A stretch of 64,000 bases of DNA. It comes from Rhizodiscina lignyota (lineage: Eukaryota). A program made the translations under genes and the position numbers. Of this stretch, positions 1 through 64,000 are shown piece by piece (position 1 is the first letter of the stretch; each line of letters opens with the position of its first letter). The notes below the pieces were generated by a model. The model searched no databases. It had not been told where the DNA came from and was given only the letters and a program-made list of their open reading frames with translations. Where the stretch lies: positions 1,612,001 through 1,676,000 of the forward strand of contig ML978126.1 of the NCBI GenBank assembly GCA_010015805.1, in the 5' to 3' direction.

Positions 1-3000
1 GCTCAGCTGAGCAGATCTCCTTTACCCAGAGGAAGTTGACATGAAGCTGGACCGTGATGGCGATTGCATGTTGCATAGAGAGCCCCAAGCTTGAAGGCTC
101 AAGCCAAGTTCCTGATGCCAAACTTCTCGCATCTTCGACTGTATCAGGAGATATCCTCAGCCAGCTGTGGTCAGTGAACACCGCATACTTCGTGTCCCAA
201 TGCCCAGGACCAAAAGATGAAGTTTCCACGAGGGAAATCCGGTGGACCTTGCCCTTAACAGTGCTGATCTCGAGAAGCTTGGAGGGTAGCCCGCTATGGT
301 CTACTGATTGATGTGAAGAGCTTTTGGTTACGGCAAAGTCAGGGGACGACAAAGCAGGTGGCGGAAAAGCGATTCCCCAGCGCAGAAGAAGGTCACTCGC
401 ACGCCACGATTGCCTCTTTCCGAGTTCTTGAGGTGATATATTCGGAACAGTTGTCTTTTTCCATCCCGTGCAGTCTTCACTGAAGTGCAGCGTTGCCCAA
501 TTTAGGGATAAAGAGCGAGGGATGAAGTTTAGCAGTCGATCAAATCCGACTGCAATTTGGAGAGCAGTGGGGCGTGCAGAAGGAAGAGGATTGAGCATAG
601 CGGCCGCAAGTACCCAGAGGCCCTCGAAGAGGGAATCGCATTGATCATTGGCGGCTCGCTCGAGTTGTCGGTTTAAATACCGTGCCGTTGCAGATAAACG
701 ACGTCTCGTAAATTGATGTCCATTCTGACTGAAAACTCTGGAGACAAGATGTTCGCGGAGCAATTGGACTGAGCCTTGAGTGAGAATCACAAGGACCTCA
801 GCAAAAACCGCACCAAGCGAGAAGATGTCGCTTTTCATTGTATGTATAGAGGATGAGAGAGCCTCTGGCGCAGAGAACATCTGCGGCATGTCTGATGCAG
901 AAATCTTGATCGGCCGCGTAGCCATCTTCGTGGTCAAAGAATTACGCTCCGTGGTTGAACTTCCGAAGTCCGCGTACAAAAACTTCGTGCGAGCAATGAG
1001 AATATTGTCCGGTCGGATGTCGTTATGAAGGATTCTCTTCTGGTGAAGGTAGACCAATCCATCCACGAGTGCAATAAGACCAGCAAGGAGCTCGTGGCGC
1101 TGCACACTGCTGTAGTGTTTCGGGTCGAGAAGGTATCGCTCCAGATCAAAGTCGGCCACGGGCTCCATGAGCAGGGTTGGTCGCGGGCCTTGTGACAGCC
1201 CTGCCACAAATCGAACGCAGCTGGGATGGTTAATGAGTTGCAGAATCTCGATCTCACGTTGGAAATGCGCCAAGTCGACACCAGTCGCCCCTGGCTCCCG
1301 AAGAAGTTTCTGGGCGTAAGAAAAGCCTGTCGGGCCGTGTCGAATTTCCTCTACCCACGTGAAGGTGCCGCAACCAAGAGTCTGCACATTTTCAAAGCTG
1401 TCGCTCTGCTCCGAAAATGGAAGCACAAGAGCTCCAAGCAAATCAATGCGTTGTGCGAATGTAAATCTGGCTGCGTTATGAATAGCTCGGTGGGGTGCAC
1501 CAGAGCCTGATGTCGACGTTGCATCATTCATGAAATAAGCCGGCGAACTAGAAATAGAAGACGGAGAGAGCGCGCTAGAAGGACGCGTTATTGTCGTGCA
1601 GTTCCCAACAGCTGCAGGGACGGTGGCAGTATTGCTCACGGATGCCTTTCGCACTTTGCAACTATCCGGGTCTTGTTCAGGCCAGTCTCTAATATAGCGG
1701 GTTCCGTTGCGACTTTCATAGTAGTCGTGAAAGTGATCATGGAGATGGTTCAGTCTGTCTTTCCAGCTTTTGAATTTGTATCCCCCGAATCCACAGCGGG
1801 GCTCGAACAGTCGAGCGTTGACAGGCCTCGAGAAAAATGACTGCTCCACCAGTTTTTCTGTACTTTCTCTTCCTTGTGCATGGACTTGCGCCCTGACTAA
1901 ATGGTCTCTCATTTTGTCCTTTCTCAGAAACAACTTCGGGTCTTTTCTGCCCTCCCTTCGACACAGAATGCAAAGGTACACAGCTTGAGGTTGGCGCATC
2001 TCCTCGTGGCGCTCCCATTCATATCTACCCTTGAATCTTTTCTCACAACCCCATGTGCATTCCCAGGTCCCGTCATTCGGTTGATTATCCCTGGTCTGAT
2101 TGACGGCTGTACGTTTGCAATCCTTCTTCGTAATGCTTTTCTCGATGTAGTCGTTCCATGTCTTGGTAGAGGAGTCGAGTTCAGGCGATCCTTTCCGCAA
2201 GTCGGACGATGGGGTAGAGATTGGAAGTGGATTTGTAGGCGGCTCCAGCTCAACATAAGAGCTACTGTAAGTGTAGGAGCTGCCTCTCTGTAGAGACTGA
2301 GCAAGTCTGTTTCCGCAATCGTGCGTTGCATTTCGAGTTTTGTTGCTCCGCTTCTTCAAAAAACTGAGGACAGCTGACACGGGCAGCTCCATTTCACTTG
2401 CAATAGTGTTGAGTCGTTCTTGAATGCTGTCAATCTTCTCAATTTCTCTGGGTGATAGTTGGTGCTCATCAATGTCGCTTCCGTCAACATCTTGATTTTT
2501 CTTTTTCCTCTTCCGTTGGTTTCTTGCTGCAATGTCGGGCGACACTGCGTCCTGTTCATTCTGCGAACTGTTCTGTAGGTTCCGGCTGAACAGGCAGTCT
2601 GGAAACGATCCTGGCGACATGCCATCTGAAGGCTGTATGTCTGAGGGCAGATCCGAAAATGTACAGTAATCGAGCCCTGGGAATTCAAATGGACTGGCAT
2701 CAACTGCACTTGTCAGGCTTGTAGAATAGGTCTCCTGACTTGGATATGTTTGTTGACTCGTTCCGGTGGCATGTTGATCGGTAGGATTGGACGGAAAGGA
2801 GGGATGGGGCGCCTAATTCAAGTAAGTGAATATGCAGGATAAGATGCATGTAGCCAGCTCACAGTTGCCTGTGGCGGAGATGTATAATGACTAGCACCAA
2901 GTTCAAGGCTGAATGTCTCATGAGCGTTATGCCCAGGACCAGCGTCATAAGGTCCAAACCCGTTGCCTGCATCAGTGGATCCCTGAAGATCAGGCTCGTC

Positions 3001-3078
3001 CAATTGGTTGATATAATCGTCAATTGAGCTGCCCCCACCAAGGGCGTACATCACGCTGTCGTCCATTTCGATGGACAT
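1..3078 (-). CDS. C2H2-type zinc-finger / protein kinase fusion protein (3' end outside window)
   Basis: Exon 1 is 3078-2863 (MSIEMDD...PPQAT), followed by a 50-nt GTGAG..TAG intron at 2862-2813. One frame then runs from 2812 towards base 1; it is absent from the ORF track, consistent with no stop in the window, and I translated ~2070-770 by hand without finding one. It encodes WECTWGCEKRFKGRYEWERHEE..YLCILC..FLRKDKMRDHL..H..CGF..FKSWKDRLNHLHDHF, then kinase motifs GCGTFT, YAQK, REIEIL, MEPVAD, HNDIRPDN, DFG, APE, DIFSLG. Confidence 0.85.
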
Positions 3079-4304
3079 GTCAGTCCTCGTAGGTTAGGCC
3101 GGTAAAAAATCTCACAGATCAAGATGCAGCATTTTCTCCTGTCTCATCGTTCGAGGCAAACGGTACGCGAAGTGATAAACCTCGAGGCACAGGGCGGAAG
3201 GGGGCGTCGAGAGCCTCCGCCCGTTCGCAATCCTTGTTCGCCCGGTTTCGTGGAAGCCAGCCATTGGCAAACGCTTTGAAGCAACGTCACGAGCGAGAGA
3301 GGCAGCAGCCATCGTATCAAATGGCGAGCAGATGTTCAGATGAGTTCAAATGCCCATCGGCATGCGTCGAACACGAGACTGCGATTCTCGAGGAGGTGCA
3401 AATCAAACGAGAGCGCGTAGAGACGCGGCACAAACTCAAAGCCGATCAAGGTTTATCCATATCGCGCATTCGCGGGGCAGGCACTTAGGCTTACATGGCA
3501 CCGCCAGCTGGGTGGAGGGCGGAGTTGGAGTTGCGGGAAGACATCATTCAATTCAAATGAGGGTGCAAACCGACTCGCCATGTTGAGGGAGGCATAGGGA
3601 CGAGAGGAAGAGGGAAAGAGAGAGTGAAGATGGCAGCGGATGAGTCGTGGCGAGAAGTTGGAGTCTGAATGAGCTCGCACGGTCCCGCCCTCCACTGCGG
3701 AGTACTCCGCAGGATACGCAAACCACAGGGTCGCGTCAGACCCATTCTCCGTAACTGGGCTCAATTGATTTGGATTTGCTCCTCCCCTTCGTCAAAGCGA
3801 TGGGTGGTTGAGCAGCGGCCGTCATGTCCGACAGTGCTGCCTTTCCGGAGCTTGGAGGACTCTGCGATAGAGTACAAGGCGAGGCTCGACCGTTCTGGGA
3901 GACGCGTTTGCGACACACCACGCGCCATGAGCGCGTCCTCGCACGACGGCCCTCGACCATCTGCACACCCCTAGCTGCCCGAGGCGTTGACTCGTCAGCT
4001 GCTACGCACACTTCACCTTCGAACATCCAGAGCAGTAAAAGCAATATGTCGGACTGGGCTAGCGGCTAGAACGGCAGTCCAATACCAATTCCATACGGAA
4101 TGACTAGCCGGATTCAGCAAAGGCAAGCTGTTGAAGGGCGCCCCAACGCCGGTTCTCCACATACAATACGCATCATAGAAAAAGCGGAGTAAGGCAGTGA
4201 ATTTCTTTTAATGGCGGTGGGGCGCGCGAGAGTCTTTGTACATAACCTCTTTATTCTCCCTAACCGAAATTGAATCGAGTTCATTGTCCGAGGGATCCAT
4301 CATC

Positions 4305-6228
4305 ATGTCGAAGGTCGACAATGGAGAAGAGCCGCGCGCGGAGCCAGCAAGACAGGAGAGTTTGGAGATGCCACAGTCAATAACGGCGAGCCAACAGGGA
4401 AGTTTAGCAGAGATAGTAGTAGACCAGCCAAACATTCGGAGCAAAGCGAGGGTACTGGCGATTCTGGCTGCTCTTTATGTACGTATTCGCCTGCCCCATC
4501 AGACAAGAGGAGGCCGCTAATGTGGGCTCTTAGCTCTCACTATTCGTCGCCGCGCTCGATCAAACAATCATCGCAACTGCAATCCCCACGATATCCAACC
4601 AGTTGCATGGCTCTTCCGGCTTCGTCTGGATCGGCGGCGCCTACCTTCTCGCCAATGCCGCTGCTGCACCAATCTGGGCCAAGTTGTCCGACATTTGGGG
4701 ACGGAAGCCCATTCTCCTCCTCGTCGTGGCGTGGTTCTTCGGCAGCTCGATCATTTGCGCAACCGCAAAGTCAATGAACGTGCTCATCATTGGACGTGCA
4801 TTTCAAGGAACCGCTGGAGGTGGCTTGATTCAACTTGTCAATATTACTTTGTCAGATCTATTCAGCATGAGGTTCGCCATGTTGCCACTTCCAATGTGAT
4901 CGCGCTAACGCCCAGAACAGGAGTCGCGCGCTCTACATTGGCCTTCTTGAGACGATGTGGTGCGTCGCCGGCGGCATTGGCCCTATTCTTGGTGGCACGT
5001 TTGCAGAGCTTATATCATGGCGATGGGCTTTCTGGATCAACCTTCCTGTATCGGGATCCACTTTCTTCCTTCTGTTGTTCTTCCTTGACGTGCATAACCC
5101 TCGAACGAATGCATTCGACGGCATCAAGGCGATTGACTGGTTTGGCAGCTTCTCAATCCTGGGATTAACAGTAATGTTCTTACTTGGCTTGAATTTTGGT
5201 GGAGAAGCTTTCCCATGGAGTTCTCCACAGGTTATATGTCTCATCGTCTTTGGCGCGCTGATGAGTGTCCTCTTCATCTTTAGCGAGAAAAAACTCGCGC
5301 GCTACCCGCTGATGCCGCCAAATATCTTCAGCCATCGATCAAATATATCAACACTACTGGTCACATTCTTCCATGGCATTGTAAGCTCCTAGAACATTGG
5401 ATTTCCATCTCCATGCTGTAGTGAAAATTGCAGGAGACTAACCGCTTGCAGACCTTCATAGGCGCCGAATTCTATCTCCCTCTGTACTTTCAATCCGTTC
5501 GTCAAGCCTCTCCCCTCAAATCCGGTGTTCTCGTCCTCCCTTTTATTGTCCTCGAAGCGCTTATGGGCATCACCGCTGGTGTCATCATCCACCAAACAGG
5601 ACGCTATCTCGAGCTCATCTACGTCGGCCTTTTCCTCCTCACACTCGGCGGAGGCCTTTATATTCTTTTCGATGCACACGCAAGCCTCGCGAAGATCATA
5701 ATCATTGAGATAGTTGCAGGGATTGGAGGTGGACTACTGTTTGAACCGCCTCTTATCGCACTACAGGCCATGGTGAGACAGGATGAGGTTGCAACTGCGA
5801 CGGGGACGCTGGGCTTTATCCGCAACCTCGCATGCTCTTTGGGAGTCGTCATTGGAGGCGTCATTTTCCAAAACGGTATGGAAACTCGCAGTGATAGTCT
5901 CCGCGCAGCTGGACTGCCGCCAGACCTCCTCAATGCGTTTTCTGGCCACGACGCCGAAGCGAATGTGCTACTCGTAGGCTCAATTCAGAACGGGACTCAG
6001 AAGATGGCTGTGAAAGAGGCCTATGCAGGGAGCCTTAAAAACGTTTGGATATTCTATACATGTACGGCGGCTTGTGCGCTCCTTTGTAGCGTTTTTATTG
6101 CTAGGGCTGTGCTGAGTACAGAACATGTGGAGACAAAGACTGGATTGAAGGAGAAGGAAATGGAAGACAATGGGGCGCAGGAAATGCCGGCTGAGACGTC
6201 TATTGAACTACAGCAAACTGTTGCGTAA
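4305..6228 (+). CDS. MFS drug:H+ antiporter (DHA2/14-TMS type)
   Basis: Spliced ORFs contain ALDQTIIATAIP, WAKLSDIWGRK (MFS motif A), GRAFQGTAGGG, GPILGG, WRWAFWINLP and many hydrophobic segments. Introns at about 4479-4533, 4872-4920 and 5380-5451. Confidence 0.93.
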
Positions 6229-7088
6229 ATACATACAGTAGCAATGGCGTTGGCTCCAAAATGGTTGATAGCTTTTTCATAGTGAGCACCTATCTACCTA
6301 CGGAAGGTTGAACCTTTGACTGGTCAGAATGATCATAAAGCAATGAATCGAGGCACCAATTGAGTAGGATTGGATGTATATAACCATTGCCATGGAGTCA
6401 TCTAAGGCTCCTATGCGCCTCCTAAGGTAAATGCTTTCAATTTATTTTGATCCAACGGCTGCTGACAGAGTTTACCAGACTACATGTAATTGGATCTATG
6501 AGAGTTTGGTCTTCCATCAACTAGCCAGTCTTTATCATTCTGCTAATCAAGCAGATACTTCCAATTGTATAGAGATTCAATCAGCCCGTCTTTGGTGGGT
6601 GGTTCTGTCCCTGGCCAGTGATAGCTTGCATGTCTAACTAATGCGTTTCATTCCAACGGCAGCCCATTTCGGGGTATCTTTTATCCCTTCACAGTCCTTA
6701 GATACTGGAGCTGCTTTCCTTACTGTCGGCGTCGTTGGAGACTCCTATACTAGGTGGTTCCACCGGCTGATACACTTTCCGTTGCTGTATTTCCGGGCAA
6801 TGCCGTCACCTTTCCGCGTGTAGAAAGTCGAAACGTGACGGTTTGGCATTGTTTTGGCCGTGCACAGCTGATCTTTTCCTCTCCAGACGTAGTATCACAC
6901 GTGTAAACTTCCAAATTGGGGTCAACACCGATTTTTGACCAACCTGATGGCAAGGACCACCACCCAACCACCCCCATGGAGCATTCTAGACCCTTATACC
7001 TAAACCTTATTCAAACGCCACCCTCCAACCCCCCCAGGATAACACTGCCCTTACTACATTCATCCTAGCCTCTGCCTAGCTTACCTGG

Positions 7089-7118
7089 CCTGAGCTCAGG
7101 GCCCTCTGAGTATAAATA
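7089..7118 (+). promoter_or_regulatory. Promoter of U2-like copy 1: palindrome CCTGAGCTCAGG plus TATA box
   Basis: Perfect 12-bp palindrome at 7089-7100 and TATAAATA at 7111-7118, about 40 nt before the U2-like 5' end. The same arrangement recurs at 60238-60267. Confidence 0.65.
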
Positions 7119-7155
7119 CCTCCCACTCTTCCACCTTCCTCCTCTTTTCTTCTTC

Positions 7156-7346
7156 AGTTCTCTTTGCCTTTTGGCTTAGATCAAACGAAGATTTTGTTCT
7201 TCACAGTTTAATCTCTGTGACAAGACTACGGTCTTTTCCTTGATTATTCAAATATTTGGAACCGGGTGATGATTCTTTGGGCTTTGCTCCGAGGCTTCAA
7301 AGCCACAGTGTCGCCGGTATTGCACTATCTCCGGCCGACGCGAACC
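7156..7346 (+). ncRNA. U2 snRNA variant, copy 1 (branch-recognition sequence GAAGAU instead of GUAGUA)
   Basis: The 5' end TCTCTTTGCCTTTTGGCTTAGATCAA matches fungal U2, followed by TGTTCTT. Stem IIa CACAG-TTTAATCT-CTGTG; stem IIb AAGAC-TACG-GTCTT; IIc partner GATTA; Sm-like AATATTTGG; SLIII region; SLIV GCCGG-TATTGCACTATCT-CCGGC. Length about 190 nt, followed by a T-rich tract. Ends are approximate. Confidence 0.9.
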
Positions 7347-10300
7347 TCCTCACTCTTTGTTTTTTCAGTGCCTCGTCTGCCTTGCGCTGGCGATCATCGA
7401 AGAAACCTTTGAAATTTTCCTTTCAATTCCTGCTTTGAACTCCCTTGATCCCTATGCTACTATGATACAATGATACTTTCAGGCTATACCTTGTATCTGC
7501 TACCATCATACTATGCCCATGTTTCAGTTTAAACAGTGGCTGGTAAGGTAGGGAATGTGAGGCGGCTGGTAGATGTATTTTGCTGAGCGTGAGATCATTA
7601 CTATCAGCGGCGTCGTATGGGTTTACATAACAATGAGTAAATAAGACCCATAGCTTGTAGACGCACTGAAGCCTAAATGGTAGCTATACCAGGTATGCTT
7701 GATTGTAGGGCCGTGATATTCGTGTTCGAGTAAAGTAATTGAGCAAAACAGAATGTGAAGTCGTGAGCTACAGTCTTAAGGTGGGCTCCTTGCAGCCACT
7801 AGTGAGATCTAGCACTAGTTCCTCTCATGGAACATACATCTCTACATCTCTAAGAGCTTTAAATGCTGAAATAATATGTTGAGTTGACTGTCGGCTGTAG
7901 TTGTGGTGGTGATCAGAGAGTAGGAAAAGATGGTGTTGTGAACATCACAGCTGGAGGTGGCAGCGGCAATGTGTACATTTACTTTATTGTGCAGATCGGA
8001 AGATCTATCGTTAAGGAAGTTCTTAGTATCCTGTTATGCATCTCAACTACTTCGACGTTGATGTTGTGGGCAAGTGACTTCTTAGTAGTATTCTGCAGCA
8101 GTATTCTCGCGGTCCAGGCTCACCCACAAACTCGAATTTCGATGGTTATTATTGGCAAAAGACCCCCTCAGTTATAGTCTGGCGCTTCTATATTGAATTA
8201 AGATATATATGTCCATCTTTCAGCTAACCTCTGCGTAAGTAGAACGACAGAAAGCTTTCCATAACCTCCTTTCCTAGCCTTAATGCGACCGATTCCGTTG
8301 TAAACAACGCCGTCAGCCAGACGAGCAGCATATTTCAGACATGAGGAGTCTTTCAACATAGAAAGACGTCAAAATAACCTTTGACGAAGATAAGAACGAT
8401 AAATACTGGTACTGATTCGCCTACTCATAGCAGAATACCCATCGTCGCGATCGGTATCCTATACGCAAATCCAAAACAGTTTCCCATCCAGCGCCGCCTA
8501 ATTTATCCCCTCGGGAGCTCAGCTTTATATTCAACGAACTGATACACGCTGAGGCAGAAGACTAATACATCCCATATGCTAATGCGCTGCTAAAGCTTTT
8601 ACTTATCACAAACGACACCTTCGAAGCATAGTCTTGTCATCGGACCACACAAACACCATTCGAACTTCATTTCCAATCGCCACCTTTCTTTGTATCTTCA
8701 GTAATCCTCTGAAGATATTGAGCAGCATGCTGTCTTCCTATGCGGCTACACCAATCTTCAAAGCGATGCTTCTTGACTATGTTGACGAGTACAAGCTCAA
8801 GACGCTACTAAAATAACAAGATCTCAAACAGGTGACTTTACCTGAGCCTATCTCACTGGATGTTTGGCTGATTGAGACAGAATTCTACTCCCACCTCTTC
8901 CTCCATATTTGCAGCCCGAACTCGAATACACGGCACCCAGAAATACCTCGAACATAACAATCAACACCAAGTCTTGATAACTGGACTCGTGGCGCGGATT
9001 GACGCCGAATACCTTGCCTCTCCTCGAGCAATACACACCATATCTTCAGTCAAATGGAGTTCATGATCTAGACAACCACAAATTTGATAGTAACTTTGTG
9101 TCAGTATCTTCACTGGAGTCGAAGAGATACAACTTGACCTCCAAACTTTGGTCAATGAACTTAGAAGTCAATGTTGGCAGAAACAACACCGAAAATGGAC
9201 TGAAGAAGACAAGCTGGTACAGTTGAGGAGAGAGAAGAGAAATGGAAGCGTGATTGGGCAAGGACAAAGACATAACGCGCTGGGAAGCAAAAGTTTCTCA
9301 AACATGGAGCATTCCAGCCACGGACTTGGGATAATGGCCAAGGTACTCGCAGAGTAGTAGATAATGCTTCATTCTAAGTCTACTGCCCATTGCTAACTGC
9401 TGCTAGTAAATAGTTCCAGCTTCTCCTGACCATTTCCCACTGCAATTTAAATCCCCCTTCTGCATCCATCTCCTGCTCGAACTACAAATGTCATTTCTCC
9501 ATCCGGCGACTAGTACCCAGTGTAGAAGCGCATTTGCATCAAACGTGGGAGCAGATACAAACGCAGCTTTAGATTGAAGGCGTACTAGGCGGATAGAGTT
9601 AAACGGTCATGGAGTGGAAGAAGAACAGTTCTTAAGATTTTGAGCTAAACTGGCGTAGAGACTGTGGGCTTCGGAAGGAACACTTAGCGAAGCCATAAGT
9701 TAGACCGAGAAGCATGAGAAGAATGGAATGGTCTAGAGGAAGTTATGATCTTGCTCGGCAGGGGATATTACAGATCTAGCTGGTAAATTCTGACACGATC
9801 ATCATGTCTGGATAGACAATGTACAGCTATTCTACTAGCTTATCGTTGTACATCTAAGAAAATGACCAATGACGGTGTGGGAAAGCTACATCGGTGATGT
9901 CGAGAAGACCACTAGTATACCGATAACCACCTCCCCTTTGGAGGATGGTACGAGCCCTCTAGAACATCCTTCGCAAGCGTTAGAAGACGATGCCGAATTG
10001 ATTAGTCTACTTTGCAGTTATCTCTGTCAAGCGAATACCGCATTAGGTTAGCGCTTCCAATGTGAGGGCTCTTTGATGGTGCCTTGCTTGCATCCCACTA
10101 ATCGCGACCACCTTTGTGGCTCCCCAGCTACCACACTTCTATTCCAGGTCTTATTTTGATTTTGATTATCTTCTGCGGCATGCGGCGCTGCAGTGCGGCC
10201 CTTTTGCGATGGATCGGAGGCCGAACATCTTTGACTCGGATTACTGAACCGGAGCTACCGACTCGCAGCACAATTATACCTGACTCCAAGGTCGAAGAAC

Positions 10301-10516
10301 AACGAGAAAATTGCTATAGCGATAATGTTTTGGATCTATGGGTTAAGTTTGAGATATGAGTAATGATGTCTTAGATTAGTATCGTAGAGATACACTATAG
10401 ATTTGTAGGGCCTAGGGCATCTTGATTGGGTCTCTATAAGTTCCCCAAGAAACGCAACTCTTGTCACGCCAGAGCTGTTCTTTTGTCTGTACCTTTCCAG
10501 CTTACACTTGGCCGAA

Positions 10517-11604
10517 ATGACAAACAAAACTGCAGTGATAATCGGTGGAACTGGCGCTGGGGGCATTCCTGTTGTCCGAGGTTTGGTCCTCGAAGTCAAA
10601 GACTCGGAGCAAGGTATCGCTGACTGCTACATCCAGAGCTCTCAAAGCACAATTATAACGTCCGAGTACTTACACGCAATCCCGACGATGCTCATTCCAA
10701 GTCTCTAACCTCTATCCCCAATGTAACCCTTTACGCCGGCGACATAAAGGACGTCGAAGCACTCCGCGCCGCCTTCAAAGGCGCCCACCTCGCCTTCGTC
10801 AATCTCAATAGCTGGGTGCTGGGGATCAAGAATGAGATTTTCTGGGGAATTCGAATATTCGAGATAGCAGTACAGTGTGGAATCGAGCATTACATTTGGT
10901 CCTCGTTGGACAACTTCTTCCTCGAAACCAAATACGACGACGACCTTCGCGTTGGCCATTACTATGGCAAAGGCCATGTCGAGCAGTGGATGACGGCTCT
11001 TCCGCAGACGCCGATGAAGTGGTCGATTATCACGACGAGTCCGTATATCGAGTCTCTCTGGCAAGCGTGGCATCCCAGAGTCTTGGAGGACGGAACAAGA
11101 GAGTTCGCTTTGCCGCTGAATGATGGTGCTGTTCCATTCACATGCATTGAGGAGATTGGATACTATGCGCGCTGGGTCTTCGAGCATCCGGGTGAGTCGG
11201 CTGGCATGAATCTCAAGCTTGCCGTCGAGCATGTCTCGCTGCCCATGTTCGCGGAAGCACTCACGCAGGTGACCGGCATTCCTGCGAGATCGAAGAACAT
11301 TACCATCGAAGAATGGATTCAAACGGGACCTTTTAATACGGCACAAGATTTCAAAATGGGATCACAATCTGAGCCAGCCGATGACCCATCGCTCTTGACG
11401 GTGGCGCAGAATTTTTCGGCCTGGATGAGGCTGTATCAGAGATCTGGCGGAAACAAGGGGATCCTCCGGCGCGACTACGCGCTCCTGGACAGAATATATC
11501 CAGAAAGGGTGAAGACTTTAAAAGAGTGGATGGAAAAGACGAACTACAAGGCGGATAAGGCGAAGAAGGTGACTATGAGACCGGCTTGGAGTGCGAAATA
11601 TTGA
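10517..11604 (+). CDS. NmrA-like NAD(P)-binding protein
   Basis: N-terminal VIIGGTGAGG Rossmann motif; intron at about 10581-10636; then VRVLTRNP, HYIWSSLD and HYYGKGHVEQW, typical of the NmrA/HSCARG family. Confidence 0.9.
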
Positions 11605-12686
11605 AGGGCACGGGGTAGAAAGTGACGGAAACAAACTTGTCAGTCAGGAGTTAAGTCTCTTTCTCATATCGACAATCTATGATTAAATATCTCTTATCAC
11701 GATTGTATGGACAATCAATAGAATCATTACTCGCAAGACTCATTAGTTTCGCGCCATGATGAACTTCTCACCCGGCCAACTAATTAGATCAGGCGCTACC
11801 ATAGACTTCACCAAGAGATAATAGGGACTCTAGTACACTAATACCGGTCTAACTCGGCTCTCCCACGGCACGAGCGCACTTTTTATTGTGCGAGGATCGC
11901 TCAGCTGTGAGCCTATGACGCATCAGCGGACAGAATGCCGCCTCCAAGATACGATGGCATTCGGGTTTTCCGAACATGGGACCCTGCCAGTCGGTCTCAT
12001 CGATCCGCAACCTACACGCAACCTACCCCGTGGGGAACTGTTGCGAATTCTTCCATCCCCGCTTCCACGTGCAAATAACGTGCAGCGGATTATTAGGAAA
12101 CATGCAGCGATTCGTGTCGATAGCTGTACCGCAGACCAGGTCACCAGAAACCACGGAAATCGCCCAAAAGCGAAGACAACAATGAAGAGCAAGGAGCGCT
12201 GTGGACGGATAACATGCAAACAAACGCGCCCAGGACAACGGCGTCTATCTTGACCTTCTAGGTACGTCCCTTCATCACCTCCGCCGCATATCGTTAATGC
12301 TGAAATCCCCAGGATCTGCCCTGGGATGGTTTGCCCAGACCGACGATTCATGCAGTCACAATGACCTTATCTCCAAGCTACATCCGCACGCGTCGTATCG
12401 TTTCGGTCTCACTACGCTTCTTAGTCCCTGGGATTTGATAAAATCAGAATATCCACAAACTCCCCGCTATCGTCAAGGATGGCTACACCCGCGAGGACAG
12501 CATGTCACTGTGGTGTTGTTAAGAGCGGGATGCCCAGCGCGGTGCTTTGGATTGAGATCCACGAGCCTGTTCATCGGTAGTTGACCTTGGCCACTTGGTG
12601 CGAACTTCTATCTATTAAGCCTCGCCGCGCACATCCAAGCCAAGCGTTGGGACCTATCGTCAGAAGGGACAGTTTCGGCCGCAAAA

Positions 12687-14380
12687 ATGGGTTTCATTGT
12701 CTTCGATTATCTCGTGAGCCGGGTTACTACCCTCAAACCGAGGATGGAACGGGTTCCCAATCCATTCAAGCTGCTGTCGATGCTGACAAAGAAGGATTGG
12801 ATCTTCTTTGGAGTAAGATGTTCTTCAACGGATCCCTTGCCTCCTTATCATAACAAGATGAACTGACCATGCGCACGTAGGTCGCATTCATGGGCTGGGC
12901 CTGGGACGCGTTTGACTTCTTCACCGTCTCTCTCACCGTTCCCGAGCTAGCGAAACAGTTCGACAAGTCTAATGCCGACATCACCTGGGGAATCAGTCTG
13001 GTCTTGATGCTTCGCTTCGTCGGAGCGACCATCTTTGGCCTCGCATCGGACGCATATGGCCGCAAATGGCCCTTCGTTATCAACTGTGTTATGTTTATCG
13101 CCCTTGAACTTGGCACCGGCTTTGTTCAGACATACAATCAGTTCCTCGGTGTACGCTCACTCTTCGGCATTGCTATGGGCGGCATTTACGGCAACGTTGC
13201 AGCTACCGCTCTCGAAGACCTTCCACACGAGTGTCGCGGCATAATTTCCGGCATCATGCAACAAGGTTATTCCTTTGGATATCTGCTAGCAACTGTGTTT
13301 TCTCGCGCGCTTGTTAATACTACTAGCCATGGTTGGCGTCCGTTATACTGGTTTGGCGCGTGCCCACCGATCATCTTGATTGCCATTCGACTCTGTCTTC
13401 CAGAGACAAACGCATATCAGCAGAGAAAGGCGCTCAGAGAGACTGGAGGAGTAGCGTTCTCATTCGTCAAAGAGATAAAATACAGCATCGTAAACCACTG
13501 GCTGCTCTTTATCTACTTGATTCTTTTCATGTCTGGAATGAATTTCGCCGTAAGTATCCACCAACGCCTCAGAGTAACCGATACGAGCTTCTAAACGCTA
13601 ATATTCCATTGACAGTCTCATGCCTCCCAGGACTTGTATCCGACTATGCTTTCCAATCAATATAACTTCTCACCGAATAGAAGTACTGTTACGCTTGTGG
13701 TTGCAAACCTCGGCGCAATCATTGGCGGCGCCATTTCCGGCTACCTTTCCCAGATCTTCGGTCGTAGGATCGTCATGATGTTCATGTGCGTTGCTGGTGG
13801 CGCAGTTCTCTATCCGTATACATTTGTTACGAACAACGGCATCCTCGCGGCTGCGTTCTTCGAGTATTTCTGCGTGCAGGGCGCGTGGGGTGTCATTCCG
13901 TAAGTCTCTGTCTGCCCGGTGGCCGGAATACATGCTGACTCTAGTGATGACAGCGTGCATTTGAACGAGCTCGCACCACCTGCCCTTCGTACCTTTACCG
14001 TCGGCACATCCTACCAGCTCGGTAATCTCGCTTCGTCCGCATCCGCGACCATCGAGGCCAAGCTCGGCGAACAATTCCCGCTGCCGCCGAAGGGCGATGT
14101 CTCCCGATATCAATACGGCCTCGTCATCTGCATCTTCATGGCTTGCGTAAGTGCCGCTCCTTCTGGTTGGCGAAAAGCCGCTGACATTTCGCAGATCTTC
14201 ACGTACAATTTCATCCTTACATTTCTCGGGCCCGAGGCATACGGCCGTAACTTTGGCATCGAAGACGACGACGAGACGGCTAAGGCTGTCGGCAAATCTG
14301 TTATGGACATCGAGCATAACTCTGATATTGGCGAGGTTGACGAAAAAGGCCAACAAGTGTATCGGACCGAGGTTTTGTAA
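12687..14380 (+). CDS. JEN1: Jen1-like carboxylate/H+ symporter (MFS, SHS family)
   Basis: GWAWDAFDFFTVS, ASDAYGRKWP, SHASQDLYPT, QGAWGVIP-VHLNELAP and YQLGNL motifs. Introns at about 12813-12880, 13549-13615, 13900-13952 and 14147-14194. Confidence 0.9.
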
Positions 14381-14641
14381 GGTAGACAGACAACTGTCTG
14401 TCTTTGATCATAGCACAAGACGTGCTTGTGCCAATCACCAATGTCAGTGGTAATTCTTCGGCAAATAGAATAACTAGATGAGTTACGATACGAAGAATAG
14501 ATTGTTTGCGTTTCTACCGAACAATCAGAAGAGAATCATTCGCGCCGTAAAACGTACCTTCGTGAGAAATCATCCAACCAGCAATCAAAGTAACCGAAGC
14601 AGAGGCATCAGCCACGTGGGTGGAATTAGCAGTTGGAGCAC

Positions 14642-17600
14642 TCATAGTGTAAGGCGTCTTCGAAGCGAAACTGCTCTTCCTGTAGCATTGGATTCGTTCT
14701 GTAACTCCGCGACCTCCCCATTTATTTCTGCAACGAGCTTCTGAGGCTCTGACGATTCTTGTTGCTCTGCCGCAGATTCATAGTCCGAGTCCGAATCCTC
14801 TCCGTCTTGTTGGTTACCATTTTCAGGAAAGTCGGAATTGAAGAGTTCGCGCCGTATGACTTCAATGAAGTTTTCGTCTTCTGTGCAAATGGAGTTGGCT
14901 GCTCGATCAACATATCGAAATATACAGTCCAGGTAGTCTTTTATATGCACAACCCCCCAGCCGGGCATAATTCCAATGTGTCCTTCAAAAACACATTTCC
15001 GACGACCATGCCATCCAAATTCGCGATCGTCAGGCTCCGGTAAGATCTTATCGACTTTCTCCCACCAATCATCTCAGAAGGAATCCAGAGAACCAACATA
15101 TCGTGACCGCTGAAAATCGTAAGCGTCCATTGTCATCTCTAGTTGCTCCTTTAGCTCGGCGTCTTCGTCCTGGAGTTCTTTTCGCGTAGTTTCTGGATGC
15201 CATCTTGGCTCTAACGGGTCGTGTGGAGGACACCTGCAACAGGTATGGGCCATCCCTAACCGATCAGAAACCTCTTCTCTGGTGGCCTCTCGATAGTACT
15301 GTTGCAGCCCGTTTGAAGATTAACGGCAGACTTCACTCCAGTATTCCACAGACTGTCTTCTTCCAAGAGGATTCATGAAGCAGTCTAGGCTCCGATCTTT
15401 CAGATATATGTGAACTGGAAGGCAACCGGTAGTTGAGCAATAACAATCACAATTATCTGTCAAGGATTTGTCCGGGATCGACAATATGATGCTCACAATT
15501 GAGGCTTCGAGGTGCCTGATCGAATTTTGGTGGTATTTGAATAATCCAGCGAGGTAAAACAAGATAGAAGGCCAGAATGGTGACTGTAAAATGATTGAAG
15601 CTCCTCGCAAAGTGAGCCACGAGGCCATGTTAATTGAGTCCACCGGGCCCGCCCATGGCGTCCAGGGGGTCTGCAATTCTCGAATGGATATATGGATTGG
15701 CCGCAAGCCTTCCTCATCCGGCTCGTCAATTTCAGTAAATCCTGCTGTGTATAGCTCGCCCGCGACGGTGTGGGATAACTCTGGCAAATGGTAGATGGTG
15801 CACTGATGGCCAGGCCAGGCGCGCTTCGGAACTTCCACCCCCTTGCTAATTAATTGATCGTAACAAAATCTCGCTCCCTTATCCAGAATAGGGCCTTCTT
15901 TGATGTCGTCACTCATCAATACATTGTGCATAACTGACAGATCTTGAAGCTGATTCCGGCTTTCCTTCAATGCAGCAACTAGATTCCGTACACATGCAGG
16001 TTGGGAAATAGAAAATGGGGATCCGGAGCGATGCGTGAACGACCTGTCAACCCCTTTATGTGAGTTTGTCAAAAACATAGGTGTACTCGACCCGAGGATC
16101 AAGTTGAAGGACATCTCATCTCCCAGTGCTGCTGCCAACCCGAGCCCAGTTCGACCATTAGCACCTGCGTCCAGGAGCATGGTAAGACCATCAGGCCATC
16201 CGAGCGCGCATTCCAGTGGCGTCAATGGCACGTCATATATCTCGTCAGGATTCTCGAAAACAGTGCATAATATATCACCGTCAGGATTCCATCCAGACAT
16301 CAGAAGCTTTTTCAGTTGGACTCCAGAACGATCTAGTGCAGAGACCTCGAGTGGGCCAAGGTCGAATGCTGTACACATTAGTCCGTGTTTTATTGATGAG
16401 CCGCACTCTCACCTTCCTGATAGCCCGGGAATGTCCTGGTGTTTTGGAGGTTCGACGCTCTCCCGGATGGATAGCATATAAATTCAATTGACGGAACCTG
16501 ACATCCGACTTCTGTTAAAGTCCATTCTAGCCTGCATTCATCCACATTAAATTTGTAGCCCATTACATATCCTAAAGCAGTCCAACCATTCCGCTCTGTG
16601 GCTTCCACATCGACACCGTACGCGGCCAATGCACGTATAAGAGGAGCAGGGTCTACTGTCAGTGCTACCATTCTAAGCATACGCATGGTCGCCTAAATGT
16701 AGTCAACGTCGGGAATTTGAGACTCACAAGGGCATCTTACATATAGGAGGCTTTCTCCACTCTCATCTTTAGCTCTGGCGTGGGTGGGATCTTTTTGACA
16801 TAGTTCTCTCACTTTTCAAACAACAAGAGAAGATCTGATTTAAGTTCGGGACGTGGTGTATCCGGAGGCAAATGATGCTGATGTCGGGCTGTGAAAGCGT
16901 CCAAAAGCGCAAATGCTGGCAACGTTGACCTTTTCGCTGTAGGATAGTAACGGACAGATGAACTGAAACTAAACCCTCCGTTTGCATGAGTCGCCATGAA
17001 TACGAATTCGACGGTCTTGGATAAAAGAGGCAGCAACGGAATGCGAAATGTATAAGAGGAACTCCAACCCGACGTGCTGTTCAAGGCGCAGCCAGGTTCA
17101 CGGCGATCACATTGCTTCTGCGTGAAGCACATAATTCGCCGAGCTGGCCTCTTTGATTGCTGGCCCCTGCGCGATCGACAAAGGCACGTTATTTGTTCGG
17201 GCATTCTCTTCCGTCTCAAAGGGTTTGTTCGTATTGCCTCGTCCCAAGATTCAACATGATCGTAGAACTGAGCGAGTGCAGCTGGATTCCGGACGAGACT
17301 TCGGACGGTTTTGTTGACTTCATCTAGAGATGAACTGACAAGTGCCATTTGGCATCTGGAAATTTCGAGGCTCACTTGATGAGCAGTGGTCAGCGCATCA
17401 ATGATGTCTCGCACTTCCTCAACTTTGGTGACAGTCGCATTTCCAAGCCGTTCAGTTTGGCGAGAGCTAGCTTCGAATTTGGTAGCGAAGGCATCCAGCC
17501 GGCTGTCCACGCATTTAACATCTTCTGAGATGTTGAAATTCAGTGTAGCGGTGTTCTGCGCGATGGACTGCAGAGAATTGAGCGGCAGTTTTAACTGGCC

Positions 17601-18290
17601 CACAGATTGCTCGGTATTGTGTTGAAGACGATCGCCCAAAGATGCGATCTGCGCTGATAGCTCGTTGACAGAGGATTCGGTTGTATACCATGCATCTAGT
17701 AGACGGTCAAATCGTGCTCCGGTTTCCGTCCGAAAGGTATCGATATTGGACTCCGTTCTCAGTCCGATTGAGAGAGCTGCATCGTCAATCTTCCGCTCAA
17801 TTGATCGATTCTCGGCCGTGGTTGACGTCTTGAGTCTTGTCGAAACATGTAAGTTCAACCCATTGAGTAGGCCGTTGAGCGACGATTTCAAGTGAGAGAG
17901 TCTGCTGAATGCTTTGGCAATCTCATCCTGCCTCTTGACGCTGACAACATCTCGCCACACCTTCTGCAGTCTGTTATCTTCTGCTTGACCTTCCAATGGT
18001 CTCAATGTCATTTCCAGGTCCTTCGCTAGGTCCGCCGCTTTATCAAGCAGCTGCTTGAGCTTGTCCCATTGCTGTTGATCAATGTTACTAGGATGCAGCC
18101 CAGTGAGGATTTCCCGAAGGGATTCGATCGTGCTGGTCAAGTCTTCGAGGTCGCTGGTCGCATCTGCAACGGTTTGCGGAGCTTTCTTGAGGTTCGATAA
18201 GAACTTTACCGTTGCAAGGCTGGACCTAAATCCTAGATCAGCAAGCTGTGCGGCGGCAGCGACCGCTCCCAGCACGTCAACCCCTGACAT
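14642..18290 (-). pseudogene. HeLo-like N-terminal domain / coiled-coil / ankyrin-like gene, disrupted
   Basis: The start MSGVDVLGAVAAAAQLADLG resembles the fungal HeLo-like N-terminus. Ankyrin-like segments (YGVDVEATERNGWTAL, TPLECALGWPDG) and an LGMAHTCC motif follow. There is an apparent 1-nt frameshift at ~16812 and in-frame stops at 15320-15322 (TAA) and 15074-15076 (TGA), with the frame continuing to 14642. Confidence 0.75.
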
Positions 18291-18870
18291 AGCGGGTGAA
18301 GACGCCCCACTGTCGGGTGTATCAAGCTGGGAGTAACAACTGGAATGAAGTATGAAGGAATTCACAAAGGAAAGAGCAAGGAAAGAAAGCAAATGATAGT
18401 GAAAATAAAAGAGACGAGGCGTCTTCAGCCTGACAGCCTTGCAGTTACTCTACCGGCGTTTGACCATGCATTCTTCGTGCATGGGGACTCTTTGGGAAAC
18501 AGAACAGCCTACACGCTCTGCAGAACTGACCCTCAGGCTCCGAAGGTAGATTGATCCCTTGAGCCTCGAAACTGCTCAGAGGTCTTGTGTGGCTAACGAA
18601 TGCCAGGGATGAGACGAGGTCTTTGTGCAAACCCTAACCCTTTGCGGTTCACTCATCAGCGAGGCAAGTTCAGCCGCGGCCCCGCCATCTCAGCCGAAGC
18701 GTCAGCGAGACCTCGGGACCACTGCAGATCTGGGGTACGTCCGTAAACAACATGCACGCAGCTTTAAATCCCTATTTCCAAGCATTTCCACTATAGACAG
18801 TCTGCTCTATTTCCTCTCCTATCTCTCTACTTGCTCTTGAACCTCACTCTCCTCCGACGTCGCATCCACA

Positions 18871-20122
18871 ATGCCATTCAATACGGCCCTCACCCGCCAA
18901 CTAGGCATTCGAAGTATGTCACGACTGGATTTACCGACGGGTGCCGATATCCATATGCTAACCATCACACAGTCCCCGTGGTTCAGGGTGGAATGCAATG
19001 GGTTGGCTATGCAGAAATGGCCAGCGCCGTCAGCAACGCGGGTGGCTTGGGCATAGTATGTCGACTCTCCATTTGCCATTCGGATGCGCTGCGTCGATGA
19101 AAATGCTGATGAGAGACTTGCTGGATAGATAACAGCCCTCACACAACCAACGCCTGAAGACCTGCGCAAAGAGATCCGGAAATGCAAATCCATGACAAAG
19201 AATCCCTTCGGCGTCAACCTCACCCTCCTCCCTGCCCTCGTTCCACCAGACTACGCCGCATACGCCCAGGTCATCATCGACGAGGGCATAAGGATCGTTG
19301 AGACGGCAGGAAACAGCCCTGGGCCGGTCATCAAGCAGTTCAAGGCGGCCAACTGCACAGTCCTCCACAAGTGCACGACAATCAGGCATGCGCAGAGTGC
19401 AGTCAAGCTTGGCGTTGACTTTTTGTCGATCGATGGCTTCGAGTGCGCGGGCCACGTTGGAGAGACGGACATCACAAACTTCATCCTCCTTTCTCGAGCA
19501 AGGCAGTCGCTGAAGGTACCGTTCATCGCATCTGGTGGCTTCGCTGACGGCCAGGGTCTCGCTGCGGCATTGAGTCTGGGTGCAGATGGTATCAACATGG
19601 GAACGAGGTTCATGTGCACAGTCGAGGCTCCCATCCACCAGAACATCAAGCAGGCAATCGTAGATGCTCAAGAGACAGACACAGAACTTGTGCTCAGAAG
19701 ATGGAGAAATACCAGCAGGTTGTTCGGCAACAAGGTCGCCAAGGAGGCAGTCAAGATCGAGAAGGAGAGCACGTCTGGCAAGTTCGAGGAGGTAGCGCCA
19801 TATGTGAGCGGAAAGAGAGGGCGACAAGTCTTCTTGAATGGCGACAAGGACTATGGTGTAAGTATTCGTCCTCCACTCGCAACAATCATTCCAAAATCCT
19901 CACACCTAGCAGGTCTGGACAGCAGGTCAGGTGATTGGTCTTATCCACGACATCCCAACTTGCGAAGAGCTCGTCAAGCGCATCGAGCGCGAGGCAATCG
20001 ACACGCTGAAGCAGGCACAAACATTGTATATAGAGGAGGGAACGAGTGCACCTGGAACTGTTGGTCCGAAGACGAACAATCCTGGCGCAGAGATCTGGGG
20101 CGTTGGGAGGAGCAAGCTTTGA
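18871..20122 (+). CDS. Nitronate monooxygenase (2-nitropropane dioxygenase family), C-terminal PTS1 SKL
   Basis: PVVQGGMQWVG, PFGVNLTLLP, DGFECAGH, IASGGFADG, GINMGTRF and VWTAGQVIGLI motifs. Three introns, the last at 19858-19912; the spliced product ends GRSKL. Confidence 0.95.
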
Positions 20123-20678
20123 GCTCCTAGCTTTGGTCACTGGTGCATAGAGGATATATGGCATGCAATGTATAATGAGACTCTTCTTTCAGTGGCTTAA
20201 TAATTTCGGTTTTGTAGCCTTCGAAGTTCAAACCCATGACCTCGTAGCTGATTTTGTTCAGGGCGAGCAGAAGCAAACGTGAGAAATCCGGGGCAATTCA
20301 CATCTCGTTAGGTGAACTGTAGGGAAGCTGGATGATACCTGTACAAACAAAGAAATGTCATGTCATCTTTCAGTTCCGCACACTCATGCACCTCGACAAT
20401 AGCATCAATGGCAGCGACTCGCAAACAAAGGTGTCCAAATCCGGAAAACTAACCATCGTCCACCTCAACACAGCATCTCATCCTCATCTACTTTCGCTCG
20501 AGAAAGTATCCTCGAGGCTATTCTACTACATTGTTCAAATCTTCGTGTTCATTTCTAGCAGCCATCCAAATAAGTCCTTCAAAACTCCTCCCAAAACTCG
20601 ATATCCACCTCCCTAGAGGTCAGAATCGAAACCCCTTCGCCGAAATACTTCAACCGAAGCGCCCTCAGCGACCGGACA

Positions 20679-21314
20679 ATGCTCGCTCAACTCGCCGTCA
20701 TCCTCATCGGCTTCCACTATGGCAGCCTCCTCGCATCCATCAGCCGAACAATGCGCGTCAGACCATCAATGCGAGTGATCCCATCAATACGCATCATAGA
20801 ATCTCCATCACCGCCGCCAAAACAATGGCCACACCCCTGCGTCCAATGCCAGCAATGGAACAGAACGACCGAAAGATGGGAAGCCCAGCTCCCCTTCCTC
20901 CCCCTACAAGCGTGCGGCTACGGCGCCGACAACTTCAGCTGGGTGGAATGGTCACGGCCGGACGTCGACGACCCCTTCGACGGCCTGGGCATCAATCGGA
21001 CAAAGAAGCCGCCGAAGAAAGACGAAGTCTACCGGCGCGCGAGGGAGCTGCAGAAGATTTGGGACCCGAATTTCTCGGGCGAGTTTGCGGACAGGAAGAT
21101 GAAGGTGACCACAGGGCTGAATAAGGTGCAGGCTGAGGCGATTCGCGCGAGGATTTATGCGATGGAGGCACAGGCGAGGAAGGTGCTGGAACTGATGGAT
21201 GAGGCGGTTAGGAAGGGTGAGTTGAAGGGCGAGTGGAACTTTAGGATGTGGAGGATGTATACTTGGAGTTGGGCGGCGAGGAATCCGGGTGTAGAGAAGG
21301 AGATTGGTTGGTGA
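20679..21314 (+). CDS. Hypothetical protein
   Basis: 211-aa ORF with a hydrophobic N-terminus and GC-rich third codon positions; no recognisable family. Confidence 0.5.
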   Translation: MLAQLAVILIGFHYGSLLASISRTMRVRPSMRVIPSIRIIESPSPPPKQWPHPCVQCQQWNRTTERWEAQLPFLPLQACGYGADNFSWVEWSRPDVDDPFDGLGINRTKKPPKKDEVYRRARELQKIWDPNFSGEFADRKMKVTTGLNKVQAEAIRARIYAMEAQARKVLELMDEAVRKGELKGEWNFRMWRMYTWSWAARNPGVEKEIGW

Positions 21315-23453
21315 GATATTATTGGAGAGATGTTATTTCTGTTTGTGCTATAGGTCAGTGGAAATATCAACGGCTTCAATTTCATGACGACGAACCAATG
21401 TTGGAACCGTTCTTCTTGCGGCGAGACGGATCGTGGGAATTACCTACTGAACAACTCTGGGAAAGCCATGACATATGGACCTAATGCTCAAAAATGTGTG
21501 GGAGTTGTAGTGGTTCTCTGATTCAAGCCCGAAGATGAAGCTGTGGGTACTTGTATCTTGCACACTGACTGGCACAGAAGACTGGTCTGCTGGAACAAGT
21601 CGATATTGTATTCACGCTCGCGGCTCAGAGCTGCACAGAGGTTTTGAATTGAAGTTTGAATACAGCATACCCTTCAAAACTCGAGGTATTCAGCCATTGT
21701 CCCCTGTTGTTACACCATCTGACCTTTCATTTCAACCGTCTCTCCCTGTCTCAGTTGTTGCCCTTATTGTATTCGAAGCGGGGTTCTTGTCAAATTTGCT
21801 GTAGTGGCTTCTGGAAGGAACTGGATTGCCCTAAGCTGTGCTGCTGTAAGTTGATTGAATCGCCGCTGCATATTCCAAGCTAAATGACCGAATCTTTGCC
21901 TACGTACCTCATTTCTTATGCCTGGGATTCTTCGAGTCGCGTTCCATTCGCGATTTTAAATCCTCCGAGTCGCGTTCCAAGTTTGCTTTCAAGTTCTCCA
22001 GGTAGTGATGCTCGATAGATCCAGGAATAGGAGCACTCATCCTCATCGAGAAATTATGATATGCCTGTAAACCCATCTTCCACGAGAACCATGCTTCATG
22101 TAAACAGCTCAGTCGCCAGACTGGCTCACAAGGCACAAAATTACTGAAACTTTGGCCTTGTTTGATAGAGGATCGGTCCATTGTGCGGCTACACCTGCTT
22201 TGTTCAAGATTGTTTTGGATGTTGTTCTCGGTCGTCTGTATAAAGTCTTATCGTCAAGGAGGCAGGAGAGGAGAATGTACCTAGATTTGACATGGTGAGT
22301 GAGCAGATATCATAATGACTGTGGTGCGAGTGAAAATGCTATGTTACTCACGATGCGAACGTTGTCCCTGGTCGCGAGGTTTGCGCGATTTAACTTGGCT
22401 GTTATGATGAAAGCTTTTCCACTTCCAATCTCTGGCTAGACGTGAAGACTGGAACTTGCATAGCATTGACGAACAGGAAAGATCTTGTGAGAGTCCGCGG
22501 GATTCATTTGTCGCGAGGCTCTGGAGGTGTTGACTAGGGAACAGGCGCTCGACGCTCGACGCTGGTGAAAACTGAAGTCGTAACTATGGATTCTATGCTC
22601 AATTTCAAAGTAAATTACTCACGGATGATTTTGAAGCCAATTCTTGTACTGAGCTGTTGTTAGGCCACAGTCCTTATGTTTGTAAAGGTGCACGCGGCGG
22701 AAAGAGCTTCTATCGGCTGGAGTGAGCTAGTTTAAAGATGTAATCTACAGTTGACTGTACTTTGAAGCATTCGAGACACTCATATATGCATTATCCAGTA
22801 GTGAAGCTCTTGGAATTTAAATAATGAAGCGCAAAGGCTCAAAACGCTTTGTGGGCGCCCTTTTGCAGCCGTCGATTTTCAACACCAAGCTGACCAAAAT
22901 ATTCCAAAGTACCAACCTCCGAAAAGACTTCATTACACATAGAAATTTTGATAATCAGAAGCGCCCTTGCAGGTCTATGAAGGAATAAAGGTGAACTGAT
23001 AGGCATTCGTCTATTTAATAAGAGTCTTACTGCTAAAGCCTAACGCCAGCTGTTCTCAGCTTCAACCGTGATTCCTACCGTAACAACGCGCCCTAGAACA
23101 GCTCTAAAGCTCTCATAATAGTTCATAGCAGCACATGAGACTTATTAAAGACTTCATAATCGGTTCTATGACTAGGTCTACTCTACAATTTGGTATAAAC
23201 TAATGTAACTCAAGTGAGATTACGGCTACAGCGATAACAGCTACCTGCGTAAATGCATTACTCATGTTTCCAACTGCATATGCTCTACATTCAAGTATTG
23301 CCAGTTGCTAAACTTCCTATAATACGACATCTGGGTAGGTAGAGGGCTTGACAAGCTTAAGTATTGTTCAATGTTTAATCATAGTTCTTTGTGCTTTCTT
23401 CGCCATGCCCCTATACAAGACAGAGGAGATAGTGAAAAAGATGAAAGATTGAA

Positions 23454-23641
23454 GAGTCGCGTCAGCCGGAGATAGTGCAATACTGGCGACACTGTGAGAG
23501 ATAACATGCCTAAGGGCAGAGGAGACCTCTCGAGTTCAAAAGATTAGAATAATCAAGATATAAGACCGTAGTCTTGTCACAGAGATTAAACTGAGAAGAA
23601 CAAAATCTTCGTATAATCTAAGCCAAAAGGCAAAGAGACGT
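23454..23641 (-). ncRNA. U2 snRNA variant, copy 2
   Basis: The reverse complement reads ACGTCTCTTTGCCTTTTGGCTTAGATTATACGAAGATTTTGTTCTTCTCAGTTTAATCTCTGTGACAAGACTACGGTCTT..GATTATTCTAATCTTTTGA..GAGAG..TGCC-CTTA-GGCA..CTCTC..GTCGCCAG-TATTGCACTATCT-CCGGCTGAC. A TATA-like run lies at 23678-23687. Confidence 0.88.
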
Positions 23642-24335
23642 GAGGAAGAAAAGAGGAGGAAGGTAGAAGATTGCAGAATATATATATCAATAGGAACGTT
23701 GAGGAACCCCTAGAGGGCCCATAGCATCACCCTAGGAGACTAATAGCATCGGCTTCCAGCGGGGGTTATGGAGCCGCAGCACCTTGCTACACATTGCGTG
23801 CATCCTTCGATTGGCGTGGCTGTCTGCCGTGGCGGTGTCGGGCTAGGAAAGTTCAAATCTGCGCTTCTAAATGTTGAGATGTTGGCAATTATCGTACACA
23901 ACGCAACGCAGTAAAAATTGCAATCATATAGGAAGATTGGCCATAGTCGAAAGTATCTCGCATTAAATTTATAGAAAAAACGAACCACTATATGGGGAGT
24001 AAATGCTCCTGAAGAGAGGACTCTTCGACTCTCCATCGACCACCACACTTCCATTTTAGGCTAGGGATCAACAAGCGGAGGCTGGGGCGGAGCTACCCGC
24101 CGCTTGTGCGCCATTTTAGCTTTGTAGAAGGTCCGATGACACCCGAAATCACCTGTGAAGACACTGAGTGATACTCGCGGTTTCGGCAGACCAGCGTGGA
24201 CGCCCAGAGGGGGACCGGTAATTCGTACTTCCGGACCGAAACCCAAACCTTCACCCGCAGCACCAGTCATCGCCGCAGCTTTCGTCTGGCCTCTAGCCTC
24301 CATCAGAACGCTCATCTGGCCTATTTCCCTGCTCA

Positions 24336-25431
24336 ATGGCGTTCAAGCCTACGCCGGCCCTCGGATCGCGGGTGGAGGCACGTCTTCGCGGTTGGCGTAC
24401 CCCTGCAGTCAAGATCTTGCGACAGGAGAGCAAGCGGACCGACTCTGTCGTTCTCGATCCCGCGTTCAACCATGTCCCTCAATGGGAGCCGCGGCAGGCT
24501 CTGTCCGTCGAAGAGGCCTACAAGATGATGGGCCTGTCGATGGAAGAGGTGCTGGCCATGCGAGGCGGCACGCGGAGGAAAGTGGAGAGAGAAGACGTCT
24601 TGCCAATGAGCCGGATGCCCGAGCCACGGGACGAGATCCCACAGGTTGAGGATCTGGAGCTGAGCGTTGCAAAGGCTGCGCAGAGGAGACCATGTAAGTA
24701 TTGGGCCTCTCCCGGGATTTCCTGCCTCGACGATCGGTGCTGATCAAGTCTGTCCATTTCTAGCACCAGGACCTTTCCGTCCAGTAGAAGACCGCAGGCT
24801 CTTGCCAATCGCTCAAAAAGTCAACTCAATGCGATATAAACCACCGGCAACATCATATTGGAGACACAGCATCTACGCCTACAACAAGAATACCACCAAG
24901 AACCTTCCTTCAACCACAGTGAACGCAAACAAGCTCATTCGAGCATACTTCAACATGGTCCCCAAAACCGCTTCAACATCTACCGACCCCGCAAGCTCTT
25001 CGAAAGAAGCAGGCCCTGCAGGAATCACGCCAGCGGAGAAGCCAACTGCAACAGAGTCTGCCGCAGAGGCATCCGAGAAGACAGCCAAGAAAGGCCGGAA
25101 GACGATCAAAGACGTCGAAGAGGAAAACCGTCTGAAGCTACAAGAGCACAAGACCTCTGGCTCGCGGATATACGTCTCAGATCGTGGCTATCGGAGCAAG
25201 GGAATGATCAGGCAAGACGTGCTCGGCAAGATTTCAATGCGCATGCAGCCCAAGGGCACATTCCACTATCCGTACCGTGACGTCCAGGCCGCCGCGCCAC
25301 AGATCACGTACAAGCATTACAGAGATGGAGTTGGCATCAGCGTGCATGTACATGAGGGAGTGGAAGAGGAGACGACGAGCAGGAGGCAGCAATCTGGTGC
25401 GGACAAAAGGAAGCAGAAGACGGCACATTGA
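24336..25431 (+). CDS. rps3: Nuclear-encoded protein resembling the N-terminal part of fungal mitochondrial ribosomal protein Rps3 (uS3m/S5)
   Basis: Intron 24694-24763 joins the two ORFs in frame. RYKPPATSYWRHSIYAYNKNTTKNLPSTTVNANKLIRAYFN matches the mt-Rps3 N-terminal block as I recall it (KYxP...W.NSIY.YNKN..KNLP....IxSYFN). ITYKHYRDGVGISVHVH resembles the EIKHTN..IITLY strand. The N-terminus is Arg-rich and presequence-like. Confidence 0.7.
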
Positions 25432-25781
25432 AAACTTGTACATTAAAGATACCCAGACTTGTATAAAAGAAAGACACATGTTTCCAATTCGCACCATGGT
25501 GGGTATGCCATTTAAACAGTCCATACTGCAGCATTTGCTTCTGAAGACCATACACTTCATTATTTCCGCCATTGCAGTTCAATGTTCCTTCCGTATCTAA
25601 TACTACTTTGATTTTTATCGCACTGGAGCGGACGAGAGACACAGTCGAGAGAGGGCACCACTAACCAGCAAGGTGCACGGGATTTAAACAATCTCTTTGT
25701 CTTCGACGAAGAGGACGACCAATATGTCGAAGACGTAAGAGCCAGTGTTGACCTCTGGTGTGAGGAGAATGTGCCGGGAGA

Positions 25782-27059
25782 TTGCGTGCATATAGGTGTA
25801 ACTGTAAGTTGGCAAGGGTTTCGAGAGGGCCTGCAAAGTACAGTGGAACTAATAGGACAGTCCCAGATGATGTTGGAAATGTCCAACCTCTGAGCAGCGG
25901 CGCGCAAAATCCAGATGTTACGAATACGATTGAGGAAGACAACGAAATATCCCATGAAAGCGATAAAGGCCTGGCCCATGGCTCCTCTGCTCTACAAATG
26001 GCGAAGAAGGATAGGAAACATCGCGAGACAACAAGCAACTCATCCAACAGTTCGTTCGGTCAATATGAGCCACGAGCTCGATATGACGTTGCAGAAAACC
26101 CTCCTTGCTCTCAGCCGGCCTCTAGTGCTTCTCGACGCCGGAGTAATCGAGACAGTCTAGCACGTTCTGTCGGCCGTGATGCTAATTCTGAGCGCGTCTT
26201 TCATGCAATGATCAACACGCGATCCTCTTCTGCACAAAGCCCAGATTCAACATCAGCGCCTGTACCAGCAACTGCAGCGCTCAACCGCGACAGGCTGAAT
26301 TTATTTCTCTGAGACATTCAAGCCAAAGCCAACAAGCGGAATCGTTATCTCCATCTCAGCCTCCTGACAGAAACTCCGACTCCAATGAATTCAGAGATCA
26401 GGTCACACAAACAACACCATTTGCGACTAGCCAAGCCGGGAATTCTCGTCCGCTACTGCCTCTACCACCTTCGAATCCCGTTGCCTCGAATTACGCTTGA
26501 AGACCAACTCCGAGAAATTATCAACGAGAATGATGACAATACTTCACCAAAGCCTTCTCAACGCGCTCTGTTCTACAATGATAATCCCACGCAGGGCTCA
26601 TTAAGTAACTATGAAGATTCATTTCACAGCCATTGGAATGCTCACCGTCCGCAACAGGAACATCTGAACCTCCAACCACCAAGAACTCGGCCAGCCAGTC
26701 CTGTCGCAGTATCACCAGAACCAACGAACATCGTCCCTGCTGCTGGGCCACCCTTCGGAGGTCCCCTCCATTTCGAGGGCGATAATACTCGTATGCACCA
26801 ACACGGCCGTACCGAAAGGACTCCTTCACAGCTCAGGACTAGCTCTGTGCAGACTGCAGAGGATTGCATCGGATGCCAGGAAAGGGCTGACATCCCCTCA
26901 CGCCCTAGTGACAACATACCCTCGTCGCCAGAATCCTCCCTCGAGCAAGCCCCGACAGATCCCATCCATTTCCAGCGTAATGCTACAGCACAAGACGAAC
27001 AACGTCCAACCTACACGCAAGCATCGAACGCTTCCAGGCGTAAAAGAGGGGGTAGATGA
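25782..27059 (+). pseudogene. Low-complexity hypothetical gene interrupted by an in-frame TGA
   Basis: ORFs 25782-26312 and 26385-27059 are in the same frame, separated by a single TGA at 26310-26312. The start is uncertain. Confidence 0.35.
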
Positions 27060-27993
27060 CCTCCCCTCAGGGGCCCCAACATAACTTACAGCGCTTCCAT
27101 ACGAGCAGCCAATGAGGGTTCGAAGGATATAGGGTTTAGCAGGTACTATAGTTGTGGATCATACACTGGAAGAGAAATGGTAAGGATGACTATATCGGAA
27201 GATGCTGAGCTTGAGACTGTCTGGCGGATGATTGACTAAGGCATTTCGTTTTGGAAGATAGGAGATGGTGCAATGGAGTGGTTTCACAGTTCCTTAAGAA
27301 CATCATCTGGGTTGCGCGAGGATAGAGGCAAACTGCAAGAGATTTGGGTGATTTAATATGATGTAGTAGTGGGTATACTGTTTGGATCCTTTTTTAGCCG
27401 TTAATTTCATCGTCAACTCTTTCAGAGAACTCCGCGCCATTGGATGGTCCTTCACTATATACATATCTTAACAGATGCTTGTACCAATCACTGCTGCTAT
27501 TGCTTCTTCCATTTAATGAGATCATTTCGACTATTGCCAGCTCGTCTTATCCGGAGCTGACGCTAATGGAAGGACACTTACTGTGCTGGATAATCTTCGA
27601 ACTGTACAGAGTTGAGAATTAAGATGAATCGGAAAGACTCGAGACTAGTGCATCTAGCTACTTCTACGCAGCAAGCATGTACAATAATTGGAACTGTTGC
27701 TGCTGAGCTAGATGCTATACTTTCCATGGACGTCTCACTTGCTCCTTCGTTGTAGCGCGCCTTGAATCGCGGAGATTCTTTCTACAGCGATTGTCACGTC
27801 TTGTCCATCTTTACAGAAACGTGTGCTCGGGTCTATGAAGCGAGGCATATTTCCAGATCTACGGGTAATCAGTCTTCTGACTTTCTGCCTCGTAGCTAGC
27901 ACCCAACACCACCAGCCAAAAAAAAAAAACACCAAACAAAACATCACGATCGGCAACCTCCACGAAACAACAACTTTCAATAGTAGCTCAGCC

Positions 27994-28616
27994 ATGCCGC
28001 GTCACCTTACTACACAAAGCAAAGACAATGGAGATTTTCCCCGTCGTCGGTGGATTGGCAAAGCTTTGCACTGGTTGAAAAAGCTCAAGAGGAAAAAGGT
28101 AAGCTCACATTGAACTCGGGTAATGTGTGATTCCAATACCAAAACTTACTGAAATCTGAAAAGTCTGACCAAAACTTGAAAGCCGGCTTCACCAAGCCAT
28201 ACGATCAGCCGACTACCCAGCCTCCACAGCGAGAAGACACTGACACCAGCCCTTTCCCCCCAAACGCCTCCCAGGCGAGCAACTTGTTCGAGAGAAGACA
28301 GGGGGATCATTTCGGCCATCGAGGAACTACCAGCATGGAAAATGCGGTCACATATATGGCCAGACAAGTCGCCGCAGGAAATGAGAGGCTCGCGGCGGCG
28401 CTCGCAGATGCGACCACAGGGTGGAGTGGACGACCATATGGTCCCACGAACATGGGTCCGTCCAGCTGCTACGGTCTCCTGATGCAGCTGCATCGCGACC
28501 AGTCGGAAGTTCATCGAGTAGAGGATGATACTTACGCGCCTTTGACACCAGCAGCATCGGCAGTATCACAGCGATCTGTGCTTGAGCGCAGACAGAGTGG
28601 CGGGTCAAAGGGCTAG
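27994..28616 (+). CDS. Small hypothetical protein, two exons
   Basis: GCCATG at 27994; intron GTAAGC 28099 to AAG 28163 splices in phase into ORF 28176-28616. Confidence 0.55.
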
Positions 28617-29345
28617 GTGGGTGTGAAGAGCAAGCAAGAGGCAGGAGGGGATCTCGAAGTCCGACCAACGAGTATTCCTTTGACTCTGCAGAGCAGTGGA
28701 ATGTGCTCTGAGAGCATATGAATCCTTGGGAGAGCAGGCAGTTTAGACAAGCAAGGAGCTGTCATAGCACGGCTTAGAATCGTCGAGGGGACAGGACGAG
28801 TGAAGTCATCAGCCAAGATAGACTACAAACATTGAAGCACAAGATTGCCTCCAAATACAGCCGAAAGCAGATATCTGCAAACTTTCAGTAGCGGTTCCGA
28901 TTGTTTTGAAGGATAGAAGTGACTGCCATCATACCAATTCAACGGCCATCCCCTCCCAATTCCTCTTGAGCCTCAAGACGATGAATCTCCTCCTCAAACC
29001 CAAGCTTGAAGCAGCTTTTCACTTCTAATGTCTCCAAGTCTTCAAGTAGATGTCAGACAGGCACGGTCGCTAGACAGCTGCCCACATGCCGGCGTCTTAG
29101 GCAGACAGCTCAACCTGCGGACCGATTACGCCATTGTTTACCCGACGCCTATTTAAACTCTTCTCACCTCCTCCTCCCTTCTTCTTCCTTCAAGCTCACA
29201 AAAAGAGAACCTCTCTTCACCGAAATTCTCAAACCCCTTTACAAACTCTCACTTCACAAGCCTTCACAAGCTTACACCAGCTCCTCCTCACCAATCCTTC
29301 CTCTTCAGTTCACTTTATGTCGGCTCGAGAGTCTTGAACAACACC

Positions 29346-29800
29346 ATGGACGCCTTCAACTCGAACCACTTGGTAGCACATGTGTCAAAGATATATTTGG
29401 GGTCAAATTTCAGATTCAAAGGGAGGTCTGTTCAACAGCTCCTTGCGACTTTGAAAGTTGACCCTGAATATGTCTTTGACACATGTGCTACTTACAAACA
29501 CACTCTGCGGGAGCTTTCTTTCGAAGCATTCCCACTGCAAGAGCATCACGTCGGTTTGGCCTGATCATTCGCCGAGGTTCCATCAAGGTCTCGCGCGATG
29601 TCTTCATCCCACACATCTATTTCACGTATCTCGATTTGGTTTCCGGGTACTACCCGTTGGAAAGAGGAGGATGCCCAGAAGTGGACTCGCACCTTCTCGT
29701 GGTGCTGGGCGTCAGTACTCCTGTCGGGCTTGCTGTCCCGCACAGGAGGAAGCTAAGACGAGTCCTGTTCGTGCTTGGTTGGCTTGCATGTCTCAGATAG
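29346..29800 (+). pseudogene. Possible frameshifted small hypothetical gene
   Basis: TATTTAAA and a CT-rich leader precede CACCATGG. Two overlapping ORFs (29334-29564 and 29483-29800) lie in different frames with no evident intron. Confidence 0.3.
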
Positions 29801-30312
29801 CTTAGATAGGAATATACTCAATTCTTTCACAACACCTCACTGTGCTGCTTCCATCAATGACTTCCTTGTGAGCTTGGCCATGTTGACTTGCGTTCGGGCC
29901 CGAGTAGTGAATTCATCTCACAAGGCACCAAGGGCCACGCAACCTCAACCTACCCAAACAGTCGTGCCTTCCGATCGAAGCATCATGCTCATGTAAGAAA
30001 ATGTAGTCGTAATTGAACATGCAGATACTTCGTTACAAGTACACAGCCTCGCGGGTGAAATATTGCTGACTCCGCTCGATGTTGTCTGTGGGTTGGCAAT
30101 CGGTCAACCCAATTGCCGCGAAGCCTGCAGCACAAAACGCCATGGATATCAAGTCGTTCCACAAAATGCTCCGCACCTAAACAGCAAGCAGGCCCATATG
30201 CGTAAGAGAGATCGTATCCGTTTCCACATACTCCACCATCTTCGCCAAGCATCCAGCCTCTCGGCCGTACCGGCTCCACTCCATCTCCGCACTCCAAACC
30301 AACCCCCTCATA

Positions 30313-30663
30313 CTACGCCGCCTTACTAACAGTCCTCTTCAGACGATCCCGCAGGCGATTCGGCTTATCGCTCGTCTTCTGCCTGCGCAGCTCCTTGCGC
30401 GTCAACTTCTCGTGGTTGACGTCCTTCTCGCCCTCCCCATCTGAGTCGCTCTCGTCGACGAGATGGCACAGACGATCCGCGACGCTGTTCTCGTGTCCTG
30501 ATATCTCGTGCGTCCGCATTGGCGACAGATCTGTCATGTCCTCGGCGTCTGTTGGGGAGAGTTCGGTGGTGTGGAGGTCGTGGTTTTGCTTCGCGGCAGC
30601 GTCTGAGGCGGAGGCTTTGGGTGTGGCGTCACCGGCTGTGTTGTGAATTCCTGTGTCGGCCAT
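30313..30663 (-). CDS. Small hydrophilic hypothetical protein
   Basis: 116-aa ORF with CCACCATGG start context, biased codon use and a basic C-terminus. Confidence 0.6.
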   Translation of the reverse strand: MADTGIHNTAGDATPKASASDAAAKQNHDLHTTELSPTDAEDMTDLSPMRTHEISGHENSVADRLCHLVDESDSDGEGEKDVNHEKLTRKELRRQKTSDKPNRLRDRLKRTVSKAA

Positions 30664-32138
30664 GGTGGTTTATGAGAGGAATTGAAGCCCCGAGGGTTCG
30701 CTCTGAGGCAATGGTTTGGAGTAGAGTCCGAAGCTGGAGGTGATTTGCGAGGCTGGAATGTAGTTTGAAACAACGGCGCAAGCACGTAACTGATCTTGTG
30801 AAGTTCTTAACCCTTGATTGAGAGAGTGAGAATTGTTATCAACGTGATATTTGGTCACTGTATGAGCACACTTCGGTCAACTCGGTTCACAATGGCGCTG
30901 GACAGAATGGAGTAACAGGAGCGGATCGACCTACCTTTAAATCCTGCCAGCGGCGGGAAGAGAGCTTCCGACAAGGGCCTTCAGTGTGTCAAACGTAGTA
31001 TGGCAACTCAAATTCGTCTCTAAAAAGAGATGCTGCTGAGGTAAGAGCAATTGAGGTGTGCTAGAGTTCCACGAGACGGTTGAAATAGAGTTGGGCCAGC
31101 GCTTCTTTAAGGCCAGTAGCCGCGTCTGGGGTGGGCCTCACGCGATCCACGAGCGGTGCGTAAGGAAAGTATGACACTTGCCCAGATCGGCTTCCTCGGG
31201 CGTCGTCAGCTGTCCATGCCGCGCGCTGCGCCAATGGGCAGCCAAGAGGGAGCCGTCCTCGCGTTGCTCGCCTGAGTGCTGGCTGCGCCTCTTCGTGGAA
31301 GTCGACTGCCGCGGCGACGATGAGGATTCCACATTCTTGGTGAGTAAGTGCAGCAGTAGCGGACTCTGGTATCAGTAAGCGTCGAATGCGCGTCGTGCGT
31401 GAGACGAACGAGACCCTGGCGATCGAGGTGGAAGCGGGGCAAGAGGCGAGAAGGCGGCGAGAAGCGTGCGAACGAGGGGGACGGCCACAGGGCTATCGTC
31501 TTGGCCCGAAGGAGCGGATTCCTTGCATGAGTACGTCGGCGGCTTTGTTAGTACGCTATCTCATTGGTGGAAATCCGCCGTATAGTCTGATTGGTAGCGT
31601 AACGTGCCGTTTTCTGAATCTGGTGCCGGATGCTCCGGAAAGGGAAAAGAATAGAAGCTGGCCTCTGAATGTAGCTGTACCAGGGATGCACAGGGGCACA
31701 GCGGTTTCGTAGTTTCTTGCGAGCGCACGAGATCTCCTTTCCCTGACAACGAGAAGCAAATCTTCTAAGATATGCTCAGTAAGCTGCTCCCTAACGATTG
31801 GACGTCGAATGTGAACTCACCATTACGCGGGAGCGTCTTGCAAATGGTAAACGCAGCTACAATAAAGCGGCATTGTAGAACTTGTAGAGACAAAAGAATG
31901 TCTGCTCACAAGAAGAAAGGGAATGTTGACGTTCGCCGGTGTTGACGACAGGGAGGCCGTCTTGAGCTGCCCGTTCTGCCCAAGCAGCCACCGCAAGGCA
32001 GGCGCAAACAATAGAGAGCAAACCATGACAATGGAGCTGAAATAGAAATAACGTTTCCCATTGCCGGATACTTACTCCAATCCCAATCTTTCCATATACA
32101 GCCCAAATCCCTTCCAAATCCTCTACCACATATCCAAA

Positions 32139-32741
32139 ATGCCACCCAAGCAGAAGCAACACCCTTCCGCCCGCGGCATCGTGCCAGTAAAGCCCTGGCT
32201 CTCAGCAGGCTCTTCAAGCAAAGAAGAGGAATGTCAAATCGATCTGGAGCCTGGCGATGTGGCTCTACAAATCCAACTTCCCAGTGGCACCGCATCACCA
32301 ACTCCCTCGCAGCAGAAGGCCGCTGCCTGCTTTGCCGGGCTTCCAGCAGAGGTCCAACTCGCCCTTCAACACGACAGCGCCGATGAACTCAACAGAGCCT
32401 TGGTGCGCCTTTCCATCAAACAGGTCGAGACGCTGCTGGTCGCGATGATGGAAGTGGAAATCCTGTTGATTCGCTGGGCGGGAAACCTCTTGAACGTCGA
32501 GGACGTACCGATGGTGTTGGTGCGGAAGGAGAGGTGGTGTGTCTGCAGAGGATCGGAGGACGAGGACATCGGCATGATTTGCTGCGACGAGGCGAGGTGC
32601 AAGATACACTGGTTCCATTACGGGTGCGTTGGCTTGACGGAGGAACCTGGCAAATCGAATGTACCAAAGGGCAAGGCCAAGTGGTTGTGCGACGCGTGCA
32701 AGGCAATGGGGGACAGGCAGTGGAGGGAGCGGTCAGCTTGA
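32139..32741 (+). CDS. PHD-finger protein (ING-type PHD) with a Cdc37 C-terminal-like helical segment
   Basis: WCVC..MICCD...C...WFHYGCVGL...KWLCDAC is a complete C4HC3 PHD. Upstream FAGLPAEVQLALQHDSADELNRALVRLSIKQVE resembles Cdc37_C. Start context is CAAAATG. Confidence 0.8.
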   Translation: MPPKQKQHPSARGIVPVKPWLSAGSSSKEEECQIDLEPGDVALQIQLPSGTASPTPSQQKAAACFAGLPAEVQLALQHDSADELNRALVRLSIKQVETLLVAMMEVEILLIRWAGNLLNVEDVPMVLVRKERWCVCRGSEDEDIGMICCDEARCKIHWFHYGCVGLTEEPGKSNVPKGKAKWLCDACKAMGDRQWRERSA

Positions 32742-35700
32742 GTCAGTTTCAGCAGAGCGAAGAGTTCATGGAGTCATTCAGATCAAGAACCGAGTAATTT
32801 GTTCTACATACAAGCAAGGTGTTCTACAAAATGGATGTCTCTCGCATTGGTGACGCCCTTCTCTTTTATTTGGAGCAGGCGGGTATTGTTCTTTGTTTGA
32901 TGCAAGACTTTTAATCTGGGGACGAAGATTTCCAAGTGGTACCATTACACAAGGTAGACATGGTTCTTGTTTCCCGTTAGTTGAAGAAAGAAGAAGGGTT
33001 CTTGTCCGGGAGTTGTTTTTATAGACCTCTGGCTGACTCAGCTTTGTTGAAATCGAAGGCTGCACGTGCAAGTGTCTGATTCAGTGCGCGTAAAGACGGC
33101 TAAGAAAATAGCATAATACTGATTCATGAAAGTGCAATGCACTCCAAACCGTTCAGGGAGGTTGACCATCTCGATGCAATACGTCCACGCCAACCTCAGT
33201 CATTTACAGCATGTGAAAATATAAATCCATTCTTGTCTGCTATCACCATCTATTGACGAATTGGCCAGCTGGAGTTGAGATTTCTCGGTGGTTCCAGAAC
33301 TTCCCAAGGCGCACAGGATACGTAGATATATGCTACAGTATATCGATGGGCTTGAGGAGTTAAACTAAATGGTAAGTATATCAATCCGTTTTATCCACAC
33401 AAAAGTAAAATTCCCGGCAAGATTTATCAGCTAGAGAGTGCTAAAACCGTCCCCGAAACCAAGAATCGGCAGCCTCCTGCTTCAAATTCGGAGTCCATCA
33501 CCCGATTCCTTCGACCCATCGCTTTCATACCAGATTTTCTCCTCCAAGATACTCATGCGGCGCATCAGCTTCTACAATGAGTACAATAATCTCTCCTTCT
33601 TCATGAAAAGAGGGGAGATAGTCGCTTTCATTGGCAAGACAGGCACACATGCTGCCACGACGACACTGCTTCCCGCGTACAACCAGCAATTCTCAAGAGT
33701 ATCGAAACTCGCAAGTTGAATTGATTGCACGCGACAAACTTTAGGAGCATGCGCTGTCGACAGCAAGACCTGCGTCGGCTTTTGATGGATAACCTTGCGC
33801 GGCTCGAGTCTGGATGCGGTTTGAGCCTTGAGGGGCCTGCATTCTCTGCTTTGGACTCAATTCACCTATATGAATGAGGCGATGGGGTAAGCAATGGTCT
33901 TCAAAGCCTCGACAGGTCACGGCCATTTCAATCCTTCTCAGAGTACAGGTGTCGCTTGCATTTCAGGCAAGAAGATGCAGGTAGCCAAATCGCGCCCCAT
34001 GCCACGACTAGACTCCTTTACGAATACATAGCAATCCTCAGAGCTGATAAGTCCAATCAGGACTCTGTCCCTGTAAATTGAAAGTATATTTGTATTCTGT
34101 TCGTGTTGAGAATGGCGCGATGGGCTTGCTTTGCGCCCGAGCGGAGCGGAGAAGCCAAGAGAGCCATTTGAACAATCCCATGGCCGTCGAGAGCATCAAG
34201 AGTCCCGACTGTTCTTTAGCAATCGAAGAGCGCTCTAAATTAAGAATTTAATTTCAGTTGCCATGAGATACTACAACTCTCTATCGCTGCAATGCGATTG
34301 AGCAGTCTTCGCCGACCGCAGTTGAAAGGGGCGCTCGACGCTCCTTGTTGTTGCATGATCCACGCGTGAGTCGCAAACAACAAACCGTGAGAGGCCTTAA
34401 GGTGAAAGAGCAGCAGTCTAATACCACAGATTGATGTTGATAATGCACAGAGGTTTCCTTCAATGAGTCACTTTTCAATGCAGAAGCGCAGCATGAAGCC
34501 GGGAAGCGACTTAAAATCCATGCACGGAGCCTCGTCTGAAAGGTTGTTTGACCATTGCACGGGTTGGGCAGTTGACAATAGCAATTATCACTCAGCACAG
34601 TCACAATGAAACTGCAGCAGAAGGCACAGGTTGTTATCCAACAAGTATCCAATGTGAAAATTTATCTAACAGATGATGTAGCTATGACAGGTGGCCGAAG
34701 ATGGCCAAACATCTGGCAACTCCAAGAAGGCAAGAAGACATCAAGACGACATCGAGGAGACAGCAACAAACATCAAGGAGATGTCGACAAATATGAAGAA
34801 GACCTCCAACAAATACCCCGAAGACTTCCTAGAATATCACCGGCACATACTAGAACGACCTCCAACAAACCTGAAGACAACACCTGACAAAGATCGGAGG
34901 GACATTGCGGAACCATCGAACAACCTCGAATAAACATGAAAACAAAGCATCAAACAAATATGAAAAGATGACAAAAGGTAGCAGTATCCAACAAACTATC
35001 CAACAAACGTAACAAAGAAACATGCCAGAGAGACAGTATCCAACGAACCCATACCTAACGAACCATATCTAACAGCCCAATACCAGAGAACCCATACCCA
35101 AAAAAGCCTTCGTGGATGGCGGCTTGACTCAAGGCTGGCAAAGGGTTCGGGGTGCTTGCCACCGGGGACGCGGAAGAGATTCGTCTCGATGGTCGCATCG
35201 ATGAGAAAGAGGATGAGCTTCCACTCCTGTTCAGTGAATGGCGCTGTCGTTATCGAGCATATTGGATCGATCAGAGCTGTGTGGATTTGGATTGCCGATC
35301 TGTGCCTGGGCTGAGGATGGGGAGGATCACTCCACGGAACCAAGGTGAAAGTGTGACCGTGAAGGGAGAGAAAGTCTTTTCCCGATGGAGAGAGATGATG
35401 AGGGTGAGGGGAGCTGATTGGGAAGTAGTCGGTGTAGATGTCTGATTCTTTTGCCGGCCATTGAGTGGCAGGTAGGAATGGATGGTAATGGTGAAGCCGC
35501 TGATGATGGTGCTTTGAATACTGTCGGTCGGAGTTCTAAGTTGAAGAGCAGAAAAGACTCACTGACAAAGGATGGCGTCCATTGTGTTGCAATCCCAAGG
35601 GAAGAATGCCGCTGAGGCCAGTCGAGAAGCAACTCGAGGGCTGAAAAGCAAGGAGCTAGGAACCTCGATGAAGAGCATGTCTGCTGCGGATATTTGCGGA

Positions 35701-38700
35701 GTCGAAGGTGGCTGCTGAAGCGGAGATGGTGGAGAGAATGCAAGTTGCTCAACGGCTGGTGAAGGATGGAGACTCAGAGACTGTGGCAGGCACTGACAGG
35801 CTCAGCAAACCTAATGTGAAATGGTTCATTGTGATGAGGTAAAGTTGAATTGATGATGAGCCGGCCCGTGGCGTGCGGAAATACAGACAGATGTGTGATC
35901 TTGAGAATCGTTTGAAGAAGGAGGAAAAGGACGACAGATGGAAGATGCCAGAATATATAGCGTGCTCGCCAAGATAGATCAGTTCGTCATCACTCAAATC
36001 ACGCCATCCGAGACGTGTGAGGGAGGGCAGGCGCAATGTCCCAAGATTGCCAAATGTGCGACTGACTGCCTCGAAGCGTGGTTGAACTCACGCCCGAACT
36101 ACCTCCGCCGGAAGGACACCTCCATCTTCTGCTCTACTAGGCAGTGCCAACTGAGTATGCACGCCTCGATTATCTCAGTTGTAGCCGGTGATCAGGATCG
36201 AAGAGGTTCCAGCCTGCCTCCTCAAAGTAAATTGCGCATACAATACTTGCTCCACCGTGAAAGTCTCCACCCTCGTAGCTACTCTTCGTGGCTTTATGGT
36301 TTTGATCGGCTCTCGGGTTTGCCTGATCTGAGGCTCCCACTGCTGGGTCCTTCCCCGAAATGCAATTGTAGATCCCTGATGAAGTTGATGAGTGATGGTT
36401 CGCCAGTGTCCTAATTCGGGTAGAAGAGCCTGCGTCATCCTCTGCTTCAATGCTCCTCAAACAAAAATTGACTTCGAGACTCAGTATTCGTTCCCATCAT
36501 ACATTTCTCTCTCTATCGGGGTGATGTAGCAGGCTGCATCGCCCCTTCAAATCTCTTGCTTCTTTTCATTGCCACCCTATTCTTTTCGCTATTACTTTTC
36601 CTTTATTTCTCATTTGGTTCCACGATACACAAGCTGACGTTCCCTCGGTCTCATTCTGCCACCTGGGCATCAATGCCCACGCAGCAACAGGTGGTGGGAT
36701 GGGGCCGGAGAGTCATGGGGGACGTCTATTGCAACAACATTGTCGAAGGCAAGTCCTGTCCTTAGTTGTGGGTGTTTTTGCTTATAGGCTCAAGCAGAGA
36801 GCCTCCGCTGGCGGAGGGTTCCCTTCATAGCGCTGTAATTCATGTCCTACGAATCGACATCGAAACTCAGTCTTTCGCTCGCAACTCGGGCAAATTGGAC
36901 CAAAAATTATTTCTTCCCCCGACCCGACCAGTGTCTGCACCCTTTGGAGCAGCACTGCACCCCCGACGACCCTTGAAAATCCACTAGAGACAGTCAATAG
37001 CCAATATCACCGCCTGGCCCACAGCGGATCCGTTCGGCCTTCTCAGGCTTCCAGCTCTTTGCAGCGACACTCCGACCCAATGATATGTCCAGTCCGAATG
37101 TACTCCGGTACAATTTACACCATGCTACATTTGACTTGGACCGATTTTGCATTGGTCGCGTTCTTTTGCCGCTCTCGTCTGGGTGGACAGCGATATGAAA
37201 GGCCCGCCGAAGGTCAGTTCATCCGGCTTCTCTTTGACCATCACCGCTAACAGCAACACAGACTTCCTTCTCTTCAAAGCTCCTCAATCTCCAAATACTG
37301 CTTTATGTACCTTATAAGCATCTCCAATGCCTCCGACGGTCCCGAGGGAACTCAGCTCAAAGCACCATGCAACACTTCCAACAAACGAAGCACAGCACTT
37401 GAATACCTTCCCAGCGCCACCAACTGACCCGACGAGCTGTTGTGCAACATGCCAGTCTATTTCCAACGCGGCGGTATCCTCACCTCGAGCGAATCATCAT
37501 GTCCGGCGGCAATCGACACAAAACTCATATTGACACCCAACGACCTTTTACATTCGAGCCTTCAAATCATTTAGTTTCCCATGCTGCCCATAGCGAAGCA
37601 GCACACATGTCAATGACCGTCGCTCGCTGGACAGTTCAACAAGGTGCGGTTGCATAATTCTCCTCATCCAAAGCAACTACTGACGTGGCCCAGGAGCGAG
37701 CAAGGTTAACCAGTCTGGAAGTGCTGATGTGGATGGTATGATATAGTCGCACGAAGGATGATTTAGGAGGAGAGCTGTACAGGGCGGTCCTGTTGGCTTC
37801 GGTCTGACGGGAGAGGAGAGGTATGGTCGCGTCCAGAAGCAAACAACGGATGTCTGTGGAGGTGATGGAGCTGGATGTGCTCAGCATGACCACAAGGCAC
37901 ATGTACTTCTCAGGCAATGATACTTTCAACGTACATGAATGTCATGCTTCTTGCATTGAGCTGTCGCAAGCTGCTTCTTCCGTAATCCGCCCATTGCCCT
38001 CCAATCTTTGTTTTCCCCCAGTGCCACCAGTTCCGCTTGCAACAGCACAAAGAAGAAGGAAACAAAGCATGATTTGACTGTTGAAGGTCATCAGTGGGTC
38101 ATTGCTTATGCGCCCACATTGACTTTGACTAAGAACGATTAGAAGAAATGGCTTGAGTCTGCTCTTCAATCGCAGTCAGATTAAGCTATGCTCCATGCGC
38201 AACACCACAACCAGCGCGCTTTGCTGAATGTGTCCGTCGTGCAGCAAAATGCTCGCATTCTATCAAATTGATTGGCTGAATCGCTCCCAGCTGTTGCGCG
38301 CCGTTGGGCGAAGGATTCGAGTCCCAGCTGGCGACCGGGCCCTCGGGACTGTGTCTCAAATCCAGACCGAGGGACCGGTCGCAAACGGTTGTCCGCACAC
38401 CTTCAAAACAATACATCAGCTGATTAACATTAGCTACGAACGATATTAGCGCTTGCTGCCTTGCTTTAGTCGCTCATTGGTGTCCATCGACAGCAACATC
38501 GCAGAGCGACTTCAGAAACGGGCCATGGTGATTGATCCGGGCTTCTTTACCTTGTTCGGCACCTGCGCTTCTATTTTGGGACATCAATAAGAGCTTGTGG
38601 ATGTACAGTAAGCTCAAAAGGCTTCATATTTCATTGGACAAATACTAAGATTCACAGAGTTCTGTTCGACCTTCCCTCGCGCTCATTCGCATGAGCTGAC

Positions 38701-40205
38701 CGAGCTGCACCAGCCAGCTGCTCTCCTCCCTGGCCTCCTGATTGTTATCACAAAAGTATAGCCGGCAAATTTGGCTAGTTTTCATGCGCCTCACGTGGAT
38801 TGAGAACCCGTTGCAACAATGACTTTTATCCTTTACATGCTCTGGGAGACTGTCAATACCAATGGCGAAGCTTCTGTCAATGTTGGCAGCAGCAAGAAGA
38901 GCGAAGGTTCAATAAAGAGAAGCTCGCGAGAACAATAAATTCGTCTTGAAGGGCAGTGGGAATGAAGTCGACTTCGGGACACTCGCTTTCGGGCTGGTAT
39001 TACCGACCCTTCCGATTCCCAGCTGCGTATACTCGACAACGATTCGACTTTGCTATGTCTGTCTCCTTCTAGTACTTAGGCTTTCGTTTTTGTTCCCCAA
39101 TTGGAGGGCGGCTTGTCATTTATGCGGTTGAGGGAAAGCGAAAGCGAAAGCCCATCAGAGAAGCTCATCTGTGCCACCAACACCGTCCTCATTGTCAATC
39201 AAGCTCCATTCTAATATCTATTGCAGAGCTGCTTGCCGCTTTTAATCGTCGCCATGCCAATCCTCGCAATACCAAATACAGTAGCAGTTGACTGCGCCCA
39301 TGCTACGGGCAAGACTCCGTTGCCGCTGTTGTCATCTCGGAACAAATACTATTGCTGGGAGAGGGCGAGGAGGATGGAAGAGGCTTCTGGTATTAGGCAA
39401 GACCTTGGCCCTTTGGCTTTGGCATATTGGAGGTGGACTATATAGCGAACAATTGGTATTGTGCAGTAATTTGGTCTTGTTGCAATCGTTATTCAGCAAG
39501 CAAGGTCGCCGAGTATCTCGTAGCTTTAAATTCTTAAAGTAACCCAGTTGCCATAATTCATCAAGACTATGGCTCCGTTTTGAACCCTCCTTGTCTTCTG
39601 TCGCTGAGATAGTGTGCGAATGAGCCGATTCCTCTTGTGGTGGAGAGTCAGTAATCATTTTGCTAATGTCGCTTGCTTGGATTGAAACAGGTCATCTTCG
39701 ACATTCTTAGAGAATCTCAACTCTAGTAACCTCGCACTACTCTAAGATGCCATAGCAAACAAACTATACCACTTCCTAAAGAGTAGACATGACGGTGTGG
39801 GTTGGCTTAGTGGTCGGGTTGCGTGGTGGCTCAGCATCGGCTCAGCAGCTTGTGACGCCCGTAAGGCCCGTATTATTGCTTCCTCCACGGAATACGATAG
39901 AGTTTGAGCAGTTTTATTTTGTTTCATTCTAAACCAGCACAAAAAATTGATAGAGAGCCTAACAGGTACGTTTCCAATAGTATCTGATACGTTTGTCCGA
40001 CTAGGTATGGCACCATCGCGGACACAGCACAGCAAAGCGGCCATTCACAATTTATGACCAATCGGTGAGTTCCTTGATCCGCGGACGGCGCTCTAATCCT
40101 TGTTACTTAGGTGTTGATGGGCGCTTGGGCCCCTATGGCTCTGGGTATATATACTGAGCTATCCGCTTCCTCTTTTCCTTTCTTTCTTTAGATACATTTG
40201 ATATC

Positions 40206-40344
40206 TTGGAAGATGCTAAGAGAGCTTCACTTATTAACAGCTTCCCACTGTTTTTGAGTATCTGCATTTCCATAGATCAACAGGACAATATCTGACGTAC
40301 TCATCCAAAGCAATGATGTTGTATGTGAAGAATGTCCAACATTC
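40206..40344 (+). ncRNA. Candidate box H/ACA snoRNA
   Basis: Hairpin TGGAAGATGC...GCATTTCCA, H box AGATCA (40274-40279), hairpin GGACA...TGTCC with an internal loop, and ACA at 40339-40341. Upstream TATATATA (40146-40153) and a pyrimidine tract resemble the U2-like genes. The 5' end is approximate. Confidence 0.6.
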
Positions 40345-43300
40345 CTTCTCCTTTTAGTTTAATAGATATAGCTCAAATTGATATGAACATTATACTTTGC
40401 TCTCTTTCTGCTTTAATTTACTCTGCTGCTCAACCGTGACGCTTATTCCGCCTTGTTTGTTGCCTAGCATAGTATATGCCTGCAGCTCCAACTGCTGTAT
40501 GAATACCTCGCCTGGCTGTCTGTCTGCCTCCCGCCCTCTTTCTTTCTCTTCAACGCGATACAGCAAACTAAGGTTGTAGCAAGTCGCAAGGCAATCTGCG
40601 ATCAATTAGAACAAGATACTAAGATTGATCTATCCCTACACAATGCTTGCACTCGTGTAGCGGGGGTACGGATTTCATGATTTCATCAATGATGGTCGCA
40701 CTAGATTACTTATGCGTTATAGAATTGTGATGTGTCTCTATGTTTTCCCTTTGAGGCCTCATATGTAGATAGACTCCATTAAATGAATAGAACTACTTTT
40801 GTTTCTCGCCTCAGCCGTGCTACTAAACTGTCCCTGGCGCCTTATGCTGAATTGTGATTGCTTGGCCTCAGCTGAAGTTTGATGCGATCGAGTACTGAAG
40901 CCTTTGAAATAAACAGGTGGTACGGGGAATGTAATAGAGGTCAAGTCGTAGTCTCTTGCTCAAAGCCAGTCTTCGATGACATCCTGAGAGAACCATCGTA
41001 GATATAGATGATTCCTCTACTACATAGCTCTGCAGCCATCTGCATCTCTGGGTTGGTGGTGAGTATCCGGAACATAACAACCGTGGCGACATTCAAAGAA
41101 TATAAGACTGGATATAAGCTCGCTCGGCGCTTCAAGTATGATACCTGCCTAGTCGAGCAATAATTCGTACATACTACGCCTTGAGGCCTTATGCCTTTGT
41201 ATTTTTATTCCTAAAAACACCCCTATCCGTGGCCTGACTCTGCTCGCCTAGTCCAATCTCATGTTGTGATCGAGTGTGACGTTTAGCAACCCGAACACCA
41301 TCCTCAATGTCCACACTTCCGAAAGTCAACAAGCTCCCGCACCTCCTCTCTAATCTGTGAATTCTTTCTGTTACGTTGGAGCAGTCGGACGGTCTCGCGG
41401 TCTAGTCGAGTTCTCTTGATCCTCGAACCCACTCCCGTCGAGTCGAGCATGGCGCGCACTTCTTCATCAAGGTGATCACAAAAGACCTTCCGGGCGAATT
41501 AGAGGACTCCAGCACAAACTAATATGTTAACTAACTTGCATCAAGACGGAGGCGCGGTAGCCAACACCGTGTCCTCACAGGTCCACAAACCCAGTCGTTG
41601 ACGTCTTGAAGACACGAATACCTGGACAGAAAATCGATCAAACCTCCACCTTTTAAACTCGATTCCACCCGCAATCCTTTCTCTCCCTCGAACTTCAGGT
41701 CTACAGCCCTTAACCGCCGAAACGATTGCTTCAGTCCTCTCAAAGCCCAAGTGGTTGATAATACGGCGAAATACACGACAATGCGATACAGAACCTGCTT
41801 GTTCTCCCCCATCTGTCGCTCATCCATACGATTTCAGACCTCTCTCAGCAGCGGACAACAGACCTTCAACGAGACGAGTTGCTCTAGCAATCTTCCAGTC
41901 GAAGCATTGAAGTTCAGCACACGAAATTGCAGCGGATGTCTGTTCCGGCAGGGATTCGTGGGTGGAAAATGCACCATGGACAGAGATCCACGCGTGTGAG
42001 GGGTTGGAGGCCATTGACATGCGACATTTGCTAAATTTGATGAACTGAAAGGGCGACCGTGCCAAATCGGAGGACTCTCGTGGCTCGATCACACTGGGGA
42101 CAGGCTGACAGCAAAACATTGCATAAGCAGACCCTACGGTTAGCAAAGCTCTCAGATCTCGAGTACCTTCAAAGAATCGACTTCGACACGGCGAAAACAC
42201 GGAATCAAGTTGCAATCAACTGGCGACCTACTGTGGTGACACCAGTGGAGGCCGTCTCAGTGTTCAAGGGAGCGCCCGAATAGATACGACGAGGAAAGCA
42301 ATACTCAGGGTCATTTCTTATTCTTCGATCGTCCCTTGTGGGATTAAATCATCAACCCGACGACTAGCTCAGTTGATTCAAAGCGAGCCCCCTTTATCTG
42401 GCACCTAACAACTTCCAAGACTCTTGCTACAACTCAGAAGGAGGAACTGCAGGTACTCACAAAGACTCTGTCGAAAAGAGAGCAGGGGTCCGTGGCTTGG
42501 TATCCGAGAAACAATGACGGCTTTGCGTGCGCTCAGGGACTCTGGACGAGGCGCTGCTGGATCGCCGGATCTGGCGACGGCGATGGTTCTTACTCAAGAT
42601 GCACAAACACTTCAATCAGGGCCTCAAGAGTTGGGACCATCGTTACTGTAAGGTGATGCATGGTGGTCTCTGAGAAGCATGATCGAACAGTCTTGCAGGA
42701 AGCAAGGGCGGCCTTCCAGAAATATTCCCAATCCGGCACGACCGAGGCCAAAGTTGTGAAAGGGTTGACAGCACCACATTGTCCGGCGCATCATCAGGTC
42801 CATCCATCCTCAAGACATGCGATTGTTAAAGTCCTACGATAAAGTCCTTCGCTAAGACAACACCTCGAGTCCTCCTCCACACACGTCCTCTCTTTGAGCC
42901 TCGACACTATACATGACACCAGTTTGCGACTCCAATAAATGTGGCTGCGATCCCGTCATGTCATTTCCAACGTATACTGTTGAACTGGACAGTAATGGCT
43001 GAATTGGTTAGAACACCATGCGATTTGAGACAGAGGACTGAGGGGCTACGACCATGGGTGACGGGGTGCCCTCGGATAAAGGAGAGGGAAAGATACCTTG
43101 CAGCCAACCCTGAAAAGAAGGATATCTTAGCTATGGGCGTGAGAGATGGACACTATCAAAGTCATGGTCGAAGCGTCCTTGCAGCTCATCGAGAAGCGCA
43201 AATGCTGGCACCAAACATCGTCAAAGCCACCGAAACTAGCCAGGACGAGTTCAAACATGCGACACGCCTCTACCGTACAATACCTCACATGTAGTATACT

Positions 43301-44201
43301 CTCTTGCCAGCAAAACCAACAAAGCTCAAGATGGAGCAAGACGAGCGCGGCATTGAAGACTACCCACTACCCCACTGACAGTCAAAAGTCGCGAAATCCT
43401 GTCTCGTGTATCTTGTCCAGTCCCTTGACAGACCTTCAATCGCTCTGCGATCCTCTTCGGCACGTCCCTTCCGCAGTCCTCCTCGTCTCTGTCATACTGA
43501 CGGCAAATTGAGAACATTACGATCATTAAGGCAGAAACACTCTTCCCCAATCAAAAAAGAGCACGGAACACTAATCATGAGCTGGATGAAGCATAAGAAG
43601 CACTTGCAAAGAGATGGGGCACAATTCCAATGGCGACACCAAGTATACCATTCCATGCATTGCCAAATGCGACAGCACTGCCAACAGTGCTTCCAAACTT
43701 CTCAGAAACACAACGAACGACTCTGCGAAAGTCTCTTCAGTTGGATCAGACCAGTTCTTTCTGTGAGATGCTTCATGTACAGTCGAGACGTTTCGGCCGA
43801 ACATCAAAGAGATGCGGAGCGATAGACGTACGACGACAATCCACAACGAAAGTTGTCATCATATTCCGACTTCCAAATTCCTTCAACATAAGGCCGACTT
43901 CCTGTTTTTGTGATCCCCCGGAAACCGAACAGTGACCGCCAACCGAACCGCGCTTGAACTACAACTCGAAAGTCAGCTCTAAAGTCACGGCCGTGATGAC
44001 AGTCAATCTCATTTGAGACATTGCATCTGAAGACGCCTGCCAACAGACCGCAAAAGCATCTGAAAAGGAGCGATAAGCCGCCTGAGAACGGTCCCGTACC
44101 AACCCAGCCGAGGTGCCCAGCCAAGGAGTGAGAAGGTACCCGCAGTTGGACAGCTGCAGTTGGGAATCCGCTTCAGTGGTAACCAAGCTCTTCTGGCAGT
44201 T

Positions 44202-44450
44202 CCATCCGCCATTCGGATTACCCCATCTCCCCCACCCGTATCACCATGTTATACCATCCGCCATTCGGACTACCCCGTGTCCCCCACACCATATTCACCT
44301 GGAAGCCTGGAGCCTCCATGTCCCGCGCACTTATCAGCGGGACCCGTATCAAACCTGTATTCCATCCGCCATTCAGACTACCCCATCTCCCCCACACCTT
44401 ATTCACCTGGGAACTGGAGCTCCCATGTCCCGCACACCTGTCACCAGGGG
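44202..44450 (+). repeat. Imperfect tandem repeat (one 52-bp partial unit and two ~108-bp units)
   Basis: CCATCCGCCATTCRGAYTACCCCRTSTCCCCCAC starts at 44202, 44254 and 44362. The two long units translate as IRHSDYP(V/I)SPTPYSPG. Confidence 0.85.
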
Positions 44451-47400
44451 AGGGAAAGCGCAAAAACCCTCCGCTCGTTGTTGTACCAGGGGACGACGAA
44501 CAAAGAACTCGACTGGGAACAAGTTAGTGGCCTTGGTCGCCTTTTAAAGACATGCCCGGGTCCAAGCAAGAGTCGGAGGTGGAACAGCGAAAGGAACGAC
44601 AGATACGAGAGTGATAGAACAGCACCAGAGAGAGAGGAGATACGAGAATGATCGAATGTCGCAAGGAGACAGAAGATACAGGAATGACAAAACGGCCGAA
44701 AAAGACGGAAGGTACGAGAGTGCTTGGCCGCCTTTTAACGACATGCCCGGTTCCAATGAGTCGGACACAGCGCCGAGAACAAAGTCGAAGATGCGAGATG
44801 ATACGAGAGTGGTGACAAGGACGCTGTTTAAGGACTTGCCCGGGTCCATCAAAGCACGAAACGTTCGAGGGCCAAAGGCAATTGATAAGCAAGGACAATA
44901 TTCGAGAAAGGAGGCCGCAAAGCGCTGGCGACGAAGTTATGCATGTAGACATGACGCTGACGCGGAAGCCAATCGGTTCTGCTCGATTCAGTGTGCTTAT
45001 CTGTCGGTTGGAAAGAGTCTGATGGACTTTGGTGAAGATAGAAATGCAAGGAATTGAAGGCATTACACAGGAACAGGAATGCGCGACTGGAAGTATGAGA
45101 TACGAGAGGAATATCTTTGACTTCGACAACATACGAGAGACTCCGTGGCCGTCTCACACCATTTCAGAGCGCAAACAATCTATCGGTTGCAGAGGTCTTA
45201 CGGGGCTCCGCTATGAAGCCTTCCACTTGCGGGCAACGAGTTACCGGACGGGACCAAATATGGGCACGTATCCGACCATTCAATCTACCCTTGGGTCGCA
45301 CTTCCGGGCCGCCTTCAACGTGCGGGTGCCGACAGACAGCCACAACTGAGAAACGGCGAAGACATCGGTGGGAAATAATGAAATGGAAGAGATACGAAGC
45401 CGCAGCCGCATGAAGGAGACGATTGACAAGAGTTGACATACGAAGCCGCAGCCGAGCGCTGAACAGAACGAAAAATCGCAGAATGGGAGATGAGGATATA
45501 GTTTAACGACATTGCGGTCAAAGTCAAGCCAAAGGTCAGCAGAGACAAATGAAGTAGTTTACCGACGTTGCGGTCGCTCCGGCTATCACTTGCTCAATGA
45601 GAAAGATGTGGTGCTGCAGCATTGGAGATACGAGAGGAACTGTATGGCTTCAAAGAGACTATATACAGATCGAAGATGATGGAGAAAAGAGCGCCGGCGG
45701 CATGCTGCGAGGAATCGTAGAAGGGATGAGCCAATGTGAGCACTGGCGACGAAGAGCTATGTAATGTAACGCGATCGGCGAAGGGCGAATAAAGAAGAAT
45801 GGTGCAGTGGGACGAAAGCGCGCTGGCTGTATCCACGTTAGCAAGAGCCAGGCGATGACAACGGCAAGAAGGACTCACCAAGAAGCCTGACAGACAACGG
45901 CGACAAATTCAAACTCCCTTCGACCTCATTCTCCACATCCGCCGAACAATCCCCTCCTGTTACCACACTCAGCGTCGCCGACGCCATTGCAAATCTGTCT
46001 TCCACCTCTGGCTGACACTGCTTTGAAAATTTGTGCCTCCTTGGCTTGACCGACTCTCTCGACGACGATGAGCTCCTTCGTGCGGAGGCGAGCTGCCAGC
46101 TGCTAAACAAAGAGTGCGCTTGGATTCAGTCAACGACATTGCAGACAGTTGTTCCAAATGACGTCTGCAGGCTGTTAATTGCTGAAGCAGAGCAGTACAG
46201 GGATTTATCATAGCCAATACCGATGTTCTGGAGGAAGGACAGAACAGAAGAAGTCCAGTAAATGTTCCTGACATGGAAGTTGGAACGATAACTCCGCCAG
46301 CGACCAAGCGAAGCACTCGTGGAGAATACCACCAGACGCAACCCAGCTTGCCATCGGTACATGATGTCTGGTATTCGTTTCAGATGATCACCTCCAACAA
46401 AGCCCGTCTTGGCTAACTTAAATGAGTCCGAAGAGTCCGAATCGTTCCTTGCTGGAGTATGAGCCACATTCTTCGAACCCGCTGCAATTGTTGGGCGACA
46501 CTGGTGCTTGCTATTTCCTCCGAGGAAGCGTCGGCATTCTCGGTGTCTAGCCGGGCAGCTTGAACCGGTGCACCAAAGGACTTTCTTCCTTCGCCATGCC
46601 TCTTTGCCCTGTCCAGCGAGCCGCATTCCATGAATTTCTAGCTCATCATGAGGTCCGGTATCTAGCCGGACATATGTTATTAAGTGTTGCTATCCTTGCT
46701 TGCGAAGTTCGAGCTGGATTCAAGCCAGCAATGGAACCGAGAGCTTGAATCAGGGCGCCGAAATGGCTTTCTTCCTTCGCCATTCTCCCGGCGGCAAGGT
46801 CTTCTCGGTCACCGAAGCTGGCGCACCCAGTGACTCTGCTGAGTTGAGCTGATGTCGCCCTGGGTCGGGCCGTTCTCAACTTCCGACCCAAGATGAGCGG
46901 TACAGATGAATGGACGTTTCTAGGAAGGACAACGGAATCAGCTGTCGGAGTGACGATCGTGCCGCCCACATAGAGTGTGGGTCGTGGGTGCTTGGGCAGC
47001 GAGCACTTGGACACTTGACCAGTGGACCTTCCGATGGGACGATGGTGCTATCCTGAGGATTCTGGGACACTCCGTTCTGCATGCGCTGCGGGAGGTTCAG
47101 ATCGACGTTATTCTGAGGGAACATTGACCCATCGAACATTCCATTTGCGCCCGCCAATTGCTCGTTCAGAGTGATGAATATGCCGTCCTCACCGGAATGG
47201 CGCCGATATTGACGGATACGAGAGCGCAAGGAAGGAGCGATGCTGTAGTTTTGAAGGCTCAGGATAAGACTTAACAACCTTATCGTCGCTCTGGTGGGAT
47301 GCATTGGAGGGAGGAACCAAGGTGATTACGGTGTCTTTGCCACCGCAGTTCCTCTCTCTATGGTGCAACAAAGCAAGCTGCGCGCCATACCAACAGCCAA

Positions 47401-50400
47401 GGCGTCTGCCGTTGCCCGACACAGTCAAAGCCATGCAGTACATCACAGAAGATATACAATGTATCCAAAAGAAGTAAAGGGCGGCGACCTTCCTTCAGAC
47501 CTTCCTTGACCGCTGCATCAAAATTGTCCGAAGTGGCCATCGTGGGCCATGGACAGGCCTCAAGCACCCAAGTGCTGGCTGGATGTGCAACCAAGTGTTC
47601 GTTGCACGAACAACGCTTCCGCTGAAAGCAGGCTCTCAACTTCCAGCTCGCACAGGCAGATACAGCATCGTTCTGATAAGCGACGCTGCGGATAGGACTG
47701 CTGAGAAGACAGTGACTGTATCTGATGCTGGAGCGGTGGAAGGAGTGTCTTCACTTTGACAACGCTGCCGAGGTTGTGACTGCCGGTATGTCACCGGTCA
47801 CCTTCGAAGATGAGCTTTCAGGGTGCGCTTGAGAGTTGTGACGTGGTGACGAGTGATCAAAACGTGGTGCTACACTGAGGTCGAGATCAGGAGATATCTT
47901 GTGAGGTTGGCATTCGACAATCGGCTTCATGAGGCTTTCGGAAGTCGCCGGTAACAAGCAGCGCTATCGACGACAAGATGGCAGAGAGGCAGTTCAAGAT
48001 GAAGCTGAGAAGAAGAGATGCCTGCTGGAGGTTGGATGTCCGTTTGATGTCGATTGGCGCCCGCAAACCGATGAGCTTTGAGTACTAGGCTCAAACCAAG
48101 CACGTGAGAGAGGTTGAGTGGGTTCCAAATGGCGCTCTGAGGAAAGCAAGTCAAGGACGGCAGCAGCAAGAAAGATGAGCTGTAACCGAAACGAGAATTT
48201 GCATCTGCTGAGCAGCCGTCGCAAGTCAGTATTCACTCACCGCAGTCACGATACCTCGCTGGCGCTCACCTGAATTGTTCCCGGTCTCGGTTGAAGCGAC
48301 GATATCCAAGGCGACGACAGCGCCGATCTCGCTGTTCTTGAAACAACGAAAGCCGAGAGGTTGCGCTTGAAGCGCTCAGAGTGCTCAGCTAGTGCGATGC
48401 GCACGACGAAGGTCTTGGTTGAGAGACAATTGCTTCTTGGGGATGTTGCCTGACGGAGACCAGTCAGCAGCTCGGTCACGCAGCAGCGACAGCTCGGTCA
48501 ACAAGCTCAATCTACCCATTGCGAACGAGATATCTGAAGCCAATACGGCCTCTGAGAGCTCTCGCAACCAGCAGATGGCGTTGTTGTCGCCGCCGTCAGT
48601 GGGGATGACTCCGGGGGTTCTCCGCAGCTCGCACCAGCATCTCCAACTCCCACGACAGCGCGTTGGATTTAGTCTCTGAGTTTTTAGGGGACGCTTTCGC
48701 ATGCCCAGATATATCTCTCAACTGCATCACAATTCGCCAACAGTAGGATGGAGTGGTGAAGCTGTGGAGGGTGTGGTAGTGTTTTGAAGGGAGAGGTCAA
48801 CTCACCGGCTCTCGCGCCACAGCGGATGCAGAAAAATGCAGAAAAATCGATGTGCTGTCTCAGGGCTGCCAGTTCTCAAGGCTAGAAGGCTTTCGAGATG
48901 CTTTCTGATGGATTTGGGTAGTTCTGGATGTCGGTGGGTGTGTGGTGTCGGAGGAGAAAGAGGAAGAAGTTGTGGGAGGAAGATGAGGCGCCGCCAAGGC
49001 CAGGTCGCCTCAGAAACTCCACGAGAGCACAACGCCAACGAAGCTGCGCAGAGAGAATCTGATGCCAAAGAGTACTTCAGTTAGGTAGCTGCTGGCAGCC
49101 GCCGACTTTGCTGGCCGAAATACCTTGTCGTTGAGGAGTTGTAGCGCTGGAACGGCCGACTGTCGTAGGGCAGGAGGCTGGGTACTATGTCAAGACAGGC
49201 ACCGCTGACGAAGAGGCGACAGCGGTACTGGAGCGAGAAGAAGGGCAACAAAGGGCATGCACGAGGCTCTGAGGGTCAGAGAAGCCAGCTGGCGGAGTAT
49301 TGGGACAATTGCATCTAGCTCGGGAGGATAACTGGGCTGGGACGGTGCTGCAGCATCTCTGGACGAGTCGCCACACAAGAGGCAGCCTAGTCGCCGATGT
49401 TATGGGCTCGGAGACTCAAGCGTGTCCACAGCAATGCGAAGAGCCACGCAGTTTGAGCGGGCGTATATGAGGTCAGCCACAGCGGACAACAGCGCAGGAA
49501 TGCACATCAAAGAATGGCATCAGAGGTAGGAGAGATACTCTCTCATCATTAGAAGTGAGCCTTTGACTCACTACTCTACAGTATTACGAGCCGCTTGTAG
49601 ATATCAACCTTCAAACTAGCAAATCAATATTGGCACAACCGCGCTTTTCTCCGACTCAGTTTCACCAAACAGTTCTCTGCCCGTGCTCTACTCACGGCCA
49701 TAGCATCCGGAGCCTCGCTTCCATCAGCTAACTCAAGCGCAGACCTCCGAACTCGACCCCAAGTGTACAGTATGTCTGGTCCTCCAACTCTACCATCTCC
49801 ACTTCGATTCGTCCTGATTCGCGGCCCGGTGGCTCGTTTCGACAGCTACAGCATTCACGGCCAGGACTCTTGAGGTGCAGCATCATATGGAATGCGATCA
49901 AGCGCATCGTTATAGGCGGTGTGGTCGTCGTTGAGCGCATGGCAGGGTGAAGGGTCTGCTCGCAGAACGGACGAAGTGAAGCTAAACTCAGGGCCCCCGG
50001 AAACGGAACATCCTCAACGCCGGGTACGTCTCCGCGCCGCCCCAGCGCGGGCGCGGGTAGCATGAGCATGCACGCTAGGCCGCGTGCGCGCACCGCATTC
50101 AGCAAAGCGGCGGCACATCGCACGCGATCACCAACGCGTCTTGGTTCGAGCCCCGGAGCCACGACGAACCAGCTGATAAGGAGCTTATCACAACGCCCAT
50201 CACGAAAAGCAATCATCTATAAAGCTGAACCATGGCCGCACCGGACGGACGCCGTGTCGCGTGCTTGCGCATCGAGTTTTTGAACCGCGAACATTCCGAA
50301 CGAGACGAAGCGACTAGACTGCAGACGACGCTGGCGCTGCAAAGGCATCACGACGTCATCACGACAAGGCATTGCAGATAGCGGTCAAGCATCGAGCTCC

Positions 50401-50455
50401 GGCCAAACGGAGGAGAGTAGCTTGAAAGCAGCCCAAGAGCGCTTGCGGCAGCACA

Positions 50456-53312
50456 ATGGCGGCACGAGAGCGCAAAGCAAGCATTGTAGAAGCTGACGAT
50501 GAGAATCGTCTGGCGGAGCTGGGGTACAAGCAGGAGCTGAATCGCAATTGGAGCGTGCTGCACAACTTCGGCGTCTCTTTCTCTATCATTGTATGTGCGA
50601 GATCAGACTTCTGTCCATTGCTGCTGAAGCTGACTGCAGCTTAGAGCGTCGTCACTGGTATCACTACGCTTTTCAGGTACGCTCTAACGGGGTGGGGAGT
50701 GGTCTGGAGCTGATTTGTTGCAGTTATGGCCTCAATACTGGTGGACCCGGCGTCATGACATCCGGATGGCTTGTTGGTGAGATGGATTGATGGCTCTTGT
50801 CTAAGGAAATGTCTCACATCACGCAGTGTCGTTCTTCACCCTCTTTGTCGGCATGAGTATGGCAGAGATCGTCTCGGCGATACCAACGAGTGGCGGGCCC
50901 TATTTTTGGGCGGCCATGCTTGCGCCAAAGAGGTATGCGCCATTCTTGTCGTGGGTTACTGGATGGTTCAACTTCGTGGGACAAGTATGGAATCCCCTAA
51001 TGCTTCTTTTACACCTCCAATCCTTCTGTACGCAGAAAGTCTCATCTCACGTGAACCCCTTTTCACCCGCTGCACGTGATCAGCGCACCGTACCTAGCGA
51101 ACAATTGGAAGCTTGAATTGGATGGTGGCGCAAACCAGCCTCAGACCCCAGCCACCCGCGGAATAAGATTGGTCCGCGCGGGTTGTTTGTGAAGAACAAC
51201 GACATGCTAACGAAGACACTCGCAGTTCGCAGTCACCACCGGCATCACATTCGGCTGCGCCGGCCTCATCTCGACTCTCGCGACCGTCAAATCCTCATAC
51301 ACGGCCACCGCCGGCAAGACGATTGGCATCTATGCTGCCCTCCTCTTCTCTCATGGCATGGTCAACACTTTCGGCGTGCATATCCTCCGCTACCTGAACA
51401 ACACTTCCATCGTCCTGCACTCTCTCGGAGTCTTCTCCTTGGCTGTCGCAGTTGTCGCAGCTGCACCCACACATCGTTCCGCAAAAGAAGTCTTTGCGCA
51501 CTTCTACGATGGCACCGGCGACCCAGGCTGGAGCGTGCGCGCGTCTCCGGCGTATGTAGCGATATGTGGTGTCTTGCTCAGCCAGTACACAATCACAGGC
51601 TTCGACGCGAGCGCGCATTTGAGCGAAGAGACGAAGAACGCAAGCAAAAGCGCGCCGATCGGTGTGCTGACAAGTATCTCCGTGAGCGCAGTCTTCGGCT
51701 TCTTCTACCTCCTCTGCCTCCTCTTCTCCATCCAGGACTTTGACAAGACTGTCAACTCGCCCTTCGAGCAACCCGTCCTCCAGATCCTCGTCGACGTCTT
51801 CGGTGACAACGGCGCCATCGTCCTCATGACCCTCATCATCATTTGCGTCTGGCACTGCGGCCTCTTCTCCCTGACATCCAACTCGCGCATGATGTTCGCC
51901 TTCTCGCGAGACCACGCGCTGCCACGATGGTTTGATCACGTCGACGCGCGCTTCAAGAGTCCGGTTCGTACGATTTGGCTGGCTGCGACGCTGGCGTTTA
52001 TCCTGGCACTGCCGAGTCTGGGGAGCAGTGTCGCGTTTTCGGCAGCGACGAGCATTGCGACAATTGGGCTGTATATCAGTTATACGATTCCGATTCTTAT
52101 TTCGATTATTTGGCACAAGGAGTTTATAAAGGTGAAGGGGCCGTTTGACTTGAAGAGATTTAGTATTCCGGTTGGGGCGGTTGCTTGTCTTTGGGTAAGT
52201 TGGTATTTCATTCTTCCGGTTCAGCACTTGTTCATGCAGCGGTGCCTCCTCAACCGCGCCCCCGATGACCCCAGGACTGTCTACTTTCCATGGCATATGG
52301 AACCATTGGGGCAACCATAAAAATCAGCTCCTGGTCTCCTATGTGGCCCATTTTGATGTCGTTCTTGGCCACCGCTCATACGGATTGGATCGCTATGTCA
52401 GCTCCACATGCTCTTGCAGGCCACCCGCGGCGTCAACCCAAGGCGTGTTGTGTGAAAGGTTGGGTCCCCCATTTTGCCCGCTCACGCTAAGGCGAACCTT
52501 GCTTCGATTGTTCAAGCTCTTCTGCGCGCAAATCGCAAGCTCGATCGGAAGCTGGTTGCCCACTTCCTTCTTGTGGTGTCCGGTTTCGCTGCAGCCCTCG
52601 CACTTCCGCACTCGATGGACACGTCGCATTGAACGTTATCATGCGCAGGCTGCAGGGCCGCATCTCAAATGTCGAAAATCGTCAATCATGAAGACCTTTC
52701 TATCTAACTCTTGGCTTCGATGATCGAACCTGTTGGTTGTGGACTATATGGAAGTTGACCATGGCTTTGAACGTATCCCACAATTTCCTTCTTCGCCGTT
52801 GCGCACGACTTGGAGTAGGAAACAGCACCGACTGCGCATACACGTTCAAGAGCTCACATTGTACTGCATCATTGCCACATCCTTCAGCAAGCCCTTCGGC
52901 ATCTCAAGTCGGCGCCGCTATACAACAACCCAGGCCTCTCCCGGATGCTCAACCCTCGTTCTCGCACTCCATCTGGGTATTGTTGTTAACTCTCTGCTCA
53001 TCACAGGTATCCTTCATAACCATAGTCTTCTGCCTCCCCACCGCCAATCCTGTCACCTCTCAGAGCCTCAACTACACCCCCGTCGCTGTCGGCATCGTCT
53101 TCTTCCTTGTCATGAGTACATGGCTGCTCTGGGCGCGCAAATGGTTCACCGGCCCGGTCAGACAGATTGAAGCAGAGGCTGCAGGAATTGATATCAGTGA
53201 GCCGGGAGCGCTGGAGGAGGCGGAGAAGAAGGGAGAGTTAGACTTGGAGGGTATGCAGGGTGGGAGGACACTGCTTGAGGGTGTGAAGGGGATTGGAGGG
53301 GAAAAGATTTGA
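50456..53312 (+). CDS. Amino-acid/GABA/choline permease (APC superfamily, ACT family)
   Basis: LAELGYKQELNR, SMAEIVSAIPTSGGPYFWA, WVTGWFN, TGFDASAHLSEET, SRMMFAFSRD and NYTPV motifs. Several short introns plus long introns at about 50985-51224 and 52195-53006. Confidence 0.93.
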
Positions 53313-54591
53313 GAAAGAGCAGAGATGGGCGTGTGTGAGAGATAAATGAGGTAGTTGCGATGTTGATGTTGAAAGGTGAGCTCAATGGCGAAGAGGAGCT
53401 TGTATTGGATAGCTAATTGATCAATGACAATGCTTTCAATCGCTTTATGATGCTCCTTGAGGCCTTTGACTTGAATGATTCATAGGCTTTGCACTCTAGA
53501 ATTCAGCGCGCTGCTTTGCTTGCGCCATGGGTGACATTAGTCACTCTATCTGACAGACGCCCTTCTACTTCTCTTATTGCCCTGCTTATGTAGCTTGCTT
53601 TAGACGATTACAAGATGCTCATTGGGCGCTCGGACTCTGATCGTCCAAGGGCCGTGCACTTTTGCGTTGAGCGCCGTCTGTGATATTCGCCACTCCAACC
53701 TAAAGGGGCCCTTATTCCTTGTCTTTTCCCCTGTTTCCGATCTATAATTCCGTTTGGAGACAACATTGGTAATCTGATACGTGACTCCCTGTGGCGTTGG
53801 TCGGTCGACCTTTGCGTCGCTCGCTATACTCGCCACTCTCGGTCCCGTACACAATTCTTCCGCTCTTGTTTCTCTGTTTTACTAGTTTGACTCTCGCTAT
53901 TGCAGAATCCTCTGTGACAGTTTTGACATCAGGACTCTGAAGTCCATGAGGTTTTGGTGTGCGCCTCTCTACTTCGTTTGCGTTATGAATTGTATGAGAC
54001 AGATCGATCTCCATCTCGCCTCGCTGCTAGTACTTTAACTGATTTGTTGCTGACAGTGGACCGGAAGATTGCAGACACCTTTGCTATCTATTCCTAGCTT
54101 CTCTCAGGGAATCAAGCTTCTGTTGTTGATAGCTCCAATCTATGTTTTGGATTTTCCTCTCTGGCTGCATGCACTTTATTTGTGTTCTACTTTCTTCGAC
54201 TTTCTTCGCCCGATTCGTGTGTCTTCCTTTAGCTATTATGGGACATTGTCTGAAGATGCGCTCTGTAATCGCCTTTGGTATGATATGCTTCGCGTTCAAT
54301 TCTAATAGGTTGTGTCTGTACCGCCGGGACGATTTGAGCATTACCGAAGAAGTATGCAAATATCACGGTGGCTTAGTGGCGCGAACCTCATCCAAATTGA
54401 TATTATTTGCTACCTCTCCCCATAGAAAACGCATTTCAAGCAAAGGAAGCCTCAGGAATCTACCTTAAACAAGCAAAGAACACCCTAGAAGTGTTCAAAC
54501 AGCCGACAGCAAAGAGCAAACAACAACCAAAAAGATATTAGCCACCCATATTTAGCTCAGGGTCAACAACAGCAACAACAATGCAAATAGC

Positions 54592-55728
54592 TCAAACGCC
54601 CCGGCGGCCCTTGCTCTCCAGGTATCCAATCTCCGATCTCAGCACCTGCGGCAACACGAAGCCCTCATCGTCTCCCCAATCCTCCTGTGGCATGGTCACC
54701 ATGGCCGCCCTCTCCAGCATGCGCGCGGTGGAAGGGGGGAAGCCCGTCACCGTCAGCTTCTGCAACCCCTCGAAGGACGACACTTCCATGAGCTGCTTGC
54801 ACATACCAGCATAGCTTGCCTGAATGTCCGGGTAGGATGCCAGGGTGAGGATGTCGCCTTGCGTGTAGGCCAGGTAGTGGACTTGCAACAACCTCACTCG
54901 CTCCAGCATAACACGGGACAGCGATAGGCTGTTGGGCATGGCCGTTCCCCCCCAAGTGTTGTTCGCGGTCACAAAGTGATCCGGGTTGGGTCTTGCATTG
55001 CCGCTCACGCTCGCAAAGGGTGGCAAGAAATCGATGGTGAGGTTCTTGAGGCTGAGGTAGCCGGCTTGTCGCAGCTTGGTCAACGCCCATGCTGGGCTGT
55101 ACCAACGGTCTCTCTCGCGATCAGACTTGCGTTGTGGTTGTATTTCCTGTTCCATGAGATCGTCAATGAAGACAACCTCCGTCTCCCTGTTGCCCGGTGG
55201 GCCCACCACAACCGGTGCCACCACAACTGGAGTGAATGTAGCGAAATCGCCGATCTGGTCATTGCCGATGGCCCAGTGGGCGTCGATGGTAATGTGTAGG
55301 TTGCGGATGTGAGTCCAGGCGTAGGGCTCGCAAAGCGGGAAGAGACCGCCAGTCTGGTGGAGCGTCCAGTCCTCAGGCGCCTTCGGTCCGAGGCTGTAGA
55401 TGGCCTTGTTGAAAATCTCATCAAGGCCGACGTTGTAGAACCACTTGTTGAGGGCGAGGATCGCCCAATGATTTTTCCTCTCTGGCCAAGGGGTTTGGAA
55501 GTCCACGCTGTAGATGTGTTGTTTAAGAATCTCAAACACAATCTCGTTCGGGATCGACTTTCCACTTAGGGCTGTGGTCCACAGAGCAGAGGTCGTAGTC
55601 GGAGGCGAGATGCTAATCCTGTGGTTTGTTGGGATCAGGAGATCTGCTCGGCCACTAGCACGCTCGGCGGCGAAAGTAGCGTAACTTCGCTTCGTTCCAG
55701 AGGGAAGGTCCTTGTTGAGATGGCTCAT
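54592..55728 (-). CDS. Hypothetical protein, possible F-box-like N-terminal motif
   Basis: 378-aa intronless ORF with CAAAATG context; SIPNEIVFEILK resembles the start of an F-box. Confidence 0.7.
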   Translation of the reverse strand: MSHLNKDLPSGTKRSYATFAAERASGRADLLIPTNHRISISPPTTTSALWTTALSGKSIPNEIVFEILKQHIYSVDFQTPWPERKNHWAILALNKWFYNVGLDEIFNKAIYSLGPKAPEDWTLHQTGGLFPLCEPYAWTHIRNLHITIDAHWAIGNDQIGDFATFTPVVVAPVVVGPPGNRETEVVFIDDLMEQEIQPQRKSDRERDRWYSPAWALTKLRQAGYLSLKNLTIDFLPPFASVSGNARPNPDHFVTANNTWGGTAMPNSLSLSRVMLERVRLLQVHYLAYTQGDILTLASYPDIQASYAGMCKQLMEVSSFEGLQKLTVTGFPPSTARMLERAAMVTMPQEDWGDDEGFVLPQVLRSEIGYLESKGRRGV

Positions 55729-57061
55729 TTTGGAGGACGCTCAAGATCTTGATGATAAAGGATAGAAGGACAGAGTAGTGAATCTCATTAACAGATGAGA
55801 TTCTAGAGCTGAACATGAGCTTTCCGTATTTTAGTGTGCAGTGTTGAAGTCAGGGTTCGGGGAGAAGAGAAGGCGCTGATGTTGTTGTGGGAGCAGCTCG
55901 GGGAGACTAGGCCACTTCGGTCGAATCGTGATTGGGGAGAATGGTCGCCATTTTCAGCTTAGCACCACTCGCGCACCTTGCCATTCGCCCGCGAAGGCCA
56001 TCGGCCTCACAAGTCGATAACAGACATAGATAGTAGTATTGTATTTACATGCATGATGGTTTCGTAGCATATTGATGGCGGGGGGAAGAGAATTGGCAAA
56101 AGATGTAGCTACGAAGACCCCCAAAAACTTGGACCCATTGGCGAGAAACGCCATAATGTCGAAAGCGACCGACTCAGTGGAAGAGTCAGCATTAGTGTAA
56201 AGATTCTGCAGCGACCCGCGTTGAGAAAGCTGCTTAGCACCAGTTCGGATAAGCCACAGCTTGAGCTTCTCGCCAACCTCAACCCAACCCGAGGCAAAAT
56301 AAGGGTGAAAAGATTCGTCTCGAAGGGGATTGCTCTTTAGCAACCTTAAGAGCATCCCCCGAAGTTTAATACGCTGCGCTTTCTAAACTATTGACCTGGA
56401 ATTCACAGCTCTGTAACTAGTACTTGGTTTAGGCGAAAGAGATATTTGTGGTCGTGCTCAGAGCTTTGTACACCAAGCTCGGTACGGTATGCTTTTGACA
56501 GTATCGTTATAAATGGACAACTTCAATGCGTTCAATTTGTCTTCTCCAAAGAGTGTATACATCTCACTATACCGTTATCTTCCCGCCATCCTCCACCTAA
56601 TCGAAGCAGAACAGTGATTAAGGGCTCTATCATCAAGGACGCTTGCCCTTCAACGGCCGTGAGAGCACCTTGTAAGCCTTGATTACACAAGGCTTAGCCT
56701 GTGTCAATTTTAGACTTACAATTTCAATAAACATGGTGCCGGTCGAAGAGAGGGCTTGATAGTGGATGCATAAGGGCATATACACGAAGTTGAGGTATCT
56801 ACTCTAAGGTCAAGGAGGCTAAAGTATCCAAGCATGCCAAAGGTCAAAAGCACATATAGATTTGCATCTTCGGCGAAAGCAACAGCATCAACCAAAGCTT
56901 GTCATAAGAGGTATGAATTGACACTTGTTACGATTGCACAGTTGTGAGGAATTTAATCTTGATTCAAGCGTGTATCCACGGCATCCCCAAAAGGCTAAAC
57001 TATCGTACAATTATGCTACTCCATGTTGCTCATCGTAGCTGCTTCTCCCAAAATCTCCATT

Positions 57062-58344
57062 TCAACTGCGAATGTACTTCGGGTCGATATCAAGCTCGAC
57101 GGAGTCGATCGCCTTGTCAATACGACGATTGGTGACGGCATTGAAAAGCGCCAGGACGTTAACCGAATATTCCGCCGGGTTCCAACCGCTGTCCGCCGTG
57201 ACGGTCCACTTGAACTTGCGCAACGCGCAAGACTTTGAAAGAAATACGAAGATGAGGTGCGTTTCGAGGTAGGTGTTGCGCAACTCAATTTCTTCCAGCT
57301 TGCAACAAGAGTGGTTGGGTTCGTGGAAACTCCGCATAGCGCCTACATGAACCGTTTGTACACAGTTCTCGAGATAGATGCGTATCATGGGCACCATGCC
57401 CTGATGGGTAATCACGGGGAACCCGGTGATTGTATAGAGTTCATTGTATCAAAAGAGTTGGATTTGATGCTATCTGAGGCTAGCCTGCTTAAGTATACTG
57501 ACCACTAGCGGCCCCGTGACTGGGGGCACCTGCCCGCCATAACATCGCGCCTTAAACTGGGGGTGAAAAACGCCCACTCAAATTGGAAGAGGTCGTGCGA
57601 GCAGCCTGCGGCTATCCCAGTACGAGTGATGTGTAGGGTGGTGAGGCTCGAGAGATCGAGGATCTTCCAAAGGGATTCGTGTCTGATGGAGATGGACGTA
57701 GAACATCCGGGCAAGCGAAAACTGGGAGCCCGTCGGTGTCGAGCATTTAGTTTTAGGCCGAATTGCTTACGGCAGGCCACCCGGAGCACCAGACTGGCCA
57801 CCCAACCGAATCGAGTTCCGTATAGGGAGTGATCGCAGGCGGATTCCACGGTTTCATGGCCAGCGAGCACAATATGAAGAGACTCAAGTGAGGGCATCCG
57901 GAACAGAGCAAAGGCTGGAATAACGTCCCGGTCTGTGTATGGATAATTGAAAACTCTCTCGTCCCCGTGGAATGTAGAACCGTCTAGGCTCTGTTCGAAT
58001 CGCGTGTATTTGTAGGCTTCGCGAAAGAAAGGGAGGTGGCCAAGGATGCCCTGGCCGCGAAGGGGCTGGAAGGGGAGAGCTATCGTCTTCTGCTTAATGG
58101 TCAAGTGCTTGACCTCATTGCCGCAGTCCGTATCGTAAAGCTTGCTGACTGTGAGGATGGTGCTCTTGCTGTCCCATCCTTCAAGGGTGAGGTCGCGCCA
58201 GTGTAGCGATAAAAGCTTCTTCGCTGTTTAAGAGCAGAACCGGTTGACACGACAGAGCGCGACAAGGGTGTTCATTCCTGACTTGGACGTGTCTAGAGCG
58301 ACCAAGGAAATGATGAGGTCGATGACTTCTTGTGGAAGCTCCAT
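57062..58344 (-). pseudogene. F-box protein pseudogene
   Basis: MELPQEVIDLII...LVALCRVNRF is an F-box motif. There is an in-frame TAA at 58228-58230, the same frame continues to a TAG at 57505, and a further leucine-rich segment sits in another frame (57062-57415). Confidence 0.7.
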
Positions 58345-60237
58345 GGTGAAACTTGAAAAGCGGAGTGTTGTTGCGAGGAAATGGAATCGCGAGGATGTGT
58401 GGGCGTGGTTGACTATTGACGGACAGAATCGCATGAAACAGCTTTTTCGCGATGAACATTCTTCCGTTGCCGAATGAAGCCATGGATATCGTGATTTTCC
58501 CGCTGTGTCCCCAGGTGTCGAAGATATCGAGAGTCATAAGGTCAAGGTATAGATCTTCATAGCCATGATATTGCTGCTGCTTTCTATACAAGAGGGTCTT
58601 GTTGAGTGAGTAGGCTGTAGCGTCGGCTCGAAAACGTCTAACATTTTGTGTTCTCACAATCAATAGGACTTGAAGGCATCGCAGGAATGAGAAGACGGCT
58701 TAGTATATTCTATCTACTGCTCCAAGCAAATCTTTGGCTGTTATCGACGTACAAGAAATCCAACCAGTTGTACTTAGACTACCGCCCATAATCAATGCCT
58801 CCAAAAGAGTTTTCCCAACGACCGATCGATGGCAGCTCTACAACTACCAAGCCCTTATATATTCATTTCTCCTAGCATTTCTCGTGATTGCCTGTGATAT
58901 CGGAGACGTATAAGGAAGGAGTAATCGTATAATAGAGCAGAGCGGTAATGGGAGCCGACTACTAGGTAATAGGATAGCAGTGTCTGTGTCTAGTTAGCTA
59001 AATATAACAAATATCCTCGATTGTTCAAAGGCACTCAAAATTCTAGAGAATTGGCTATAGCCTCTTAATGCTAGAATCGGGATTCTCGAATGGCTTTAGT
59101 CAATACATCTAGAGAAAGGCGGGAGTAAATCGCAAGAAGAATAGTTTGTATAATATCACAGTCAATGAAAGAAGCATTCGCCGGCCCGACCAATTAGAGG
59201 TGGATCGGAGTCTGCCCCTATGATATGATCAATTATCCTTTAACCAGCACGACGGCAACAAAGCATAAAGGTATACAGGAGCTGGTGTGGGTATAGACAT
59301 ACTTCAAAGTAATCCCTTCGTCAACCTCCTGCTCAAGGCAGAAGAATGAATGAAAAGATAAGTTGTAGCCAGCAAGAATTAAGCCGAGGAATCCGGACAT
59401 TGTGCAAGATCTGGAGACCACGACCGCATCAGCTCATGCGGAGGGTAGTGGACATTCTTAGACGTCCACTCCGCAGCCATGTAGTATGAAACAAAGAAGA
59501 AGAAATTTCCAAAAGGGGACTATCCAGGTTCAAGAGCAGCACGCGCAATCATAGGGCCGTGTGATCACTTGTGCAGTCAAGAATGGAGCTAGTCACGTCA
59601 GACACACCTCGATGAAGTCTAGTCCATTGTACTTGTAACTAAATGGGAGACATTTCTCATTTCGGGTTAAGATCAGCTGTGATTTCGGCCCAACGTGGCT
59701 GGGAGGCCCCCAAACCCACAAGCTAAATGGAGGTTGGGCTGAAATCTTAGGTGTCTGGACCCCGAGGACCCATATAAACAGGGAATTGCAAATCCGGTGT
59801 ATTCTGAGTGGGTTCAAGAGACATGGCCGAAGACAAAGCGCTGGTACATAGTCCTAGTTCAACAGATAGTAACGAAAGGTTTCTTTGTTCTGTCTAAGCC
59901 GACATTTAGAATCAGATATAAGCATTCTTGATAATTCTTTCATACCAAATCTGGCTCTTTAGTCGAGATCAATGGCAGTACTTAGCCTACATAGCACTTC
60001 TAGCATAGACTTAAAACCCAAAACAATCCTCCCACTGCAATATCTCCCTAGATGTGTGGGAAGGCAGAGCTCCGGCCTCTGCCACGTGCTTCCCAACCTC
60101 TGACATCTAGCGACACATACCGCATTTGGCATAGCTCCAAAATAACAGCATGTCGATCCTGTGTATACATCCCTGACCCTATGACTCCTCCGAAAGCCTA
60201 ACCAGGCCTTGCCCGGAAAAACTAAAGTCCACGGTGG

Positions 60238-60267
60238 CCTGAGCTCAGGGTCTCTGAGTATATATAT
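60238..60267 (+). promoter_or_regulatory. Promoter of U2-like copy 3: palindrome CCTGAGCTCAGG plus TATA box
   Basis: Same palindrome (60238-60249) and TATATATAT (60259-60267) as upstream of copy 1. Confidence 0.65.
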
Positions 60268-60303
60268 CTCTCACTTTTCGACCTTCCTCCTCTTTTCTTC
60301 TTC

Positions 60304-60495
60304 AGTTCTCTTTGCCTTTTGGCTTTGATCAAACGAAGATTTTGTTCTTCGCAGTTTAATCTCTGTGACAAGATTACGGTCTTATTCTATTGATTATTCT
60401 AATATTTGGAACCGGCTTTGGTGGTTCAATGAGCTTGCTCATTTCCCATCGCACAGTGTCGCTGGTATTCGCACTATCTCCAGCTGACGCGACCC
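60304..60495 (+). ncRNA. U2 snRNA variant, copy 3
   Basis: AGTTCTCTTTGCCTTTTGGCTTTGATCAAACGAAGATTTTGTTCTTCGCAGTTTAATCTCTGTG...; Sm-like AATATTTGG; SLIII tip GAGCTTGCTC as in canonical U2; SLIV GCTGG-TATTCGCACTATCT-CCAGC. Confidence 0.9.
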
Positions 60496-61546
60496 TCTTT
60501 TTCATCTTTGGTTCCGCCTTGAGTGGGACAATGAGGAAGAAGATCTTGTCTCAAAAGTTCTCTTCAATCAGTCCAATTGTTTTCGCGTGCTTGCTCCTAT
60601 GCTTGCTTGCTATATCCTTTGCTTACTTACTTGCTATGCCTGCAGCAATTTTGTTGTCATGTTAAGGCTTGTGGCTTGGTGTGGAGGCTCATTTGTGGTC
60701 TTTAAGAGGCCTGTTCGAGAAAGCATGGCATTTTGATAAATAGATAGATAGATCAGGACCAACTATGAAGAAGCCTTGAAATGCAAATAAAAGCAGGAGT
60801 ACTCTTTCATTAGCTTAAACTTTGGGCCTACTTCTGCCTTGTGCTTATTGCTAGTGTGGTAGTAGTCCGTCGATTCCCATAACAACGTGTATGAATTGCA
60901 CCATCTCTACGCCCTCCACGGCCTGTTCCCTAGAGCAGGAAAACCACTGATCCCAAAGCATATGGACTGACAGTTCAGGATTCAGATATCAGTTCATGAG
61001 TTCGTTTGCCTCAAAGCATTGATTGTCATCTATCTGTTGCCTGACCCTTTCGTCGCTACTGCCATTGCACATCGCGCTACAGGAGCTGGCATACACCATC
61101 AGCACATAAACGCACTCAATCAAGGCCGGAATCCCTATGTTGGGTAGAACTGCTTGCTTTGGTTGGTAGAAGCAACGAATGGTCATCATATCCATGAATC
61201 TGCTCTGCTGACTTCATTTGTAGTCTCGCGTCGGGCCACTCCCGTATGTTACAGTAAAATAAACACCAAAACGCCACGCCCATTTCTTCCAGGTTGCAGC
61301 TCATTAAGTGCAAATCCACAGGACTGCGAAAGACGGTGATAAGCCCGTTACCATTCTCTTATCGGCCTTTCAAGCCCATTACAAGTTTGATCTCGCAGTA
61401 AGATCTCTTCTTGTTTCCGCTGCCACCATGGGTGATGGGTAAGTCTGCTCTCCCAAAGGCGCTAAACATCCAATAGTTCGTGTTGAATTCCTATAGCCAA
61501 ATCTGACAAGTCTCCCAACTTCAAAGGCCAGAAACTGCCACTCCCC

Positions 61547-62682
61547 ATGGATACCATTCCAGACGTCCCCTCCGCTCTCGACCAATTCTTGGAACATTTG
61601 AACACGAGCCACGTTCCACACGGCATCACCACGAGGATGGCCGCTCAGCACTCGCTCGCCCCCCTCCTCCTCCTCCTCTTCCTCCTGCGCATCGACTGTC
61701 ACCTTTACCACCTCCAAGAGTCGTTCCACACAAAACAAAGGAGCGCCTTCTCCCAGCACAGAAAGACTTCTTGATGAGCATGCATCAGCTGTTCGGTACA
61801 AGCGATTTTTGTGGGACCCTCCTTGAAACAGACCCATTGGAACATTGCCACTGCTGCGATGGCGAATTCCACACAGGCGGCAAAAGTTTCTCACCAGTAT
61901 TTGCCGATCGACTTGATTACGCCTGCAATGTTTTGCTCCTACCCTGCTCTCATACGTTTGGCAGCAGGTACCTCGAGCATGTCTGGAAAGCAAGCGGCAT
62001 CAACTTCTGCCCAAGCAAGGAACGGCTCCCCTTATGCTCCGAGTCGCTGTTTCTTCCCTGCTTTACGGTGACCCAACTCATCCGCAACTACCAACTTAAG
62101 AATCCTGTCTTGAAGAAATACTGCAGGCGCGCCTTCGGAGAGCATGTCGTCGAAGTCGTGGACAACCTCAGGCCCTGGGAGCCGGAACAAGTTGACTTGA
62201 GGGACGGCGACAACTCATTTGGCAATCACGACCCTCTGGCCCACTTTCGCAGTTTGATTCCAAAGCTCCATAACGGTCGAAAGCTGAAGCGGCAGCTGGA
62301 ACTATGGATGGGTTGTTTGGACTGGGACACGGTCATGGACTACTTCTGCATGAAGAAGGCGATGCCATGGGCCTATGGCAAGCCGAAGTATGATGTCTTT
62401 GTCGCACGGGAGAGTATCGAAGAGGGCATCAACAACGCTCGACGCGCCTACCTGCCAGTGGGTAAACTTCTGGATCCAGTCTTCCTACACGGCATCTTGT
62501 GGGAATCTGTGTGCGAGCAAATCCTTGTCTTCGACTTCGATACAAACGACGGGTTGGTTCATTGCGATTGGATGGACTCGACAGTTGACACGCCAGAGAA
62601 GTACATGTTGCGATATGTTCTATGGATATGGGCAACTTGTCCGATTGATGAGGAGGGAGTTATCTCTTGGACTGTGTCGTAG
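61547..62682 (+). pseudogene. Degenerate RING-finger-like gene with a probable frameshift
   Basis: CHCC...LPCSHTFGSRYLEHVW...FCPSK is a RING-like pattern with some zinc ligands lost. ATG 61547 is out of frame with the 303-aa ORF, and the shift probably lies near the C/CCT run at ~61660-61690. Confidence 0.55.
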
Positions 62683-64000
62683 TCGTGACGAGCATCTGGG
62701 GAGACAACTGGACTGAAAACACTTTGACGTAGGGGCAAAACTCTCTTCGAGTCTGGATTCACAGGACAAAGCTTTGGTACATGCATGGGAAGGAATTTCT
62801 TTTGAGGTTGCGTATCGTCAACTCGGCATGAAATTGTACTGGAGACAGTTACTCAGGGCTATGCTCTCTTGTCTCCACCGTCATGGGAGTGGAATTAAAG
62901 CAACAATTTCTCTTTGTAATTAGATGTTTCCTCGACAATGCGATTTTTTACCCGCAGTGTTTTGCTTCGGACATGATAAGTAGCAAGGTTTAGCTTGACA
63001 ATGCTATGTCTTCCTTCCCATTTCTTTGTCCGGGTTTCACTATTGCCTATACTCGCTAACTTATTGAATACTTCTCCAACCAAGATATTAACCATAGCCT
63101 TCACTCTGTCCACATCCAACGGCATACCAGCTCCCTTGTTAGTACAGCCCCATCTCGTCCAATAAGCCCGATCCTTCGGCACGTTTTTTCGACCCACAAG
63201 ATCGATTCCCTCCTCCAATCAGATAGCATCATCAGCATACCAGATACAAATCCTTAGATAGTCACTGATTGGCTCGGTTGGGGAGAGTGGACTCCGGACA
63301 TGCTGTTTCTTCCCCGAAGTCTTGTCGACTCTGAGCAGGAACGGGATGAGCGCGCTCGGCAAGCTCGTTTCCGCAGGGAAGGTCTTGCTTATTGGTACGG
63401 ACAGACGGATGAACGACTCTGCACGCTTCGCGCTGGTTCAACTAGAACTGGCATTCTAAATGTACGTAGGGTGTACCACCAAACGCTCGCAGGCTTCCAA
63501 GCGGAAAACCGACAACTCCCTGAATAAAATCACGATGCACCTTAGTAAGATTTGTGATCTTATAACGCATGGTTGCGTCTATGGAGGAGACTGAGACGAT
63601 ATTGATAAACTGCTTAGCCTGTTCATAGTTGAAGGGCAAGGCTGCGCAAAGCATTTGGTAACCAAGGCCGCCCGCTGACTTTGGATCCTGAAGAGGCCAT
63701 CTACATGTCAAGTTACATGTACCACTTCGAGAGACCCAAATGCTTACAGTTGAGCTAATCTAGTACTTAACTGATGCCACTAAGGCCTGGAGTGAATACT
63801 AGCACATATTCCGGATCGACCACATTGCTATAGTGAATGCGCCAGCTCCTCCTCCACACTGAAACGATGGAACATGTGGAGACCGAAACCCAAAGCCCTA
63901 TCTCCAACTCGAAGTGACTGGTACAATACCCATAGAGGATCCCTCCGTACGCCATATACATGGGTTTGGGCCTACTCTGGTAGTACCAGACCCTAATCTA

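Follow-up and report, generated by a model that had tools for sequence, protein, structure and literature searches.

A clustered family of U2-derived snRNA genes sharing a rewritten branch-point recognition block

Three U2-like snRNA genes are present in the window, the whole 64-kb stretch of DNA analysed here. As judged from their sequences, they belong to a clustered U2-derived family that shares one conserved block replacement and is evolving under U2-like constraint. The motif affected, GUAGUA, is among the most invariant RNA motifs of eukaryotes and sets the choice of branch adenosine by the major spliceosome; it reads GAAGAU in three of three copies. The window copies are U2 genes by homology, and non-canonical U2 by this defining feature. 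We tentatively favor, with a probability of roughly 0.35–0.4, a reading in which they serve U2-type snRNPs whose branch specificity is altered to the (A)UCUU-A-C type.

U2-like genes and the replaced block

The Rfam U2 covariance model (RF00004, gathering score 46 bits) matches copy 1 with 106.8 bits (E 1.4e-20, model 1-192/192), and copies 2 and 3 with 101.3 and 98.2 bits, both from end to end. These full-length matches, at 98–107 bits across the three copies, bear out the initial annotation, which had read 7156..7346 as a U2 snRNA; canonical fungal U2s from metagenomes score 112–134 bits among the matches listed. At E<=1, no RNA family besides U2 is matched by Rfam in the whole 64-kb window, and a tRNA search of the same DNA returned none. 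Matching variant genes for U1, U5 and U6, which had been proposed as partners worth seeking, are thus absent from the window at this threshold, as are variants of U4, and U12, U11, U4atac and U6atac likewise have no Rfam match there. Identity as U12 was rejected, RF00004 being the best and sole Rfam match. The features of the genes are as follows, element positions being those of copy 1.

7154..7349, + strand: copy 1 of the U2-like snRNA gene (limits taken from the Rfam match)
60302..60498, + strand: U2-like snRNA gene, copy 2 (RF00004; block at 60333-60342)
23451..23642, - strand: U2-like snRNA gene, copy 3 (RF00004; block at 23603-23612)
7111..7119, + strand: TATA-like element GTATAAATA, present in all three copies and ending ahead of the Rfam start, at a distance of 35-43 nt
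7128..7153, + strand: conserved stretch rich in pyrimidines, separating the TATA-like element from the gene and nearly invariant in the three copies
7185..7194, + strand: rewritten branch-point recognition block ACGAAGATTT (canonical U2, GTGTAGTATC)
7251..7259, + strand: Sm-site-like AAUAUUUGG, deviating from canonical AUUUUUG
7265..7305, + strand: stem-loop III (SLIII), from the Rfam alignment and single-sequence folds, its sequence turned over
7308..7342, + strand: stem-loop IV (SLIV), loop UAUUGCACUAU, from the Rfam alignment and folds
7361..7384, + strand: downstream block TTTTTCA...TCTGCCTTG, common to the three copies

The three genes sit in intergenic gaps of ordinary gene-bearing DNA. 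Open reading frames around them include a protein kinase, a weak fungal-kinase match, PigL_N, NmrA, nitronate monooxygenase, an amino-acid permease and MFS, with sugar transporters also nearby. This gene content, together with short introns, suggests a filamentous ascomycete. The window is neither repeat-rich nor AT-rich; GC is 43–57% per 2-kb window, with its minimum near the U2-like genes.

Over stem I and the U6-pairing helix I segment (GCUUAGAUCA), copy 1 is identical to the fungal consensus. Copy 2 carries A>T (A>U in the RNA) at the helix I bulge position (7178-equivalent), and copy 3 carries C>U at the 7182-equivalent (helix Ia) and A>U at the 7184-equivalent. Stems IIa and IIb are present in all three copies; relative to canonical U2, stem IIa shows U-A>C-G and U-A>A-U, the extended stem being altered on both strands. 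In every copy SLIII makes a stem of two parts, in the Rfam alignment as well as when folded alone, and SLIII together with SLIV and its conserved loop, as expected of U2, is found in the window copies. Within SLIV, copies 1 and 2 differ by a double change (CCGG/CCGG to CTGG/CCAG). A hand count on the Rfam alignments gives 38–40 standard pairs per copy for the 45 base pairs of the model. The Sm-like site, for which A U4-6 G is expected, is AAUAUUUGG in two of the copies and AAUCUUUUG in the third. A similar TATA-like element lies 39-47 nt upstream of the canonical U2 at metagenome locus L068, and a TTTTTCA-type motif is found downstream of canonical fungal U2s as well (among the matches listed). 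The downstream block at 7361-7384 is possibly a 3'-end signal.

In copies 1–3 the RNA block ACGAAGAUUU replaces the U2 model consensus GUGUAGUAUC. Its context in copy 1 is GATCAA-ACGAAGATTT-TGTTCTT, with GAAGAT at 7187-7192; copy 3 has GATTAT (RNA GAUUAU) instead of GATCAA directly upstream. The initial annotation had described U2 landmarks on both sides of a 10-nt replaced block, with GAAGAT recurring at 23605-23610 (-) and 60335-60340, and all of these were recovered on the sequence. As the flanks and the 10-nt spacing are canonical, the block is a replacement and not an indel shift; an origin by indel or alignment shift was ruled out on the same grounds. Six of the ten block positions are changed, three of them within the GUAGUA hexamer, and each of the six (7185, 7186, 7188, 7191, 7192 and 7194) departs from a residue shared by 100% of the 79 unique canonical U2s among the matches listed. 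Repeat-induced point mutation was dropped as a cause, given three transversions among the six changes and the identity of the block in diverged copies.

The comparison set was drawn from metagenome contigs with a pattern that left 7184-7194 (11 positions) free and required a fungal stem IIa. It found at least 116 loci, and 116 of the 116 matches listed read the canonical AGTGTAGTATC, in agreement with the earlier statement that GUAGUA is essentially invariant in U2. After removal of 27 of these listed loci for short flanks, 89 were comparable, and exclusion of 10 duplicates left 79 unique sequences. A comparative study from 2026 (PMC13685798) likewise describes GUAGUA as strictly kept in all eukaryotes examined, save for a few substitutions in two sponges. 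The three window copies are 73–76% identical to the listed canonical fungal U2s over ~190–240 nt. Zero metagenome matches were obtained to a pattern of U2 stem I, GAA at positions 33–35 and UGUUCUU, and zero variant-type U2s in pattern scans of the prokaryote-genome and viral collections; these variant patterns demand exact flanks and would miss diverged relatives.

Introns occur in fungal snRNA genes. One metagenome locus of the comparison (L034:400-450) is a canonical fungal U2 of 133.8 bits with a 49-nt insertion in stem IIb, which starts with GTATGT, contains GCTAAC, ends in AG and looks like a spliceosomal intron within the U2 gene. Locus L033 has other sequence in place of the SLIV region from GGTAAGT onward, possibly a second such intron.

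Divergence, constraint and further copies

Pairwise identity between the copies is 89–92% in the 5' domain and 84–89% in the SLIV region (7306-7349), 42–56% in the Sm-SLIII region (7254-7305), 61–69% in the promoter (-75..-1), 20–36% further upstream, and 20–57% in the outer flanks, which are barely alignable. Among gene columns, 73 are at least 95% conserved in the 79 canonical U2s (matches listed), and all copies keep the consensus in 58 of these. The 15 exceptions are listed here.

7185, 7186, 7188, 7191, 7192, 7194: block positions shared by the copies (6 of the 15)
7218: A>T in all copies, in the 3' strand of stem IIa; the position it pairs with, 7203, is A, G or T
7254: Sm-site U replaced by A, A and C (T in 100% of the 79 canonical U2s among the matches listed)
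7178: copy 2 alone, helix I bulge A
7182, 7184: copy 3 alone
7203, 7281, 7285, 7286: the remaining four

Differences between the copies fall in 8 of the 73 conserved columns versus 30 of the 64 variable columns of the canonical U2s listed (Fisher p=3e-6). The search pattern itself fixed 33 of the 73 conserved columns, and with these removed the counts are 8 of 40 versus 30 of 64 (p=0.0066). In a tree with 7183-7196 masked, the three copies group together as a single clade (99/99) within the canonical fungal U2s, an exact placement that is unsure given the short alignment and long branches. The clade stem branch is 0.23 and the copy tips are 0.13, 0.18 and 0.39, versus a median tip of 0.047; by tip length, the copies evolve faster than canonical U2. 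On this evidence the U2-like copies have one origin and are old paralogues, not recent duplicates. As the block is common to all copies, U2-like constraint acted after the rewrite. An origin by retroposition was rejected, the promoter region being conserved together with the gene.

The three copies are probably real genes under selection and functional. The additional U2 family postulated by the initial annotation is to that extent supported, by the homologues, by the rewritten block shared between diverged copies and by constraint that argues against simple pseudogenes; the specialized role proposed for it remains the tentative part.

A further element was found by nhmmer with a profile of the family.

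59298..59408, - strand: partial U2-like relic (nhmmer, E 1.8e-6)

It lies ~0.9 kb upstream of copy 2, may extend to about 59520, and contains an SLIV-like segment and the family downstream block, TTTTCA...TCTGCCTTGAG, with a long hairpin ahead of them. A recognizable 5' domain is absent, as is any Rfam match even at E<=10. The element shows what appears to be decay within the same cluster, and could alternatively be another small-RNA gene using the same 3' signal.

Contigs from sequencing runs were aligned to copy 1 at >=80% likeness, no RNA run being among those listed. The main run (35 Mb of contigs, word share 0.96) is the probable source of the window and so is not independent of it. Its summed depth over the block is 893.5, compared with ~157 for single-copy contigs, giving ~5.7 copies. 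This figure takes in a copy ~18 kb off, on a contig that carries the left part of the window, whose non-canonical block is a different one (7185 is G, 7190 T, 7192 A and 7195 C). The canonical block is absent from main-run contigs aligned across 7185-7195 at this likeness. Summed depth over stem I (7167-7179) is 2325, well above that over the block, which hints at additional U2 copies whose alignments fail to span the block, or at contigs ending at repeats.

Four runs under a second organism label have small word shares with the window. A 177-nt contig from this label aligns to 7139-7217 with 9 differences; with G-A at 7185-7186 and A at 7192, it reads GAAGAA over positions 33–38. It extends into an upstream flank and a stem IIb sequence of its own, and therefore represents a gene and not a mature RNA. 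Of the other runs under this label, one gave no aligned contig and one only a 42-nt SLIV piece (>=80%). The initial annotation had held that lack of expression together with absence of GAAGAU-type U2s from related species would refute the family; the related non-canonical block found under the second label speaks against that outcome. The blocks of the family members thus read GAAGAU, GAAUAA and GAAGAA, with G-A-A kept at positions 33–35.

Candidate targets and role of the family

Introns in the window are short. A heuristic that required a GTRNGY donor, a YAG acceptor, flanking open frames each at least 60 codons long and the absence of read-through gave 41 candidates, many of them false. CTRAY lies 6–45 nt before the acceptor in 12 of the 41, versus 9.6% of random 40-mers, and the clearest short introns have GCTAAT, GCTGAC, GCTGAT or GCTAAC branch sites. 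The CTAAC/CTGAC/CTAAT-type branch sites noted earlier for introns of the window are qualitatively confirmed by these counts, and we infer that a canonical U2 is present elsewhere in the genome.

In the canonical register, an A of the variant stands opposite the purine that precedes the branch adenosine, which makes a canonical branch helix impossible. The target 5'-AUCUU(A)C-3', deduced for the variant block in that register by the initial annotation, is arithmetically correct. CTTAY is not enriched in the candidate introns (3 of 41, versus a background of 4.2%), and AAATCTTACG with at most one mismatch occurs in the window at chance level (4 found, 3.05 expected). Perfect matches in the window to the antisense 13-mer of the block are confined to the three genes, with two further sites at two mismatches. 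A candidate 50-nt intron upstream of the kinase ORF (2813-2862, - strand) lacks CTRAY and has ATCTTAT 30 nt and ACTTAC 11 nt before its acceptor. These sequences are the only approach in the window to the predicted target of the variant, a single case of no statistical weight.

There is strong support for the copies being part of a lineage-specific, multi-copy U2-derived family, lying partly in the window, whose U2 architecture is held by purifying selection. The parts kept are the 5' end, stem I, the U6-pairing helix I segment, IIa, IIb, a two-part SLIII and SLIV with its protein-binding loop, and with the genes their TATA-type promoter and downstream block; the branch-point recognition sequence is replaced. 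Under the reading we favor, the variant RNAs would be transcribed as ordinary fungal U2 and then assembled into U2-type particles. Such particles would not read CURAY sites, A at position 34 facing the purine before the branch adenosine, and may instead engage pyrimidine-rich (A)UCUU-A-C sequences. While unengaged, the block would be held in a hairpin of 5–6 bp with U2 nt 44-48, predicted as follows.

7187..7202, + strand: variant-specific predicted hairpin, GAAGA 7187-7191 with TCTTC 7198-7202, loop TTTTGT

Several points weigh against altered branch specificity. The block differs in the extra paralogue and in the second organism, so that a conserved target is doubtful; the Sm-site U is lost in all copies, and helix I is changed in copies 2 and 3; the family evolves faster than canonical U2; no target introns emerge among the window motifs, their counts being at chance; and the hairpin, if it forms as predicted, would sequester the nucleotides meant for intron pairing. 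A fuller version, in which diversified blocks direct U2-type snRNPs to non-canonical pyrimidine-rich branch sequences as a natural 'orthogonal' U2 system, is an unlikely one. The same hairpin underlies a different and only somewhat plausible account, in which the block, instead of pairing with introns, has U2 nt 44-48 or another snRNA as its partner, and a self-locked, U2-like particle makes no choice of branch site but acts as a decoy or regulator that titrates U2 proteins or U6, or marks a regulatory state. GAAGA (7187-7191) and UCUUC (7198-7202) are exactly complementary; in copies 1–3 the hairpin energies are -5.1, -7.1 and -5.0 kcal/mol, whereas canonical L068 gives +3.4 in the same register, and copy 2 gains a sixth pair. 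For the ordinary register of the branchpoint-interacting stem-loop, the values are -0.7, -0.9 and +4.1 in the copies and +1.2 in canonical U2. In a 28-nt context the hairpin is the minimum-energy fold in three of three copies and takes up 86–94% of the ensemble, but in the 85-nt 5' domain it is the minimum-energy fold in only two of three. Variation of the block among members while G-A-A at 33–35 stays would fit a role other than recognition of a single target, and the deviating Sm site points the same way. On the other side, covariation gives the hairpin no support, the paired positions being invariant across the three copies; T at 7190 in the paralogue ~18 kb away would break a G-C pair, with no compensating change listed; and the C at 7202 is equally explicable as a compensatory partner in the extended stem IIa. 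The block (7187-7193) may share a 7-nt identity with the part of U6 immediately 3' of the ACAGAGA box, a likeness that the version in the second organism would extend on the 5' side and that could be due to chance.

Decay of a pseudogene family, in which one mutated U2 was amplified by local DNA duplication, appears improbable. It would agree with the deviations of single copies at canonical invariants (7178, 7182, 7184 and 7254), with the long tip branches in the tree, with the decayed relic 0.9 kb from copy 2, a sign that copies die in the cluster, and with failure to find the variant in the metagenome, prokaryote-genome and viral collections by exact-flank patterns. It fits poorly with divergence that is strongly uneven and tracks the constraint map of U2 itself, with an SLIII that still folds despite turnover of its sequence, and with a promoter and downstream block that are conserved while the DNA beyond is barely alignable. 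The block is moreover identical in copies that are 0.3–0.6 substitutions per site apart, a related block occurs under the second organism label, and GUAGUA would have returned under gene conversion from canonical U2. That the copies are the sole U2 snRNAs of an organism in whose lineage branch-site pairing was relaxed or rewired is highly improbable. The missing canonical block in main-run contigs across 7185-7195 (>=80% likeness) speaks for it, but canonical copies could be clipped there, or contigs could end at a repeat boundary, and the excess of stem I over block depth (2325 versus 893.5) fits further U2-like copies, if only as a hint. The enrichment of CTRAY among candidate introns (12 of 41 versus 9.6%), with the clearest short introns canonical, also counts against it.

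Relation to known systems

If altered branch specificity holds, introns or other RNAs would be read by a different branch code; alternatively, self-locked decoy particles would be a new way of regulating the supply of U2 snRNP. Automatic 'U2' annotations made by covariance model can conceal RNAs of different function.

The window family resembles canonical fungal U2 (RF00004) in the order of its elements (stem I, helix I, IIa, IIb, Sm-like site, SLIII, SLIV), in a UAUUGCA-type SLIV loop, in the spacing of its TATA-type promoter and in the downstream TTTTTCA. It differs in the block, the lost U of the Sm site, the new predicted hairpin and its faster evolution, and in being multi-copy and clustered, with three genes in 64 kb and at least one more nearby. 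The claim that no fungal equivalent has been described held up in a literature search, mostly of listings and abstracts, which found none. A study of small RNAs in A. fumigatus (PMC2377427) gives two predicted U2 genes and, its supplementary figures aside, passes over the block without comment.

U2s that deviate in this motif are found elsewhere. The U2 of trypanosomatids is without the GUAGUA motif. In such cases (sponges, trypanosomatids) the deviating RNA is perhaps the main U2 of the organism, whereas here a family of paralogues carries a wholesale and conserved replacement in a genome whose introns look canonical. A second reader of branch sites is known in U12 of the minor spliceosome, which has a purine-rich recognition sequence for a pyrimidine-rich branch motif; the role would be similar, but the window family is U2 by sequence and structure. 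Variants of animal snRNAs (human U1, U2, U4 and U5; insect isoforms) are multi-copy and may form variant spliceosomes, according to PMC8457000. Like the window family, they comprise members that differ in sequence; in listings and abstracts, no report was found of a replaced GUAGUA hexamer among them.

To our knowledge, altered-specificity U2s are known only as laboratory constructs. Engineered orthogonal versions of U2 have been made in yeast as well as in human cells. In the latter, an expressed U2 with an altered recognition sequence splices a matching reporter, and only at the complementary branch site, as summarized in PMC13019295. The engineered RNAs and the window variants have in common an otherwise intact U2 with an altered branch-recognition sequence; the former were built in the laboratory and differ from U2 at two or three nucleotides, whereas the latter are natural and diverged, and carry six changes. 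A natural orthogonal system, if real, would in effect give the major spliceosome another, programmable code for branch sites, with dedicated introns or other RNAs. By analogy, if altered branch specificity is the correct reading, the role of the variant family would be that of the engineered orthogonal U2s in natural form.

What the first reader, a model, noticed from the sequence alone, without database searches (positions are those of the whole stretch)
7179..7199. Substitutions around the variant sequence preserve the branchpoint-interacting stem-loop
Seen: GAUCAAA-CGAAGAU-UUUGUUC can pair G-C, A-U, U.U, C-G, A-U, A-U, A-U. The canonical sequence in the same register has an A.C mismatch and a G-U at the last two positions. 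Inference: the flanking changes keep or strengthen the BSL stem and expose GAAGA in a 7-nt loop, which looks more like reprogramming than random decay.
Basis: inference. Interest (0 to 1): 0.7.

Follow-up and report, generated by a model that had tools for sequence, protein, structure and literature searches.

The report
Reshaped branchpoint stem-loop in variant U2
Three copies of a fungal U2 spliceosomal RNA gene share the same rewritten intron-recognition sequence, and the changes beside it still allow the usual hairpin to form, but nothing shows that selection acted on the hairpin itself.

Summary
[quoted passage not shown] All three read ACGAAGAUUUUG where U2 normally reads GUGUAGUAUCUG.

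Compared with the published human BSL:
- the variant gains A30-U40;
- G31.U39 becomes A31-U39;

That is 6 pairs before and 6 after. Energy in that register is +0.3 versus +2.2 kcal/mol.

The case for selection on the stem is weak:
- it is one evolutionary event;
- 9 of 81 random substitution sets do as well;
- copy c weakens the stem (+3.2 to +5.1);
- a competing GAAGA:UCUUC hairpin (-3.6) is predicted in all three copies.

"Reprogramming, not decay" is supported by other evidence. Flanks and stem-loop III (SL III) are 30-43% identical, yet SL III folds in each copy. Leader, 5' domain and SL IV stay 85-100% identical.

Window introns use CTRAY (8 of 11), so a canonical U2 should exist elsewhere. 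I found no expression data, no targets and no relatives.

The parts
7154..7349 (+). U2 snRNA paralog, copy a (mature 5' end probably A7156)
   Evidence: Rfam RF00004, 106.8 bits, model 1-192 of 192. The 5' end is inferred from the alignment to the model.
7179..7199 (+). BSL segment of copy a (human numbering G25-C45): the finding
   Evidence: register taken from PMC13019295 passages.
7187..7192 (+). Variant branchpoint-recognition hexamer GAAGAU in place of GUAGUA
   Evidence: cmscan alignment to the U2 consensus; identical in all 3 copies.
7187..7202 (+). Competing predicted hairpin G33AAGA37 : U44CUUC48 with a 6-nt loop
   Evidence: -3.6 kcal/mol, 10 of 200 shuffles fold as well. It is in the RNAalifold consensus of the 3 copies and all 5 pairs are invariant.
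7201..7220 (+). Stem-loop IIa; its first two pairs (U47, C48) overlap the competing hairpin
7111..7118 (+). TATA box (TATAAATA), about 45 nt upstream of the presumed RNA start
   Evidence: TATAWATA in all 3 copies.
7126..7155 (+). Pyrimidine-rich leader between the TATA box and the U2 5' end, 87-93% identical among the copies
7265..7305 (+). Stem-loop III of copy a: sequence diverged among the copies, fold kept
   Evidence: 35-43% identity; -16.0 kcal/mol, z -2.69.
60302..60498 (+). U2 paralog, copy b; BSL segment 60327-60347 identical to copy a
   Evidence: Rfam 101.3 bits.
23451..23642 (-). U2 paralog, copy c; BSL segment 23598-23618 reads GAUUAUACGAAGAUUUUGUUC (C28U, A30U)
   Evidence: Rfam 98.2 bits.

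Best explanation
The 21 nt are the BSL and branchpoint-recognition segment of one of at least three long-diverged U2 snRNA paralogs of an ascomycete. All three carry the same rewritten recognition sequence, G33-A-A-G-A-U38 instead of GUAGUA, plus G31A, U32C and C40U beside it.

Shown:
- The genes are full-length U2 homologues.
- The U6-pairing nucleotides (GCU..GAUC) are intact in copies a and b.
- A TATA box, a conserved leader, SL IIa/IIb, a near-consensus Sm site and SL IV are present.
- SL III has changed sequence but kept its fold in each copy.
This pattern points to purifying selection on working RNA genes, including the variant recognition sequence.

Inferred:
- They make a minority U2 snRNP that pairs with branch sites of the form AUCUU-A-C(G), with the A bulged, rather than the CURAY sites used by ordinary introns of the same window. 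A canonical U2 elsewhere in the genome should serve those ordinary introns.
- The variant can still form a BSL, reshaped from 2+2+2 bp with two 1x1 mismatches and a 5-nt loop to 2+4 bp with one mismatch and a 7-nt loop that presents GAAGA.
- Under the toehold strand-invasion model, extra pairing next to the loop raises the demand for branch-site complementarity. That would help keep such a U2 confined to its own targets.

Whether the flank changes were fixed for the stem, for extended pairing with the target, or by chance is open.
For: - Three RF00004 matches at 98-107 bits, each covering model positions 1-192. No other Rfam family reaches E <= 1.
- ACGAAGATTTTGTTC is found exactly 3 times, against 0.17 expected.
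- Identity by region: far upstream 30-37%, SL III 35-43%, 3' flank 41-55%; leader 87-93%, 5' end and SL I 87-96%, BSL 90-100%, SL IIa/b 86-88%, SL IV 85-89%.
- SL III folds in each copy at z -2.3 to -2.9 and shows both-sides-changed pairs (6 of 47 predicted pairs).
- BSL register energy is +0.3 for a/b against +2.2 for canonical. All 8 of 8 metagenomic U2 genes examined have the canonical 2+2+2 architecture with a mismatch at 30:40.
- Only 2 of the 6 changes (G31A, C40U) are the C-to-T/G-to-A transitions of repeat-induced point mutation, read from the alignment (what counts as RIP-type is recalled).
- 8 of 11 strict intron candidates in the window have CTRAY near the 3' end, against 10% of random 40-mers.
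- Toehold model and the effect of an added loop-proximal pair (M1): PMC13019295, passages.
Against: - No expression evidence of any kind. No canonical U2 of this organism was seen.
- No candidate target was found: ATCTTAC occurs 5 times against 5.5 expected. None of the 11 candidate introns has CTTAY. Several ATCTTAC sites are simply the antisense of GTAAGAT donors.
- Copy c weakens the BSL: U.G at 28:42 and U.U at 30:40, +3.2 to +5.1 kcal/mol.
- In a/b the BSL-register pairs have about 6% probability in the isolated 21-mer, against about 15% for canonical, because a shifted hairpin competes.
- In context the GAAGA:UCUUC hairpin is equal or better: -12.3 vs -11.8 in a, -12.6 vs -11.6 in b, -10.4 vs -3.3 in c.
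- U34A removes the uridine whose pseudouridylation is described as the one conserved in all organisms analysed (PMC4950102 passage).
- The Sm sites are off consensus: UAUUUGG in a and b, AAUCUUUUGA in c.
- Conservation of the 5' blocks by gene conversion among variant copies cannot be excluded.
- The stem argument rests on one evolutionary event with chance probability of about 0.11 to 0.31.
Confidence: 0.55

Rival explanations
1. The selected structure is not the BSL. It is the hairpin G33AAGA37:U44CUUC48, which buries the recognition sequence. On this reading U34A and U37A were fixed because they pair with U47 and U44, and C48 pairs with G33. The variant U2 would then be self-masked: a decoy or regulated reservoir for U2 proteins, or a particle that needs a helicase or partner to open.
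For: - The hairpin scores -3.6 kcal/mol, with 10 of 200 shuffles as good.
- It is the structure chosen by RNAalifold for the three copies and by every single-copy MFE.
- Its pairs are untouched in copy c, where the BSL is damaged.
- Three variant-specific states (A34, A37, C48) all form Watson-Crick pairs in it, read from the alignments.
Against: - All 5 pairs are invariant, so there is no covariation.
- The register was chosen after the fact.
- C48 is already explained by a compensated C-G pair in SL IIa.
- Canonical U2 also prefers non-BSL folds as naked RNA and needs proteins to hold the BSL (PMC13019295 passage), so naked-RNA energies decide little.
Confidence: 0.2
2. These are decaying or inert U2 pseudogene copies descended from one mutated founder. 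The shared variant sequence is simple inheritance, and the conserved blocks are kept alike by gene conversion among copies. On this reading the BSL-compatible pairs are coincidence.
For: - No RNA evidence.
- Chance gives the two new pairs in 9 of 81 cases.
- Copy c has changes at the U6-pairing C28 and in the Sm site.
- A further copy outside the window differs at 14 of 73 aligned letters, including G36, U38 and U41, so some family members do decay.
- The Sm sites are off consensus.
Against: - Divergence is strongly patterned by function: 35-43% in SL III against 85-100% in the functional blocks on either side.
- SL III keeps its fold in all 3 copies despite that divergence.
- The TATA box, leader and 3'-flank motifs are conserved outside the RNA.
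- Six changes are packed into 12 nt of an otherwise near-canonical 5' domain.
- Conversion tracts would have to skip SL III repeatedly.
Confidence: 0.15
3. The variant is the organism's only U2, and its branch sites have co-evolved with it.
For: No canonical U2 was seen in the window.
Against: 8 of 11 strict intron candidates carry canonical CTRAY and 0 of 11 carry CTTAY. CURAY cannot pair its R with A34.
Confidence: 0.03

Closest known systems
Canonical U2 snRNA (Rfam RF00004) and its branchpoint-interacting stem-loop
   Same: Full-length homology and the same domain order. The lower BSL stem is the same: G25-C45, A26-U44, U27.U43, C28-G42, A29-U41. The U6-pairing GCU..GAUC is the same in copies a and b.
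   Different: The hexamer is GAAGAU, not GUAGUA. The upper BSL is rebuilt: 30:40 is paired instead of the A-C bulge, 31:39 is A-U instead of G.U, and 32:38 is unpaired. The loop has 7 nt instead of 5. The U34 pseudouridylation site is gone. All 8 of 8 metagenomic U2 genes checked keep the canonical BSL architecture. The first description of the BSL (Perriman and Ares 2010) is recalled and was not read here.
Engineered orthogonal or suppressor U2 snRNAs (U2-Ortho of Stevers, Katzman and Jurica 2026, PMC13019295; older suppressor work by Parker/Guthrie, Wu/Manley and Zhuang/Weiner is recalled only)
   Same: A U2 with changed recognition nucleotides that should serve only introns with matching branch sites, alongside wild-type U2. 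BSL pairing next to the loop tunes how much complementarity is needed (passages).
   Different: Those are laboratory constructs with 2-3 changed letters. Here the change is natural, spans six positions, is present in several genomic copies, and has no known target.
Trypanosomatid U2 snRNA
   Same: A natural U2 in which GUAGUA is replaced (UUAUAA in Leishmania major; PMC4950102 passage).
   Different: There it is the organism's own U2 in a lineage with divergent splicing. Here the variant appears to sit beside a canonical system, because the window's introns use CTRAY.
Variant snRNA genes of animals (e.g. human U2 and U1 variants; PMC8457000 and PMC10870369, seen as search listings and abstracts only)
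   Same: Multi-copy snRNA families with expressed sequence variants that may form variant spliceosomes.
   Different: From the abstracts seen, those reports do not describe a rewritten branchpoint-recognition hexamer conserved among paralogs.
U12 snRNA of the minor spliceosome
   Same: A second branch-site-pairing snRNA with its own purine-rich recognition sequence serving a private class of introns (recalled; PMC3201867 seen as abstract only in the listing).
   Different: U12 is a separate RNA family with its own U6atac partner. The RNAs here are U2 homologues that keep the U6-pairing nucleotides.

Membership tests
U2 snRNA (RF00004), by homology | Covariance-model score above the curated gathering score over the full model | tested here: met
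   106.8, 101.3 and 98.2 bits against 46, model positions 1-192 of 192 for all 3.
U2 snRNA, by function | Branchpoint-recognition hexamer GUAGUA | tested here: not met
   GAAGAU in 3 of 3 copies. I therefore file these as U2 homologues with a non-canonical recognition sequence, not as canonical U2.
U2 snRNA, by function | U6-pairing nucleotides of helix Ib/Ia (GCU..GAUC) | tested here: met
   GCUUAGAUC in a, GCUUUGAUC in b, GCUUAGAUU in c, where C28U would give G.U. U6 itself was not available to test pairing.
U2 snRNA, by function | Sm site RAU3-6GR (consensus as quoted in PMC4950102) | tested here: inconclusive
   AAAUAUUUGGAA in a and b, AAUCUUUUGAA in c: near but not on consensus.
U2 snRNA, by function | Stem-loops I, IIa, IIb, III and IV | tested here: met
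   cmscan structure lines. SL III and SL IV fold in each copy.
U2 snRNA, by function | Transcribed, capped, Sm-bound RNA present in spliceosomes | not testable with these tools
   No RNA data could be obtained (see Tried and rejected).
Branchpoint-interacting stem-loop | Base of stem G25-C45 and A26-U44, U27.U43, C28-G42, A29-U41 | tested here: met
   Identical letters in a and b; c has U28.G42. Pair list from PMC13019295 passages.
Branchpoint-interacting stem-loop | Upper stem A30/C40 bulge, G31.U39 and U32-A38 closing a 5-nt loop | tested here: not met
   The variant has A30-U40, A31-U39 and C32.U38 with a 7-nt loop. Copy c has U30.U40.
Branchpoint-interacting stem-loop | The stem-loop actually forms in the snRNP, held by SF3A3/SF3B1/HTATSF1-type proteins | not testable with these tools
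   Naked-RNA energies do not favour the BSL even in canonical U2 (+2.2 kcal/mol; PMC13019295 passage).
Branchpoint-interacting stem-loop | Pairing conserved or covarying among related variant genes | tested here: inconclusive
   2 of 3 paralogs are identical and 1 of 3 is weakened. There is no covariation, and no orthologues were found.

The most novel reading that the evidence does not exclude
A natural orthogonal U2 system: a fungus keeps a subfamily of U2 snRNA genes whose branch-site reader has been rewritten to GAAGAU and whose BSL has been re-tuned (four contiguous pairs under a 7-nt loop). These particles would ignore ordinary CURAY branch sites and splice, or block, a private set of introns with AUCUUAC-like branch sites. 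That set could be a regulated gene set or a self-propagating intron family.
Probability: 0.3. Interest if true: 0.9.

Novelty: new variant of a known kind. Interest (0 to 1): 0.65.

Why it matters
GUAGUA and the BSL arms are among the most constant RNA sequences in eukaryotes. Specificity-swapped U2 snRNAs are known to me only as laboratory tools.

If these paralogs are expressed, they would be a natural case of a second branch-site code inside the major spliceosome. They would also be a natural experiment on how BSL strength and loop size are matched to a new recognition sequence. [quoted passage not shown]

If they are silent, they are an unusually well-kept pseudogene family and the BSL match is coincidence.

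Seven full-text searches found no report of such natural U2 variants in fungi. Subscription-only papers were not searchable.

Tried and rejected
- **Whole genome:** none is held for this window, so no census of U2 genes and no search for a canonical copy or for targets was possible.
- **Sequencing runs:** one holder only (X1, contigs, kind unknown). No RNA holder is listed, which says nothing on expression.
- **Contigs of X1 laid at 80% likeness:**
  - Four unitigs account for all depth over the recognition sequence: the 88-nt unitig identical to copy a, copies b and c, and a further copy on record 1.
  - No contig with GUAGUA was laid. The tool drops human-like records silently, and a canonical U2 5' domain is human-like, so this hole proves nothing.
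  - Summed word depth is far higher over the leader and 5' end (about 3360) than on the long single-copy contigs (about 155). The tool warns that this is not a copy number.
- **Earlier findings of this scan:** by place, sequence and words nothing. By 'U2 snRNA' only other genomes.
- **Metagenome scan** for any U2 with a non-U at position 34: 8 loci, all U2 by Rfam. All are single-letter variants (GCAGUA or GAAGUA) with canonical BSL arms. None has this variant.
- **Genome-contig scan** for the variant: 0.
- **Loose regular-expression intron model:** no enrichment of any branch motif, canonical or variant, so it was uninformative. The loose ORF-joining screen (149 candidates) was mostly false positives. 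I replaced it with the strict screen (11 candidates).
- **Target motifs:** ATCTTAC (5 sites), TCTTACG (4) and perfect complements. The only perfect complements are the U2 genes' own antisense strands, and no convincing intron context was seen.
- **The 2-mismatch hit at 974-988:** it lies in a protein-kinase ORF and is chance.
- **RIP as the cause:** rejected, because 4 of 6 changes are not RIP-type transitions.
- **Sole-U2 reading:** rejected on the CTRAY count.

Full report
**What is at the coordinates.** Window 7179-7199 (+) reads GATCAAACGAAGATTTTGTTC. It lies inside a full-length match to the U2 spliceosomal RNA model RF00004: 7154-7349, 106.8 bits against a gathering score of 46, model positions 1-192 of 192. 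Two more full-length U2 matches are in the window, at 60302-60498 (+, 101.3 bits; copy b) and 23451-23642 (-, 98.2 bits; copy c). A permissive scan (E <= 1) finds no other RNA family.

All three copies read ACGAAGAUUUUGUUCUUC where the U2 consensus reads GUGUAGUAUCUGUUCUU. The 15-mer occurs exactly 3 times against 0.17 expected. A fourth hit with 2 mismatches (974-988) lies in a protein-kinase reading frame and is chance. Relative to the consensus there are six substitutions in 12 nt. In human numbering, with G25 = 7179, they are G31A, U32C, U34A, U37A, A38U and C40U. The rest of the 5' domain is close to canonical.

**The observation.** That is correct.

I took the canonical BSL from passages of Stevers, Katzman and Jurica 2026 (PMC13019295). 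These give G25 at the base of the stem, a U27/U43 'U-U interaction', an A30/C40 'A-C bulge', and G31 and U32 as the paired residues next to the loop.

The tally is one pair gained (30:40), one wobble upgraded (31:39) and one pair lost (32:38), so 6 standard pairs before and 6 after. The architecture changes from 2+2+2 bp with two single mismatches and a 5-nt loop to 2+4 bp with one mismatch and a 7-nt loop.

Nearest-neighbour energies in this register are +2.2 kcal/mol for canonical, +0.3 for copies a and b, and +5.1 for copy c (+3.2 if only four pairs are drawn). Eight metagenomic U2 genes give the same +2.2 and the same architecture. These genes were a biased sample, picked for a non-U at position 34. 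In 2 of the 8, position 30:40 has changed (A.G, G.A) yet remains a mismatch.

**Is it more than chance?** No.
- I held A30 and U39 fixed and replaced positions 31, 32, 38 and 40 with any other base. 9 of 81 combinations pair both 30:40 and 31:39. 25 of 81 keep at least two of the three upper pairs.
- The three copies inherited the changes together, so this is one event.
- The isolated 21-mer of a/b folds no better than shuffles (119 of 200 at least as good), and its MFE is a shifted hairpin.
- BSL-register pairs have about 6% probability there, against about 15% in the canonical 21-mer.
- Copy c carries C28U (a U.G wobble) and A30U (a U.U mismatch). One of three paralogs therefore has a weaker BSL than canonical U2.

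**A rival fold.** G33AAGA37 is exactly complementary to U44CUUC48. The 16-mer hairpin scores -3.6 kcal/mol, with 10 of 200 shuffles as good. It appears in the RNAalifold consensus of the three genes with all five pairs invariant, and in every single-copy MFE.

With SL I and SL IIa drawn in, the BSL version and the rival version score -11.8 and -12.3 in a, -11.6 and -12.6 in b, and -3.3 and -10.4 in c. Because canonical U2 also needs proteins to hold its BSL (PMC13019295 passage), these naked-RNA figures cannot decide. They do show that 'exposes GAAGA in a loop' is only one of two readings.

**Why this is still not random decay.** I aligned the three genes with flanks and scored them region by region.

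| Region | Pairwise identity |
|---|---|
| Far upstream | 30-37% |
| SL III | 35-43% |
| 3' flank | 41-55% |
| Leader between TATA box and RNA start | 87-93% |
| 5' end and SL I | 87-96% |
| BSL segment | 90-100% |
| SL IIa/IIb | 86-88% |
| Linker and Sm region | 78-96% |
| SL IV | 85-89% |

- Despite its sequence divergence, SL III forms a two-part stem-loop in each copy: -16.0, -10.7 and -13.8 kcal/mol, with 4, 6 and 3 of 200 shuffles as good.
- RNAalifold counts 6 of 47 predicted pairs with both sides changed.
- A TATA box (7111-7118) and a nearly invariant pyrimidine leader precede each gene, and short motifs are shared downstream.
- The only repeats in the window longer than 36 nt (53-nt arms) are these U2 units.
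- Only 2 of the 6 substitutions are of the transition type produced by repeat-induced point mutation (read).

This is the pattern of old paralogs under purifying selection as RNA genes, with the variant recognition sequence conserved as well as the rest of the functional 5' domain. Gene conversion confined to the conserved blocks is the alternative, and I cannot exclude it.

**Context.** The surrounding reading frames encode a protein kinase, MFS and sugar transporters, an NmrA-like protein, a nitronate monooxygenase and an amino-acid permease. The permease's nearest clusters are ascomycete.

A strict screen for short introns gives 11 candidates. The criteria were a GTRHGT donor, length 42-110 nt, an in-frame stop inside the candidate, and at least 60 open codons on each side. 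Eight of the 11 have CTRAY 5-45 nt from the 3' end, against 10% of random 40-mers. None has CTTAY, against 4%. CURAY cannot pair its R with A34 of the variant. I therefore infer that a canonical U2 serves these introns and is encoded elsewhere.

Laying the contigs of the single holder run on 7100-7400 gave the following:
- U2-like pieces lie on several other contigs, including a second place on the 22.5-kb contig that runs off the window's start.
- That further copy differs from copy a at 14 of 73 letters, including positions 36, 38 and 41.
- An 88-nt unitig identical to 7148-7235 has about 2.7 times the depth of the long contigs.

The family therefore has members beyond the window, and at least one looks more decayed than a, b or c.

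**Mechanism proposed (inferred).** The variant keeps the U6-pairing nucleotides, so it could enter the normal catalytic core. With the branch adenosine bulged as in the canonical helix, G33-A-A-G-A-U38 would pair with AUCUU-A-C, and C32 with a following G.

In the toehold strand-invasion model, an added pair next to the BSL loop (the human M1 mutant) slightly lowers use of imperfect branch sites and widens the advantage of a fully complementary one (PMC13019295 passage). The natural A30-U40 and A31-U39 pairs could act in the same way and keep the variant off ordinary introns.

Against this:
- U34A removes the uridine whose pseudouridylation is described as conserved in all organisms analysed (PMC4950102 passage).
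- The Sm sites are slightly off consensus.
- I found no target. ATCTTAC occurs 5 times against 5.5 expected, and several sites are merely the antisense of GTAAGAT donors.

**Comparison with what is known.** By homology these are U2 genes. By the functional hallmark GUAGUA they are not canonical U2.
- The nearest natural precedent I could document is trypanosomatid U2, with UUAUAA in Leishmania major (PMC4950102). There the divergent RNA is the organism's own U2.
- The nearest functional analogue is the engineered orthogonal U2 used with matched reporters (PMC13019295).
It is a different lesion in a different lineage, and I did not test it.
- Seven full-text searches returned no description of natural U2 paralogs with a rewritten hexamer in fungi.
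- A scan of 241 million metagenome records for U2 genes with a non-U at position 34 returned 8 loci, none with this variant. A scan of prokaryote genome contigs returned 0.

**Verdict.** The pairing is real, and the variant is BSL-compatible in two of three copies. The claim that the flank substitutions were fixed to preserve the stem is neither shown nor excluded. The broader inference holds on independent grounds: this is a maintained, re-targeted U2 rather than a decaying one. That inference is the interesting part, but it lacks expression data, targets and orthologues.

Noticed in passing
window 7126-7155, 60274-60303, 23641-23670 (-): A pyrimidine-rich leader (ACCTTCCTCCTCTTTTCTTCTTCAG-like) between the TATA box and the U2 5' end is 87-93% identical among the three copies, while sequence further upstream is unalignable. 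It ends in a 3'-splice-site-like YYYCAG and contains UCUUC, the complement of the variant GAAGA.
   Followed up: partly
window 7350-7450 and the equivalent flanks of copies b and c: Short shared motifs lie downstream of the U2 3' end (TTTTTCA about 15-25 nt after the gene, then CTGCCTTG and GAAGAA). They may be 3'-end formation signals.
   Followed up: no
outside the window, about 10.8 kb beyond its start (record 1 of run X1): A further U2-like copy sits on the same contig in the opposite orientation. It differs at 14 of 73 aligned letters, including positions 36, 38 and 41 of the recognition region, and is followed by a consensus-like AAUUUUUUG Sm site. Other contigs carry more U2 5' ends with different upstream sequence, so the family is larger than the three copies seen here.
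   Followed up: partly
window 7201-7220 and equivalents: Position 48 is C in all three variant copies, where the Rfam consensus and all 8 metagenomic U2 genes have A or U. It forms a compensated C-G pair in SL IIa and also closes the rival GAAGA:UCUUC hairpin.
   Followed up: partly
L001-L008 (metagenome contigs): Eight U2 genes carry a single change at position 34 (GCAGUA in six loci, two of them identical, and GAAGUA in two). Several sit on contigs of 4-38 kb, mostly with plant or alga-like 5' ends. Point variants of the 'invariant' hexamer therefore do occur in environmental eukaryotes.
   Followed up: partly
window 29373-29491: Inverted repeat with 53-nt arms, 83% complementary, 13 nt apart. 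It could be a hairpin or a small foldback element.
   Followed up: no
window 44200-44395: Three copies of a 36-nt C-rich direct repeat, 89-94% identical, at spacings of 52 and 108 nt.
   Followed up: no

What the first reader, a model, noticed from the sequence alone, without database searches (positions are those of the whole stretch)
23454..23641. Three dispersed copies diverge in sequence but keep structure
Seen: SLIII differs greatly among copies (GGGC-UUU-GCUC, UGCC-CUUA-GGCA, AUGAGC-UU-GCUCAU) yet each forms a hairpin. SLIV shows a C-G to U-A swap (GCCGG/CCGGC versus GCUGG/CCAGC). Stem IIa is CACAG/CUGUG rather than the yeast-type UUCAG/CUGAA, the IIb UACG tetraloop and IIc pairing (UAAUC/GAUUA) are kept, and ACGAAGAUUUUGUUCUUC is identical in all copies. 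Inference: an old family under purifying selection on both fold and the new guide sequence. Copy 2 has extra mismatches (GAUUAU for GAUCAA, one in IIa, one in SLIV).
Basis: partly seen in the sequence, partly recalled or inferred. Interest (0 to 1): 0.8.

Follow-up and report, generated by a model that had tools for sequence, protein, structure and literature searches.

The report
Variant U2 snRNA gene family, fungus
The stretch is one of three complete copies of a fungal U2 spliceosomal RNA gene in which the normally invariant branch-site-reading letters are rewritten identically in every copy, so it may be a naturally re-targeted splicing RNA, though its use is unproven.

Summary
Rfam finds three full-length U2 snRNA genes (7154-7349 +, 23451-23642 -, 60302-60498 +; 98-107 bits) in an ascomycete window. 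The hairpins, the SLIV C-G to U-A swap, the stem IIa/IIb/IIc features and copy 2's extra mismatches are all present.

The inference is partly supported. Selection shows in uneven divergence: the 5' domain is 98-104 of 110-111 identical, SLIII only 15-20 of 38, and the flanks cannot be aligned. Formal covariation is not significant with three sequences: 1 compensatory pair of 33, matched by 158 of 500 shuffles.

The branch-point box reads ACGAAGAUUU where the Rfam consensus reads GUGUAGUAUC, identically in 3 of 3 copies. A TATA box and a 20-nt block identical in all three copies lie upstream. The window's candidate introns use ordinary CTRAY branch sites, so a canonical U2 probably exists elsewhere.

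I could find no RNA evidence, no orthologue and no target. My best reading is a selected variant-U2 family with changed or masked branch-site specificity, of which copy 2 is the most eroded member. It is a new variant of a known kind.

The parts
23451..23642 (-). U2 snRNA paralogue, copy 2 (the finding). It is the most deviant of the three.
   Evidence: Rfam RF00004, 98.2 bits, model 1-192. It has 13 private changes in 161 columns.
23595..23612 (-). Rewritten branch-point recognition box plus pyrimidine tract (ACGAAGAUUUUGUUCUUC), copy 2
   Evidence: Exact 18-mer, 3 matches in the window against 0 expected. Aligned to the Rfam consensus GUGUAGUAUCUGUUCUU.
23617..23636 (-). Stem-loop I and the start of the U6-pairing (helix I) region, copy 2
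23562..23596 (-). Stem IIa (one U x U mismatch) and stem-loop IIb with the UACG loop, copy 2
23534..23546 (-). Sm-site region (UAAUCUUUUGAAC), copy 2
   Evidence: Aligned to the Rfam Sm-site consensus; sequence.
23496..23533 (-). Stem-loop III, copy 2. It cannot be aligned by sequence with the other copies but forms one hairpin.
   Evidence: MFE -12.6 kcal/mol; 4 of 200 shuffles fold as well.
23459..23492 (-). Stem-loop IV with an AUUGCACUAUC-type loop, copy 2 (one A x C mismatch)
23645..23664 (-). 20-nt pyrimidine block just upstream of the RNA, identical in all three copies; presumed core promoter element
   Evidence: 3 matches with 0 mismatches, 0 expected.
23678..23686 (-). TATA box of copy 2 (TATATATAT)
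7154..7349 (+). U2 snRNA paralogue, copy 1 (best Rfam score). Box at 7185-7202, pyrimidine block at 7133-7152, TATAAATA at 7111-7118.
   Evidence: 106.8 bits.
60302..60498 (+). U2 snRNA paralogue, copy 3. Box at 60333-60350, pyrimidine block at 60281-60300, TATA at 60259-60267. It carries the compensated SLIV pair.
   Evidence: 101.3 bits.

Best explanation
The locus is one member of a family of variant U2 snRNA genes in an ascomycete fungus. Three members lie in this window and at least two more lie elsewhere in the genome.

Shown: each member is a complete gene unit. It has a TATA box, an invariant 20-nt pyrimidine block, a roughly 195-nt U2 RNA, and a downstream T-run with a CTTG motif. The RNA keeps stem-loop I, the U6-pairing GCUUAGAUC region, the IIa/IIb/IIc toggle, the Sm site, SLIII and SLIV. 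Only the branch-point recognition region is rewritten, at 6 of 10 positions (GUGUAGUAUC in the consensus, ACGAAGAUUU here), identically in every window copy.

Inferred: the genes are transcribed by RNA polymerase II and packaged as U2-type snRNPs. They coexist with a canonical GUAGUA U2 encoded outside the window. Selection keeps them because the new box changes branch-site behaviour. Either it pairs with a non-CTRAY site (predicted AUCUU-A-C), or it is held in a GAAGA/UCUUC hairpin that masks it.

Copy 2, the stretch of this finding, is the most eroded member and may be drifting towards a pseudogene.
For: Identity as U2: three full-length RF00004 matches of 98-107 bits.

Box: it is identical in 3 of 3 copies and is flanked by canonical U2 sequence. 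Of the 10 box positions, 4 match the Rfam consensus.

Complete gene unit: similarity covers only about -68 to +231 relative to the RNA start, and the flanks cannot be aligned. The 20-nt upstream block is 20/20 identical in all copies. A TATA box lies 35-45 nt upstream.

Non-neutral divergence: 5' domain 98-104 of 110-111 identical against SLIII 15-20 of 38. Changes hit 6 of 66 paired columns against 22 of 95 unpaired columns. SLIII stays a hairpin in all three copies (combined p = 0.010).

More members: contigs of run X1 show at the box position four distinct sequences summing to 893.5 depth, about 5.8 times the single-copy depth of about 155. One of them is a decayed copy with 14 differences in 73 nt. 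A further copy differs from copy 1 almost only in SLIII.

Ordinary introns: 12 of 31 ORF-joining candidate introns carry CTRAY near the 3' splice site and 2 carry CTTAY. This fits a canonical U2 existing elsewhere.

Rarity: GUAGUA is reported as strictly retained across the eukaryotes examined, apart from substitutions in two sponges (PMC13685798, passages).
Against: No orthologue or relative with this box turned up in the accessible collections. The exact-box metagenome scan gave 0 loci. The degenerate scan gave 26 loci, none with this box; the U2-like ones mostly differ from GUGUAGUAUC at one box position. All 68 matches to the 18-mer in prokaryote and viral contigs lack U2 flanks.

Covariation is not significant.

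The predicted target ATCTTAC is not enriched in the window: 5 found against 7.8 expected.

The box is predicted to be sequestered in a 5-bp hairpin at -5.1 kcal/mol, against -0.7 for a BSL-like fold. Such a hairpin arises in 323 of 5000 random boxes, so it may be chance.

No canonical U2 was seen in the one run that could be laid. That tool silently drops human-like contigs, so the absence is uninformative.

Copy 2 has two helix-breaking mismatches and a changed helix Ia base.
Confidence: 0.5

Rival explanations
1. These are the organism's only, housekeeping U2 snRNAs. The lineage has rewritten its branch-point recognition sequence, and recognition of CTRAY sites relies on proteins plus the three retained pairs (G33, A35, G36).
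For: They are multi-copy and are the only U2 matches in the window. Every contig of run X1 laid across the box carries the variant or a decayed box and none carries GUAGUA. The three box positions that pair with the conserved C, U and Y of CURAY are the ones retained (alignment; the pairing scheme is recalled from textbook knowledge).
Against: Candidate introns in the window use CTRAY (12 of 31) and not CTTAY (2 of 31). The variant box would put a purine-purine mismatch next to the branch adenosine. GUAGUA is reported as almost universally retained (PMC13685798, passages). The laying tool drops contigs that resemble human DNA, and a canonical U2 5' half would resemble it (tool text).
Confidence: 0.12
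2. This is a non-functional pseudogene family. One U2 copy acquired a mutated box and was then duplicated. The apparent conservation comes from recency or from gene conversion among copies.
For: U2 copies with altered boxes occur as minor members of multi-copy families elsewhere, for example the single U34 to C or A changes and one multiply changed copy among metagenome U2 genes. There is a decayed fourth copy. Copy 2 shows excess change. Covariation is not significant.
Against: Neutral decay cannot leave the 5' domain 89-95% identical while SLIII and the flanks are saturated. The promoter block is 20/20 identical. Conversion tracts would not stop at functional boundaries and leave scattered private changes. 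Conversion from a canonical U2 would restore GUAGUA.
Confidence: 0.18
3. The RNAs are functional, but the new box is not a guide. It evolved to pair with the invariant UUCUUC tract. This locks the branch-binding region in a stem, so the RNA acts as a regulator or decoy that binds U2 snRNP proteins or U6 without engaging introns.
For: A GAAGA/UCUUC 5-bp hairpin is the MFE of the local region in copies 1 and 2 (-5.1 kcal/mol for the 29-nt segment). All protein- and U6-binding elements are retained.
Against: 323 of 5000 random boxes and 224 of 5000 permuted boxes fold as well, so the hairpin is not significant. In copy 3 the full 5' domain MFE uses another fold. No precedent is known to me (recalled).
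Confidence: 0.15

Closest known systems
Canonical U2 spliceosomal snRNA (Rfam RF00004)
   Same: Full-length covariance-model match. It shares SLI, the U6-pairing GCUUAGAUC, the stem IIa/IIb/IIc toggle, the Sm site, SLIII, the SLIV loop and a TATA-type upstream promoter.
   Different: The branch-point recognition region reads ACGAAGAUUU instead of GUGUAGUAUC, 6 of 10 positions changed, in all three copies.
U12 snRNA of the minor spliceosome (same Rfam clan CL00006)
   Same: It is the only well-known natural snRNA that does the U2 job with a different branch-site-pairing sequence. The predicted target AUCUU-A-C is pyrimidine-rich before the branch A, as the U12-type branch site is (recalled).
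   Different: The architecture and the CM match are U2, not U12. The U12-type 5' splice-site motif RTATCCTT is not enriched: 4 found against 2.75 expected. Ascomycetes are thought to lack the minor spliceosome (recalled).
Human variant U1 (vU1) snRNAs and human U2 variants
   Same: They are paralogous snRNA gene families in which some transcribed members carry changes. vU1 members have altered 5'-splice-site-pairing ends (search listings for PMC10870369, PMC13172311 and PMC8457000; abstracts only).
   Different: Those are animal families. The listings I saw describe no U2 variant family with a uniformly rewritten branch-point box.
Engineered orthogonal U2 snRNAs (U2-Ortho; suppressor U2 alleles)
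   Same: A U2 scaffold with an altered branch-point recognition sequence splices only a reporter with a matching branch site. Changes in the BSL stem affect accumulation (PMC13019295, abstract and passages).
   Different: Those are laboratory constructs. Here the altered box is natural, multi-copy and conserved.
Sponge U2 snRNAs with substitutions in GUAGUA
   Same: They are natural departures from the GUAGUA motif (PMC13685798, passages).
   Different: The paper reports only a few substitutions in two sponge species. I did not see the sequences (they are in a figure), so the extent cannot be compared.

Membership tests
U2 snRNA (RF00004) | Covariance-model score above the gathering threshold over the full model | tested here: met
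   98.2, 101.3 and 106.8 bits against a gathering score of 46; model positions 1-192 in all three.
U2 snRNA (RF00004) | Branch-point recognition sequence GUAGUA (consensus GUGUAGUAUC) | tested here: not met
   All three copies read ACGAAGAUUU. Only 4 of 10 positions match the consensus.
U2 snRNA (RF00004) | Stem-loop I followed by the U6-pairing sequence GCUUAGAUC (helix I) | tested here: met
   Copy 1 matches. Copy 3 has A to U at A2 column 25. Copy 2 has C to U in GAUC. No U6 gene was available to test the pairing itself.
U2 snRNA (RF00004) | Stem IIa, stem-loop IIb and the alternative IIc pairing | tested here: met
   Cells paired: IIa 94.4%, IIb 100%, IIc 100%.
U2 snRNA (RF00004) | Sm site between stem II and SLIII | tested here: met
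   AUAUUUGG in copies 1 and 3 and AUCUUUUG in copy 2, aligned to the consensus AUUUUUGg, each one letter off a pure U-run.
U2 snRNA (RF00004) | 3' stem-loops III and IV with the conserved SLIV loop | tested here: met
   SLIII forms a hairpin in each copy. SLIV is 96.7% paired with the loop AUUGCACUAUC.
U2 snRNA (RF00004) | Expressed, capped, Sm- and SF3-bound, and present in spliceosomes | not testable with these tools
   Only one run, not on record as RNA, holds the sequence.
U12 snRNA (RF00007) | Best covariance-model match within clan CL00006 | tested here: not met
   Only U2 is reported at the three loci, in both gathering and E-value modes. Overlapping clan hits are suppressed, so a weaker U12 score is not excluded.
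snRNA pseudogene | Truncation, loss of promoter, or evenly spread mutations | tested here: not met
   The copies are full length, the promoter block is 20/20 identical and divergence is strongly uneven. Copy 2 is the only member with signs of relaxation.

The most novel reading that the evidence does not exclude
A natural 'orthogonal' U2. A selected, multi-copy class of U2 snRNAs has a rewritten branch-point recognition loop that directs U2-type spliceosomes to a distinct, non-CTRAY branch site (predicted AUCUU-A-C) in a dedicated set of RNAs. This would be a third mode of branch-site recognition beside canonical U2 and U12. Alternatively, it would be the first fungus whose sole U2 has abandoned GUAGUA.
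Probability: 0.3. Interest if true: 0.85.

Novelty: new variant of a known kind. Interest (0 to 1): 0.6.

Why it matters
GUAGUA in U2 is one of the most invariant RNA motifs in eukaryotes (PMC13685798 and PMC13019295, passages). Re-targeting U2 by changing it is so far known to me only as a laboratory device, apart from U12.

A fungal gene family that keeps everything a U2 snRNP needs, but carries one shared rewritten box under selection, would give a natural system for three questions. How does branch-site specificity evolve? Can variant snRNAs define private intron classes or regulate splicing? How much mismatch do the BSL/toehold mechanism and SF3b tolerate?

If instead the family proves to be silent, it is an ordinary set of snRNA pseudogenes.

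Tried and rejected
- Whole-genome search: no genome is held for this window.
- RNA evidence: the look-up of sequencing runs listed one run (X1, contigs, share 0.80) and no RNA holder. This says nothing about expression.
- Laying X1 at 80% likeness to expose other U2 genes: no GUAGUA contig was laid across the box. Depth dips at the box (about 6.6 copy-equivalents in the 7190-7199 bin) relative to 7170-79 (about 15) and 7210-29 (about 12). The tool drops human-like contigs and part of the 5' excess may be CT-rich low-complexity matches, so I draw no conclusion about a canonical U2.
- Metagenome scans: the exact box gave 0 loci. The degenerate U2 pattern with a non-U at position 34 gave 26 loci, none with the box.
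- Prokaryote-genome and viral-contig scans for the 18-mer: 59 and 9 loci holding 68 matches, 0 with U2-like flanks, so chance hits.
- Literature: 5 searches found nothing on fungal U2 variants with an altered box or on the box sequence itself. Passages of PMC2377427 and PMC3890542 held nothing relevant.
- First intron-motif screen without ORF logic: too noisy to use. The unfiltered list contains many false candidates. CTTAC hits are partly antisense GTAAG donor sites.
- Predicted-target search in the window: ATCTTAC 5 found against 7.8 expected, and ATCTTAY 9 against 15.9. One candidate intron (2813-2862, minus strand) holds ATCTTAT and CACTTAC, which is a single case.
- U12-type donor motif: 4 found against 2.75 expected.
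- Bacterial promoter and terminator scan: irrelevant to a eukaryote.
- Other dispersed repeats or a transposon context around the copies: none.
- Repeat-induced point mutation as the source of differences: 11 transitions against 11 transversions or multi-state columns, so no transition bias.

Full report
**What is there.** An Rfam scan of the whole window finds three full-length matches to U2 spliceosomal RNA (RF00004, model positions 1-192):

| Copy | Coordinates | Strand | Bits |
|---|---|---|---|
| 1 | 7154-7349 | + | 106.8 |
| 2 (the finding) | 23451-23642 | - | 98.2 |
| 3 | 60302-60498 | + | 101.3 |

The gathering score is 46. A permissive E-value scan adds no other RNA family.

The window is eukaryotic and fungal. 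Long ORFs match Pkinase/Pkinase_fungal, PigL_N, nitronate monooxygenase, amino-acid permease and MFS families. The nearest ESM Atlas clusters of the permease piece are Ascomycota.

**Check of the observation.** Every structural statement holds.
- SLIII cannot be aligned among the copies (15/38, 20/38 and 17/38 identical after MAFFT). For copy 3, AAUGAG-CUUG-CUCAUU is the sterically possible form.
- Dinucleotide shuffles fold as well in 19, 4 and 25 of 200. These combine to p = 0.010, which is modest support.
- SLIV shows one two-sided change, C-G to U-A in copy 3. Copy 2 has an A x C mismatch there.
- Stem IIa column 50 is A-U in copy 1, U x U in copy 2 and G-U in copy 3. The IIb UACG loop and the IIc UAAUC/GAUUA pairing are invariant.
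- The 18-mer ACGAAGATTTTGTTCTTC occurs once in each copy and nowhere else, with 0 expected by chance.
- Copy 2 carries 13 private changes in 161 confidently aligned columns, against 4 for copy 1 and 7 for copy 3. They include GAUUAU for GAUCAA and a changed Sm-site region.

**Is it more than chance, and is it selection?** Formal covariation cannot be shown with three sequences. I drew 33 pairs on alignment A2. Of the cells, 93.9% form standard pairs, against 31-44% when the partners are slid. Only 1 pair changes on both sides, and 158 of 500 column shuffles reach that.

The stronger evidence is uneven divergence.
- The 5' domain (5' end to Sm site) is 98/110, 104/110 and 98/111 identical. SLIII is 15-20 of 38 (Fisher p between 5e-9 and 2e-7).
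- blastn of the units with 1.5-kb flanks aligns only about -68 to +231 relative to the RNA start. Everything further out is noise.
- No other dispersed repeat or transposon context exists in the window.
- Changes fall in 6 of 66 paired columns against 22 of 95 unpaired ones.
- Transitions and transversions are equal, 11 to 11, so repeat-induced point mutation is not the source.

Purifying selection on the RNA, or on most of it, is the best reading.

**The gene unit.** Upstream, all copies share a TATA box (TATAAATA at 7111-7118; TATATATAT at 23678-23686 on the minus strand and at 60259-60267). They also share a 20-nt pyrimidine block, ACCTTCCTCCTCTTTTCTTC, that is 20/20 identical in all three and ends 1-2 nt before the Rfam start. 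A conserved A two nt inside the Rfam start is a plausible transcription start; this is inference. Downstream, a T5-6 run and a CTTG motif are shared. The copies carry their promoter, so they are DNA-level gene duplicates and not retro-copies.

**The unusual part.** Against the Rfam consensus GAUCAA-GUGUAGUAUC-UGUUCUU, all three copies read GAUCAA-ACGAAGAUUU-UGUUCUU (copy 2 has GAUUAU at the start). Only 4 of the 10 box positions match, while both sides are canonical. The hexamer that pairs with the intron branch site, GUAGUA, is GAAGAU here.

Two papers describe GUAGUA as the conserved branch-point recognition sequence. One reports it strictly retained in all eukaryotes examined, apart from a few substitutions in two sponges (PMC13685798, passages; PMC13019295, abstract and passages).

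By the textbook pairing scheme, which I recall rather than computed, the new box would match AUCUU-A-C instead of UACUA-A-C. It retains G33, A35 and G36, which pair with the Y, U and C of CURAY. It places A34 opposite the purine next to the branch adenosine.

**Do the organism's introns fit the new box?** No. I listed donor sites whose shortest GT...YAG candidate joins two open reading frames of 50 or more codons. Of 31 such sites, 12 have CTRAY in the last 45 nt (most of them 7-21 nt from the 3' splice site), 2 have CTTAY and 3 have CTCAY. The list certainly contains false candidates. Still, the genome uses ordinary fungal branch sites, which fit GUAGUA. A canonical U2 is therefore expected elsewhere in the genome, but I could not verify this because no genome is held.

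**Other members.** Contigs of the single public run that holds the sequence (X1, not on record as RNA) were laid on copy 1 at 80% likeness. The results are as follows.
- At the box position the depth of 893.5 is exactly the sum of four contigs. These are an 88-nt unitig identical to copy 1 (419.1, about 2.7 times the single-copy depth of about 155), copy 2, copy 3, and a fourth sequence.
- The fourth sequence is diverged, with 14 differences in 73 nt, including three inside the box. It lies on the contig that continues copy 1's upstream flank, about 10.8 kb beyond the window start, in the opposite orientation.
- A further contig differs from copy 1 almost only between the Sm site and SLIV.

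So the family has at least five members, one of them decayed. No GUAGUA contig was laid, but the tool discards human-like contigs, so this says nothing.

**Local structure of the box.** The new GAAGA can pair with the invariant UCUUC six nt downstream, at -5.1 kcal/mol. This is the MFE of the 29-nt segment and appears in the 5'-domain folds of copies 1 and 2. A BSL-like fold evaluates to -0.7 kcal/mol. It uses G25-C45, A26-U44, C28-G42, A29-U41, A30-U40 and A31-U39. The stem positions agree with the human BSL mutations described in PMC13019295, and the exact partners are my recollection. The hairpin is not statistically remarkable: 323 of 5000 random boxes and 224 of 5000 permuted boxes fold as well.

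**Relatives elsewhere.** None were found.
- The exact box with its stem IIa start gave 0 metagenome loci.
- A degenerate U2 pattern requiring a non-U at position 34 gave 26 loci. The U2-like ones mostly carry a single-letter change in the box (GUGCAGUAUC or GUGAAGUAUC), one carries two changes, and one is a multiply changed copy. None has this box.
- All 68 matches to the 18-mer in prokaryote and viral contigs lack U2 flanks.
- Five literature searches found no description of such a fungal variant or of the sequence.

These collections hold few fungal genomes, so absence is weak evidence.

**Interpretation.** Confidences for the four readings:

| Reading | Confidence |
|---|---|
| Selected family of variant U2 snRNAs coexisting with a canonical U2. 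The rewritten box changes branch-site choice or masks the branch-binding region. Copy 2 is its most eroded member. | about 0.5 |
| The only U2 of the organism | 0.12 |
| Pseudogene family homogenised by conversion | 0.18 |
| A decoy locked by the GAAGA/UCUUC stem | 0.15 |

By homology these are U2 genes. By the defining GUAGUA feature they are not canonical U2, so I file them as a new variant of a known kind. Expression, snRNP assembly, targets and conservation in other species are all untested.

Noticed in passing
outside the window, about 10.8 kb before position 1 (from, record 1): A fourth U2-like sequence sits on the same 22.5-kb contig as copy 1's upstream flank, in the opposite orientation. 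It has 14 differences in 73 nt, including three inside the box. It looks like a decayed family member, so the family forms a loose cluster of at least 70 kb.
   Followed up: partly
window 7133-7152, 23645-23664 (-), 60281-60300: A 20-nt pyrimidine block, ACCTTCCTCCTCTTTTCTTC, is 100% identical upstream of all three copies. It is better conserved than most of the RNA and occurs nowhere else in the window. It may be a snRNA-type promoter element of this fungus.
   Followed up: partly
window 7360-7385, 23415-23440 (-), 60498-60525: A T5-6 run followed by a CTTG motif is shared just downstream of the RNAs. It could be a 3'-end formation signal. The combination of T-run and TATA box also raises the question of which polymerase transcribes these genes.
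   Followed up: no
window 7187-7202 and equivalents: The rewritten box GAAGA is complementary to the invariant UCUUC six nt downstream, giving a 5-bp hairpin at -5.1 kcal/mol. About 6% of random boxes fold as well.
   Followed up: yes
window 29373-29491: A near-perfect inverted repeat with 53-nt arms, 83% complementary and 13 nt apart. It could be a hairpin or a MITE-like element. It is unrelated to the U2 genes.
   Followed up: no
L003, L004, L006, L007, L012, L013, L015-L019, L021, L022, L026: These metagenome U2 genes, plant-, protist- or fungus-like, differ from the consensus box at position 34 (U to C or A; L004 has one further change). Position 34 variants therefore recur in multi-copy U2 families.
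   Followed up: no
window 2813-2862 (-): A candidate 50-nt intron upstream of the kinase ORF lacks CTRAY. It holds ATCTTAT 28 nt and CACTTAC 11 nt from its 3' end. It is the only candidate in the window that fits the predicted variant-box target, and it may be chance.
   Followed up: partly
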